Origin: Phyllosticta citribraziliensis
Taxonomy: Eukaryota
NCBI RefSeq assembly: GCF_038025025.1
Contig: NW_027117339.1
Span: 1,922,001-1,986,000, forward strand
Reading direction: 5' to 3'
DNA: 64,000 nucleotides
The number at the start of each line of letters is the position of its first letter. Positions within the stretch are counted from its first letter, which is position 1. The position numbers were made by a program, and so were the translations under genes. Of this stretch, positions 1-64,000 are shown piece after piece. Under the pieces are notes generated by a model. The model saw only the letters and a list, made by a program, of their open reading frames with translations, had not been told where the DNA came from and ran no database searches.

Positions 1-25
1 CCTCTTCATCTACGTTTTATCCTGC

Positions 26-270
26 GGAGGCCTGAGCTCATGAATCCAGGTCTCCCGCCAGAGACCGGCATTGCACAGCGCCGCGTCTGCTGGACGTCGA
101 TGCTCTTCGGGGCTCGTGCGGGGCAATTTTTGATCCTCTTCGTTCCATCTACAGAACTCCCGTGGAGGCCTGAGCTCATGGATCCAGGTCTCTCGCCAAA
201 GACCGGCATTGCACAGCGTCGCGCCTGCTGGACGTCGATGCTCTTCGGGGCTCGTGCGGGACAATTTTTT
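26..270. repeat. Tandem direct repeat, 138-bp period, about 1.8 copies
   Basis: ggaggcctgagctcatg starts at 26 and at 164; the copies are near-identical through ggggctcgtgcggg(g/a)caattttt. 138 bp = 46 codons; the minus ORF 6..314 repeats IKNCPARAPKSIDVQQxRRCAMPV. Confidence 0.9.
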
Positions 271-881
271 ATTTTAAAGTACTGCTGAACAAGCGGTGGA
301 TGGTGCTTCTTCACTCGCAGGCTTGTCTTGTGCGTGTGGATCCTGGGAGGCGACTTGGCTTTTGGATGAGCTTTTCACGTGGTCTGCGTTCTTGTGAAGG
401 GTTGCTTGTCCTGAGCAGCAGTTCAGGGGCCATTCTCGTGTGACGTGAGTGCGCTGCAGGCTATGTGGTCAGAACTTCTACTAATTCTTCAAAAGGTCGA
501 CCATGATGTCCAAGGATCACGCGTGGCCTTCAACTCAGTGTATGGATTTTTCGAGCACCCGCGTTTGCGTACCTGCGGTAGCATCAGCAGGAGTTTTGTG
601 GAATCGGCACCATGCGTGGCTTCTTTGATGAGGTTTGTCTTCGTTTGCTTCAGACTGTGTACTTGACTGACTTGCCCACTTGATGTCTTCACTGCCAGCG
701 AATGGATCACCACGCTGTTACGCATGTCGATCTATCTTGTGAGGAGTTTTTTCCCGCTATATATACTCCTCGCCCTCTCCCAGTGATTTCCGCATCAATC
801 TCCAGCGTATAGATTCTCAAGAGTATACCACTTGTCACCCTTTGATTCCAACAGCACCGTTCATCCATAGACCTGTTTGTC

Positions 882-1618
882 ATGTCTGGTTCCAACAATA
901 ACAGCCGCAGGAACAGTTCTCATTCTTACCAAGGCGACCCCCCGCCATACGGCTGGGAGCGCGACCCTCCTCCAGGTTACTACTCCCGTGGTGCGTACTT
1001 CGACAGACCGCCTCCTTACCGTGGTCAGTATCCCGCCATCTCCGAGCCCCCAGGTAGCAGGCGCCAGCAATCCTTCCAGAATTGGCCATTTCCTCCGCCC
1101 AGGTCCACGGTCGTCAATAGGCGCCAACAAGCCTACCAGGACTGGCCGTTCCCTCCACCCAGATCTACTGCTGTCAACGGCTCATCTCATTTCTCCGCTA
1201 CAGCGCATCCACGCTCGTCTTCGATTTCGTACTACCCCAGCAGCGGCACCGCCGGCCCAGGCGTCAGTACCGGACGCAGTGCTGGTCTGTACACAACTTC
1301 AGGAGGTCCTTCGAGACACCCACAGAACTTGTTCGGATATGAATCCTATGGCGGCGGACCGCAGCGCCATGGAAGCTCGTACTACTCAAACGGATTTGAT
1401 CCCTACGGATACAATCCATCGAGATACAACAGTGGCTCATTTTCCAGCATATACGACCGCCTTGAATCGCCGCGCTCGACCAATACAAGGGCTTCTCCAT
1501 CGTCAAGAAGGTAACATTTGTGGTTTCTTTCTCTTTGAGAAGCTGCTGACTCCATTTCGGCAGACCCAACCCGTTGCGCATGCATCCGCCAACGCCGCCT
1601 CCAGGCACACGATACTAA
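882..1618 (+). CDS. Hypothetical low-complexity S/G/P/Y/R-rich protein, probably 2 exons
   Basis: ORF 882..1514 with duplicated WPFPPPRST(V/A)VN. A candidate intron at 1511-1563 (gtaaca...gctgac...cag) extends it to ...PPPGTRY*. Confidence 0.45.
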
Positions 1619-2427
1619 CCCTGAAGGCTGTTCCTGAACGGTAGGTCTGCCTGGCACATGACTTTGAACGATTACTGCTCTCTTGAAGCCATTCTGGTCG
1701 AGGGTGCTCGGCCATTTCTTTCGATGCTCGCATTCGGCTTCCATTACTGAAGTCATGGATTGGATGGATGCGGTTCTGGCATTTTGCTTTTGCTTGCCGT
1801 TGTGATACCCAAATTAGCCAGAACTCTTGAAATTGAATAATGACCTCTTCTTTTTACAAACTTGACTCTGCGTTCATGATTCAGTTGCGTGTGCTAGTGA
1901 TCATTCATGGGGAAGTGGGTTGATCTCCATGGCTGGATCCAGGGGCAAGTGAAATCTGGAAGAACATGGCCGAAATTTACTTGCTTTTTGGAAATTTGAC
2001 CAAGTGCACGTTCAAAGAGATTACGAGTTGCACTCAGAGTAAAGCCTAAGAGCTCATGTATATTCGTTCCTGCTCCTGAGCAGACACTGGACTTTTGGGT
2101 CACCCATTCATTTCTTAGACAGGCTCGTTTCCAAATTCATATAGTTAATGACGGCGTCGACGACAAGGGATCTCTTACAAAATAGAAGTTCAGTCCGCCG
2201 AGCCCCTTTGTTAACTCCACGCCGCGAAGACCTCATCGTCAAAATGCCGGTTCAGGCGCCATCTTCTTTGTCACAACACGCCTTTCACGTCACGCAGCCC
2301 TCTGTCCACCTAAGCCCCCTTCTTCTTTGTTCCAAACACCAGGTACCTCGCCACCAACCCACCAGACCGGCACATCCAAAGGTTTCTCTCACAACTCATC
2401 ACGCTCTCTGTCTCCAACACCTGCGTA

Positions 2428-3969
2428 ATGGCTCGCCACCGCATCTCGACGTTGACGGCCATCCTGAGCCTCATCAATCTCATCTCCATCGCTCACGCTC
2501 AGAGCGAAACGACGCCCACAGCATCGACAGCCACCTCCGCACCGCAAAACACATCCTCAAGAACCACGGCGGCCTCCAACACGTCCGCCAGCCCAACAAC
2601 ACAGGCATCGGGCAACGCCGTTTCCGTCGTCACCACAAGCGGGAGCGGCACGACGCACACCATCGCCGTAAACAGGGAGAATGGCAAGTTCGACCCCGAC
2701 TCGGTGCTCGCGGACGTGGGCGAGTTTGTCGCGTTCCAGTTTTACCCTGGAAACCACAGCGTGGCGCGCAGCGAATACGGTTACCCATGTATCCCGTACG
2801 GCTTGTCGGCGAGCAACAGAACCGGAAGGGGGTTCTGGAGTGGGTGGAAGCCCTTTGTGGCGGGTGATTTGGTATGTGGAGTCGTCGAACTTCTGGACGG
2901 CAGTTGCTGGTATGAGGATTGGCTGCAAGGCGGCATTGCCTCTGTGGGATTGTCTTGTTGAAGACTGCTGACCTTCCTTGTGTCATGAACAGCCCGAGTT
3001 CATAATCCGCATCAACCGTGTCGAGCCGCTGTGGTATTATGACGCCGCACCGGGATACTGCCAGAGCTATTCCATGGTCGGCGTTATCAATCCCGTAAGT
3101 CTTTTTCTTCGCGTCTTCTGCTTCTCGCCAGACCGTCTCTTCCAAAGACGATCTGAAGGTAACCAGTATCTTTGTCAGACGAACACCAACCAACTTGCCT
3201 TCCAATCCTCCCTCGCCGGAGTGGCGACACTTGCCCTGGCCCCCGGAGAGCCTCTTCCCGCCTCGGCCACGATACCACTCAACTCGTCCTCCGCAGCAGC
3301 CAACACAAGCACCTCGTCGTCCCTCTCCGGCGGCGCCATCGCCGGCACCGTCGTAGGTAGCATAGCCGGTCTCTCGTCTCTCCTCACCCTGGTCTTCTTT
3401 CTGCTTCGACGGCGCAAACAGCGCCGCGACAGGGACAGACGCCTGAAAGAAGCGATGGAAGCGTCTGCGCTCGCCGACGCGATGCAAGCCAAGTCGCCCG
3501 GTGGCAGCGGCGCAATTTCGCCGCGAAGCGCAGGGTCTGGAGTCGCGCCGGGCCGCGGCATCGACTCTGTGATTTCTGGCAGCTTGTGGTCGGACGGCGA
3601 GGGCACCTGGAGGAGCGGCGGCCATGCGGGCCTCGCGGGCATAGTGGAGTCGCCAGAATACAACCAGGCCGATCCAGGAGCGGTTTTCGTGGAGGCGGGA
3701 GGCAACGAGGTGGCGGAGCTAAGTCAGTACGGCGACGGGACTGAGGGAAGAGTAGAGTGAGTGCTTTTTCTCTTCATTGTCTTGCTGGCTTCTGGACCTT
3801 TGAGTTCCCTTGTTTGAAGGTTTGGATTTGAATTGACGCGATGTTCAACAGATTACCGACGTCGCCGCTGCCGACGGACAGGAAGAGACCGTTCTCGTAC
3901 GAAGGACCATTCGAGATGGAAGGAGAAGAGGACGAGAAGGACGCGAAGCGAAGGAGAGAAAAGGAGTAG
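2428..3969 (+). CDS. Single-pass membrane protein with S/T-rich region and cupredoxin-like domain ('extracellular serine-rich protein' type), 4 exons
   Basis: Signal peptide, S/T stalk, FDPDSVLADVGEFVAFQFYPGNHSV...PCIPY, WYYDAAPGYCQSYSMVGVINP, TM LSGGAIAGTVVG...FFLLRRRK. Introns ~2873-2991, ~3095-3178, ~3758-3851; last exon ends ...RRREKE* at 3969. Confidence 0.8.
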
Positions 3970-4655
3970 GATATGTGGTCGATTCGGAGCACGCGTCGCA
4001 GCCGCAGTCCGCAGCAAGGGCAGTTTTCCAGACGCGAGCTTTTCCGTGAGGGAACCCATCCCGAAGCAAGAGATGGTTGGGGGCTGAAATAATCTTCAGT
4101 GTTCAACCAACCAGACCCTTGTCGCACAACGTCTGGTGTTCCTGCACGGATCGGGCCGCAACGCCTGAAGGATCACAATTGCCTGTTGGTGGTATCGTGG
4201 CGTGGAACTAACCGTGTTTGGAGGCGAAAGTCCGAGAAGTAAGACTGCGGTTACACAAGAATGCGGAGCGTGTTTCCTGTTGGCTGGATGGCTTGATAAA
4301 TTCCATCGCGCTGAAATTGAGTTCTAGACGATGTGTTGGTGGACTTTTGACGCATCTGATCGATATGCTGGGAGTGCTTGGATTGGACCTTCTAGAATGG
4401 CCCAGTCCTGTCTCGAAATTCAATGTTTTGGACAGGTAATTACCTGCTCACACGCTGTCTGGCGCTCTTGCTTTTGAGATGTAGCGAACAGTGCCCTTTA
4501 CTGATAAACACCGCCGCCGCTGATCCAACGCTGTCGAGGTATGAGACGCAATACACGAGATCCGCTGGAGGACGTCCCCTTGCTCCTTAGCATGGTATGA
4601 GTCGCTAAAAATCGATCCAGAGGAAATGATGCAAAAGAAGGAAGATATCGAGTCG

Positions 4656-6082
4656 TTAGCTGTTTGGTCGTTTTTGTTCGGGTTTGCGGCCGTGGACAAC
4701 GAAGCTGCAAAGTCAATTAGTACCCGGCGAAAATTCCAGAAGGGCGGAGGCGAAGATTCGAAACAACAACAAAGGGGCAAAGGAGCAGTGACATACAAGG
4801 ACACGTAGCTATGAAATTTATTCGCCATCAATTCCTTACGCATCCTTATGAGCATGATCTCCATCTCTGCTCTGCTCCTTCCAAACTCCTTTGTAAATCC
4901 TCGGAGTAAGAAAGCCTCGCCCCCTTCTAACAGGTTCATCCTCTCCATCGCCCCAATCTTCTTTAACCTCTTAGCTTTGGGCCACTCGCTCGTCGGCACT
5001 TTGAAAACAGTTTCTTGTACGTCCACGAAGCCAGCGTTGCGCATGTGCTCCTTGAACCGCCGTGGCGCGTGCGCGTCCGCTCCGATGGTGTCGCCGATTT
5101 CCATAAATGTCTGGCATAGTTCGACGTAGCCCGAGTTCTCGTCTAGGGTGCCGTCGTCACATTGAGGTACTGCCCACACGCAGCAAAGCTCGAGGTGGCC
5201 GCCTTCCTTGAGGTGTTCGTAGGCTTGCTGCGCGAAGCGTGGCCAGTTGCGTACCGAGAGATAGCAGTCACGGCTGTGGATAAAGTCAAAGCTGTTTTTG
5301 CGGAACTGCCAGTCCATTTCGCAGTCGTCAACTTCGAAATAGCAGTTTGGAGGAGTCCTGGTGGCGTTGGTCAGAGGCGCGGAATGGGCTTTGGGTGGCT
5401 GGCGACTTACCACGTCGGTTGCACCGGCGCAATGTCAGTCCCAATAACCTGCAGACTGTCAGTTCGCATTCTGCCGAGCTGCGTTGGGTGTTCTCAAACC
5501 TCGGCGGAAGGGAATTGTTCGGCCATGTCGATAGCCCAAATTCCTGAGGCGATTAGCGTTTGGCACTGGCAGGCAGGATTTCGACGCACCCGTTCCTGTG
5601 CCAATGTCTAGTATTTTTTGCGGACTGTCGCCTATCGGGGCAAGAAAAAGCCTATCTCCCAACAGCATCGTGTACTTGTGATGTTGCATGTCCACTGCTC
5701 CTTGGTCAGCAACGTTTTCCAAACACAAGTCATGCACTTACGGCGATCAAGTTCCCCCTCGTCGATTGGGCAACCATATTCATGGCTGCCGTAAGCTGGG
5801 TATATCCGACCATTTTCTTCTCGGCCTCGTCGAATTTCAGACGCAATGGAGGTCAGCATGCTCGAAGCGCTGGACGGAGAGTCAGTCGCTGGGTAGTCAA
5901 GGGGGGGCGTAGTGACGTGCCTTGATTCGGCATAGGCCTCGTCAGTGTCATCAGAATGCGACTGCGGGAAAGGGTCGTGTCAGATCAGCGTTCCAGTGGC
6001 ACTCGAAATGCAGGGCCCAAAAGCTTACGTCGGGCTCTATGGGCAATGTAGCGTCGAGGGTAGCGGTATCAGCATCAGCCAT
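4656..6082 (-). CDS. SAM-dependent methyltransferase, LaeA-like/TAM (Methyltransf_23) family, multi-exon
   Basis: [68 protein letters not shown], C-terminal VVHGRKP; ATG at 6082, TAA at 4656-4658. Confidence 0.9.
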
Positions 6083-6459
6083 GGCGGACGGCTGTGATGG
6101 GCGACGGATGGACGACTGGACACGGAGCGCTGCGACATGCCGAGGCGGTCTTGTTATAATCCCATCATGGAAGTCGTCTGCCGTCAGTAAAGTTAGCGTC
6201 AGAGTCAGAAGCTAGGTGTCGTGGGGCCCCGGTCCCTGCATCCGCGCTGCACACAACACGCACGCACCCAACTCCGTCCTCCTTGACCTCAACACCTCTT
6301 CCCGTCCCTCGTCATCACCGGCTTCCCTGCTTCTTCAATGCCAGAGCACCCAATCGCCGCTGCTCCATCTCAGCTGCGGCTGGCATCTCCCCGCAGCCTG
6401 CTCATCATTAAAGCTCGTCGACAGGCCTCCGCCGAATATGTCGAGAAGTTACCAACACC

Positions 6460-7923
6460 ATGGAACCGGCCGACCACCAGCACGAGCTTCGCTCGCTGGC
6501 CGCCAATCTAACTGCTGCCGTCGACGCCCACGCCTCCCTTTCCGATTCTGACGTTCACAGCCGCAACACCCTCATTCGCCTTGCCAAGCAAATCATCAAC
6601 CATGTCAAGGAGCCTCGGGAGACGGCTTTCGAGTACGCCGTCTCGGTCAGTTTTCCTTGCCCGCTGTCTGGATGCCAATTGACCCCGTGCAGATGGCCGA
6701 GATGGGCGCCCTCCGCGTCCTCATGGACTGGCGCGCCCTTGACTGCATTCCTGATGACCGCGGCATTTCGTACGCCGAGCTGGCTGAGAAGGTTGACGCC
6801 GAGGAGCCCCTGCTGCGTATGACGACCCCTACTCCACACGCTGATCTAAAGTTAACAGTATGATCTGCAGGTCGCATGGCTTGGATGCTTGTCGCTACCG
6901 GAATGCTTCAGCAAGTCGGAGCTGACCATGTCGCTCACACCAAGTTTTCAAAAATCTACCGCAACAAAGACCCTCAAGGCATCTTCTTCCAAATAATGTA
7001 GGAGATCCTGAATGGGATCTCGGAGACATCCCAACGTTTTCTGACGTCATGCAGGTTCGACGAGGGAATGGTCCCCTATACACGCTTCTCGGAATACTTT
7101 CGAAAATACGGCAGAAAGGAGCCAATCGAGCCTACACAATCTCCCCATGGCTTCGGCTGGGGGTACGAGGGCAAGAACTTTTGGGACATTATTGACGGCG
7201 AGCGTCTCGAGGACTTCAACACCAGCATGATGACCCTGGACTCGGTTCTTCCCGTGACTGGCATGTTCCCCTTCGAGTACATTCTTGAAAATGCCCACCA
7301 CGTGGATGCTGATGCACCACTCGTTGTTGACGTTGGCGGAGGCAGAGGCCAGGCTTTGATGCGGATCCGCGAGGAATGTCCAGACATCCCAGCACATAGA
7401 ATGGTCTTGCAGGATAGAGCAGAAGTGATTGAAGACGCAAAGCAAAAGGACGCCCCCGAGCTGAGGGGCGTCAAGATGGTGGCGCACAGCTTTTTTGATC
7501 CACAGCCGTCAAAGGGTAACGACTATTTCGGCCGCTCTGCCGGAAATTTCATGCTGACTTACTTGGCCAGGGGCTCTCATCTACTACGTGCGGCGCGTCA
7601 TGCACGACTGGAGCGACAAGTACAACGCTCAAATCCTCTCCCATCTCCGCGACGCCATGACGTCGCCGCAAGCGCGCATCCTCATAACAGACCAAATTAT
7701 GCCGTCACCGCCGACGACTCTTCCCGCTCAGACCGATCTTTGCATGCTGGGCCTCGGCGCCAAAGAGCGAACCGAAAAGGACTGGTACGCGCTCGCCGAC
7801 TTATCGGGTCTCGAAGTGGTCAAGTTTTGGAGGAGCCCCAACACCGAAGTGGCCGTGATTGAGTGCAAGAGAGCCGATGATGCAGGCGCGAGACGTCAGT
7901 CTGCAGGATGCAGGTACCAGTAG
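6460..7923 (+). CDS. O-methyltransferase (Methyltransf_2, fungal secondary-metabolism type), 5 exons
   Basis: VVDVGGGRGQ SAM motif, VLQDRAEVI, HSFFDPQP, YYVRRVMHDWSD, KERTEKDW; four canonical introns join the exons in frame. Confidence 0.92.
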
Positions 7924-9524
7924 AACTTGGTCATGACGAAATTGTCTGCTCGCTGCGGGAGGGCTCGTCCCAAAGAGGAAAAGCTGGTCCTTCAGATGCT
8001 GTCGGCCGACATGTACAGTTGCTTCTGCCCACATTCTGATGAGCGGATTAGATGATCTTGGCTCTGGAAGCGCTCTTACTTTCCTGTCCCTATAACCTAT
8101 CACTAGATTTAATTGGTCCATTTCAAAAAGGGGTTTCTGATGGTGACATGTTGTCGCAAAAGTTTCTTTGGCAAAATTGATTTGTCCATGCACTTGCCCT
8201 AGATAGGAAGTTGGCCAACCGGATGGCTTCATCACACAGAAAACAAAGAAGTAGTCACGATTCCTGTCCCGCGTTTTGACTTGGCCACGCACACGAAGCA
8301 TCCCACGGACTTACCTCACGCAAAAGCTCCGAATGAGCAATCCACTATACAACCCCGCAGATCCCCCAACTCGCCTACATAATTCTTCGACACCTCTTCC
8401 CATTCGTCACGCAGCGCTACTGCAGCGCAGCCTATAGCGCAGCACACATCCCAACTGACCAAAATTATTCCCAAAGACAAGCGATCCCTGCCCATCCCTG
8501 CCACGTATCCCCGCATAAGGTAGGCCCGCCGACGGGGGGCGCGGGAAGTCTGTTCAGACCAGGCAGAGAGTCCAGACCGGGACAGCCAGGCAGGTCGCCT
8601 AACGACTGCCGAACATGGCATCTGTGACGTCGCGTTTCGCGCGGCCACTGCGCTGGCAGCAGGCGGACTTCGAGGGGCGCTCCTTGAACCAATTCGCTTG
8701 GCGAGCAACGTATTCTGAGCTTAATTGGCTGCGAGTGAGGAGCAGGAGGAGCCGTTGCTGATCAGAGTCGGAGTGGTGGCGCCGATGCCTCTTGGGCGAG
8801 GGGATTGCGGGATTGTGGGAGGTCTGGCCATTTTTGGTCGTGGTCCATTGCTCTTGCGCTCTCGTCTCCACCAAGCTTCTCAAAGTCTTCCTGGAGTGGC
8901 GAGTCCACATGATGTCGCACGCATCGCGAAGGCGTCCTCGCAGTCTATTCGCGTGGTTTCACCGCGGCCAGCCTTCGTCCATGGCGACTCGTCCGTCCAA
9001 GCTCTCGGCGTACTTGGTACTCTTAAACGTTCGATCGCCATCGGAGGGGGCTATACTTGGTTGACCGACGGGCGCAGCGACGGCACGCTGCACGTCGGTG
9101 GGAGAAGAGCCCTGAAGCGATCTCCCGAGCGGAGAGGACTCCACCGACGGCGGACAAGACTCCACGACCTAGGCCCCGGACAACTCTCGACCGCACCGGC
9201 CACTTGTCGGCCGCCGGCGGGCGCATTTCCCTTCACGACTCTTCCGCCTGCGTCTCTGCTCCCTGGGCCCAACGATCTTCGCCGTGTGGGAAGAGAGTCT
9301 CCTTCAGAATTTTCTCTCCGTCGCAGACTTTTCATCTTGCCTGCGTTGCGTCTGTCGGCATCCAATGGCTGCGACCCACCTTGTTGTCCCCGGGCCTAGG
9401 GTCCACGACGGACGGACCAGGTACCCTCCCCCGGCCTGCGACATAAATCTTTGACACTTGTTGTTGTCGTTGCATCTCAGATTCTTGAACCTGTCAAGTC
9501 CCTTTCCCAGGCAAAAAAAGAAAA

Positions 9525-11182
9525 ATGGTCGAAGAACAGTCCAAAGACCTCAGTCCCAGCCCTGCAGCTCAGGAAAAGCACAGCACCCGCAATGGAGGCC
9601 TGTCTGCTCTGGCCGTCTTCCTCAGTGTAGTCGCCTCGACAGGTGGCTTCATGTTTGGCTACCAGTCTGGTCAGATTTCCGGTATGATCCATGACTTCCT
9701 GTCTGCCCAGCCAAACGCTGATTGATCCACTACCACCAGGCTTTCTGGAAATGGAAAACTACAAGGCGCGATTCGCTGAGCCGCAAGCTGATGGTTCTTA
9801 CTCGTTCAGCGCCTCTCGTCAAGGTGCCATTGTTGGCTTGTTCAGTATTGGCTGCTTAATCGGCTGTCTGGTTGCCGGCAAAGTTGCCGACGTCCTCGGC
9901 CGCCGTCTGACCATCTCCATCTGTGCTTTCGTCGCCATTGTCGGCAGCATCATTGAAGTTGCGTCCACCACGCACTGGGCCCAATTCGCCGTCGGCCGCT
10001 TGATTGACGGTATGGGAATTGGCGCCATTTCCGCGACGGTGCCCATGTATCAGTCTGAAAGTGCGCCGCCAGCTATTCGCGGTCCTCTCATCGCGCTTTA
10101 CCAGCTCTTCGTCACCCTCGGCATTTGGTTTGCCGAGATCGTCAACTTCGGAACGGAGACGCGGTCAGACAGTGGTTCTTGGAGAATCACGGGCGGCCTT
10201 TCCTTCGCCTTTGCGCTGATTCTGGGCTTGGGTATCTTGTTTCTACCCGAGTCACCACGTTACGCATACCGTGTCGGCCGTGTGGACGAAGCGAGGCAGA
10301 CTATGGCCAGATTGGCCAACTTGGAGCCGTATGACCCCGTAATCGAAGCAGAGATTAAAGAGATCCAGCAAAAGCTCGACGAGGACGCCAGCTCCGGTTC
10401 CGGACAGCCATGGTGTGAGTGGTTGCAAACTTCGAGGCCAAGAAACTCCCAGCTGACGGTGGAAAATAGATGAAATATTTACCGCGCCGCGCATGCTTTA
10501 CCGCACAGCCTTGGGTGTAGTCATTCAAGCGGGCTCTCAACTTACCGGCGCCAACTATTACTTTTACTACGGCACGACCATTTTCTCCGCCACCGGCTTG
10601 CAGAATTCGTTCGAAACCCAAGTTATCCTGGGCTCCGTCAACGTCTTCTGCACCTTTGGCGGCATCTACGTGGCCCAAAAGTGCGGCCGACGCATTTCGC
10701 TCATGGTCGGCGCGGCCTGGATGTTCATGTGCTTCATGGTATTCTCGTTCGTCGGGCAGTACCTGTTGAACCACGATGACCCGCAATCGACGCCAACGGC
10801 TGGCAACGTCATGATTGTCTTTGCATGCCTGTTTCTGGCGGCGTTTGCGACGACGTGGGGCCCGCTATCTTGGGCCGTCGTCGCCGAGCTCTACCCCAGC
10901 GCCTACCGCGCCAAGTGCATGGCGCTGGCCACGGCGTCCAACTGGCTATTCAACTTCCTCATCAGCTTCTTCACGCGCTTCATCACGGACGCGATTGACT
11001 ACTTCTACGGCCTCGTCTTCGCTGGCTGCTGCTTCGCACTCGTCTTCATCGTCTTCTTCTTTGTCATTGAGAGCCAGGGTCGCTCTCTCGAGGAGATTGA
11101 TACCATGTACACGCTCAAGGTCAACCCGATTACGAGTGCGAAGTGGCGGCCGCAGAAGGAGGCTCCACCCGCCGGCGAGTAG
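9525..11182 (+). CDS. MFS sugar porter (hexose transporter), 3 exons
   Basis: GGFMFGY, ADVLGRR, VPMYQSESAP, PESPR, QLTGANYYFYYG, WGPLSWAVVAELYP, ESQGRSLEEID. Confidence 0.95.
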
Positions 11183-12033
11183 GTTAGTACTGTGCTACTC
11201 ATGATCTTTCGTTTTGTCCCTTTGTTTTACTTTCTGGGGGAAAGAAAAGTTTAATAGACAGTATTTTGTTTGCGCATTTGGCATCGGCACACTAATAGTT
11301 GGCGCAACTTGAAAGTGTTTGTTTTTTCAGCATGGTCAGAAATTGGCAAAGTCACGATCTACATTTCATACTCATTACACAAAAAAGAGGCATGTAGAGA
11401 TTGCATACTCCACCAAACAACCACATTATTCCATTAGTTATTATAATGGCCGCCGCTGGCGTGCGGTGGTCGTAAGGACAACTGTATATAGATATTTACA
11501 GACAAGTAGGAAAAGCAAGTGTCCTTCTTCGCCTCTGTACGCCTCCCAGGTCGTGTAGTCTATGTCCCAATTTTGAAGCAAGTCGACTGCCATGTGTCGC
11601 AATTTATTCACCCATCCAGCGTGTGTTGTAAAGCAACCGAAAAAGAATTCAAAACGAGATGCAAGAAAGTGTGCGGTGTCAAACAGTCAGTGTGTTACTC
11701 TTTTCTTTTTGCGCGTGGAGAGTGGAGGGATGAGCAGAAATCCAAGAAGAGAGAAGAGACATGAGGGGCGAGCGGAGTTGGGGTAGGCTCAAAAAGCAGA
11801 CGCAACTCCTGCACTTTTCCAGAACCATAAAGATCACTGCTCACTGTTCATTGCTCACAATGTCTCGCTTCACTTCCCACCGTCAAAGCCATGTTGCACT
11901 CTTCAATCAAAACATCTTGCTTTTTTCGTTGGTCCTCGCACGCTATCATCAACGTCGTCATCATCGTCATCATCATTACGGCTGGGCCCTCTCCACCTCT
12001 TCCTCTCTCACCACCTGAGCCCGCGATTATCGC

Positions 12034-13420
12034 TCAATTCACCTCGACGAGGTCGGGCGGTGGCGGAGGCGGCGGCTCGTCGATCAAACTGTCGCTCCAC
12101 AGGCAGTCGAAGACGTGCTGCCCGTAGCTGGGTGGCGTGATTTGGTCCCACAGGTCGCTGCCGCACAGCAGCGACGGCGACGAGGACGAGGCGTGCGTGA
12201 CGCTGGGAGGCGGTAGGAAGAGCTTGGGCCGGAATTTCATCGTCATCTGAATTGATTCAGCCATCCACCGTTTGGACGCAGTCTTTGCAAAAGTAGCGTT
12301 GACTTACCTCGCTCGAATGCTTGTCGGCGTTGATCAGCTCGACGGTGATGTAGAGCAGGTGTCGTGACTTGATGCGCTCGCTGTCGATGTCTTGAACCGT
12401 GATAAACGGTGTGCTGGGCACTGGCAGCTCGACGCGGAAGCTGAGCGCCTCGTCCTCGAGCACGACAGGCGCATTCGTGCTGCATGCTTCCTCGTCCGCG
12501 GTGTCTTCATCTGTCGACTGGACATGCTCGTCACCAATTTCGCGCACCGCCGCGCTCCTCCTCTTCTCCACAACGTTGGGCTCCGCGTTTGTCGTCGTCT
12601 TCAGGACGGATCTCCTCGCACTGTGACTGTGCCATCGCTCGCCGTTCTTGAAGGTCATGAGCAGCACCTCTTCGACGAGTTCGAGCCGGATCTTGCCAAT
12701 CTGCAAGCCGCGCTGCAGCGGCGTGAGGCGAAAGTCGATGGGGATGGCCGAGCCAATGTACGTGTACGGGTTGTGCAGCGAAATGGTGTAGCTGAGCTTC
12801 TCGGCCCACACGTCCTGATGGATCTGCTGCGGCAAAAAGTTCAGGTCGGGCCCCGGCAGTGGCGGCGTCTTGATGACGCGAATGTGCTCCTTGCAGTGCT
12901 GGTCTTTGGACAAGATCCCCGTGTATGCTGTGGCGCTGACATTGTATTTGACGTAGGAGGCCGGCAACCTTTCAATCGTCTCTGGCAGCGCGTTGGCATC
13001 GAGCAGGAAGGAGAATGGCCATTGGTAAGTCCCCGATTTGAATCTTGTGCCGGGGAGCCTAGTCTTGGACGTCTCGAAGAGCGTTTGTTGGAGCAGAATC
13101 ACTCGCTCTCGTTGGTGGACGTAAGCAGGAGTCATGGAATCCGTCAGCCATCTGGTTTGAGGTTAGTTTGACGCGGAGTGTGAAACGGGGGGGCAGCGCA
13201 TACGCGACTTTCCGCAGACCTTCAAAAGTGATTTTGACAGCGTTGATGGACAGTCCATGGCGGACGTGGAGAGCAACATGGCCGCTCACTCTGGCCTTTT
13301 GTCTTTCACCGTCCTGTTGGTTCAGGACGATCGTGGGAGAGTCCAGTCTATGTCAGGTTAACTAAAAGAATTTGGTACAAACGAGGGTACTTACATGATT
13401 TGCAAGCTTGATTTCCCCAT
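12034..13420 (-). CDS. Alpha-arrestin (arrestin N/C domain protein, Rod1/CreD/Aly-like), 4 exons
   Basis: SGHVALHV...VKITFEG, GTYQWPFSFLL...LPETIE...VKYNVSA, WAEKLSYTISL, C-terminal PPSY (PY motif); ATG at 13420, stop at 12034. Confidence 0.85.
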
Positions 13421-16400
13421 TTCCTCGGCTAGAGCACTACGCATAAAGAGAATTGTGTTTTCAGAATGCTTGGGGTCGTGCGGCGATATATAATCGAGTG
13501 TGAATGAGGATCCAATAAATCGTTTTCCCCCCACTAGTTTAACAACAAGGAAAGCTGTGTGACGTTCCAGCGACGACGGTAGCAGCTACCAGCCAGCCAG
13601 CCAGTAGCCAGCAGCAGCAGCAGCCGACTTGTGGCGCTTGATGCGGGTGGCACATGAGACGGGCGTTGTTCGCGCGCCTGGGGATCGGCAGCACTTGCAC
13701 AAACCAAGCGGCGGGGAATGCGTGCCCGCGGCGGCGTCGACACACACCGGTTGCACTCAGCAGGAATCGACAAAGCCCTTTTTGGGCCTCTAGTGCTCGA
13801 CGCTACCCCCCGGCTCCGCGCGTGATGGCATGGATGACCTTTTATCGTGGTTCCTCGAAATTCGTGCGTGCAGCGTCACGTCAACCGGAACCACCCACCT
13901 GCCTGCGCCTGTCCAACGTCCCTGTCGTGAGACCCTCGGCGGGTGCGCTTCCCAATCGGGAATGCCGATCGCCCAAGGCCAGTTGAAGACGTCGTCGATG
14001 CCGTCGGTCCTTTGCAGCGCGGCACGCGCCTCTGTTTGTCGTTCGACCTGTTTGTCAGCCCGTCTCTGCGTATTCGTAGCGAGTTAAGCGTTCTGCCGGT
14101 CGTCGTCGTCACCGTCGTCGGGTCGTGCGAGATGATGTGCGGTGCGGTACGTGGGGTTGACGTGCAGCCTAGTACCTGCAAGGCAAGGGAGGGATATGCT
14201 AAGACGACCATTTCATCATCACCCGAGTTGTCTGCCTGTCTGCCCGAGGACGCGTATGACGCTGCTTCGACCCAGCACGAAATTCAGCCCAGGCCAGGGT
14301 CTTTTTTCTCAAGGTGCGGCGCTTGCGCATGGAGAACAAGGACATTTTCCCCTCTTACAGTCAAGCCGTCTTCGTCGTAGTCTGTGGATCATTTTCATCA
14401 TCGGACTTGCTGTTGTCCCTTTGTGCGCCACTTTCATGTGCTTTGGGGTGGAAACCTGGAAATGATTTTGATGGCGTACTCGACGGGAGGGGACGTTGAA
14501 TCAAGGCGCTGATCTGGCCGGGTCGGATACTGAATGCATCTTGAAATGCGACTGGAAATGCAGGGCAGCCTTTTGAGGCCCAAAGTTTGTTTGTTGTGCA
14601 CTCAACAAGGATGTCGAAGATTCCCGATCAAAGCTATTTTTACACCCAGGGTCCATGCATCGAATCGAAAAATCAGCCAACCTGGCCTGTGGTTAGCAGA
14701 AGATGGAGCTCTCGACTTCTGGGATGTTCCTGCTCACCCAAACATCCAGAACAGTTGATCGAACATGCTCAGAAGCTGGAAGAACTGACGCCTTTGTAGC
14801 GCAGTGGGGGTTTGTTTGCTGCAAGGGTATCTGTAGTTGCTGCGGAGGATACCACTCCGTGGCGACGGCGTCTTCCAGAACAAATGATAATCTGAAGCTG
14901 GCGATCGAAAGCATGCACGAGACTGTCCTGGTGGAGAGCAAAGCTTGGCATGTAGGAGTATCCAAGCCAAACCAGAGAATCGATGGATTGCAAGTTGCGG
15001 ACTCGAGCAGCATTCAGAAGATATCCAAAGTTGCTGGAGTTGGGAAACGGAAGCGTGAAGAGGTCGCCTTTGCTGAAGCCTTTCCAAAATAAACATTCAT
15101 ATTGTAAATGTTTCGCAGTATCCTCCACATACGACCATAGCAGGTAGAGAACTCGGAACCCCGTCCGCTCTTCCATAGATAAGCTACCTTGCGGTCGATT
15201 AGTAGTTGCGTGGGTGACCAGCAGCGAATCCCGACTGTTGTATGTTTTGTCTTTTGTTTTGCGCGTGGTGTCGTTTTGTGGGTTGCGATGGCTCGCTTCC
15301 CTGGTGCAGGTCCGAGCGCGCACCTTACCTTGACATCCGACCACCCGACCCAACACTCAACTGCGACACACACTCTCTCTACATATCCTCATGAATGTTT
15401 CACTGAAAAAAGGCTATGCGAGCCGCCTTTTTGCTTTTCGTGTCGCGAGTTCTGGCCAGACTGGCTGGAACCTGGCCTGACGCGCCGACGGCCGACGCGC
15501 CGACCTCACAAGGTCACACTCATCTTGGAGATAACTGGCCAGGCATTGATCAGATTTCGCTCTGCTTTTGGATCTGTGCTGAGGGACGTACTGTTCCACA
15601 TCAGCTAGAGACGCCCCCTCATTGACCAAACGCCTCCGTTCACGCCATGAAGGAAGAGCCAGAGTTACAAGTCGTTGGAGAGAGCGGCCTGGATCGCTCC
15701 ATCTTTTGCTCCAATCGCGTCCGGATACAAGTTGGGAGGTTGCTATGTGTGCAACATGCCAAGAGAGAGCCTCCGAATTTCTGAAATGCGCAGCCTCGAC
15801 CATCAGCCTTGTCAGATCGTAAAATCTTCCGGGCCTAGAACGGCAACTCCAGAACAACGCGGGGACCGGAGGCTTCGGAGAGTCACACAACGTCCTGGGA
15901 TCTAGACCGTCAACATGCAATTATGCAAAGTTGCTGGCTTGAGACGCGAGTCCCCTGAATTGAACAGCCACGAAAACTCTGGCCCAGATCTAGACAACTG
16001 GAAAGGTGGTGCAAGGCAGACAAATTGCAGCCCGCCTGAACATGTCTTCGTTGAGCATGGAGAGTTCCGTCCACTCAACCACACTCTTTCCAACGGAACT
16101 TTCCAAGCAGTCGCATGTTTCGAGGTGCTGACTTGCAAAAGTCGTCTTTGGTCTTGCAGCACGGCCGGGAAGAGCCGTTCTGCAGCGGCCCGTCTGTATG
16201 ACATGAGCTTGACACCTGCTAAATTGGACAAGCAAGAATTTTCGAGAGGAGCTATCGCACCATCCGGATAGAGGGAGCATTCAGGATGAGGGTGTCGTGG
16301 CGAGCGGCAGGCTTGGTAAAGGGAGCCTTGTGTGGCGTTCTCATTTCGAAGACCTTCTCAGGCTGACACGAGGTGATGGGGTCAAGATAAGTATCCTCGA

Positions 16401-16451
16401 GAATCCTTTCCGTTTCCATCCAGAGCCTCTTTCAATCGACACCTCGCAAAG

Positions 16452-17350
16452 ATGAAGTCTATCAAAATTCTCTGTTTGCATGGTATGGGAGTCAACGCGG
16501 AGATATTTGCTTTACAGACTGGTAGATCACACCAAATCCTCTTACCCCACAATCAGTCCCACCGTTTGACAATTTCATGACAGCACCTTTCCGACGGCTA
16601 CTACCATCTGACTACGAATTCACTTTCCTCGAAGGTCGAAGCTCGTGTGAGCCTGCACCAGGTGTGTCCGGGATCTTTACAGGCCCGTATAGCTGCTGGT
16701 ACGACACACCGACAACTGTCAAAGTTGCCAAGGCGCATGAGTACGTCCTCGAAGTCATTCGCGAAAAGGGGCCTTTCCATGGCGTGATGGGCTTCAGTCA
16801 AGGCGGTGCATTGGCCGCTTCGATCCTGCTGCATCACAAGCTGGCAGGGATACCGGCTCCGTTCGAATTCGCCGTTTTAATTTGCTCGCCAATTCCGTTC
16901 TCGCACTCACTCTCCGCCGGTATCGACACGAGGACCTATTTCGGATCTCCCGCACGCATCCCTGTTCGACCTGGTTGCCCAGACGAGGTGCCGCAGTATC
17001 TCATCACCGATCCAGTGTACCTCAGGGGCGAAGAAAGATTGGCGGAATTAAAGACGAAGAGGAAGAAGCAACAGGCCTTGGCCAGTCTAAGCGACGGTTT
17101 CTCAAATTCTTCGAAGGAAGCTTTTTATCAAATGTTCCACCCCACCGTCGACTTGATCCGCATCGACATACCTACTGTGCACGTGGTCGGGAGGAGGGAC
17201 AAGTGGAGGAGCCACTCGCTGGATCTGGTGGCACTGTGCGCCGCAGGATCTTGTACGCTCTTTGAACACCATGGGGAGCATGAGATTCCAAAGGAAATCG
17301 GCGAGGACATGTGCGATTTGATCGAGGCGATTGTCGCTTTGACCCATTGA
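16452..17350 (+). CDS. FSH1/DUF341 serine hydrolase (LovG-like esterase), 2 exons
   Basis: KILCLHGMGVNAEIF; GPFHGVMGFSQGGALA (Ser), IPTVHVVGRRD (Asp), HHGEHEIP (His). Confidence 0.93.
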
Positions 17351-17887
17351 GTCCGGGCCTGGATTCGTGGACCATATTTTCTTGACCTCGGAGAAATGCA
17401 TCTTCAACCCCCTGATACGACTGCCTGCATTTACGCTTGATGATCCGCAACTGTTTGGTCCTCAGGTCCCCTTCTCAAGTCAGCAATTCAGAAGAGGATT
17501 GAAATACTATAGCGAATGTCCCCGTTTCTTTCATCAGAGGAAATTGAATTTTCGGCATTCTTGTGCCATGGAAATCTTGGATGGTTCCGAATCTTCATTT
17601 TTTTGGGTCGTTGAACGCCGTGTCATGATGTCTTAGGCGTTAACGAACACTCCCGGTTTCCACCGCCACGCCGGGGGAGCTGGGGAACGCTCCTGACCCG
17701 CACCTCTCAACCGGATTAAGATCATCGCCACGCTTAACATTTGTCGAATTCTGGACACCTGGCCGTCTTTACGTGGTCCAAATGTCGAACTGAACAATTT
17801 CTTTGGACAAGAACCAAAATCACGAGTCAATTTTGCACGTATGACGCTATTCTCCGGAACATGGTCGCCAAATTCACACCAGAAGGA

Positions 17888-19958
17888 TTACACAGCAGCG
17901 CCCATGCCGACCGAACTTGGCAAGCGTTTCGCAGGAGCGGCGAGCGAAATGATGAACGCAACTCCCGCAAGAGCAGTGCCCATGGCCCAGGCAGCTTCGA
18001 GCCCTTTCATGTACGATCTCAGAATTCCCAACAGGGTTTGGTCGTCAAAAATATTGCGCAGCTGCGTAGCTCCCGTCTCCAGGATCGCTTCAGGATTGAG
18101 ATCTGGGACGTAGCTGTGCAGTGCTGCCAGGAGACGGTTGGCGAAAATGCTTTCGGCTGCAGACACGGAAAGCGCACCGCTGACGAGTTGGAAGACTTTA
18201 TGGCTACATCAGAATTTGGCACAGACATGGCTTGACTGCACTTACAAAGGACCGTGGCCGTCACTGCTGGAATATCCTCTACCGGCGAAAATGCTTGCGC
18301 AGCAATGATCGGGACTTGAATGCACGTGCCCACTCCAATGCCAAAGACGATTTGATAGCCAATGTACTTTCCTGGCGAAGCATCCAAGCCGAGCGTGTAA
18401 AGAAGACCGGCACCCACTGTGAGGAAGGCGGCTCCGACCGTCAGGGGTATTTGGAAGTACTTGATGTATCGGATACCGTAACTGCTGACCAAAGTCGCAA
18501 TCGCTGTTCGACGTCAGTGGACGTTCAAATTTTGGGTCGACTGCTTTACATGAAGAGAGAATGAGCGGGAGGTTGCGAATGCCGCTCATGGCTGGCGAGG
18601 CTCCGTCGATGGCCTGGAAGTAGATTGGTAAGTAGTAAATCATTAGGAAATTGGCCGTGTTCATGCTAAAAGACGTCAGCAGAAAGTCCCACGGTTCTCA
18701 AACAGCACTCTACCCACAAGAATATGAATAGGCTGCACACGAGAACAACCCGAGAGCGCAGGATTCGAGGAATCACGAGCGACCTCTCTTTCTGCCACCA
18801 TTCAAGGATGGCGAACACGATCGTCAGGATAATCCATCCAACGAGGGTGCCGATGACGTCCCTGGAATTCCATGATTTGCTAATACCGCCCCATTGAAGG
18901 GCGAGTATGTAGCAAATCAGACCGGTTAGGATGGCCGTGGTGCCAGCCGGGTCCATTTGAAGCAAGACTTCCTTCCATGTCACATGAGCCAGCTTTGCGG
19001 TACTTGGAGTACGGAAAAAGAGCAGTAGAAGAACAAGAGCACAGCCGCCAATGGGAAGATTGATGTAAAAGCTTTTACGATGTCAGTCAACGCAGCGACA
19101 AACGGACAAGGTGACGTACCACCAACGCCAGGAGACTTTGTCGGCAAAAGCGCCGCCCAGAAGTGGCCCAGCAACGCTGGCCAAGCTGAACACTGCACCA
19201 ATGAGACCAACGTACGCAGGTGTCTTTTCGGGAGGTGAAGAGTAGGCAATAATGATGTAACAGCCTCCAGTGATACCAGCGCCGCCAACACCAGTAAGGG
19301 CGCGACCGACGATGAGGACAGTGCTGTTGGGGGCAGCTCCTGAACGCTTGTAAGCCGATTGTCCCCAGCAACTTTGTTGCAAATACTTACCGCACATCAC
19401 GCTGCCCGCCTCGAAAGGTATGACAGCCGTAACGAACGTAAGTTTCAGGGGAAGATACTTGTAAGCCTTGCCCCATGACGACTGAAATACGGCCAACGTC
19501 AGGAAAAATGCGGAGCCGTACCACCCAACATGATCGAGGCGACGAAAGTCATCCGTGATTTTTGGGATCGCTGTAGCCACAATAGTCTTTGCGGGACCGG
19601 TCAGCCAGGAGCAAACAAAAAAGAATTTTTTCCTCGGTGTTGAGGCTGGATAGAAGGTACCATGTCTAGGGCAACCTGTGGGCAGGCGTCAGCGAGGCTT
19701 GGAATACGGTGTGCTTATGCCACTCACGAGGAACATGCTCAGCAGCAAAGCGCAGAGGATCATCGCCAGAGAAAATCCATTTGGATAGCTCTGCGTTTCG
19801 AGGCTGAGAGCTGGATTCTCATTCTTTTCCAGTGGACTGATCGCTTCGTCGATCGGGGTCGATACCGGCACTTCTGGCGCATCGAATCTTGGGTCCGCGT
19901 CATCATGCACTGGCTTGATGGAATAGTCCGAACCTTTGGCAGACACAGTCGCGGACAT
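17888..19958 (-). CDS. MFS drug:H+ antiporter, 14-TMS toxin-efflux type, multi-exon
   Basis: VALDMTIVATAIPKITDDF, GWYGSAFFLT, IVGRALTGVGGAG, GPLLGGAFADKVSWRW, YYLPIYFQAI. Confidence 0.93.
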
Positions 19959-21107
19959 GGTGGTCGACGGAGAAATTTTTATTTACTTGACAAGGTGATT
20001 GAGAGCGTTGGTCGCAACAGTCGACTGGAACTCACGATCGAAGTCCTCCATCTTTGTATCTGCGATCAAAGGTAGGAGGCAGCTCTGGGCGGTCTTCGCT
20101 TTGGCCCGAATGTTCTTTCTGTGCGACGGATTCTGTCAGCTCCCGACGAGCTTCGCTCTGGACCGGTGCATTCCCCAGCCACGTTCCAAGAGGGTCAAAT
20201 CGGTCGATCGATAGGACTTGGCTCGACACACAAAGGACACTTGCATGTTGTGAGTTGCCACCGCCACCAGCAACAATGCAAGTAGCCGAAACAAAGGGGA
20301 GAAGGGCAGAGTTGCCTGGACAGAATAAAAAAAGCAAACCAAAATGAAGCGGGAGATGTGCATTGACTTAGCCAGTCTGTTGGCGATCTAGAATTCTGGC
20401 AAGTGGCAATTAGAGTAATGACTGGGTCCGAGGCGGAGTGGGACTGCGTATTGCGCGAGAATTGAGAAATTTTGCAGAGAGAGGCCCTCGCCCTTGGCCG
20501 GGACAAAAATATCGAATCCTTTGAAGCTTGGAACTAGTCCTACATGCCACTATCCCCTCCGCCTACTCGCCAAAGGGAGGAAATGGAAGCCATTACGCTG
20601 GAGAAGAACTCCATCCTTCCCGCTTTCACAGCGATGATCACGAAAAGCTAGCAGAGGCTTATGCAAGTAGTCAATGGCCAAAGTCCATCCGAGATTTCCA
20701 ATAGAAGACACTGAAACAATTTAATATCCACTAAAGTGGCTTCGGAGATGACCACTGATCGAACTGAAAACCCTCTGACTCTTGACATTCGGCGTTCGAC
20801 AATATGAACGCCATTTGGCTAGAGGCTGCGACGACATAGCCACTCAGGTCTCGAGTCCAAAGAAGCTTAGCTGAGATCTTGCAAACCAACACGAGAGATC
20901 TGTTGGTATGGCTTCGTGGATGACCTGACGGGGATGGCAAAAACTCGATTCTGGCGGTTGTCATGGGGCCAGGGGCGAAATCGATCCAAATCGACATCCA
21001 TAAAGACACTGGCTTAAATATGTGTAAGAGCAATGTGGTAAGTGTATCGGAAACTCCGCGGCGTTCGTTGGAACTGAGCGAGGGCAAATTTGTCTTTCAT
21101 TCCGACC

Positions 21108-22930
21108 ATGATGCGCACCGCCCAATTGTCTTGGGTATCTTTTGCATTGTTCCTGCTCAACCTCCCGTTTTCTGTCGGGATACCGTCCAAGGACTCAAAG
21201 CCATCATGTCGCTGCATGCCGGGAGACGTCTGCTGGCCCAACGTGAGAGACTGGGCGGAACTCAACAAGACTGTCGGCGGAAGATTGGTCTCCAATATTC
21301 CTCTCGCACATGTCTGTCACGATCCATCTTACAACAAGGAGGACTGCGATTATTTGAAACAGCAATGGGCGTTCCCGATCATACAGTATGGAGACTATCC
21401 CTGATCGAAGAAAGTCGGCTGACCTATCCAAGCGAGACTTCGAGCACGAGTGTCATGATGCCATGGTTCCAGAACGCGAGCTGTGATCCATTCACACCTC
21501 GAGAGCAACAATGCGAGTTGGGAAATTATCCCGTCTATTCGATTGATGTCTCTTCTGCAGACGACATTGCAGCTGGCGTCAAATTTGCACAAATGAAGAA
21601 TATCCGCTTCGTTGTAAAGAACACCGGCCATGAGTATGGATAGTTCAAGACATCTGCATTTCGTGAGCTGATATTTTCCAGTTTCCTGGGGAAAAGTGCG
21701 GGAAAGGGCGCCCTCAGCCTGTGGACTTCAAACATGAAGTCGATCGCGGGGATCAAAAACTTCAAGAGCAGTTACTACAGTGGACCTGCCGTGAAGATGG
21801 CTGCTGGTGTTCGTGGAGCAGATGTGTATCCAGTGGCCAAGGCTAATGGACTTGTTGTGGTTGGCGGAAGTTGTCCTTCGGTCGGACTTGTTGGTGGATT
21901 CACCCAAGGCGGTGGCCACAGTATTTTGACCAGCAGCTTCGGTATGGGGGCGGACCAAGTCTTGGAATGGGAGGTCGTCACTGCTGATGGAAGACGCGTT
22001 ACTGCAACACCAAAAGAGAACAGCGACCTATACTGGGCTCTCAGCGGCGGAAGTCCCGGCGCTTTCGGAGTCGTTGTCTCCACGACAGTTCGCGCCTACA
22101 AGGATCGCAGATTCGGTGGTGCTGCCTTGAGTTTCACCTCTTCGGGAATCACAAACGACACGTTCTGGAAGGCTTTCAGCTCATGGCAAGCCCAAGTCCC
22201 GGCGATAGTCGACTCAGGGGCCAGTGCCGCTTACGTGCTATCCGCCAACTTGTTCCTGATTCAGCCCTTGACCTATCCGGGTGCTACGGAGGCCCAGACC
22301 CGTAATCTACTCAAGCCATTCACGGATACCTTGGATCGACTGAAGGTCGTTTATTCGCTCAACGTCACTTCTTACTCCAACTTTCTAGATCATTACTCTT
22401 TGTACCTTGGCCCCCTCCCGGGAGGAGCGTATCCAGTCGATCGTCTGATGGGCGGACGCCTGATTCCTCGTGAGGCTGTCACAAAAAACAATCAAGGAGT
22501 TGTCGAAGCCTTGCGGTTCCTCGCAGAAAACACGAACGCCTACCTCGGCTTCTCGGCGATCAAGTCAAACGCCAACATGGCTGTCGCCGCAAACGCCGTA
22601 CTCCCGCAGTGGCGTTCGTCCGTCATCACTTCTCTTTTGCAAACGCAGTGGAACTTTTCTGCCCCGCACGAAGCCAATGTCGCACAGCTGAACGAACTCA
22701 ACGACATCGTGGTGCCGAAAATGACGGAAGTGACTCCAGGTTCCGGCACATATCTCAATGAGGCCAACTTTGCTCTGAAGACATGGAAAAAGGACTTTTA
22801 CGGTGTCAACTACGACAGACTACTGCGAATCAAGAAGAAGTGGGACACCAAAGGTCTGTTTTATGGTCCAACGATGGTCGGAAACGACGCTTGGGTAGTC
22901 TCGGGCGATGGAAGACTTTGTCGGTCGTGA
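21108..22930 (+). CDS. FAD-linked oxidoreductase, BBE/VAO-PCMH family, with signal peptide, 3 exons
   Basis: CRCMPGDVCWP, KNTGHDFLGKS, GGSCPSVGLVGGFTQGGGHS, LYWALSGG, YLNEA...FYGVNYDRLLRIKKKWD. Confidence 0.94.
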
Positions 22931-23250
22931 ACCTTCTCTACATGTATTTTTGGAGTTCAGTAGTTGTCTCTGTCGCTCCTTTCTGTTCGTAGACTCGCAT
23001 GGATTACGCCGCCAGGCTCTGTTGCCTTTTCTTTGTCTATCGGAACCAACATTGCAGGCGTGCAAACACTTGCACAAAGACTACAATCATGATCAGCAAC
23101 TCATGAGCCGCGTACGCAACTTTTTGACCATTCAGCCAATGATGGGGGAGCTCGGTTATGGCCTGGTCCGTTCGTGGTCTGTGCATTGTGCAAAAAAATC
23201 TCAACACCGAGGCCCCCGAACTTCCACCTCACACCACAACACCACCCGCC

Positions 23251-23260
23251 AAAACAAAAA
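23251..23260 (-). terminator. Probable RNA polymerase III terminator of the tRNA-Lys gene
   Basis: TTTTTGTTTT on the minus strand about 18 nt downstream of the tRNA 3' end. Confidence 0.6.
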
Positions 23261-23278
23261 GACACTCGTCAGGAATTG

Positions 23279-23385
23279 AGCCCAACGCGGGGATCGAACC
23301 CGCAGCCTTGAGATGTACTCGATTACAGCATCTTGAAGAGCTAGTAACTAAGAGTCTCACGCTCTACCGATTGAGCTAGCCAGGC
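23279..23385 (-). tRNA. tRNA-Lys(CTT) with 34-nt intron
   Basis: Minus strand GCCTGGC TA GCTC AATCGGTA GAGC G TGAGA CT CTT A [34-nt intron] A TCTCA AGGCT GCGGG TTCGATC CCCGC GTTGGGC T folds as a 73-nt cloverleaf; intron at the canonical 37/38 position. Confidence 0.96.
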
Positions 23386-23553
23386 AGCTTGTTGATGAGA
23401 GATGGACAACATTTGACAGTTATAAATGCAACAAATAGATGTTCAATTGGCTGCCTGAGATCTTTGTACAATTTCACAGCTCCCTGGTAGTCCATTCAGT
23501 CTTGCGGAACACAACATCTGACCGGGGCACACTGCCGCAAAGACACCGAGAGC

Positions 23554-24406
23554 TCACCAAGCAAACTCTCCACCCTCGATGGTCGGGAAGTGTCCAGAAG
23601 TCTTCTCCTTGGAGGCTCCGTCAATGGTGGAAACAATGTAGTTCACCGAGTCCTCGATGGTGGTGGTGGCCTCCTTGAGGCCGAACATGGCGGCTCCGGC
23701 GTTGCCCATGTCGGTCTGGACAAAGCTTCGAATCTGTCAGCAGATGCAAGAGAGGCCGAAGAAGATGCGAGACTTACCCAGGGTCGACAGGGAACGAGGT
23801 CACGTTGGCATGCTCGAAGTGAATCTTGCGGAGAATGTAGTGGAGCACCGCCTTGGAGATTCCGTAGGCAGACATCTGGAAGGGACGGCTCTCCATGTTG
23901 CCAATCGAACCAATTGGGGAACCGAGAGCCACGAACTTCGGGTTCTTTGATTCATTGAGGAGAGGGAGTACGGCCTGGAAGAGGAACAAGGGGCCGTACG
24001 CGTTGACCTCGACGTGCTGCTTGATGACGCTGCCAGAGAGTGTCGCGATGGGAGAGAAGTCATCAGAAATGCCCGCATTGGCAATGACCACATCAATGTG
24101 AGTGATGCCTTTGCTGAGCAAGAGCTGCACAGCCTTCGCGGGGGCTTGCTCGTCACTGCTGTCGAGAGGGACGATGACGAGGCTGCTTCCCTGACCCTTG
24201 GGAAGGTCGTTCAGAGAATCAGCCGAAGCGACATTGCGAACGGCAGCAATGACGGTGGTGTTGTCGCGAGAGAGGTAGGTCGCAGTGAGGCCTTTTCCGA
24301 TACCTGCGTTGTGCTGTCAGTCCCGATTCGACTTTTTCGAAATTTGTTAGCATTAGACAATACCTCTGTTGGCACCAGTGATCAGATAGACCGTGTTTGC
24401 TGACAT
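23554..24406 (-). CDS. Short-chain dehydrogenase/reductase, Nor-1/AflD-like ketoreductase, 3 exons
   Basis: YLITGANRGIG, IDVVIANAGI, catalytic YGISK, DPGFVQTDMGN, ends ...GGEFAW*. Confidence 0.92.
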
Positions 24407-25015
24407 TTTTGGCCGAGGAACGAAGTGTGGGCTTTAGTCGTGGCTTTCGAATTCTCAAAGTTCTTGAGGTTGATTGAAAAAACTTCACCAACTTGCAACA
24501 ATCGCCCATCTCTTATAGTTCAAATCGAGACCTGAGACCTTCATCTCTTCGATTTGTAAAAGCTACAGAAAGCCGGACGAAACTGCACCCGGCCGCCATT
24601 CATCGCCCAGGACGTCATTTTCTTTGTCCCCAGACGAGGGGCCATCACGCCGAGCCGATTATTCAGCATCCAGCTGAAAGCAGCAAGGCAACCAGGGGGC
24701 CGGGGAATGCGCAGCCTCGTAAACACGGTTTCGTGCATCTGGGGTTGATCTGTCGTCAGAATTGCTTTCTTGTTCGGTGCCACGCGAGAGCCACACTCCG
24801 CTAGAGCGACCACGCCAAGACAGACGCCAATCGTCATGTGCCACCCGCGCTACACTATCAGGCAAGTGCTCGAATTTGCTGCAGGTAAGCGAAGCTGAAG
24901 AGCTTGTCTTGGAGTTGGACGTTTCTTTCCGGCTGATTTCTCCAGGGTATGAGATAGTTATGAACGATGTTTCTTGCCCTTCAGAATTTCAGAATCAGGC
25001 AGACTTGCAATCAAA

Positions 25016-26661
25016 ATGATTACAGAAGTTGCAATACTTTCATACCCTTTCAATGCTCTCATCATTGGTGGAGCGGGAGGCGTGCTTTACTGTTTTGCGC
25101 TGGGATTATGGCGGCTTTATTTCAGTCCCATTGCGAAATTCCCTGGTCCCCGCCTGGCTGCTCTGACCTACCTTGTCGAGATTTACTACGAACTGTTATG
25201 CGGAGAAGGCGGGCAATTCCCTTTCCAGTATCGGAAGTGGCATCAGCAATATGGTCCGTTTCCGAATGCTCCCAGGCGGATTCTGCTCATGTCTGTCAGG
25301 TCCAATAATCCGCGTCTCTCCGGATGAACTGCACATCCAGGACTCAGCATACCATGAGACCATGTACTCGCCTAACAGGCCTGTCAACAAGCCAGAGAAG
25401 ATCGCTCACCGTTTCGGGAACCCCCTTTCCGCGTTTGCAACCCCGGACCATGCCAAACACCGGCAGCGCCGTTCCGCGCTCAACCCCTTCTTCTCGAAAA
25501 TGAAAGTCGCGCAGTTCTCACCTGAGATTCAGATGAGCATGCAAAAGATTTTGGCTCGCCTCGAACGGGAGTATGTGGGTACTGGCCGTGTTCTAAGCCT
25601 GAACAGGATGTGGGGTTGTTTGTCATCCGACACGATTGTGGCCTTTGCTTTTGAGAGACACTACGACTTCGTCGAAAGCCCAGAGTTCCACTCTGCTCTA
25701 AACCAAGCCATGATTGATCTTCTTGAACCGACCCACTGGCTGGTTCATGTGCCGTTTGTGGCGCGCATCTTCCAGTCTCTTCCTGACAGTCTCGTCAGGT
25801 ATTTGCAACCGCAAATGGACTCTGTCATTCACTTCAATACTGTGAGCTGACCTTGCCTTCTTGTAGCTTCAAAAAAGAATATGCTCACATTTCCAGGAAC
25901 TGACTTCACAAATCGCCGAGGTGCTATCCGCTGGAGGAAATGGCGAGAAGAATGCAGGCACCATCTTCAGCTCGCTGCTTCATTCCAGCCTCCCTGCGGA
26001 AGAGCTGACTCTGACGCGTCTCCAACATGAATCAATCAGCGTCATCGGAGCGGGAGTGGAGTCAACGATGCGCACGTTGGTAGTTGCGTGTTTCCACATC
26101 TTTGACAACCCGAGGATCAAGGAGAAGCTGGTGATGGAGCTCACAGAAGCAATCCCGGATGCCCGAGACGTTCCAAGCTGGGACTACCTGGCACAACTCC
26201 CGTACTTGTCGGCTTGCATCGAAGAGGCGCTGCGTCTCAGCTACGGGACGTCTCAGCGAATGCCGCGGGCCTTTCCGAACGGGGCACTGCACTATCGCAA
26301 TTGGACCATTCCAGCTGGTACCATGGTCTCGATGGATACTTACGCTGTGTCTCATGACGAGGAGATATTTCCAGACTCCTTTTCTTTCATTCCCGAACGG
26401 TGGCTGGGCAACCCAAAGGCTCCTGATGGCAAGCAGCTGAGTCGATACATGGTGTCGTTTGGCAAGGGCACTCGCAGCTGCACAGGCATCCAGCTTGGGT
26501 ATGCTGAACTGTACATCGGACTGGCAAATTTCTTCCGTTCATCGCTGATCTCTGATGCCAAGCTCTACAAGACTGACAAATCGGATGTTGAGCTAGCGAG
26601 AGATCGTTTTGCGCCTCGACCAAAACTGGGAAGCTTGGGAGTCAGAATTGTTTTTGAGTGA
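25016..26661 (+). CDS. Cytochrome P450 (CYP58/Tri4-like), 3 exons
   Basis: N-terminal TM, PIAKFPGPRLAA, GPIIRVSPDELHI, I-helix GAGVEST, EALR, PERW, heme motif FGKGTRSCTG. Confidence 0.95.
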
Positions 26662-26946
26662 GAAGCGCGTCAGGAGGTTTTTGTATCAATGGGACAGTCT
26701 TTACTTGCCTGGGCTTGGTATCACTTGGATTCCTTTCTGAAACTGCGCTCGCTCTCAGTAGTTATGGCATTTTCCGCGGATGTTTGTCACGCTGCAATTG
26801 AATGGAGATAGGTCCAAGACGCGGATGAACTCAACAGGTGAATAGTTTGAATGATGAGCTGAACTGCAACACAGGTCCACAGGATAGAAGGAGAAAAGGA
26901 AAAATGTCGGTCCCGAACCAAATCTTGAACCCTCGCGGATCTCGTG

Positions 26947-27886
26947 CTAGGCCAGAATTTTGTGCAGAAACTTCACTTGTTGATTCATGAGCAGCGGGAA
27001 CTCTTCCCCACTCAACACGTTGAGATGGCCTTTTCCAGGAGCGATGAGGGACTTTTTTGGTTCCGGAAAAGTGTCGAACAAAGCAAGCTGCTCCTCAGGA
27101 GGCGAAATTACGTCCTTCTCCGGGACAATCATCATTGTTGGCGTTGGCATCATGTGCTTCATGATTCCGTGGGGTTGCCAGACAACGAGCTTGTAGTAAG
27201 ACTGCAAAGTGGTCTGATTCTCGTAGTTGGGAGCACCGCGAGCTTTGGCGTTGATCATGTAGTCGAGCTCCTCGGCGCTAGTCTGGAATCCAAGGCCGGC
27301 GGGGTTCTTTCCATCGGGCATCAGAACAGGGAGAAACAGTGGCGAGTTGCCGAGGGCTTGAGATTGTCTGTCTCGCATGCTTTGGAGGAGAACCTTGGGG
27401 AACTTCTCAGGCGTGTACTCGAAGTTGAGGAGGGGGCAAATGGCAATGCATAGGCGAGCCCTCTTGTCCAGACTGGCAGCACAAAGAGCGATGGTCGCAG
27501 AGAAGGACATGCCCCAGAATGCTACCCGGCGGGCATCGACAGATGGTTGAGCCATGAGGAACGAGAGAGCGTCTGAGTAGTCCGAGACTTGCTTGACAGG
27601 GTCGATGTCGTTGCGCGGAAGACCTTCGCTCTCGCCCAAAGACCGCGGGTCGTAGACTAATGCGTTGATGCCGTTGCGTTGAAAGTGCTCAGCAACATCC
27701 AGGACGAACATTTCCTTGACACAATTGAACTGTCCTGTTGTAAGTTTGAGAATCCCACAAGACTTGCAGAGTGCTCACGCCAGGAGTAATGACGATGCCG
27801 GGGCCTCTGTTGGCAGTCGGGAAGAAGAAACCTCGCAGAAGGAGGCCATCAATGGTCTTGAACTCGACTTGCCGCAAGTTTGACAT
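26947..27886 (-). CDS. Alpha/beta hydrolase resembling polyketide transferase Af380 (Fma-AT)/DltD-like family, 2 exons
   Basis: VEFKTIDGLLLRG, TPGFNCVKEM, YDPRSLGESEGLPRNDIDP, nucleophile elbow WGMSFS, PEKD, GKGHL; transcribed divergently from the PKS. Confidence 0.88.
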
Positions 27887-29884
27887 GGTGAAAAGTGCTT
27901 ATCAGATTTGACTGGAGATTTCGAGAGATGATTGTGATGACGATACGACCAGATTGCGCTCCTCCAGACAGTCTTTATATGGAATTCCTCCCGGGCACAG
28001 GAAATCGATTCCAGTCCTGTTGGGAATGCCATTGCGGGTATGTCTGCGGACAGTCGAGAGTCTAGATTCACGGAACCATCCCATGTTGTTGCAACTGGAG
28101 GCGGCTGGTCTCAGTTGTAGAGCCTCGGGAACTGCCGCCTGCAGTCAACATGCTGCGTGCCCTGCAGACTTTGGACTGTGCCAGAGTTTGAGGAGAGCCA
28201 CCGAAGCTGTGGAGGGTCGAGATCCGCCTCCGGATGAGTAGACAAGCAACTTGAAAATCTAGACTTGTCAATTGAAGACCCTGGGATTCGCTTGTACTCT
28301 TCTAAGCCCTAGGCTTGTGTCTCCTCACCGTCCAAGACCGTTGAGAAATAGGGGCAGTCTTGCAGGTGGAAGAATCAGTCGGGTTGCCAAGGTGCAGAGA
28401 AGGGTCTGGGCCAGGAGAGAGAACAGCAGCAGGACTGGTTGCCACTTCTCAACTCGTTGACACCCGGCCTAGTAACGCGCGACGGTGCAAAGCCGCCGGA
28501 TATCAGCAAAGCTATGCAACCCCGCCTCACACTCACATCAAGACACTCCCAAACGTTGGGGTTCTAGATCTTGAACGAGTCTCAAGGATGGAAGCGTGGC
28601 AGCAGTGTGAAGGGTTGTAGTAGTCACACAAATCGAGTTTCCGCAAGTGGCCAGGCGAATCGAAGGCCAATGGTCTCATTTCTCTAGAGATCTCGAGGGC
28701 TCTTTGCCTCTGCCATTTGGCCATTTGTCGGCACGGAATTGACTTGTACAAGTCTCCCTGGGATGCTTCTTGCTTTCATCTCGCCCTTTGGCTTGTGTGC
28801 CACAATGAATTCCTTCACCGAGCCTTTATTAATGGTAATCCGGGAGTATCTTGACCTAGGCTTGAGCAATGAAGTACACACGCAAAAATTTAGAACAAGA
28901 CGGCTACTGAAAATACGGCTGACGTGTTGAGAAATACTTACAGGATGTAAAATGGTAGTCGGAGCCTATTCTATTGCGGAGGGTTGGATGTACAGACTGA
29001 ACAAAAAGAAATAGAGTCTGCAGCCGCTAAGCTGACAATAGAGGCGGGTACCACCAAAGTACCATGTTTTGGCGTGATGCATGAACACGAGCCCGCCCAG
29101 CCTCGGATGTTCGAGGTCCCCGAATTTTCGCTTCACAGAGCCTCGTTTGGTGTGATCTCGAAAGGCGACCGAGAAGAATTCTGCTGTGGTCTTGGGCAGA
29201 GACACTGTCTTGACCCAGTTACTTGGAATGATTCCCGAGGGAATCGCGATGTACGGAAATAGTAATCAAAGACCTCTCATCAGGCTGTATGGCATATTCT
29301 GGTACGTGTTCAGTCCCTTTGCTTCTGAATGCATGGAGAAGTGCAGTCAAGTCCCATGTTGTACGAACCACCAGAAACAAACCTCTGACCGCATCCAACA
29401 AGGCAGCCAAATGTAGTCCCAAAATCGTTTGCCTTCAGCTCTGACGGATGCCTGGGGTTTGCGGCAGATGTGCAAAGCCTTGCCTTGTTGAGCCATGACT
29501 TCGGAGCACACCGATGCTGCGTCGGATGGAAACGGGAATCTATGAGAAGCCAAAGTCTGACGGACGATCTCCTTGATGCGCACTCTCCAGGTCTCGGGAG
29601 TAGACATGACCCCTCATGTGGCAACGTCTGCCCCGGCCGGTCAGATACAAGCTGCAGCGAGAGGCGCGGCTGCAAGCATGATGCGAAAGGTGGCTTTGGA
29701 TGAGATTCTCAGACGTACTCAGCTCGATCCATGTCAAAGGAGATCGGATGCGTTGGTGACATGGCAAAATATCGAGATTCCTTGCCAGAGACGCAGAGGG
29801 TTTAAAGTGGTCGAGTTCCCTGGAAGCCTCGAACAGTGCCAGTTGCGCTATCCAATATCTGCCCCTTACAATCAATTCGTTAAC

Positions 29885-32800
29885 ATGACGGCCAATGACG
29901 CGAACGCGAAGCCCCGAGGTGGTCTTTCTTCACAGAAGGACGGCGGAGCTGCCAAAGCGCCCCAGAAGGAGCCAAAACCGTATGGACAAGATCCTGTGGC
30001 GGTGGTTGGTATGGGGTGTCGGCTCCCCGGAGACAGTACCTCCCCTCACAAGCTGTGGAAGTTCCTCGAAAGAGCGGGTATTGCGAACAATGAGCCTCCG
30101 GAATCACGCTTCAACTTCAAGGCGCACTACGACGGGTCAAGAAAACCAAAGACAATGAGATCGCCTGGCGGAATGTTCCTGGAAAATGTCGACCCCCGGG
30201 AATTCGATGCCCCGTTCTTCTCCATCTCTTCAACAGAAGCGTTGGCGATGGATCCACAGCAGCGACAACTCCTCGAGGTCGTCTACGAATGTCTTGAAAA
30301 TGCCGGAGTCACGCTGGAATCGATAGACGGTGCTCGAGTTGGATGTTTTGTTGGTTCTTACGCCGTCGGTGAGATCAAGCTTCTCCGTTCAGCTTTCGTT
30401 GTGTTGACCAATGCTGAACCCACACAGACTACGAAGCCATGCAAGCTCGAGATCCAGACGATCGAGTTCCCGGCGTCACTGTCGGAATAGGGCGGGCAAT
30501 CTTAAGCAACAGGCTGAGCCACTTCCTCAACATCAAAGGACCGAGCATGACGATAGACACGGCTTGCTCGGGAAGTCTGGTTGCTCTCGACGTCGCCTGC
30601 CGGTATTTGCAGTCGAAAGAGACAGACGGAGCGATCGTCGCTGCCGCAAATCTGTACCTGAGTCCCGAACACGTGATGGATAGTAAGCATTCTGGTTGCA
30701 GCATACTGTCGCAAAAGCTAATGGAAATCAGCTGGGGCAATGAAGGGCGCGAGCTCTCTGAGTGGAAAATGCCACACGTTCGACGTCAAAGCGGATGGGT
30801 ACATGAAAGCCGAGGGAGTCAATGCCGTGATGCTCAAGCGTCTTGACGATGCCATCAGAGATGGCGACCCCATCCGCGCCGTCATTCGTGGCACGGCAAC
30901 AAACAGTGACGGAAGAACACCTGGGATTGCGAGTCCAAGTGCTGAAGCGCAAGCTGCGGCAATCAGAGCTGCATACGCGAATGCAGGAATCACCGACCTG
31001 AGCGCGACGGCATACCTCGAGTGCCACGGCACTGGCACACAGGTTCGTAGACAGCGACGAGATGGGATGGATTGATGAAGAGCGATGCTGACGGAGTGGT
31101 GAAAGGCGGGCGACCCGACCGAGGTGACGGGCGCTTCGTCAGTTTTTAGCGCCTCCCGCGACCCGGACCACCCGCTCGTCATTGGCTCGGTACGAAGGCT
31201 CCCTCAACACCTTGACACGACTCTCGCGCCGCTGACAATGTGCAGATCAAAAGCAACCTGGGTCATTCTGAACCTGCTGCAGGAATCTCCGGGCTTTTGA
31301 AAGCTGTTCTGGCAATCGAAAATGCCGTCATTCCAGGAAACCCCACCTTCATCACACCCAGCCCGAAGAGTACGTCTTTTGCGCGCACCACAGCGACAAC
31401 GTCGCTCTGCTAACCAGCTCTTCAGTCGACTTTGAAAAGCTCAAAGTCCGTGCGACGAGGACTGCGATCAGCTGGCCGCAGACAGCAATCAAAAGAGCCA
31501 GCGTAAACTCTTTTGGTTATGGAGGGTCAAACGCACACGTCGTCGTCGAAGAAGCAGCCAAGTGGTCGAAGCCCACTCATGTTTTGTCGCACCGACGCGT
31601 CTATGATCTCGACAGTCTTTTCGACGACGATGAAGCCGAAGAGAGCCGCGCGTTCACACTGGTATTTTCTGCCAATGATGAGGGTGCGCTTCTGGCCAAT
31701 GTCAAAGCGCTCTCCGCCCATCTCATCAATCCGGAGGTGAGTGTCAAGTTGCCGGATCTCGCGTACACGCTCTCTGAGCGTCGGACCCGGCACTTTCATC
31801 GCGGCTACTTGGTCACAAAGAGCACTGCCATCGACGAGACTTCGATCAACCTCGGCAAGAAAGGAGCTGAAGCACCTCGCATTGGTTTTGTGTTTACCGG
31901 GCAAGGAGCGCAATGGTCGCAGATGGGAAAAGGGCTCATTGAAGCATTCCCAGAAGCAAAGGCTCTGATCCAGCGCTTGGACAAAGTGCTGCAAAGCCTA
32001 CCCAACCCCCCCAAGTGGACTCTGCTCAGTATGTTGTCCAATTTACCTACAGACCTCTGCTGATTGTCAATAGGCGAGCTCACTGAGGTGCGAAGTCCCC
32101 AGGTGCTTCGTCAGCCGGAATTCAGCCAGCCGCTGGTCACCGCTCTACAACTTGCCATTAGTGACATTTTGAAGACCTGGAACGTCGAGGCGCAAGCCGT
32201 AGTAGGCCATTCCTCAGGGGAGATCGCCGCAGCATGTGCTGCTGGCCTCTTGAGCCAGGAAGACGCCATTAAGGCCGCTTACTACAGAGGTCAAGCTGCT
32301 GTAGTCGAACGTAGTGGATCCACAAAATCCGGCCTCGGCATGCTTGCGGCTGGGCTTGGACCGAACGACATGCAAAGCTACTTGTCTGGCTTCGAAGACC
32401 AGGTCCAGATTGCCTGCTACAACAGTCCGAACTCGGTTACTCTCCGGAATTTTGTCCGCACTCGACGAGGTCAAGACTCGCCTTGTCGACGACAGTCACT
32501 TTGCAAGGCTCCTTCAAGTCGACTTGGCCTACCACTCCAAATACATGGATGCAATCGGCCGGAAATATGAGGAGATGCTCAGTCCCGTGTTTGAGCCTGA
32601 GCCCTTGTCAGCGGCCCAAGCCACAATGTTCTCTTCGGTTACTGGCAAAGAACTCGACCAAACGACCGACGTGCCTTATTGGAAGGCAAACATGGTTTGT
32701 CCAGTCCGCTTTGACCAGGCTGTTGAGAGCATGGTTTCGCGCAAGAGTGGGGCCAATTTCTTGATAGAGATTGGACCAAGCGGTGCTTTGGCAGGTCCCA

Positions 32801-35800
32801 TCTCCCAAATCAAAAAGGCGCTGCCCGGTGAAGGTGCTGGTGTGCAATACTGCACAGCCCTAACTCGCGGTCAATATTCCATAAACTCCTTGTTCGACGT
32901 TGCAGGAAGACTCTTTGTCGCAGACGCCAATGTGGATTTGGCCAGAGTCAACGGCGCGAACTCTCCGAGGCCATCTGTGATTGTGGATTTGCCAAATTAC
33001 GCCTGGAACCACTCCACGAAGTACTGGTATGAAAGCGAAGCGAGCAAAGACTGGAGGAATCGTCTCTTTCCTCACCATGACCTCATTGGCACCAAGACTC
33101 TTGGCACTTCATACCATGCTCCTGTGTGGAAGAAGACTCTTCTAGTTGATGACCTCTCGTGGCTCATGGACCACAAGGTGAGCAATATTTATTGTTATTT
33201 CGTACCAGCAGAAGCTCATACCTAGCAGATGGGTCCTGAAATCATCTTTCCAGCGGCTGGATTTATAGCAATGGCAATTGAGGGTGCTTCTCAAATTTCG
33301 GAAGCCCTCTCTGTCTTTGAGCAGAAGCCTCGTCCTTCGAATCCGACTTACCACGTCCGCAACATCACTTTCCCCAAGGCGCTGGTGTTGGAAGAGGGCG
33401 AAAAGTCAAAGGTCATGCTAAGCATGGCCAGTCGTACCGGCAAGAATGACCCGTGGTTTGATTTCAAGGTTTCCTCCCTCGTTGGCGATGTGTGGTCTGA
33501 GCATTGCCGCGGACTTGTCCGTATCGAAGATTCATTCCACAAGAGTGAGTTTTGGTCCAGGCTTTCAATCGCCTTCCCTTTGTCGATTGCTGACGGTAAA
33601 CAGGTGCTCCACGTCCCGTTTTGGCACCAATCAACCATCCATCTTCGGGCAAACTGTGGTACAAAGCGATGGAGGACGTCGGCTATGGATTTGGCCCTGT
33701 TTTCCAGAAGCATCTGGAGACGGAGTGCACATCTGGCCAGCGCAAGAGTCGATCGCTGGTTGACCTCACCATCCCTCCCAGCGACTATCTTCAGTCGCAC
33801 TACCCCATGCACCCAGCTTGTATAGACGCTTGTCTCCAGACTTGTGCTCCTGCCCTGTGGAAAGGCAACCGTAGCAGTGTCAATGCAGTCCTCATTCCCG
33901 CCATCATCGACGATCTCGAGATATCCTCAGCCGCGGCGTCACCCTCAACCGGCATGTCCGTCGCCTCCGCTTCATATGTCGGGGTTGGTCGGCCAGAAGA
34001 GACAAAGAATTACATGGCAGATGCGACTGTTTACGAGCCAGAATCTGGAGCCTTCCTCTTCCAAGTCCGTGGACTGCGCTTCCACAAGCTTGAGATGACT
34101 GCAGGCTCCCACGCGAATCACAAATTCACGCGACTGGCCTGGAAGCCAGACGTAACTGCAATCACCCAAGAAGGATTGACAAACGTCCAAAATTTTCTCA
34201 AGCCTGGTCCAGATCCGGCTCTGTCTGCAGTCCAAACGATGTTGGATCTTTTCGCGCACAAGATGCCGCACTTGAAGCTTGCTGAGATTGTCTTGATTCC
34301 GAATGACTTTTCAAGTCTGTGGCTCGAGGAGACGAATGCTTCCAGCTCTGTCCTGCGAGAAGCTTGTCGCAAGTATGTGTTTGCGTCGTCCGAGGCAAAA
34401 GCGCTGGTGAATGTTCGCGAGAAATACTCTGGCAAACTTTCTGGAGATCTCCACCTCTTTGACAGCAGCAAGCCTTCGGGTGGGTTACCACTCGATTATG
34501 GTGACTTTGATGTTGTCATTTTGAGAATGGTCAGTCATATCCTCTAATCTAAGACCAAAAAGCTGATGATGATTTCAGAATGACCTTTCACATGGCTTCC
34601 TCAATGCTGTCGCGAAGAGCGCCAGATCTTTGCTTCATGAGGGCGGTCTTGTGCTGCTCGCCGAGTATCATGATGGGGCGCAAGTCTGCGAGAAAAGCCC
34701 TGACTTTGACGTCCCCGCGCTCATGGACACCTGCGGCTTCGAAGACTTGCGATCCATCTCGTGCAACTTCTCAGAGGTGTTGTCCTCTGCCTTTATCGCC
34801 ACAGCAGTCACAAAGTTAATCAACGACTTGACGAAGAAGGAAATCGACCTCGTCCACTTTAGCGCTCCGACTGCGCGGACCCATCAAATCAGAGAATCCC
34901 TGGCCTCGTATGGATGGGAGATTTCGGATCATTCCATTGACTCGGAGCGCTTGGTATTCAACTCCACTGTCGTCGTTGTGGACGAGCTGTCTTCTCCACT
35001 CTTCCCTGCAATTACGGACAATCAATGGGAGGCGTTGAAGAAGTTAGCTGCTAGCGACCGTCAAATTTTGTGGGTAACAGAGGGGTCCCAATTTGAGGTG
35101 ACTCGACCCGAGAAGGCCATGATACATGGGCTCACGCGCACGATAAGAGCTGAGGACCCAAGCGTTCGGATCACCACGCTCGACGTAGAGGAGAGCGCAG
35201 GACGGCACACAGTCCCCACCATCAACAGCGTGCTGCGTGGTCTCAGTAACGAGAATTACCACGCCAACACCGACCACGAACTTGTCGAGCGGAGGGGCAT
35301 GATCTTTATCAGCCGGCTGCTTCCAGATGACCCGGTCAACACTGCTTCCGATGAAGCACTCCATGGCCGGGCACTAGAGGAGTTGAGCCTGCACGATTCC
35401 CCATCTACCGTGCGAATGAGAGCAGAACGACTCGGGACCTTTGAGTCTTTGTGCTACACAGGAATAAATGACAAGGAGCTCCCGCTGGACGACAACATGG
35501 TTGAAGTGGAACTGGAGGCGGCCGGTCTCAACTTCAAGGACCTTGCCGTGACGATGGGCATCGTCCCAGAGAATGAATTCCTGCTCGGTCTGGAAGGAGC
35601 TGGCAGAATCAGGCGCCCCGGAACGACCGCGTATGCAGTGGGAGACCGCGTTCTTGTCTTCGCCAAAGGGACTTTTGCAAACCGCATCATCACGACCAAC
35701 GAGCGAGTCTACCCGATTCCCGAGTCGCTGTCTTTCGAGGAGGCAGCCACGTTGGCCAGTGTCTATCTCGTCTCCCTCTACAGCCTCTACGACCTGGCAA

Positions 35801-37700
35801 ACACTCAGCCTGGCCAGCGCGTCCTCATACACTCGGCCACTGGTGGACTTGGGATAGCTTGTATCCAGATCTGCAAACACATTGGCGCCGAGGTGTTCGC
35901 TACAGCCGGCAGCGAGGAGAAGCGGGAGTTCCTCAGAGAGCAGTTTGGAATCCCAGCGTCAAACATCTTCCACTCCAGGACAACACAGTTCGCTTCGGAA
36001 CTCATGGCGGCAACCAACAATGAAGGTGTCGATGTCATCATCAATTCTTTGACGGGAGAATTGCTCGAAGAGTCTTGGCGCTGCATCAGAGAGGGCGGCA
36101 CCATGGTCGAGCTTGGGAAGAAGGATATGCTCGACCGCAACTATCTTTCCATGGCTCCGTTCGAGCGCAACGCATCATACCGGTGCTTCGACATGGCCCA
36201 TCGACACGTTTCGGACCAGGTCATTGCAAGGTAACGTTGGAAAGTGTCGCGGAGGAAGACATGCTGACCAGCCACAGATTGCTCAAGCAACTCATGCCTC
36301 TGGTCGACGATGGAACGTTCAAGCCAATCACGCCCATCACGACTTTCCCATTCGACGACATCCCGGCTGCGTTCCGCTACATGAGATCAGCCAATCACCA
36401 AGGAAAGATTGTTATCTCCAGCGGAACACGCAAAGATGTCAAAGTGATGGTAAGTCGACGTCACGCACAAATCTTAAATCGATCAGACCTCTGACACGGA
36501 CAGGCTCGCCCTCCCCCACGTGAGCTGAGACTGCGCGGCGATGTGTCGTACCTCTTGGTCGGCGGTCTGAAAGGCCTCTGCGGAAGTCTCGCCATCGAGC
36601 TCGCCAGGAAAGGCGCAAAGCACCTGATACCGCTTGCGCGCAGCGGCTACTCAGATGACATGTCTCAGGCAGCCATCAAAAACATCCAGGCAGAAGGCTG
36701 TGAGGTGCAGCTGATGCAAGGCGATGTCGCCAACATTGAGGATGTGCGGCGCGTCTTCAAGGCGGCCAATTACCCGATTGCTGGGGTAATCCAGGGCGCC
36801 ATGGTTCTCCGCGTACGTATAGGATGCCCTGTCCAACCCCCCAAGACAAAATGAAAAGGCTAATTTTGGCGCGCGCAGGACAAAATATACACGGCCATGA
36901 CTCACCGCGACTTTCACGACGTCATAGGTTGCAAGGTGAAGGGGACGTGGAATCTACACCACGCGGCGCTCGAGGAGAAGCTCAACCTCGACTTCTTCTC
37001 GATGCTGTCCAGCATCTCGGGCGTCGTTGGCCAGCGCGGGCAAGCAAACTACGCTGCGGCCAACGCCTTCCTCGACGCCTTTGCCTGCTACCGCCGCCGC
37101 CTTGGGCTGCAGGCAAACTCGATAGACCTGGGCGCCGTCGAAGAGGTGGGCTACATCAGTCGCAACTCCGACCTCTTGCAGATATTCGACCCCTCGACGT
37201 GGTCGCCCATCAACGAGCCGCTCTTCCACCGCATTGTGCAGTACTCGATCATGCAGCAGATATCGCCGCTCAACCCGGCGAGCGCAGCGCAGCTCATCTC
37301 GGGTATCGCGGTGCCGCTGGGCCCAGAGTCGAGCTTGCTGTCTGACGCCCGCTTCGCTGGGCTCTGCTTCGGCGCGTCTCAGGCAGGCGGTGTGGGGACA
37401 GACGCAAAGGACAAGGATTTGCAGACGCTGCTGCTCCTGGTGCAAAGCGGCGCTGATGCCGCAAGCGTCCTGGAGGCCGCCGTGACGGTCGTCAACCAGC
37501 TGTTTGTGCGCATCCTGCGCCTCGCCGAGCCCATGGAGCCCGCGAAGCCGCTGAGCAGCTACGGACTCGACTCGCTGGCTGCCGTCGAACTGCGCAACGT
37601 CATCAGGAAGGACTTGGGCGCCGAGCTGACGACGTTGGACATTACGAACGCGAGCTCCCTCATTGCGCTGTGCGAAAAGGTTGTTGCGAAGATGCAGTAG
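29885..37700 (+). CDS. Highly reducing iterative type I PKS (KS-AT-DH-degenerate MT-ER-KR-ACP), 12 introns; frameshifted at ~32443 as written (pseudogene or sequence error)
   Basis: KS DTACSGS, HGTGT, KSNLGH; AT GHSSG and [19 protein letters not shown] and [43 protein letters not shown]. All 12 splice junctions restore frame; the only break is ACT CTC C GGA where ACT CTC TCC GGA (TLSG) is expected. Confidence 0.95.
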
Positions 37701-38224
37701 GCGGGGGCGTGGAGCTGAGCAGTACAGTGTTTTTGACGGCCGACGTACGCTTGCTTCCCTGTCGTTCCTTACCACACCACCCCTGTCGCTTTCGCGCACC
37801 ATGGCATTTCAAAAATGCATGCCGATCTTTGCATGAACATATCGATAGCGACGAACTAAGGCTTTTGCTATTACAACATTGCCGATCTGCAGCCTGGTTG
37901 AAGCCCAAGGCATGCTGATGCATCGATGGAATAGACCGCATTGTTGGTGCCAAGTGCATGAACGCTGTATATTGCCAGTGAGTGCGATGTTGCATGAGGA
38001 AGAGATAGCGTCAATTCTCGGGGCAGGAACTCTACGCGAGGTGGTGGTCGAATGCTCCCGATCCTTGTGGTTTCTGAGGGCTCGAATTCGAATGCTCCTC
38101 ACCCAATTGCTCTAGACGGCTCGGATGCTTTCTGGACGCTGCCGTCTTTTTACTGTCTTGTCGATTGCGGTCATGAAAGGAAATTTCATTACTGAAGACT
38201 ATTTCATGCTCGAAGGATAAACAT

Positions 38225-39180
38225 TTACTTTGCGTTTCCCGAATCGTCACTGATCGTACTCGTTCCGCCCGCGCGGGACTCGCTCAGCACCTGCGTGCCC
38301 AATACCCGACCTGTCTCGCTGACGAAAATGGCGCTGATAGCTGTGAGGCCCGGGAACGGCGCATAGACGTATTCGAGCTCGTTGACGACCTGGCCGTTGC
38401 GATTCGTGGTGATGTTGAAGCCGTTGTACTGCATGTCGCGGTCGTAGCTACCGACGACTTTGTGGCCGGTGGGGTTGCCGTTATTGTCGAGCGACTGGTC
38501 GACAATGGTGCCGTCTTGGGCCAGGATGCGGTTCGTGTGCTTGTTGCCGCTGTAGTCGTTGACGCTGTACAAGATGTTGTGCACGAGATTATATGAAGAC
38601 TCCAGGCCGCGTGCGGTCAGGTTGTTGGTGCCAGAGGACGAAGATGAGTCGGAAGAGGACCCAGTCAAGCCTCCGACTGTGTGGTTCACCAGATCGCCCA
38701 AATCTTCGCCCAGCGTTGCGATGATGGGGTTCAGGTCGATGGAATCGAGAATGGAGTTCACCATTTCAACGACTCGCGTCAGACGGGCTTCGAGCATGAC
38801 TCTAGCTCTCACATCCTGGATGGTAAGAAAAACGCGGTCGATGGATGCGGTGACGCCGGCGTTGAGTTCGAGCAGATTGAGCACTTGCGCGTCCAGGTTG
38901 ACCTGTAGACCAAACTTAATCTCTGCATTTTCTCCAGGACAAGAGGCGCAACCTTTGCCGAAATATTATCGACTTCTATATCGATTTCTCGAACCGAAAC
39001 AGAGGCATTCAAGAACACGTCGGGCGGAGGATCTGTCGCCGAGATGTTGGTGTTGGTATTCGCCGTCTCGTAGAGGACGTCTTCGGGACTGCCTCTTTCC
39101 TCAAGACGGTAGCCGATATAGCCATCCTGAGCGCATGCCAGCAGAGTGAAGATTGGAAGCAGTAAAAGAGAAGATTTCAT
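38225..39180 (-). CDS. Secreted protein of unknown function (paralogue A), 2 exons
   Basis: Signal peptide MKSSLLLLPIFTLLACA; intron 38903-38952 joins ...VDNISAK to VNLDAQV...; similar along its length to the ORF at 39625. Confidence 0.85.
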
Positions 39181-39624
39181 GTTGCCGGCTCAGACACAGC
39201 GCTTCGCAGGAGCTGTCGTCCACCGATCAAGGAGAGGGGACGGCGGTGGTTAGATACGACATCGCTTAGCTGGTTGCCGGGGATCATGACTGATGATGAG
39301 CTTCGTGACCAAGATTCCTGTATAGCCAAGGGGGCCTTATTGAATCCATGCAGAGGGTGAGCGGATCAATGGCCGCAGGTGGAGAGTGTTGGCAGCGGTC
39401 GAATTAAAGGCATGATTGACCGGGTGACGTTCAAGTTGGGCACTGCGCGCCGGGGCGAGCCGGGGTGCCCGACACAGGCTGGACCGGGCTGTCCCTGACG
39501 GCACTCTCGCATTTCGACGAAATCCAGTTTGGCTTCGCCGGCCTCGAGCCCGGACAAGGGCTTCATTATTGTTATATGGGTCGACGATGCGGTCGCCCTC
39601 CAAGATGGCTCACCCGCCGCCGCC

Positions 39625-40467
39625 ATGTTGTCGAAAATCGTCTTGGTCCTTTGCTTCCTCGTTGCTCTTGCATCCTCTCAAACACCAACCGGCACCTTTA
39701 CGACTCCGCCATCAGTTTCGGCTTCGGTCACGTCCACATACCCGACCGGCTCACCAACCTCCAACACCACCACTTCGGCCCGGCCGACCAGGACTCCGAC
39801 TTCCAACAGCACTGTCCCGGATGTCGTTCTCAAAGTTCCGGAACTCCACGTCGGAAAGATAGAACTGGACGTGGACAACCTTCGCGCCGACATCAATCTC
39901 AATGCGAATGTTGCAAAAATTGTCTCCATCAACGCAGGCGTCGCCGTCAGTGTCGACAAAGTGAACATCACCATCGCCGATGTGGATGCCGAGCTGGAGT
40001 TGGTGGTCCGTCTAGGCCATCTCGTTGATGTCGTCAACCGGGTCTTCGATTCTTTGGATCTAAATCCTCTCCTCATTAACACGCTGAACAACGTAACCTC
40101 GCTCCTGGATGACGTTGTGGGCGAGGTCGAGGGCCTCCTGGGATCCATCACTCGCGGCGACAGCAAACTTTCGTTCCTCATCGACAATCTTGGAAATATT
40201 GTCCAAGAAGTGGCTGGCGTTGCTGGCCAAACTACTAGCACAATTGTCGGAAACTACCTCCAAAACATGACGTACACTGGAGAGCAGAAGGTGCTGCAGG
40301 GCGGCGCAGTTCAAAAGACTTACTCGTACTCACCACTTAATGCTCTGGTGGATATTGTCTTCAACACCGCTGGTCAGATTGTCCGAGCCGTTGTGCAGAA
40401 GAAGGGTCAGGGCGGTACTTCGACGTCGACGTCGGCTCCTACCAGCACGCCCACTGCTCGGAGGTAG
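39625..40467 (+). CDS. Secreted protein of unknown function (paralogue B), intronless
   Basis: Good start context gccgccATG, signal peptide MLSKIVLVLCFLVALASS, S/T-rich linker, then PDVVLKVPELHVGKIELDVDNL...DSLDLNP domain. Confidence 0.88.
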   Translation: MLSKIVLVLCFLVALASSQTPTGTFTTPPSVSASVTSTYPTGSPTSNTTTSARPTRTPTSNSTVPDVVLKVPELHVGKIELDVDNLRADINLNANVAKIVSINAGVAVSVDKVNITIADVDAELELVVRLGHLVDVVNRVFDSLDLNPLLINTLNNVTSLLDDVVGEVEGLLGSITRGDSKLSFLIDNLGNIVQEVAGVAGQTTSTIVGNYLQNMTYTGEQKVLQGGAVQKTYSYSPLNALVDIVFNTAGQIVRAVVQKKGQGGTSTSTSAPTSTPTARR

Positions 40468-41454
40468 TCTGCATGAAGTTGGCGTTCAAGAATTTCCATA
40501 AGTGGTCTCGTAATATTCTGATCTTGATATCTGAGATCGAGAGCAGTTCAGCCTGTAATGTCTCAGCAAACAATCACAATAACTAAAGAGTTGGCTACGA
40601 GTGTAGCGTGGCACATTTCTTCTACTCCCTCGATGCTGTATCATCGTCAGCACATCTTTCAAAAGTGACTGCATCTAGGGAGCAGTTATTCGCTGCCACA
40701 GTTGCGCCTTAGGAGTTATCGTCCACCACTGCAGATAGCCCATTCATGACAGGTGACTAGGGGAATGACGTGCCTCGAACAGTACCAGAGTTCTTCTACT
40801 CCCTCGCGAGCAAGATGGACCAAATCCGAGTCTAAAGTTTGCAGAGAAAGTCAAGCGCTTTGTGGCGATGGCAGCCAACGGTTCAAGAAAGGGAGCGAGA
40901 ACGAAAGTAGGAGCGAGAAAGCGAGGATGTCGACGGCATGCAAGAGAAGGTTGGAAGTTTCTGCAGTGATTACCGATGAACGAAGCGAGACCCTGTCGCA
41001 CCGTTGGTCGAAAACGACTCCAAGGATACAACAACTATCCCTTAAGTCCAGTCTTGAGAGCAGCCCAACCATTTTAAATACGACCGTGTCCTCGATCGAA
41101 TCCCTGGTCCGATTCCATTCACTCCAGAGGACCACAGCTACGCGTCAGCAGCCCAAGTAAACGACGGAAGGAAGCCACGACGCTCAACCACCGACCACCT
41201 CAACCACGGAAGATCCAGCACCCAGGAGAAGTACCTACGGCCCGCCAAACTGCGCTCTCATACATCGAGCGACCTCACATTTTACTTCACCACCGCCCTA
41301 TCAGATAACAGTAAAACAACCCTCCGTACCACGGGAAATGTCACAATAAAGAGAGCACTCATAACTGGAAACAAACCTGGCCACCCGCACCAAAGAAAAG
41401 CTCGCACTGAAGACTGCAAAAGGGCACTCATAAGATTCCGGCCCCAGCAACGAC

Positions 41455-42021
41455 ATGTCTTCACGCTACCGCCTTCGGATCTTTCGGGGTGCCCGCAAAG
41501 ACGACGTGGAATCGATGCTCACACTAGCGGAAGACACATTTTACAACGAAGCTCAAAAAGCGACTTCCCCCGCATCCTCCTCAGTAGACCAGGATCTGGA
41601 TGCTTCCCAGCAGCCCGCTGCGCAGTCCGACTCTTCAATACAGACTCCACCTCCAAGCTACAACCAGAAACCGGGAGTCCCTCAGCAGAACTTCGAGCTT
41701 GACGACGCGAATGCAAACCTTCCGAGGTGGCTCAAACCCGCCGCAGATCGTATCGCCACAGGAGTCATAATTTTCACATTGATATGGACCCTTCTATCCT
41801 TATCCGTGTATTTGACTACCCTCGTGGCTGCGGGATTCAGCATGGCCCCTTCTTTTTGGCTCCACGTTGCCACCATCGGCTTTTGCCTGGGGATGAAAGG
41901 ACTGGAGTTGTGTGAAGACCGTGGTGGAACGGTGGCGACTCTTTCCATCTGCCAAGGCGTCCTCTACTTGGACATGCTTCTTCTGTTGTTGCCAACTATG
42001 GTTTCCGTCAGTCAGACTTGA
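41455..42021 (+). CDS. Hypothetical small membrane protein with a PPSY motif
   Basis: 188-aa ATG ORF; polar N-half with PPPSY, then about three hydrophobic segments. Confidence 0.5.
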   Translation: MSSRYRLRIFRGARKDDVESMLTLAEDTFYNEAQKATSPASSSVDQDLDASQQPAAQSDSSIQTPPPSYNQKPGVPQQNFELDDANANLPRWLKPAADRIATGVIIFTLIWTLLSLSVYLTTLVAAGFSMAPSFWLHVATIGFCLGMKGLELCEDRGGTVATLSICQGVLYLDMLLLLLPTMVSVSQT

Positions 42022-42783
42022 CGCCGAGAATGCTCCGTCTAGGTTGTTTTCATTGTCCACATGCGACAAGAGGTGGAGGTTTCTGTCAGAGAACGAAGAC
42101 CGGGGCCCTCATAGGTTGCATTCCTAAAATTCCTCCAGTCCTTCCACCGCCGTCCACTGCAAGACTTCAGGACTTCGCCTTGTTGCCTTCTCGTGGTTTG
42201 TCTTTACCTAATTTGTCAGTTCATCTTGCAGCTTGCAGCCTTCGTGCTCTCTTTCCTCTGGGCGGAGCTTTAACAGTAGATTGTTTGAAGTCACATTGCT
42301 TTTCTGTCCTCCAACAGCCTCGTTGCGTCCTTTCAGCCTAACGAGGGGTAATATTCTTGGTGTCACAGATTTGTGCGGCGCGCAATGTGACATTGAGCAA
42401 TCCTTATATCAACGACTGTAGGCAACTGCACTGCCTTTTTGTCCGGAAGTGTGATAATATCCTTTCAGAAGTCCAGCTCTCTGTCGAAGTCTTCCACATT
42501 CTGGCATCCTGTCTCTTCTTGGCAGCGCTGGATCCAGACCCATCGCCCCTGGTAAGGCTGAATAGCTCGCAGATGCGTCAGTCGTATGACTGACGCCGTG
42601 TGACAACCCTCCGAGGCAGCCGACGAGTAGAATTCCATGGCGTCCTTTGGGGGCGAGAACATTCGCATGCCACAAAAGACGCCTGAAACTGGGGGCCAAC
42701 AGACCGGCTCGCGGGCGGACTTCTAGAGAGGCTGCCCAACCCTCGCTTTGTTCGTCTTGATTTCATAGAAATCATCCTGAGCC

Positions 42784-45351
42784 ATGGATCCCGCAAAGTT
42801 GCCCATCGAGAGCCAAAAATCGGATCCGTCCGAGTTTTCAGGCAAGTCCGACTACACGGTGCACTACGATGGCTACGGCAGACGGCAAGAGATCCCGGTC
42901 GACGACCACGACGAGTGGTACTTGCGACCGTCTGACGGCAGGATAAGCAAGGTGTCTGTGCAAAGCTTTGAAGAGCTGGGGAAGAGCGGCGGGCCAGCGG
43001 TGCCCTGGCAGCGCATTGGCAAGCCGAAGGTCAAGACTCCGTGGCTCATCCAGCTGCTTTACTGGACGTACGAGTCGACGCTTGACCCTGATTTGGATAA
43101 ACAGCAGAGCGCTGCAGCTAGGACACAGTTGTTTCTCAGATGGCTTCCCTCTTGCTTCGCAATGCTGTTTTTGGTGAGTCTCGCCGTTCCGAGGAAATGA
43201 AGCGTTTCGACTTACGGTAACGGCAGCTATACGTTCCAAAAAACCTTGAAGGAGATGTCCGGTACAATGGAGAGTACGATCCGATCCGCTACCACGAGTT
43301 TTCCGATACTGGAGCGTCGGAAAAGAAGGGCAAGGGAAATGAGAGCGATGGGGAAGAACACGACTCGCTGCTAGGAATCTATGGGCAAGCCGAAAACGAC
43401 ATCGAGTTGGATGGTGCCTTGTACAGATATCCCTCGCTGGGACGGCGATCAGTTGACACAAACGATATTGATGCCGATTACGACGACCTGCCAGCGCGTC
43501 ATATCGGACCACGCTTTCTCTGCTTCCTGAATTCAGAAGACGATATTGCCTGCGGAGGTCCGGAGTGGGAGACGCGACTGGTGGCCGACTGGATCGAGGA
43601 AAGTGGGCCAGGCGCCAGCACCAACTACGTTTTCGTCTCCTACACGCGCAAGCAGTTCTTCGTCGCCACAGACAACGAGGCTGCGGACTGGAATATTACG
43701 GAAGAGCAACGCCAGTACTACCGGGAAATCGCACCGCAGGACAGGAAGACTCTCCAGAGCTACGGTGTTCGGGCCGCACGCAAAGCTGGCGTTGCGGCGT
43801 TTTGGCTGGACTTTGAGTGCCTGCAGAGCGATGGCCCGGATGGAGACATCAGCGACGTATGGCGCATCTGTGACATTGTCCGCGCATGTCACTCCATGAT
43901 CATCGTGCTTGGGCCTTCGGTCGAGGAAGAGAACGCGCCAGCGACGCCCCACACACGAGACGCTTGGCTCCACGAATGGGGAACGCGACTGTGGACGCTG
44001 CCGGAAATTTTGCTATTGCCCGAGCCAAAGGTCAGCATCTACACCATTGGCGGTGATGAGCGTCCGGAGCTGCTGGCCAAGCGCAACTTTGCGTCTCGCG
44101 CCTGGAAGGATGCGAAACTGGTGCGGCAGCTCATGGACCACTACGAGTCCTCAATCCACCTGACGCCGCTGGAGCTGTTGAGTATTGGACTTGAGTGCTT
44201 TCAGAGTCGCCACACAGACCAACGTACCGGAGGAGACATGGCATATGCGTTGATGGTGAGTACACTGAATGATACCCTTCAAGAAATCTTTGCTGAACTC
44301 AATAAAGGGCTTGCTGCGTCGGAGGCCAAAAGTAAATAAGAAAGACTCGGCCTTTGAAGCATTCGCTCGGCTCTCCCTCTCAAATGATAGCGACAGACTT
44401 CTCGAGCGCATGGTATGCATGCTCCCTCCAAACCCCGATGCGGAGTGGTTCCACATCCGTGACAAATGGTCTGCCCGGCTTTGGGACATCGAGCCCATTG
44501 CCCAAGTCGGTGAAATCCTTGAAGATGAGACAGTGAGTCTAGACGGTGCGTATGGCGCGACAATCGAATGGGATGCGATGCAGCCTCCAGCCTTTTTCAA
44601 GAGGCAGACGTTGATGCGCAAGTTCGCCAAAATTCTCTTGCGCGGCGTCCCGATCTACTCACCTATTGGAATCGCCTTCACTGTCATGGGTGCCATCTCG
44701 ATGAAAGCTCTGATAGACAGCGATATATACGGGTACGGCGAATACAAGTCCTCAGCAGCATTCGTCACCACCGTCTTGTACCTCGTCATCGGCAGCATCA
44801 CGCTAGCTGTGTCCGTCGCCGTGGTTCTTGCTGCCCCTGCGATGCTTCTCAACATTTACGGAGGCAAATTCTGGTCAACGCAGGCCAGACTTGTCGGTGT
44901 CGAAGGACGCATCGACTTGGGAATCGTGGAGAGTTATCTGTTTGGATTCAACCAGGGTCGACTCAAGTGGGACAAGAACGGAAGCAGCCTGGATTTCGAC
45001 GACCTCGGGCGGCCAAGGTGGGGTTCTCTTGAGCGTGGTAAAGGCGAAACTGCAGGAAAAAACGGCCCAGACCAGTATGGTATGCGCCTCTTTACCCTCA
45101 TCGATACTTTTACCATGAAGGCGACTCCTTTTCGCGCGAGAAGACCACCAACGACCCTCATTATCTGCGGCCAGCAGGGTGGCATGCAACGTGCTTTGCT
45201 CTGCTCCTACAACCACCGCAATCGTACGTTTTCTCGAGAGACCGTCATTCGCCTTTCGACGTTGGTGCTTGACCGCATCGCGCGCATCGATCGCTTCTCT
45301 CTGGCTCTACGACGGCAAGGTGATGGCCCGGGAAAGCTCGGTAGCGAATGA
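42784..45351 (+). CDS. Membrane protein with HET (PF06985)-like domain, 3 exons
   Basis: Introns ~43173-43226 and ~44256-44307 join the ORFs in frame. Motifs YVFVSYTRKQF, FWLDFECL, ICDIVR, WGTRLWTLPEIL follow HET-domain order; one N-terminal and two C-terminal hydrophobic segments. Confidence 0.8.
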
Positions 45352-46449
45352 GTACGGCCCAGGCATTCCTGGAAGTGACCAGTGGATTCTGCTTCTTCGT
45401 TTGCGCTTCTGACTCCAGTTCCGGTTGAGGAATGGCGTTGGCATTGGTTGGGGTCGTGATGTTTCGCGGTCAAACGGGAGGTCTAAGTACCGCGCCCGCA
45501 AGATGCTGGAATTGCCTGTATGCGTTAGCGCATCATTCTCAAATGCAGGGTTTCGCAACATCTTTAGTGTCGGCTTTTTGGGAAACTCTGCCTACATGTA
45601 TTTCCCACAGGGCCTCATCATGACATAGTGTCAGCGTTTCCGCCACTAGACCACTGATCCGGCAAGGCTGAAATGTGTGTTGTCTTGGAGTTACCTGCTG
45701 CAGTGAGTTTGGGAAGAGCACAAGAAACTAGGGCCTGCGCTCGGCTCAAAACGAGGGTATTTTTTTGGAAGATGCTCAGCCAGATCATAGGCTTTGCGGC
45801 TTGGAGAACTTGGAGAAAATGCGTGGTTGGCATCGTCGGCAAGAAAACCCAACGCAGTGCAAAAGTGGCACGTGAGGATTAGGTCAAGTCGTCTGGATGA
45901 ACCGTTGAACGTTTGTGACGCTGCGTCGGCACCTGCAGAAAATCCAAGGCCTCGGGCGAGCTCCTTCCCACGACTGACCAACCACTTCCTTCCACCTGAC
46001 TTCAGGATCTGTCCTCACGACCCAGGTGAATGGCGCCTAGCCCAGACTGACCTAGAAATTTCAGCAGCTCCGGCCCAAGCCATCACCTAGCACCTTCAAG
46101 GCTTCTACACAAAAGCTCAACTCGACACCCCAACCCAAAAAGTTGGAAGGTCTACACCACACCATCACCATCACTGAACAACGCTCTCATCGTGTTCAGT
46201 CATCTACCCACTTGCATCCGACTTTGATCTGCACAACCCTACTCACCTCACCTCAATCAGTGGACTACTGGGATCGCGTGCGGCACTTTGAGCTCGCTGC
46301 ACTTCTGACACGTCTCACCACGTCAGCCCATCCACTACAACACAATCTCGTGAGGTGGAGCTGAATACCCAACGCTCAAACCAAGGTCACGATCGCGAAT
46401 CAACTCGGCCACCAAACGAAGGAGTTGCTTCTCACCAACCCCATCTGCA

Positions 46450-47685
46450 ATGCTCTCACCGCCGGTCGACGCAGCGGCAGACGAGCCCGCTCCCCAGAGA
46501 CTCCGAGGCCCCGAACTCACCAGGAAACAACAGCATGTCATGGACGGCTTAGATGTCCACATCGAGGTGAAAGATCAGCGCCTGGAAGAGTACGTTGATG
46601 CGGGACAGGAAGGACCGCCAGGGACCGCCATCAAGTATGTTGTGGCTCAGCCTGGTGAAAACTTCACAATTGCATTCAATTTCGACCACGAATTTGCGTA
46701 CAAGGACTTTGACCTGTATTGCGAGGTCTACTTTGACGGAAATCGCGTTGACGGCCTCTCTCTGGAAAAAGAGGACAACTACGTCCAACACCCTCACTGG
46801 GTTTCAGCGATACGATACTCCCAAGGCGGGAAGCGATTTATTCGACCAATGATGTTTTCAAACCTCATCATCAGTGAGTACTGTGCGCTCAATCAGATCT
46901 ACACTTGGACAAGGCTAATTGATGCTCCCCCCTTAACCAGACGAAGAGGAAGAAGCGCTTGATAGTGAGCAGCAAAAAGCTGTTGATGCTTTGGGAGAGA
47001 TTCAGCTCATATACTGGAGGATCAAAGCATGTTTTGAATATGCGCTGCAGGAGGAGGGCGACACATCGGAGAGCTACACATCCAAGGAATTGAAGCAAAT
47101 TCCAGAGGTCTCCGAGAAAGCTCTCAAAGGTCGCTCGATTTCACATCACGTAAAGTACATTCGGCTTCTTTCCTAGTCTCAATGGTTCCATTCTAACATC
47201 TGATTTATAGGTTTGGCGAGGCGCTGGCTATCGGCGAGGTAGTCATGACAGGCCCACGATCACGTTGGCATGTCGAAAGTGACTCCAAGCCTTTTGCCAC
47301 CTACACTTTCCGCTATAGGTCGACAGAGGCACTGAAGTCCATGGGGTTGATTCCTCGAACCCCTGAGCCTGTTCCCTTGGAAGAGCGACCGATAGAGGAC
47401 CTCACTCCTGAAGAAATGAAGGAGGTGATCCGCCGACAGAAGGCGAGTGAACTCTCTTGACGACACCGAGTATATCTCACGCTGACTTCAACACAGGAAC
47501 AGTTGGAAACGGCCAAGGTCGTGAAGCACGAGGCCAGCAGCGAGACTGAACAAACCCGTTGGGAGCCATGGTATCGCAGCCAGTGGGAAGATGGTGATGA
47601 GCTTGCTGTCACTGAGGTCCGACCGGCGAAGCGCAGAAGGGTTTCTGGTGGTCCGATCGACACCGTGGACCTCACAGACGACTGA
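46450..47685 (+). CDS. Uncharacterised fungal protein (DUF7918-like), 4 exons
   Basis: KYVVAQPGENFTI, LGEIQL, VSEKALKGRSISH, PFATYTFRYRSTEALKSMGLIPRTPEPVPLEERPIEDLTPEEM; start codon uncertain. Confidence 0.75.
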
Positions 47686-48501
47686 AAATCCCCAGCCTTG
47701 GATTTCGCGAAGGATTCCGAGCCAAGACACAACATCCATTCTTTTGATGCTCTTTCGAGTCAAACAACACGCCTAGGGACATGAAAGGCCACTCGATAAA
47801 ATTATGCAATGGTGGAGGCAGGAGAAGGCATATCAGAATCGAGGGAAGAAAAGTCATGGTCACTTTTTCACAAGGCTCTTTCAGATTACAGGTCAGGATT
47901 GCGACCGTGTAGTACCCTACACGTAAAAGCTGACGAGTGTTCAAGGTTCAAAAATTTTCGACCGCTAAAAATTGGCTGCAATGGGGGACCCAATTAGATT
48001 CCTATTCTCCACAACATATTGGGGCTCTACTGGATTGCGTCGGTCAAAAAGACAGCTTGAGTGTTGGACGGGTAATTTTCAAAGGTTGCCAAAAGTGGCT
48101 TATGCCTTTTTTCCCAGGATGGATTGGGAGTACGGCAGTTCGGAAATGGTTGGAGGCTGGAAAAAAACGGCTTTTCTCATCAGCAGATCTCGAATCACAT
48201 TGGGCGTCGGGCTAATCCACATCTGCGGTATCTGTTTATGCATATGGTATCTCCAAAAGCTGCTCATGATCATGGCTCGAGACCGAGAAGTTCAGGACTG
48301 TCATTGATGTCAAGCTTGTTCTATCTCAAGAGGTGAATGTACTTCTACCAAATTGCGAATAGTCAGCGAGACGGCGAGTCCCGTCAACCACACCCTTCCT
48401 GGAGCCGAATGCCCCGAATTGGAGGCAGTTTCACGAATGACTCTTTGAATGCCACTTGCCCTCCCCATCTCACTAGGCGCTTCCCAAGCGACCAGAGCCT
48501 C

Positions 48502-49453
48502 TCACACCTCCTTGTCCTTAGCATGCTCATCCTCCACCCCAGCCCCAGCACCGTTCACCTGCGCGTCCTGCCGACCCCTGCGATCCTCTTCTTCCTCGCG
48601 CTGCCTCGCTCGCTCACGACCACCTCCAGAATCGATTGTCGTCCTCCCAGCCATAGCCGCATCCACCATCGCGCCAGCACGGGCTCTTATCTCAGCCCTT
48701 CTCTGCACATCCTCGGTCCACGGCCCCTGCGCGTTCTGCATGCGTCGGTGGCCCTCCTCTACCTCGCGCTGCCTTGTCACTATTTCGCCACGACGCTCAG
48801 GATCGATTGTCGTCCTGCCAGCCACAGCAGCGTCCACGATCGCGTCGGCGCGGGCTCTGATCTCGGCCCGCCTTTGCACATCCTCAGCCGTCGCCATTCC
48901 ACGTAAGGGAGGGAGAGGCGCTTATCCATACGACTGCCGGCGCGCCGCGCCCTGCTGCCCCTGCCCCTGCCCATCTCCTCCCACCACTCCATTTACTCCC
49001 GGTCCGGTCGAAGGCGGTGCAGGATGGGCGCCGCCGATGCGCGCCGATGCGTCGAAAGGGCTTGGATGATCCGAAAGCGGACGCTGTCTGTAGATCGGGA
49101 GACGCTGATTGTTGATAGGGAGCCGGGCCGCGAAATCTCGGTCGACGAAGTTCAGGCCCTCGCGGGGAAACTGGAAGTTGTTGAAATCGGCGCGCTCGGC
49201 CGTGGTCAACGGGCGGGCCGCAGGTGGACGCGGCGCTGGCCTGGCGGGTACGTATGGGCTTGCTGGGTTTACGGACGTGGTAGTGTTGGAGTTGTCGGCG
49301 GTGTCGTCGTTACCGTTGCTACCGCCATTGCTTGCGTGGTCGCAGCCATGCAGAGGTGGACCTGAGGTTTGTTAGTGGGAAGAGTAAGTTGTGGGTGGAA
49401 GAGGGAGGGCAATGGAGCATGTGTGGCGCATACGTACCTCCGTTTGACGCCAT
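48502..49453 (-). CDS. Hypothetical protein with a 57-aa internal duplication; interrupted by TAA at 48922-48924 unless spliced
   Basis: MASNG|gtacgt...ctaac...cag|GPPLHGCD... runs into ORF 48922..49209; ORF 48502..48897 continues in the same frame after the TAA. Confidence 0.5.
48556..48885. repeat. Tandem duplication, 171-bp period, 2 copies
   Basis: tgcacatcctc at 48704 and 48875; encodes EDVQRRAEIRARAxAxVDAAxAGRTTID twice on the minus strand. Confidence 0.85.
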
Positions 49454-50897
49454 GAGGTCGGCTGGCTATCTGGTACTTCGCCAAGCGTGTCTGGCTTCCC
49501 AAGTCGTCGTGCTGCGGCTACTCCTCGTCTTGCGGAGAAGGATATGACGCAGAAGGATGGAAATGGCATGGCGCTGTCCCATATATAGATGCGCATTGCC
49601 ATTGCTTGGACGTTTGATAGCCATTCTGTTTGCAATGGAGGTAGAGTGTCAACTCAAACACGCTGCTGGCGTGCAGAACAGACACAAGAGAACAGTACAT
49701 GGTTCGTGACACCAAGGCGGCGGCCTAGACATCTGCGTTGTAATGTTCTAGACTGGGGAGTGACTTGCCTTTGAGGTTTCTTGAGACGCGTTCGTGGATG
49801 GTGGACTTCTTCCCGCAGGACGACAGAAGTTGCTTGGCCAGGAAAGCACAGGAAAGGCTGCTTCGAAACCCGAGCAAACTGGAATCTTTCTGGTCAATCC
49901 GATTTGACCACGCAGAGGGGATTCTGCAAGCAGGCTGATGATGTAGGCTGTGTATTGAGAAGATTGGACACAGATATGGCAGTCGTCGAAAGAGCAGGAA
50001 TTTGGGAAAGGCAAAAAAGAAGTCTTACCGCGACCGTAGCCCGACCGCACTCACATCTCAGGACAAGGAAAGCGTCAAAGATTTCTAAGAAGATGACCAG
50101 TGAGCATTCACACAAAGGACATGGAGCCGGATGTGTGAATAGATAACGGGGTTTCCGAAGCTGTCAAGGTTTTGTTTCAATATGCAGGGCCTTCGCCGAG
50201 TATCTCCTGTGGCAGAAATTCAAACAGCAAGGCAGAGAAATGCATTCCCACTGGATAGTGAACGGGTAGAGAGGCGCAAATACGGACTGACGTCGTTGGC
50301 GGGGATCCATCTAGAAAACACTTGACCGAGACGGTGGTTATGCCGACAAGCGATCTACAGATTGCCGGCAGGCAGTGTACCTGAGTGATGTGTGAGCATA
50401 GTATGCATAGTCAAAGAGCGCGAGTGCTGTCACAAGGCTTGCTGTACAGAGGAGCTGGCCAAGCGCGGAAGCAGCTGCGCCGTTGTGCGAACAAGCAATC
50501 CCGGAAAGAAAAGAAACCAAACATGATCTGGCTGTCTGCGGCGGGACCGTGAGACATCAAAGGGGATCAGAATAGACGATGTCATTTCAGATCGGAGGTT
50601 AGTCCTGATGTATCATACGAAGATTGAATCCAGGAGAAGGCCTTGCTAGCGGCGAAACCGCGTCGTAGAGTATGTGCGCCACACATTTCCAGCATCCGGC
50701 TTATTGCACGAAAGCAAACGGCCCTGGAATGTCTGGAGCGCTTTAAACAAGCCCAGCCATCATCTTTGAGTGTTTTGCAAATCTCGTGCCCGTCTGGTTC
50801 CGCGGGATCCTGCGTCCTGTGCTCGATGGATCCATCCTCTTCTTTGGTTATTCTTTGGCATCTGCTGTTCGAAAACGCAGCAGGCATTCATCATGCG

Positions 50898-51992
50898 CTA
50901 CGAGGCCACGACAATCTCCGCAATCTTCTTTCCCTTGTCGCCTCCCAGATAGTCCGCGCCGTCGGTGGCCTGCTTGCCGTCGGCTGCCTCCTCGAAATCC
51001 AATTCAGCAGCAGCTTCGAAGCCCCTAACGACCGTCTCTTCGTCCACTTTGACTCCAGACTCTACCAGCGCTCTTATCACACCCGCGACTCTTGCAATCT
51101 CTCTTCGAAGTTCCACCTCGATGTCATCGTTTTGGCTGGAGTAAACTTCCTTGGACACGTTCTCCTCGATCCGGGTGATGCTGACATTCGTTTCCGGCGG
51201 CTGCACGTGCTTCGATATCCAGATGTATCCGTTGACGCCGAGAATGATGTCAATCTCCCCACCGCGCGATGTTGTGAGGGTAAAGACTTGGCGTCTTGAC
51301 CGTGCGACTCCTCCGCGCTGGCCGCCTCCGCCACCAGTACCCGAGACAGACAGGAAGTAACCATTCCGCAGTTTTCCGTATTTCAAGCTGCGGGTGTGTA
51401 GCGAAGCCGTCCCGTCACCATGGATGCTCTGAACCTCGGCCACGAGCAAATCTCCTTCGGTGAAAAATGTTCGGATGTTGAGCTCATCTACCGCGGTTCG
51501 TTTCCTGAGAATACCTCCAGGCAGGTTGATCGCTGATAAGGGAAGACCGGCCAGTTGGGGTGCTGCAATGTCGACGCGCCAGCGTCGCGACTGTACTTCG
51601 ACGATCCGCCCCACGATGAGGTCACCGATTTCCGGAATATATCTTGCGCGCAGAGGGGTGATGGAAAGAAGCTTGTTCGTCTTGAGTACGGTACCAGCGA
51701 CGGTAGAAAGGATTTCGGTGCTGCCTTCAGGTACATAGGTGCCGTGCCCTCTGCAATCTAGAATTAGAAAGGTCTCAGAGTATCCAGGAGCGGGATTCTA
51801 CCTCATCCATTGCGGATCATCCGTCACAACCTCTCCAGGAGTGACAATGTCTTTTCTGGCGCGTTTTGAAGCTCTGCTTGTTCCTTCCATGTCGATGTCA
51901 CCGTCGGAATCGAATTCCTCGCCTTCCTCTTCCGCTGAAGGGCGAGGATATGCCGGCGCAGGCGGTGCGGGAGGTAGGATCGTGATTGGCAT
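50898..51992 (-). CDS. RRP4: Exosome complex cap subunit Rrp4, 2 exons
   Basis: [67 protein letters not shown]. Confidence 0.97.
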
Positions 51993-52652
51993 GGTAGATT
52001 GAATGCTTGGCCGAAGAGTGTCGAATTCTGGATGATCCAACGGGACCTGATCCCTCCACTGGCACGGCGGTGCAGTCAGTGGGTGCTGAATTGGTACTGC
52101 GTGGATTAGCAGCAGCGGATGGTAGCTCCTTTGGCGTCACTGTTGCAGCGGTCGACAGGTCCTAGGCTTTCTCGGCGGTGGTGACTGGATACTCCTTGGA
52201 TACACCCACAGTTGCAAGGTGTGTTGGTGTTCCTTTCAACACGGCATGCACCCACGGCGGGCACCACTTTTTGGATCAAAGGTCCGGATATTATCCGAAA
52301 TGCACGGCCCTCTTGGTCCGTGTCCGGTCCGCGTGTTACTCCACCGCGTGCGCGTAGGGCCGTCGGGTTGTCCCACTTCATCACCACCCCTCTGCCCTGC
52401 GATTCACGGCGCCATTCATTTTGCAGTCTCGCTCTCGCATGCATTGTTGCGCGTCGTTTCGAATGCTTTTTAAGCTTTGATTTCCCTCCCTCTTCGTTCG
52501 CTCGTTCTGTTTTCGGTAAAACATATCCTCCCCGTGACTGTTTGCTCTTTTTTGTTCAGTTATTCAGTTGATGTCGGTAAAATGCAGGATACCCATGCAG
52601 AGTTTCCTGTCCGTAGCCTCTGAGTTATAAACTGTGTCAAGGGGCTCGCAGC

Positions 52653-54161
52653 ATGGAGGACACCGACAACGACACCAACTCTGCCCGGCCGGCGCTCCTG
52701 CGTAACCCGGATAGTGGCGACGTGTTGACCGGCAGCGAGCGCAACAACTTCACTGGTCTTGTGGGCGACTGGGCTCGGTCTCTTACTGCCAACTTGTCCC
52801 AGCATGAGAATGATATTCCCAACTACTACCTCAAGGACCCTTTCGGCCTTGTCACAACTTCATACGTCCACTCGTTCCAAGTCGGCACTGGCGAAAGCAT
52901 TTTTGAACAAACAATTTCCAGGATTGAAAACGCCAGATTCGAAGTCATCTTCGTCACGTGTTTCTGGGCAAAGTCGTCCTCACTCGAGAAGTTGGCCAAG
53001 TCGTTGAAGGCCCTGTCCAGCAAGTCTCTCCGCAACAACCAGGGATCTTCCAAAATTCGTGTGCGCATCGGCCTCTCCTCCAGCTCGGCATGTCAGAAGC
53101 TACTTCACACAAACTCTGTCGACGGACATGTCTACACCACCTCGGAGTGGACCACGAAACTTGGCCTTCCCGATCCGAGCGAGCTTGCCGGCCTGGATCT
53201 CGAAGTAAAGAGCGTCTTCGTAAAGCCCTTTAGCGTCATGCATCCCAAGTTTGTCATCGTGGATCGACAGCTGGTATTCCTCCCAAGCTGCAACGTTTCT
53301 TGGGAGAACTGGTTCGAGGGCTGTCTTGCCATGTCGGGAGGAATCGTCGGCCAGTTTGTGCAGTTCTGGTACAAGTTCTGGAACCAAGACCGCGGTGGCC
53401 TCCCTGCTATTGGCTCTCACACCACCGAAGATGTGCCCGCGGTGGCTCTCCATCGACGCCTAAGTGTTGTCCAGGAAACGCCTGTGTGGATGTCCTATCT
53501 CTCCAACTGCATCGGAGTTGAGATCCCTACCGTCTTTCTTCCTTCGCCACACCACACCAACCCCAAGTTTCAGCCAATTCCTGGACTCAAGGCACCACAC
53601 CCTCCATCGACCCCGCTGAATGTCTTTTTGGAGAAGCTCTTCGAAAGAGCCCAATTCGAAGTCTATGTTCAAACGCCCAATCTTACCTGTCCCCTGGTCC
53701 TGGATGCCTTGTTTGCTGCACTGGCTCGTGGCGTCGATGTTTGCATTTTGACCAGCGAACGGTTGATGGTGCTGGAGCAGCTCGGCACTGCCGGAACGAC
53801 GACCTCGAGGGAGATGAAGAAGCTGGTCAAGAAATATACAAAGCTTCTCAAGGCTTCGCCAGTCCAAGACGTGGAGAGGGACGGTGCTCGCAACCCTGCT
53901 CAACTTGGCCGCCTGTCTATCAAATACTTTGACGCACCTGCCGACGCGAAGCCTGAAGACCCGGTGCAGTCTCACCTCAAGCTGACCATTGTCGACGAGG
54001 AGTTTGTGGTACTGGGCAGCGGCAACATGGACAGAGCAAGCTGGTACACGAGCCAGGAACTAGGTGTTGCTTTTTGGTCTACGGAAGTGGCCGCTGAGAT
54101 TCAACGCCTCGTCAAAGCGAACCTGATCCGGAGCACCAAGATTTTCTATCCCAGGAGGTAA
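52653..54161 (+). CDS. Phospholipase D/nuclease superfamily protein with two HKD motifs
   Basis: 502-aa ORF with HPKFVIVD and HLKLTIVD...GSGNMD. Confidence 0.9.
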   Translation: MEDTDNDTNSARPALLRNPDSGDVLTGSERNNFTGLVGDWARSLTANLSQHENDIPNYYLKDPFGLVTTSYVHSFQVGTGESIFEQTISRIENARFEVIFVTCFWAKSSSLEKLAKSLKALSSKSLRNNQGSSKIRVRIGLSSSSACQKLLHTNSVDGHVYTTSEWTTKLGLPDPSELAGLDLEVKSVFVKPFSVMHPKFVIVDRQLVFLPSCNVSWENWFEGCLAMSGGIVGQFVQFWYKFWNQDRGGLPAIGSHTTEDVPAVALHRRLSVVQETPVWMSYLSNCIGVEIPTVFLPSPHHTNPKFQPIPGLKAPHPPSTPLNVFLEKLFERAQFEVYVQTPNLTCPLVLDALFAALARGVDVCILTSERLMVLEQLGTAGTTTSREMKKLVKKYTKLLKASPVQDVERDGARNPAQLGRLSIKYFDAPADAKPEDPVQSHLKLTIVDEEFVVLGSGNMDRASWYTSQELGVAFWSTEVAAEIQRLVKANLIRSTKIFYPRR

Positions 54162-55451
54162 GGTTGACGAGAGGATTTGCGACATGGATGGCGTTCACGG
54201 CAACAATACCCCTCGATGAATACTCGACGACGTTTTCTTTGCTTCTATCATACGCGACACAAGTCGACACAAGTCGGGCACTAATGTATAATATTTTTCG
54301 GCCAGAAACCTGGCAATTACGACAGACTGTTCCCATGATGGCCAGGAGGATGATGCGGGGAATGGAGGGTCAGGCATGCGAAGGGCTTTTGCTATACTGT
54401 CGTGGCCTATTGCCGTCGGTCATGTTCTAGTCAAGCGGCTGTTCAGCGCAGCACTGGATAAGTTCCAGTTTCTCAGGTCACGCTGCTGGTTGCCACTAAC
54501 AGACTGGGGCGGAGGGAATTTTCGGTAGTGAATGACAGTCGAACATGATGTTTTACAACCATTACCTTACGCACCTTGGGTGCTCTGTGACTCGCCCGGA
54601 GCCGCACGCCAACAGTACCCCGGAATGTTTTTGTTATACAGCTCGGAAGGTCAAGTTAGAGTAGAGACCATGCAGGTAAGACCAGCAGAAGAAGAGGGAC
54701 GAGGGACGTTCCGATTGACGGGATTCGCGAGCGATCAAGCAGATCTGATGGCGCGGCCAACGCATTGGTGCGGTTGCGAGGTGGTGGGGAAATACCACAA
54801 ATGCGTGTTGGGAGCGATGCAAAAGGAAAATACGATGTGCAGGCGACCTCGTCAGGCACAGCCGCGGCGTCAAGCTTTGTACAACGGCGGCGTGAGGGCG
54901 AAAAATGTCTCACGGGCGGCCGGGGCGAATAGAGTTGGTCTCAGCAAGGGAGAGGGACAAAAAGTGTGGGATTGACAAGGTCACACGCCGAGTCAGCGGT
55001 GAGAGCCCCGTCGCCGTCGCCGTCGCCGTCGACGTAATAGCCTCCTCCCGGCCGCTCAATTGCACCGCATGCACCTTGACCATCACCAGTCCCTCGCCCT
55101 CGTCCTCGTCCTCGTCGAGAAATCTGCTGAGCACAAGAGTCTCGGCTGTGTCCGCTGCAGTCTTTGCGTCTACCACCCGCCCGCCCTCCTACTGTACCGA
55201 CAGGCCCCCCAGCTCCAGCTCCAGGTAGGCGCTGCTGCTGGTCACGCCAGCGCCCGATCCCTCGTCTCTTTGCTACATCTGCTCTCTGCTCGACTTTGTT
55301 CCTCTTCCTCACTCCAGCCCTTGACCGACCAGCTTCATCCTCCAACAGTCCCTTCAGCCTCTTCCTCCGACTTTCGCGGCCTCGACACCAATACAACAGC
55401 TGTCAGCGCTAGTCGCACGCAGCCCTCAACCACAATTCCCAACCACACACA

Positions 55452-56444
55452 ATGACCCGGAGAATCGTCTATGGCATTGCCCTTTGGGCGACCGTTGCCG
55501 GTACGTAGTCGAAACCCGTCTACACTTTTGCTAGTTTCGTATTCGCTGCTACCCTGCTTGGCTCCAAGCATCATTGCCCAAGACGTCATACCCGTCTCGT
55601 CTCTGCCACATGTAGTCGCTAACGTGAAGCGCTTCTTTGCGCGTCTTTGCAGTCACGGCAATGACCATCGCGTCCATTGTGAAGCCACACTGGCTCGCGT
55701 ACGAAGTCGAAGGCGTAGGTTCCCGTCCAATCTCGCGGCGCCATCTCCGACACCAAACCGTGCCCGACTCAGACACTTGCTAACATCTGTTCTCCAGCAT
55801 GGCAAGCACGCGAAACCTGTCAAGATATCCTACGGTCTCCACCAGCGCTGCGACAGCGTGTCTGGCACCTGCAGCGACTTCCCGGAATATGAAGACTGCC
55901 ACGGCGACAACTGGAGCTTTTGCAGCCGGTGGCGGAGCGTTGGCTTCCTCATGAGCTTCGCCGTCATTATACAGCTGGCCGCCCTCATCGGCTACGGCGT
56001 CGTTATCGTGGGCGGCAAGCAAAAGCGCGACAAGGGCTGGAAGATGGTCTCTGGCCTCATGATTGTTGCCGGCGTCGTGCAGTGCGCCGCCATGTCCATT
56101 GTGGTACGTTTGACCTCTGATTGCCCTCCCCTGTCCATGCCACCTCCCCCGCCCCAACTGTTGTCCACAAACCCATCAAGAATGGCTTTATCACTGGCAT
56201 GGGGAGTGGATGGGAACATAAGCGAGCAAGCAGGCTGACCGGTGGCGAAAACGCCCCTCCACAGGCCTTCTTGTACGACAACGACGAGCGCTTCTTTCCG
56301 CCCGGCTGGCGCCTCGACAGCTCGTGGATCCTGTGCACCGTGTCGTGGGCTTTTTCCTTCATGATTGCTACGGGCCTCATCGCCGCCGCCATTGTCCTCC
56401 CGGAAGAAGGAAACTACGAATTGATACCCGACGGCCGCATGTGA
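55452..56444 (+). CDS. Four-TM claudin/SUR7-like membrane protein, 4 exons
   Basis: MTRRIVYGIALWATVA..., W...YGLHQRC...C loop, further TM segments, DNDERFF..GWRLDSSWILCTVSW, ends YELIPDGRM*. Confidence 0.8.
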
Positions 56445-58062
56445 TCGCCATTTCCACCTTGTCTAGTCCTTTCTAATTCGTCGTCGTCATCATCGTCATC
56501 ATTCCCGCCGCCGTCGTCCTACCACCGCATCCGCTGCCACCACGGCTGCAGCCGCTGCTTATCATAATGCCCCGCTTTCTCCTTCTGCCTACGTCGCTCT
56601 TACCACACGCACGTCTTCTCATCAGTTTTACGAGATGAGAGATATGAAATGTCTCGCAACTAAATCGTCGCTTTTACCCCTGCTGCCGATCACGTTTTTG
56701 CAGCCGTGGCTGGATAGCGAATGCGGGAAACCTTCTTGAAGCGAAGCGACGCGAAACGTGGCGTGGCTGGGTGTGGCGTTGTGGACGATGTGCACCTGCC
56801 AAAAAACATGACGACGGCGTCCGTTGTTCTTTCTCGCTGTCATTGCGTGTCTCAGGAGATTCGGCCACATTGGCGTCCCGGCTCTTTTGTTTTTCCTCTC
56901 CTATAATTCCCATACACTATATTTGTTTATCTACCACATAAGTAGGTGCGCGTTTGCGTCTGACCACTTGGCCTGCTCTTTCGCGGGTGGAGTGGTTGCC
57001 ATGCGCTGGGAAGGGCCGAAGGCTCCAGGAGTCTCGTATATAATAGACGGAAGAAGTACTTATCCCCTGTATTGATGGATGGAACGCAAATACTTTTGAC
57101 CACCGCTGCAGAGTGTGCTGCCGTAAACTGTGCAGCTTGAGTGAATCCAAGTACAGGAACAGTACAGTAGGCGAAAGGGAAGAATGCTTTGACTGTCTAA
57201 CAGGCTTTTGGTGGAGTAAGTCTATGTAGCTGTAATTCGTTGGCGCGTGTATAATGTCTCCGCTTTACAGATGCGCCAACTGAGAAGTGTCTGCAGAGTG
57301 AATAGAAGAATGGGCAGGAAAGTCACCAAGGTGTTCCATCTGGAAAGCACGTCGTCCGACTGCCTTGCCGTGTGGACCGCACAATGGCTCCTGCTCCCGC
57401 CGTCTTCCCCATCCGTGCGGAGCCAGGCGGCCAACAGCCAGCCTATGCGAGAGCTTGGTCAAGTGCTTCCTCGCGAGACGGACATATGGTGAGGGGGGTA
57501 AGAGTTTCTGAATCTACTTCAATATTTCTGCCTCAAACTGTTGGGGCGTGGAAAGGACGTTTTTGATACGGCTGATAGCATGGGAAAATGGGAAAACGGT
57601 GCGGTTTGAATTGAGTGGCTCAAGGTTGTAGGAAAGCAGAGGAGATAGTTGTGGAATTTTGGAATTGGAGCTTTCGTCTTTTTCGTTTGTTGCTAAAACA
57701 GGGAGGCTTTAATTTAATTTACAAGATGGTCTTTTTTTTTGGTGATTAGTTCAGACTCGACTGTATCCCCTTTCTGCTTTTGATCGAATCCGAGATGTCG
57801 AGTTTGATGGTCGTGCGGAGTGGAGAAGTTGGTGTAAGGTGCAGTTGCTGTTTGTTTTTTGAATGGAGATTGAGTTTCGGCCTTCGTGCTACTGGTGACG
57901 TCGGACTCCGTGGTCGAAAAATACAGACGAAGTGCGAAGGGTCGTTGGAGCGGAGACAAAGAAGACGCCCTTTTCTCTTCCCTATTTTGCTTCCGTGTGT
58001 CCAATTCGTCTCCAACTGAGACCACAGCTTTTGGCGGAGTAGTGATGAGTCCTTCGGCCCGC

Positions 58063-58510
58063 TCATTTCACATACCACCTGTAGGCGCCAATGGACAGGC
58101 AAAGAACGGCCGTAGTGTTGATGCTTCCGCGGCGGAGGAAGCTTTCCCAGCGGGCCATCTTGCGGCCTTTGGCGAGCTCCTTGTGCATCTGCTCGTGGCC
58201 CTTGATGTACGTGTAGACGCCAAGGCCGACAAAGGCGCCGGTTCCTAGATGGGGCTTTAGTTGAAGTGTGGTGGATGTGGTGGGAATATGGAGTGGATGT
58301 GACTTGGAAAAGGAGTGAGGACACAGTCGGAGATAGACATCAAGAATGAAATTGATGGCGTCCCAGGCATTGAGAAAGAGAAGCGAAAAGAAGAAGATAA
58401 AACATACCCATAAATCTGCACCATGAGCAATCGGCGTGAGCCTCCATTTTTTCCTGCCTCTTCTTTTCTTTCGCCTCGACCGGCGACAGGCTGACCTCGT
58501 CTTTTGCCAT
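58063..58510 (-). CDS. Small DMAC1/DUF4536-like membrane protein, 2 exons
   Basis: Intron 58245-58407 gives ...DCSWCRFMGTGAFVGLGVYTY...LSIGAYRW; CxxC followed by a Gly-rich TM is the family pattern. Confidence 0.75.
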
Positions 58511-58824
58511 TGTGAACCAAACGAGACAGAGATAGAGAGTAAAGAAATCGGCCTTTGGAAAAGTCGGAGATGCGATGATGGACTATGGTGTTGAAGACGA
58601 TCACGCTTGGGCGAACCATCGACCGAAGTGCGACACGGCACGAGCCACTCCCGTGGGTCCACCAGGGTCCGTCGTCATCGCGTTACCGGCCGGGCAATCA
58701 TAGAACTTACCTCGTGGCTGTCCTTTGCTCACCGTCAACTCCTACGAAGCCGCGTTAGCCTGCCATCCTGCTGCTCTTGCTGTCCCATGGACGGTTTTGT
58801 TACCAGGACATCTCCGAATCAGCC

Positions 58825-60740
58825 ATGAGCCAGGTGGAAGCGCTCTACATCTTCGATGAGCACAAGTGAGTCCTGCATCCAACCCCACCACCGTGATGCG
58901 CATGGCGCTTGCAGTATATCGCATGGAAGAATCAGCCGCTAACATGGCCTAGCAATCTCATTCTCGAACACGTCTTCTGCGCACGGCCTCCCTCTGCCAG
59001 CGTGCTCCTCCCTCTGTACCTCGCGCATCCAGATCCTCGACCGTCTCTGATATACCTTCCATCGACCAACCCGCCGACCCTCGTCCACAGCATCATCCAA
59101 GACCGCTTGCTGTTCTTGACCCCCTCCTCCGTCGATACTGAGCCCCTGCTTGTCCTCGAATTCCTCCACAGAGTCGCCGATGCGATAGAAGATTTCCTGG
59201 GTTCGCCGCTTCTGGCGAGCAGGATTGAAGCCCACTACGATGTTGTCGCGCAGCTGTTGGGGGAAATGTGCGACGCAGGCATCATAGCAAATACGGAAAA
59301 TAATGCGCTTCGGGACGCCGTTGAGGCCCCAAGCTTTATGAAGAACCTGCTTGGTAACGTGGGGTTGCCTAGGTATGCTTTTCAAAACCGACGTCCTCGA
59401 ACATCATGACAAAGGTTCTGCAATTATGCCATGGGATGCTAACGAGTTCTTCAAGCTCATCGCCCTCCCTCGCTGGCTCGGGTCGCTCCGCTCTCACACC
59501 CCCCGGAACTTCTCCCACCGCCTCCCCCGTTCCATGGCGGCGGACAAATGTACGCCACACGAGCAACGAACTTTACGTAGACCTAGTCGAGACCCTCTCC
59601 GTCACCATGTCACCATCTGGCCGTCCACTGTCAGCCTTTGCCAATGGCTCCATAGCCTTCACGTCCAAGGTATCTGGAGTACCCGACCTCATCCTCCGAC
59701 TCGAAGCCCCAGGCGGCATAGCAAACGTCGTGTCACTTCCCGTCTTCCACCCATGCGTCCGCCTTGCACGCTGGCGCGAACGACCCGGGGAAATGAGCTT
59801 CGTCCCGCCCGACGGGCGCTTCGTGCTCGCGGGTTACGAGGTCGACCTCCTCGGACCGGATTACCTCCTACACCAAGCCAACCTCAAGCCTGGCAGCAGT
59901 AGCGCTACAAATCTCAACATTCCAGCAACCTGCGAAGTCAAGACGAGTCTGGGGTCACTTGGTGCGGAGTTTGAAGTCCGTCTGCAGCTGTCATCGCGCT
60001 TCAAGTCGTCTGGCCCCAGTGGCGGTATCTCTGCAAGCTCGGGGCGACCAGCAGCGGGCCTTGGATCTCGAGCAGGAAGCGGCTTCGGCATTGGTGGAAA
60101 CACAGGCACATCAGCAGCGCCGCAGATGAGCGACGTAGTGGTCCGCGTCCCGCTACCGCGCGGCGTACGAAATCTTTCCGAGATGCGGCCTTCGCGCGGC
60201 GAAGTCCAATATGCACCTGGCGACTCCTCGCTGGAATGGCGCTTACCTACCAAGGATGTCTCTGCGTTGCTGCAACTCGGCATGGGCGCAAGCGCAACGC
60301 TGCGCTGTAGCGTTGTCGGTGCCCTTGACGAGGACGAGGAGCTGGACGGCGGACCTGGCGACAACGTTCTCAGCGTCAACCGATACGACTACGACGAGGG
60401 CGGCGCCACCTCCCCCGCCCCAGCTGTAGACGCAGGATATCAATCCGGCTCATTGGACCCTACCAACGGCGGCAGTGGTAATGGCAGCGGCGGCGTCAGT
60501 CGTACGCGGTCGCCCGACCCAGATGCCAAGGCAGAGAAGAAGAGGCGCTCAAATCGGCTCCTCATGCCGAGCAGTGCGTCACTGAGCTTCCAAGTCAAAG
60601 GCTGGCTGGCTAGTGGGGTCAAGGTTGAAAGTCTCAACCTGGATCATCGGAAGAGCAGGGGGCTAGGAGCTGGGGTCACGCCGTACAAGGGGGTCAAGTA
60701 TTTGACGGCCAGCAAAGACGGAGTAGAGGTGAGGTGTTAG
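58825..60740 (+). CDS. APM3: Adaptor complex AP-3 medium (mu) subunit, 3 exons
   Basis: VEALYIFDEH, LEFLHRVADAIEDF, PWRRTNVRHTSNELYVD, FHPCVRL, SFVPPDGRFVL, YKGVKYLT. Confidence 0.92.
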
Positions 60741-61904
60741 AAGTATAGAAGAAAGAGCCTCTGGGCTGAGATTGCTTGGAAAAATCTTGCACCCAATGGC
60801 CAGCTGTGTAGTTTGCTTGTATGATAGAAATAGACCAACAGGAGCTGTTGCATTTGAATTCCGGTTTGGTTTGTTGAGCGGTACCGGGCTCACCACCGAC
60901 GCAGTTTGTTCAAAATGACATTGATGAAAGCGAAAGCGCAAGAGTGGGTATGGATTGGTGCACTTTGAGGCTGTTCAAAGTCCCTTCTTTCTCGTTTGCT
61001 TCAGGCGGGGCTGCTCTATGTTACAACCCAGCCATCTCGAGCCCCGATCCAGCGACTCCCCGTCTTATCTACAGCTGCCAATTTTGCCATGCTGAAGTTG
61101 TCGAGGAACCTAGTTCTGTCCGAGGGCCTTGGCGCGCTCCTCCTCGATCTTGGTGTAGAAAGCGTCGCGGTGACGGACGGTGGGGACGTGGTAGCCTGGC
61201 CTCAACGTCAATTTTGCTGCTTGTAAAGCTGGGAGCTGCTGAAATTGACGAGTCTTTACATACCGTACCACCAGAAGTAGCCCATGGAGGTACCAAGGCC
61301 TGTAGGGGCACTCCTGTTAGTAATTCCGATCTGCAAATTGCCGAAGACTTGCGCGGACGGCGCTTGGGAGCGGCTCGAAAAGCGGTTCAACGCATGCGAT
61401 TGACGTTGTTCGACAGGCCGGCTGTGCGTCTGGGGCACTTTTACGCACCAAAGGCGAGGGAGAGGTCGAGGACGAGGCCTCTGCGGAGCATCTGGAAGGG
61501 AGCCAAGTCAGCGTTGTAGCTCGGGACGCGGTCGGTTGCGCTATGGCAAAGGTCCAACGTACGCCAGTAATGGGCTTAATGGCCATGGTGACGGGCGGTG
61601 GAGAGCGGAGTTGGTGTTTGCGACAGAGGTAGTGGTGGTCTGACGGGCGTCATGCATCCAATGTCCGCTGAATCGAAGAAGCGCGGCAGGCGCCAAGACT
61701 TTCGGAGCCTCTATGCCGAGCTGTTGCCGATTGCGCCGACCGACCAGAGAGACCGACGCGCCCGGGCGGGCGTCCGGGCGTGTTGCTGCCAATGTCGCAG
61801 ACGCAACACCAAGGCCTGGCATCACCAACTGTAACCCTGCCTCCGTCTCCGACTCTGACATCACAACCTCGCCTGACCTCCAATCTCTCCCGTCCACCCC
61901 CGCG

Positions 61905-62986
61905 ATGATGCCCGGTCTGCGATTCCCCGAAGCGTCGCAACACAACTATGCCGCTGGCATCAAGCGATCAGCCTCCGACCTTACCGCCCACGAATCTCAG
62001 AGTCCAGCAAAGAGACGGCGAATCGTGCGCCATGCAATCAAACACAAACAGCAATGGGAGGTGGATCCGACACTTACGCCCCAGGACGAGAAGGTGTTTG
62101 GCGGCCAGATGTTGCGTGCAATCTCACTTACGCTGGGCGCCGTTGGATTCGATGGCGCAATGCCCTCTGCTCTAGAAATGTTCCGAGCGCAAACTGAAGA
62201 ATGTGCGACAATAGTCTTTATTGAAAGCTGAGGACTGCAGTGTGCTGACACTCTACAGTCATGCTGCACTTCCTCGCCGACGTGCGAGCCTCCATGCAAC
62301 TCGCCCGCCGTACCGCACCACTCCCGGCCGACTTTGCTCTCGCCCTCGCACACACGGGCTACACAGCTTCCGACTTCGAGCCCCATCTCAAGTTAGGCAT
62401 ACCGCCAGAGATCACTCAACCGCCGCTACCACCTCCTCCTCGGGCTGAATCGCCTCCGCCCAAGCTGGACGAGCTTCTGGGCAAAGAGTTATCCGGCGTC
62501 AGCGAAAAGGCCACTCGTCCTTGGATTCCCGGTCATCTACCCGCTTTTCCGAGCAAGCACACATGGCAGTCGACCCCGTTGTATCCCAATCGCGAAACAG
62601 ATCCCCGGAAGATACGCGAGCGGGCGGCGCAGGAGGGCATACTGGCCGAGCAGGCATTGAGGAAGCTCATGGCAGCAAATCGGGGCGGTCCGACGAAGCG
62701 AGCACCGAGCGGGGCTAGCAGTGACACCGTCAAGGACAAGCCGGCCATACCACAGACCAGCGAAGTGTGGGAAGAGGCGATGAAGGAAGTCATGATAGAA
62801 GAGGCGGCAAAGAACAACTCGGCAGGAGGGCTCGAGGTGGACTCTCTCGACCCGTTCAGCACGGAAATCAATTCTTCCGGGCGGCAGAAGAATGACGAAA
62901 AGAACGCGGTAGTGGACGCTGGATTATTGGTCAATTATGACCAAAAGTACTGGAGAAAGGGCGCGCAGATGGGGAGTTGGAGATGA
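61905..62986 (+). CDS. TAF8: TFIID subunit 8 (bromodomain-associated histone fold plus TAF8_C), 2 exons
   Basis: VGFDGAMPSALEMFR, ARRTAPLPADF, WIPGHLPAFPSKHTW, DPRKIRERAAQEGILAEQALRKL. Confidence 0.88.
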
Positions 62987-63379
62987 TTCGTTTGAGTAGC
63001 GGGTTCAGGCGGGGAGCTTTCGAATTTCAGCGCGGCATTGGGGCATGGGAAAATGGAGTCTTGGGTGCATTCTGCAAAATAAGCCGGCCTTTGCGCCTGC
63101 TTGACGACATCATTACGGTCGCTGGGATGGTATACATCTCGAATTGGAAGCGATCGGAACGAACAGGTCTTTATGGGATTCGCATTCACGTCCGGAGGCT
63201 CACATAATCTTTGTCAAAGGCGTGGGAGGGAGAGCAATGGTGGCTAGCCCTGGCCTCTGCACATTTATACCCTCACTGTATTTTTCAATTCATAAACGGA
63301 CTCCAGAATTTTGAATCTCTGCACTCGATTTTAGTGCTGTCAATTCGCAGACTTTGTCTGGTAGTGATCGCGGCAAACG

Positions 63380-63701
63380 TCACCACCTCGACTCCAGATC
63401 CTCCCACGACGTCGTCTCGACCGTCAAACCATTCGCGCACCTACAACGGCGGCGGCCAATCAGCATAAAATCTTCCAAGTCTCGAAACGGACGCGACGTA
63501 CTTGCGGAACATTCTAACGAGCGGCCTGCACTTGACAAACGGCTGGCTGACACGGCGCTCGACCCAGCAGTCGTACTGCAGCATCTCCATCAACTTGCAT
63601 TTCTCCAGGTCCACCCCGCCCTTTCGATAGCGGCCCTTTGCGTTGAACTGCGCGCGGGCTTCGAGCTCCTCCGGGAGAAAGTGCTCAATCGGCGGTGCCA
63701 T
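63380..63701 (-). CDS. SOM1: Mitochondrial inner-membrane peptidase subunit Som1, 2 exons
   Basis: MAPP..., DLEKCKLMEMLQYDC, CRPLVRMFRK, intron, CANGLTVETTSWE. Confidence 0.85.
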
Positions 63702-64000
63702 TTTTGTTCGCCTGTCTGTTCAATCGTCCGTGTGTCGCTGCCGCCGCCAACGCCGCCGGCCTGCTTCCGGTTCTGCTGCTGTCGCGGTTGATCAGTCAGC
63801 CGGCACACGCGAGGTCATGCGCTGGGATTTGAAGATTAAAGAGCCAGGAATGGGAGCGCACAGGTGACAACTGTGTTTGGAAAGGCAAGGGCTCGTTCAG
63901 CTGCAGGAGGGCGATGAGCGCTGAGGATCTGGGACGGAGGTTGTTGGGGGAGGTCGAGGAGGCGGGCTTGGATGAGGTTGGTCTTGTTTGATGTTTTGCT

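What the first reader, a model, noticed from the sequence alone, without database searches (positions are those of the whole stretch)
38225..40467. Head-to-head pair of divergent secreted paralogues with an unrecognised beta-rich domain
Seen: two signal-peptide genes 444 bp apart that align along their length. A: PDVFLN-ASVSVREIDIEVDNISAKVNLDAQVLNLLELNAGVTASIDRVFLTIQDVRARVMLEARL...DSIDLNP. B: PDVVLKVPELHVGKIELDVDNLRADINLNANVAKIVSINAGVAVSVDKVNITIADVDAELELVVRL...DSLDLNP. C-terminal matches: GTIV/GNIV, VVGSY...M.YNG/IVGNY...M.YTG, YVYAP/YSYSP. Long alternating hydrophobic/polar strands, no Cys in the mature chains, no catalytic motif, different intron structure (old duplication). Inference: co-expressed subunits of a hetero-oligomer such as a two-component pore, filament or lipid-binding tube. 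I recall similar PDV-L-V...LNP proteins in Actinobacteria; this is unverified.
Basis: partly seen in the sequence, partly recalled or inferred. Interest (0 to 1): 0.8.

Follow-up and report, generated by a model that had tools for sequence, protein, structure and literature searches.

The report
Conserved head-to-head secreted fungal protein pair
Two neighbouring genes that point away from each other encode related secreted glycoproteins of an undescribed family, and fungi have kept them side by side for a very long time, which suggests they work together outside the cell.

Summary
Gene A (minus strand, 39180..38225, one 50-nt intron, 301 aa) and gene B (plus strand, 39625..40467, 280 aa) lie 444 bp apart, head to head. 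They are paralogues along their whole length (blastp E 3e-22; profile-profile E 1.3e-37).

The window comes from a Phyllosticta-like fungus. Both proteins have a signal peptide, conserved N-glycosylation sequons, no Cys in the mature chain and no GPI tail. They match no Pfam or NCBIfam family above cut-off, no PDB sequence at a meaningful E-value and no clear PDB fold.

The pairing is very stable. In 24 of 24 distinct environmental fungal loci with enough upstream DNA, an A-type gene sits upstream of B on the opposite strand. Seven named genomes from three classes have adjacent locus tags.

Each protein has two parts:
- a ~100-aa "PDV...LNP" module: a long amphipathic beta-hairpin plus two helices, supported by covariation;
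- a C-terminal domain of eight strands that resembles two propeller blades.

There it is usually fused to apolipoprotein/phasin-like repeats and often comes as linked long and short copies.

My best reading is a co-regulated, non-enzymatic extracellular A-B complex that binds a surface component. Complex formation and the ligand are inferred, not shown. I found no paper on the family.

The parts
38225..38902 (-). Gene A, exon 2 with stop codon (residues 77-301)
   Evidence: Translation; spliced model; matches orthologue P0123.
38903..38952 (-). Gene A intron, 50 nt, GT..AG, phase 0
   Evidence: Contigs of runs X2 and X3 skip these 50 nt (table 5). Absent at this position in 38 of 40 environmental A-type genes.
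38953..39180 (-). Gene A, exon 1 (residues 1-76: signal peptide, short linker, start of the PDV module)
38666..39024 (-). Gene A N-module, about residues 53-155 (PDV...LNP hairpin plus two helices; spans the intron)
   Evidence: Model of orthologue P0123: strands 55-78 and 92-115, helices 117-130 and 133-154. Homologous to the B module.
38270..38593 (-). Gene A C-terminal eight-stranded beta domain, about residues 180-287
39181..39624 (.). 444-bp shared intergenic region, presumed bidirectional promoter
   Evidence: A head-to-head spacer is present in all 40 distinct loci that hold both genes. No shared motif was found.
39625..40467 (+). Gene B, single exon, 280 aa plus stop
   Evidence: 99% identical to a Phyllosticta citrichinensis protein.
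39625..39813 (+). Gene B signal peptide (about residues 1-18) and Ser/Thr-rich linker (about 19-63)
   Evidence: Read. Across orthologues the linker has a median length of 47.5 residues and a median S+T fraction of 0.53.
39814..40122 (+). Gene B N-module, residues 64-166: amphipathic hairpin (about 66-96 and 99-130) plus helices 131-143 and 149-164
   Evidence: Covariation pairs 71-124, 75-121, 78-118, 80-116, 87/89-108 and 95-102. Hydrophobic/polar alternation over 493 sequences. Helices.
40135..40401 (+). Gene B C-terminal eight-stranded beta domain, residues 171-259
   Evidence: Strands. Hairpin covariation pairs 243-258, 218-234 and 176-184. Aligned to A's domain.

Best explanation
A and B are an ancient, obligately linked, divergently transcribed pair. 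They encode two secreted, acidic, N- and O-glycosylated, Cys-free proteins of one undescribed family.

Each protein has three parts:
- a signal peptide and a low-complexity linker;
- a ~100-residue 'PDV...LNP' module, in which a roughly 25+25-residue amphipathic beta-hairpin is covered on its hydrophobic face by two helices;
- a ~100-residue domain of eight short strands built from DxxGxIV-type hairpins, which look like two propeller blades.

I think both are made together from the shared 444-bp promoter, pass through the secretory pathway, and act at the wall or hyphal surface as a non-enzymatic A-B hetero-complex. That complex would bind a surface component (a hydrophobic or lipidic interface, or a polysaccharide) rather than cleave it.

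Shown here: gene models, paralogy, secretion-type features, conserved sequons, the conserved synteny, contigs of one run covering both genes, secondary structure and hairpin pairing, and bacterial relatives with their fusions.

Inferred only: that A and B bind each other, where they act, and what they bind.
For: Linkage:
- 24 of 24 distinct environmental loci with at least 2000 nt upstream of B carry an A-type gene upstream on the opposite strand. 16 of 45 shorter loci show a partial one. All A-type genes found were on the opposite strand, and none lay downstream of B in any locus.
- Locus tags are adjacent in Diplodia seriata, Hymenoscyphus fraxineus, Rutstroemia sp., Hyphodiscus hymeniophilus, Icmadophila ericetorum and two Xylographa species (classes checked).
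- The flanking genes are not conserved, so the unit is the pair itself.

Conservation is unusually strong for secreted proteins. B is 57-77% identical across classes, including Orbiliomycetes and Mycena.

Expression: a contig of run X2 is spliced at A's intron, and another X2 contig covers B from 39761 to 40695.

Secretory features:
- N-terminal hydrophobic stretch in 32/38 B and 27/36 A orthologues.
- Invariant or near-invariant sequons: B N114 38/38, N214 38/38; A N72 36/36, N58 34/36.
- No GPI-like tail in 0/38 and 0/36.
- Median net charge -20.5 for A and -8.5 for B.

Structure: the hairpin is supported by covariation and by hydrophobic/polar alternation in 19 of 22 and 23 of 31 steps. The C-terminal domain is modelled confidently.

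No family carrying a known catalytic site matched.

Bacterial parallel:
- The N-module was found in 26 of 401 sampled Actinomycetota genomes. One of them, G321, is unpublished; without it the count is 25 of 400.
- 14 of those genomes hold two copies within 13 kb.
- Of 26 bacterial module proteins, 17 carry apolipoprotein A1/A4/E-like repeats (3 above Pfam's cut-off) and 5 carry a C-terminal E3_binding domain.
- 3 of 7 Streptosporangiaceae-type loci have an SRPBCC lipid-binding-fold gene two genes downstream.
Against: - No interaction is shown. Conserved divergent pairs can reflect shared regulation alone.
- Both proteins are net acidic, so there is no obvious charge complementarity.
- The N-module was modelled only at pLDDT about 50.
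- No shared promoter motif was found in 40 spacers.
- The lipid or hydrophobic-interface link rests on bacterial fusions and neighbours, which are cytoplasmic proteins without signal peptides. Amphipathic-helix repeats of that kind also occur in desiccation and stress proteins.
- Contig data cannot rank or correlate expression.
- Only loci found through B were examined, so A-type genes without a B neighbour would have been missed.
- The labels 'cell wall protein' and 'lipid-binding serum glycoprotein' are untested database names on 3 of about 240 listed homologues.
Confidence: 0.45

Rival explanations
1. Co-regulated but independent paralogues. A and B share a bidirectional promoter because they are needed at the same time, but each acts alone, for example as wall-associated binding proteins with different ligands. 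A's extra conserved loop (NILYSVNDYSGNxHTNR) would give it its own specificity.
For: The synteny is explained equally well by shared regulation. A has a strongly conserved insertion that B lacks. Both proteins are acidic.
Against: A head-to-head arrangement kept in 24 of 24 loci across classes, with 57-77% identity, is more constraint than regulation alone usually needs. In Actinomycetota, module proteins also tend to come as linked long and short copies.
Confidence: 0.28
2. A novel wall-active enzyme pair, such as a glycan-remodelling or transglycosylating activity, whose catalytic residues are among the many invariant Asp, Asn, Glu, His and Tyr positions.
For: There are many invariant polar residues: B D66, N103, N114, R129, D187, N188; A E114, Y188, H198, E284. 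The proteins are extracellular and highly conserved, as core wall enzymes are.
Against: No match to any enzyme family in Pfam or NCBIfam, or by fold. Several invariant Asn residues are sequon positions. The bacterial relatives are fused to non-catalytic amphipathic repeats.
Confidence: 0.1
3. A two-component beta-pore-forming or membrane-active agent. The 25+25-residue amphipathic hairpins of several A and B subunits would swing out and form a beta-barrel in a target membrane.
For: Strict hydrophobic/polar alternation over two long arms. The proteins are secreted, Cys-free and come as a pair.
Against: Near-universal, slowly evolving presence in saprobes, lichen fungi, nematode trappers and pathogens alike is not the pattern of a toxin. 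The polar face is strongly charged. Covariation places the helices against the hairpin but cannot show rearrangement. No beta-pore-forming-toxin fold matched.
Confidence: 0.07
4. A BPI/LBP/CETP-like (TULIP) lipid-transfer tube, as one UniRef name on an A orthologue suggests.
For: UniRef names the Echria macrotheca orthologue P0206 'Lipid-binding serum glycoprotein N-terminal domain-containing protein'. The proteins have long twisted strands plus helices.
Confidence: 0.05

Closest known systems
Uncharacterised Actinomycetota 'PDV...RNP' module proteins (long forms with apolipoprotein/phasin-like repeats, short forms with a C-terminal E3_binding domain)
   Same: They carry a homologous ~100-aa N-module. 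B against representatives P0322 and P0337 gives E 1e-19 to 1e-18. Those two are 53-74% identical to genes in Actinomycetota MAGs. The hydrophobic/polar alternation is the same. Two linked copies per genome are frequent (14 of 26 genomes).
   Different: The bacterial proteins have no signal peptide in the forms inspected. Their N-termini are basic or Gln/Glu-rich, and their C-terminal parts are helical repeats or a PSBD rather than the beta-hairpin domain. None is characterised in any library used here.
Beta-propeller blades (WD40, NHL, Kelch) and two-blade lectins that oligomerise into propellers (RSL-type; recalled, not tested)
BPI/LBP/CETP (TULIP) lipid-binding domains
   Same: Extracellular proteins with long curved strands and amphipathic helices. 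One database name points there.
   Different: No sequence-profile match, no convincing fold match, and a different order of secondary-structure elements (recalled).
Non-GPI fungal wall and surface proteins (hydrophobins, HsbA-type, PIR, CFEM) as functional analogues
   Same: Small secreted proteins with Ser/Thr-rich linkers and an amphipathic surface. Two orthologues are labelled 'cell wall protein' in UniRef.
   Different: No Cys pattern, no PIR repeats, no GPI signal and no Pfam match. Conservation is far higher than I recall as typical for such families.

Membership tests
LBP_BPI_CETP / TULIP (PF01273) | Match to the family profile | tested here: not met
   0 of 36 A-family members at E<=10. 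B and both A exon products have no hit at E<=1.
LBP_BPI_CETP / TULIP (PF01273) | Fold: a long helix wrapped by a strongly twisted sheet that forms a lipid pocket | tested here: inconclusive
   The N-module was modelled at pLDDT about 50. The fold searches were dominated by the C-terminal domain. The N-module was not folded alone.
Beta-propeller (WD40/NHL/Kelch) | Four or more blades closing a ring in one chain or oligomer | tested here: inconclusive
   Only two blade-like four-stranded meanders per chain. Oligomeric closure could not be tested.
Beta-propeller (WD40/NHL/Kelch) | Match to a repeat profile | tested here: not met
   No Pfam repeat family at E<=1 or E<=10. The only related hit is a summed weak match to designed SAKe propellers in PDB sequences.
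GPI-anchored fungal wall proteins | C-terminal hydrophobic GPI signal | tested here: not met
   0 of 38 B and 0 of 36 A orthologues have a hydrophobic C-terminal tail, by a simple rule.
Hydrophobin / CFEM / other Cys-patterned secreted proteins | Conserved Cys pattern | tested here: not met
   No Cys in either mature chain. The median across orthologues is 0.
RHS/YD repeat (PF05593) | Match to the YD-repeat profile | tested here: not met
   No Pfam hit. The top Foldseek row is a chain of the Yersinia entomophaga holotoxin complex at E 0.046, TM 0.14, which is not significant.
Beta-pore-forming toxins (aerolysin / haemolysin type) | Amphipathic insertion hairpin within a recognisable toxin fold | tested here: inconclusive
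Actinomycetota PDV-module proteins (undescribed family) | Significant sequence similarity over the ~100-aa N-module | tested here: met
   phmmer E 1e-19 to 1e-16 to representatives that map to Actinomycetota genomes. Conserved PD, G, N-P and alternating columns.

The most novel reading that the evidence does not exclude
The PDV...LNP module is an ancient self-associating amphipathic beta-hairpin unit that works in pairs of paralogues. In Actinomycetota, a long apolipoprotein/phasin-like copy and a short PSBD-tailed copy would organise or coat a cytoplasmic hydrophobic inclusion. In fungi, the exported A and B copies would pair through the same module and bring their two-blade domains together into a hetero-oligomeric propeller-like binding head (a lectin or lipid-interface binder). 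That would be a universal but so far unnoticed component of the filamentous-ascomycete cell surface.
Probability: 0.15. Interest if true: 0.8.

Novelty: categorically new. Interest (0 to 1): 0.6.

Why it matters
If A and B are a universal extracellular complex of filamentous ascomycetes, including plant pathogens, lichen fungi and saprobes, they are a missing piece of the fungal surface. B is 57-77% identical across classes, and the gene order has been kept since before those classes split. Yet the pair has no family name, no structure and no paper that I could find.

The family gives Pfam-type resources a new domain shared between fungi and Actinomycetota. It also has a tractable entry point in the model fungus Neurospora crassa, where the A orthologue is NCU08522.

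The bacterial side points to a possible link with proteins that coat hydrophobic inclusions, which could guide ligand tests.

The family is new in the sense that no library used here recognises it. Its mechanism is still inferred.

Tried and rejected
- **Complex prediction of A+B.** No verdict (ipSAE 0.01; controls not run; the alignments were not used). This counts neither for nor against binding.
- **Run search.** No RNA holder is listed. The kinds of runs X1-X3 are guesses. X2 has no contig over 39365-39697, and I draw nothing from that gap.
- **Own genome.** Not held, so the number of paralogues in the genome could not be counted. The window holds only A and B.
- **Protein atlas.** Only unnamed fungal clusters came up. 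There was no named lead and no stored model.
- **Earlier findings of this scan.** Nothing related.
- **Literature.** 24 locus tags of orthologues were searched, among them NCU08522/21/23, GLRG_07997, HYFRA_00000646/47, SLS55_008519 and several Colletotrichum, Exophiala and Mycena tags. They returned 0 papers. One general Phyllosticta secretome search (listing and abstracts only) showed nothing on this family. Supplementary tables, where such tags usually appear, were not searched.
- **Promoter motifs.** A k-mer search over 40 spacers gave only low-complexity or coding-like words.
- **Pattern scan of prokaryote genomes with the fungal B alignment.** No relative found. Bacterial relatives appeared only when I searched with distant representatives.
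- **NCBIfam on bacterial-like relatives.** Nothing above cut-off.
- **PKS cluster membership.** Rejected. Of the window's flanking reading frames tested against the 80 environmental loci, only one PKS frame matched, and in one locus (L004), so the flanks are not conserved.
- **Intron difference as evidence of age.** Rejected.
- **Tree.** Only the quick search finished. The deep branches are unresolved, so I make no claim about direction of transfer or about a root.
Full report
**What is there**

The stretch 38225-40467 holds two genes that point away from each other.

- Gene A is on the minus strand. It starts at 39180 and has one 50-nt GT..AG intron (38952..38903, after codon 76). Its stop codon is at 38227..38225, and it encodes 301 residues.
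- Gene B is on the plus strand, runs from 39625 to 40467 without an intron, and encodes 280 residues.
- The model of A agrees residue for residue across the splice with the annotated 301-aa orthologue of Phyllosticta citriasiana (P0123, 94% identical to exon 2).
- Contigs of two public runs join across exactly these 50 nt: X2, and X3 from a related organism at about 90% likeness. The kind of these runs is not on record, but a GT..AG-bounded skip is what a spliced transcript gives.
- A second X2 contig covers B from 39761 to 40695.
- B is 99% identical to a Phyllosticta citrichinensis protein. The window therefore comes from that genus or very close to it (Dothideomycetes, Botryosphaeriales).

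**Paralogy**

- A and B align at E 3e-22 (39% identity over 139 residues).
- Alignments of 38 B-type and 36 A-type orthologues match each other at E 1.3e-37 over 213 columns, so the homology runs the whole length.
- A carries an extra, strongly conserved loop (consensus NILYSVNDYSGNTHTNR).

**No known family**

- Pfam gives only sub-threshold noise. For B, New_glue scores 19 bits against a cut-off of 31 and lies in the Ser/Thr-rich linker. The A exon products hit nothing.
- NCBIfam gives nothing near its cut-offs.
- PDB sequences give nothing for B.
- Scanning all 36 A-type proteins at E<=10 gives no recurrent family. In particular there is no LBP_BPI_CETP hit (0 of 36), although UniRef names one orthologue after that domain.
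- Twenty-five distant relatives also have no Pfam domain over the module.

**How widespread**

- B has 1120 relatives at E<=0.001 in the word-indexed search, and 1001 cluster representatives in the exhaustive search (451 at 1e-10 or better).
- A's exon 2 has 591 relatives.
- Every named hit among the 120 listed for each is a fungal 'hypothetical' or 'uncharacterized' protein.
- Named hosts span Dothideomycetes, Leotiomycetes, Lecanoromycetes, Sordariomycetes, Eurotiomycetes (Chaetothyriales), Orbiliomycetes and, for B, two Mycena species. The classes of four of these were checked; the rest are from general knowledge.
- Identity to the window's B is 57-77%, which is high for a secreted protein.
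- The Neurospora crassa orthologue of A is NCU08522.

**The pair is a conserved unit**

- Locus tags of A-type and B-type hits are consecutive in seven named genomes:

| Genome | Locus tags |
|---|---|
| Diplodia seriata | SLS55_008519/20 |
| Hymenoscyphus fraxineus | HYFRA_00000646/47 |
| Rutstroemia sp. | CJF32_00009736/37 |
| Hyphodiscus hymeniophilus | D0Z07_4264/65 |
| Icmadophila ericetorum | MMC33_006395/96 |
| Xylographa carneopallida | MMC34_007863/64 |
| Xylographa parallela | MMC32_007701/02 |

- I fetched 80 metagenome loci that encode B-type genes and searched them with A and B. They reduce to 69 distinct loci.
- All 24 loci with at least 2000 nt upstream of B carry an A-type gene upstream on the opposite strand. 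16 of the 45 shorter loci show the cut end of one. No locus has an A-type gene downstream of B.
- The gap between the matched parts is 548-1661 nt, median 848.
- The window's flanking genes are not conserved in these loci. On one side is a highly reducing polyketide synthase; on the other are proteins without a family. The unit is therefore the pair, not the surrounding cluster.
- A caveat: the loci were found through B only.

**Protein features**

- Both proteins start with a hydrophobic signal-like segment, seen in 32 of 38 B and 27 of 36 A orthologues by a simple rule. SignalP was not available.
- B then has a linker of median length 47.5 residues and median Ser+Thr fraction 0.53. A's linker is shorter (median 38.5 residues, Ser+Thr fraction 0.22).
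- Sequons are conserved at fixed columns: B N114 and N214 in 38 of 38, N156 in 25 of 38; A N72 in 36 of 36, N58 in 34 of 36, N239 in 31 of 36.
- There is no Cys in the mature chains and no GPI-like tail (0 of 38, 0 of 36).
- Both proteins are acidic, with median net charge -20.5 for A and -8.5 for B.
- Together these features fit soluble or wall-retained secreted glycoproteins.

**Architecture**

- AlphaFold2 on the two alignments gave low overall confidence (mean pLDDT 55 for B and 60 for the A orthologue). The alignments were shallow.
- The C-terminal domain is confident (pLDDT about 90). It has eight strands forming two four-stranded meanders.
- The N-terminal part was drawn as a very long hairpin (A 55-78 and 92-115) followed by two helices, at pLDDT about 50.
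- I tested that hairpin independently with mean-field covariation on 355 family sequences (effective number 166).
- Among the top pairs, 71-124, 75-121, 78-118, 80-116, 87-108, 89-108 and 95-102 (B numbering) form one antiparallel ladder centred near residue 98.
- Pairs 100-136, 108-140 and 113-152 put the helices against the second arm. Hairpin pairs in the C-terminal domain match the model's strands.
- Over 493 family sequences, the two arms alternate hydrophobic and polar columns in 19 of 22 and 23 of 31 steps, with one bulge each. The next segment has helical periodicity.
- The hairpin's polar face is rich in conserved Asp, Asn and Glu.

**Fold comparison**

- Foldseek against the PDB found nothing at E<=0.001. 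The weak rows are mostly beta-propellers.
- Both halves of the C-terminal domain (183-228 and 229-285) align separately to single blades of WD40, NHL and similar propellers.
- The A profile also hits designed Kelch-like propellers in PDB sequences (E 1.7e-8, a sum of weak repeat matches).
- I read the C-terminal domain as two blade-like meanders built from DxxGxIV hairpins. At these scores that is a resemblance, not membership.
- The N-module's fold was not tested on its own.

**Relatives outside fungi**

- Fifty-one of the fetched proteins score about equally against the A and B profiles, so they are neither A-type nor B-type.
- Many of these have no signal peptide, basic or Gln/Glu-rich N-termini, and Gly/Ala-rich or helical repeat tails.
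- A pattern scan of prokaryote genomes with four of them found 7 loci, all in Actinomycetota MAGs including Streptosporangiaceae (53-74% identity).
- A profile search of 401 sampled Actinomycetota genomes found matches in 28. Of these, 26 cover the N-module. One genome, G321, is unpublished; without it the count is 25 of 400.
- In 14 genomes two copies lie within 13 kb, typically a long and a short one.
- Of 26 bacterial module proteins, 17 carry apolipoprotein A1/A4/E-like repeats (3 above Pfam's cut-off, several also with weak phasin or YtxH hits). 5 carry a C-terminal E3_binding domain, and 4 carry nothing.
- Neighbours in the clusters I inspected include phasin/apolipoprotein-like proteins with several E3_binding domains and a ParA-type ATPase.
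- In 3 of the 7 Streptosporangiaceae-type loci the gene is followed by a small membrane protein and an SRPBCC protein.
- A quick tree of the module puts all A-type proteins in one clade (SH-aLRT 99) and core B-type proteins in another (89), apart from the bacterial and other forms. Deeper branches are unresolved, and only the quick search finished.

**What follows**

- Age of the duplication. It predates the radiation of Pezizomycotina: there are two clades, each present in several classes, and A and B share only 30-39% identity while orthologues share 55-77%.
- Intron argument. It does not hold, because 38 of 40 environmental A-type genes lack the intron at residue 76/77.
- Working together. 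A divergent pair kept in every testable locus, with both members under strong purifying constraint, argues that the two products are needed together. I put the odds of a physical A-B complex at a little under one half, and independent co-regulated action at somewhat over one quarter.
- No enzyme signal. I found no catalytic signature. The amphipathic hairpin and the bacterial fusions to interface-binding helical repeats make a binding role at a hydrophobic or polymer surface the most economical mechanism. That step is inference.
- Toxin idea. A pore-forming toxin fits the hairpin but not the distribution.
- TULIP idea. A BPI/TULIP tube failed the profile test.

**Literature**

I searched 24 orthologue locus tags in four searches and found no paper. 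One general search (I saw the listing and abstracts only) added nothing. Supplementary tables were not searched, so proteomic or transcriptomic mentions there may exist.

**Verdict**

Conserved co-regulated partners of an unrecognised family, with actinobacterial relatives, are supported. The hetero-oligomer and its nature are not shown.
- No library or search used here recognises or describes the family.
- Interest is moderate to high. The strength is the universal synteny and conservation of an unnamed secreted pair. The weakness is that function and interaction remain untested.

Noticed in passing
window 33600-37700 (+): The gene ending just upstream of A's 3' end is a highly reducing polyketide synthase (PS-DH, ER-type ADH_zinc_N, KR and C-terminal ACP). 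Of the PKS reading frames tested, only one matched, in one environmental locus, so the A/B pair is not part of its cluster.
   Followed up: partly
window 40552-40773: A 13-kb contig of run X1 is collinear with the window, A's intron included. It nevertheless skips 40552-40613 (62 nt, CT..AC) and 40636-40773 (138 nt, CT..GC), leaving a 22-nt piece between them. On the minus strand these ends read GT..AG and GC..AG, so there may be a spliced minus-strand transcript just downstream of B, or a structural difference between strains.
   Followed up: no
L123-L128 (G274, G074, G235, G387, G088, G044): Actinomycetota with genomes of about 3-4.6 Mb carry a cluster with a long PDV-module protein (apolipoprotein/phasin-like repeats), a short one (C-terminal E3_binding), proteins with 3-4 tandem E3_binding domains plus phasin-like helices, and in some a ParA-type ATPase. 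It looks like a system that organises some cytoplasmic inclusion. I know of no description of it.
   Followed up: partly
L081, L082, L086: In 3 of 7 Streptosporangiaceae-type loci the PDV-module gene is followed by a ~210-230-aa membrane protein without a Pfam family and a ~350-aa SRPBCC (Polyketide_cyc) protein.
   Followed up: partly
window 38903-38952 and loci L002-L080: The intron of gene A is lineage-specific. 38 of 40 environmental A-type genes read through residue 76/77 without interruption. L031/L032 and L044 seem to have introns elsewhere.
   Followed up: partly
proteins P0091, P0111: B-type proteins also occur in two Mycena species (Basidiomycota) at 68-69% identity. No basidiomycete appears among the 120 listed A-type hits in either A-type search. 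Whether this reflects ancestry or transfer was not examined.
   Followed up: no
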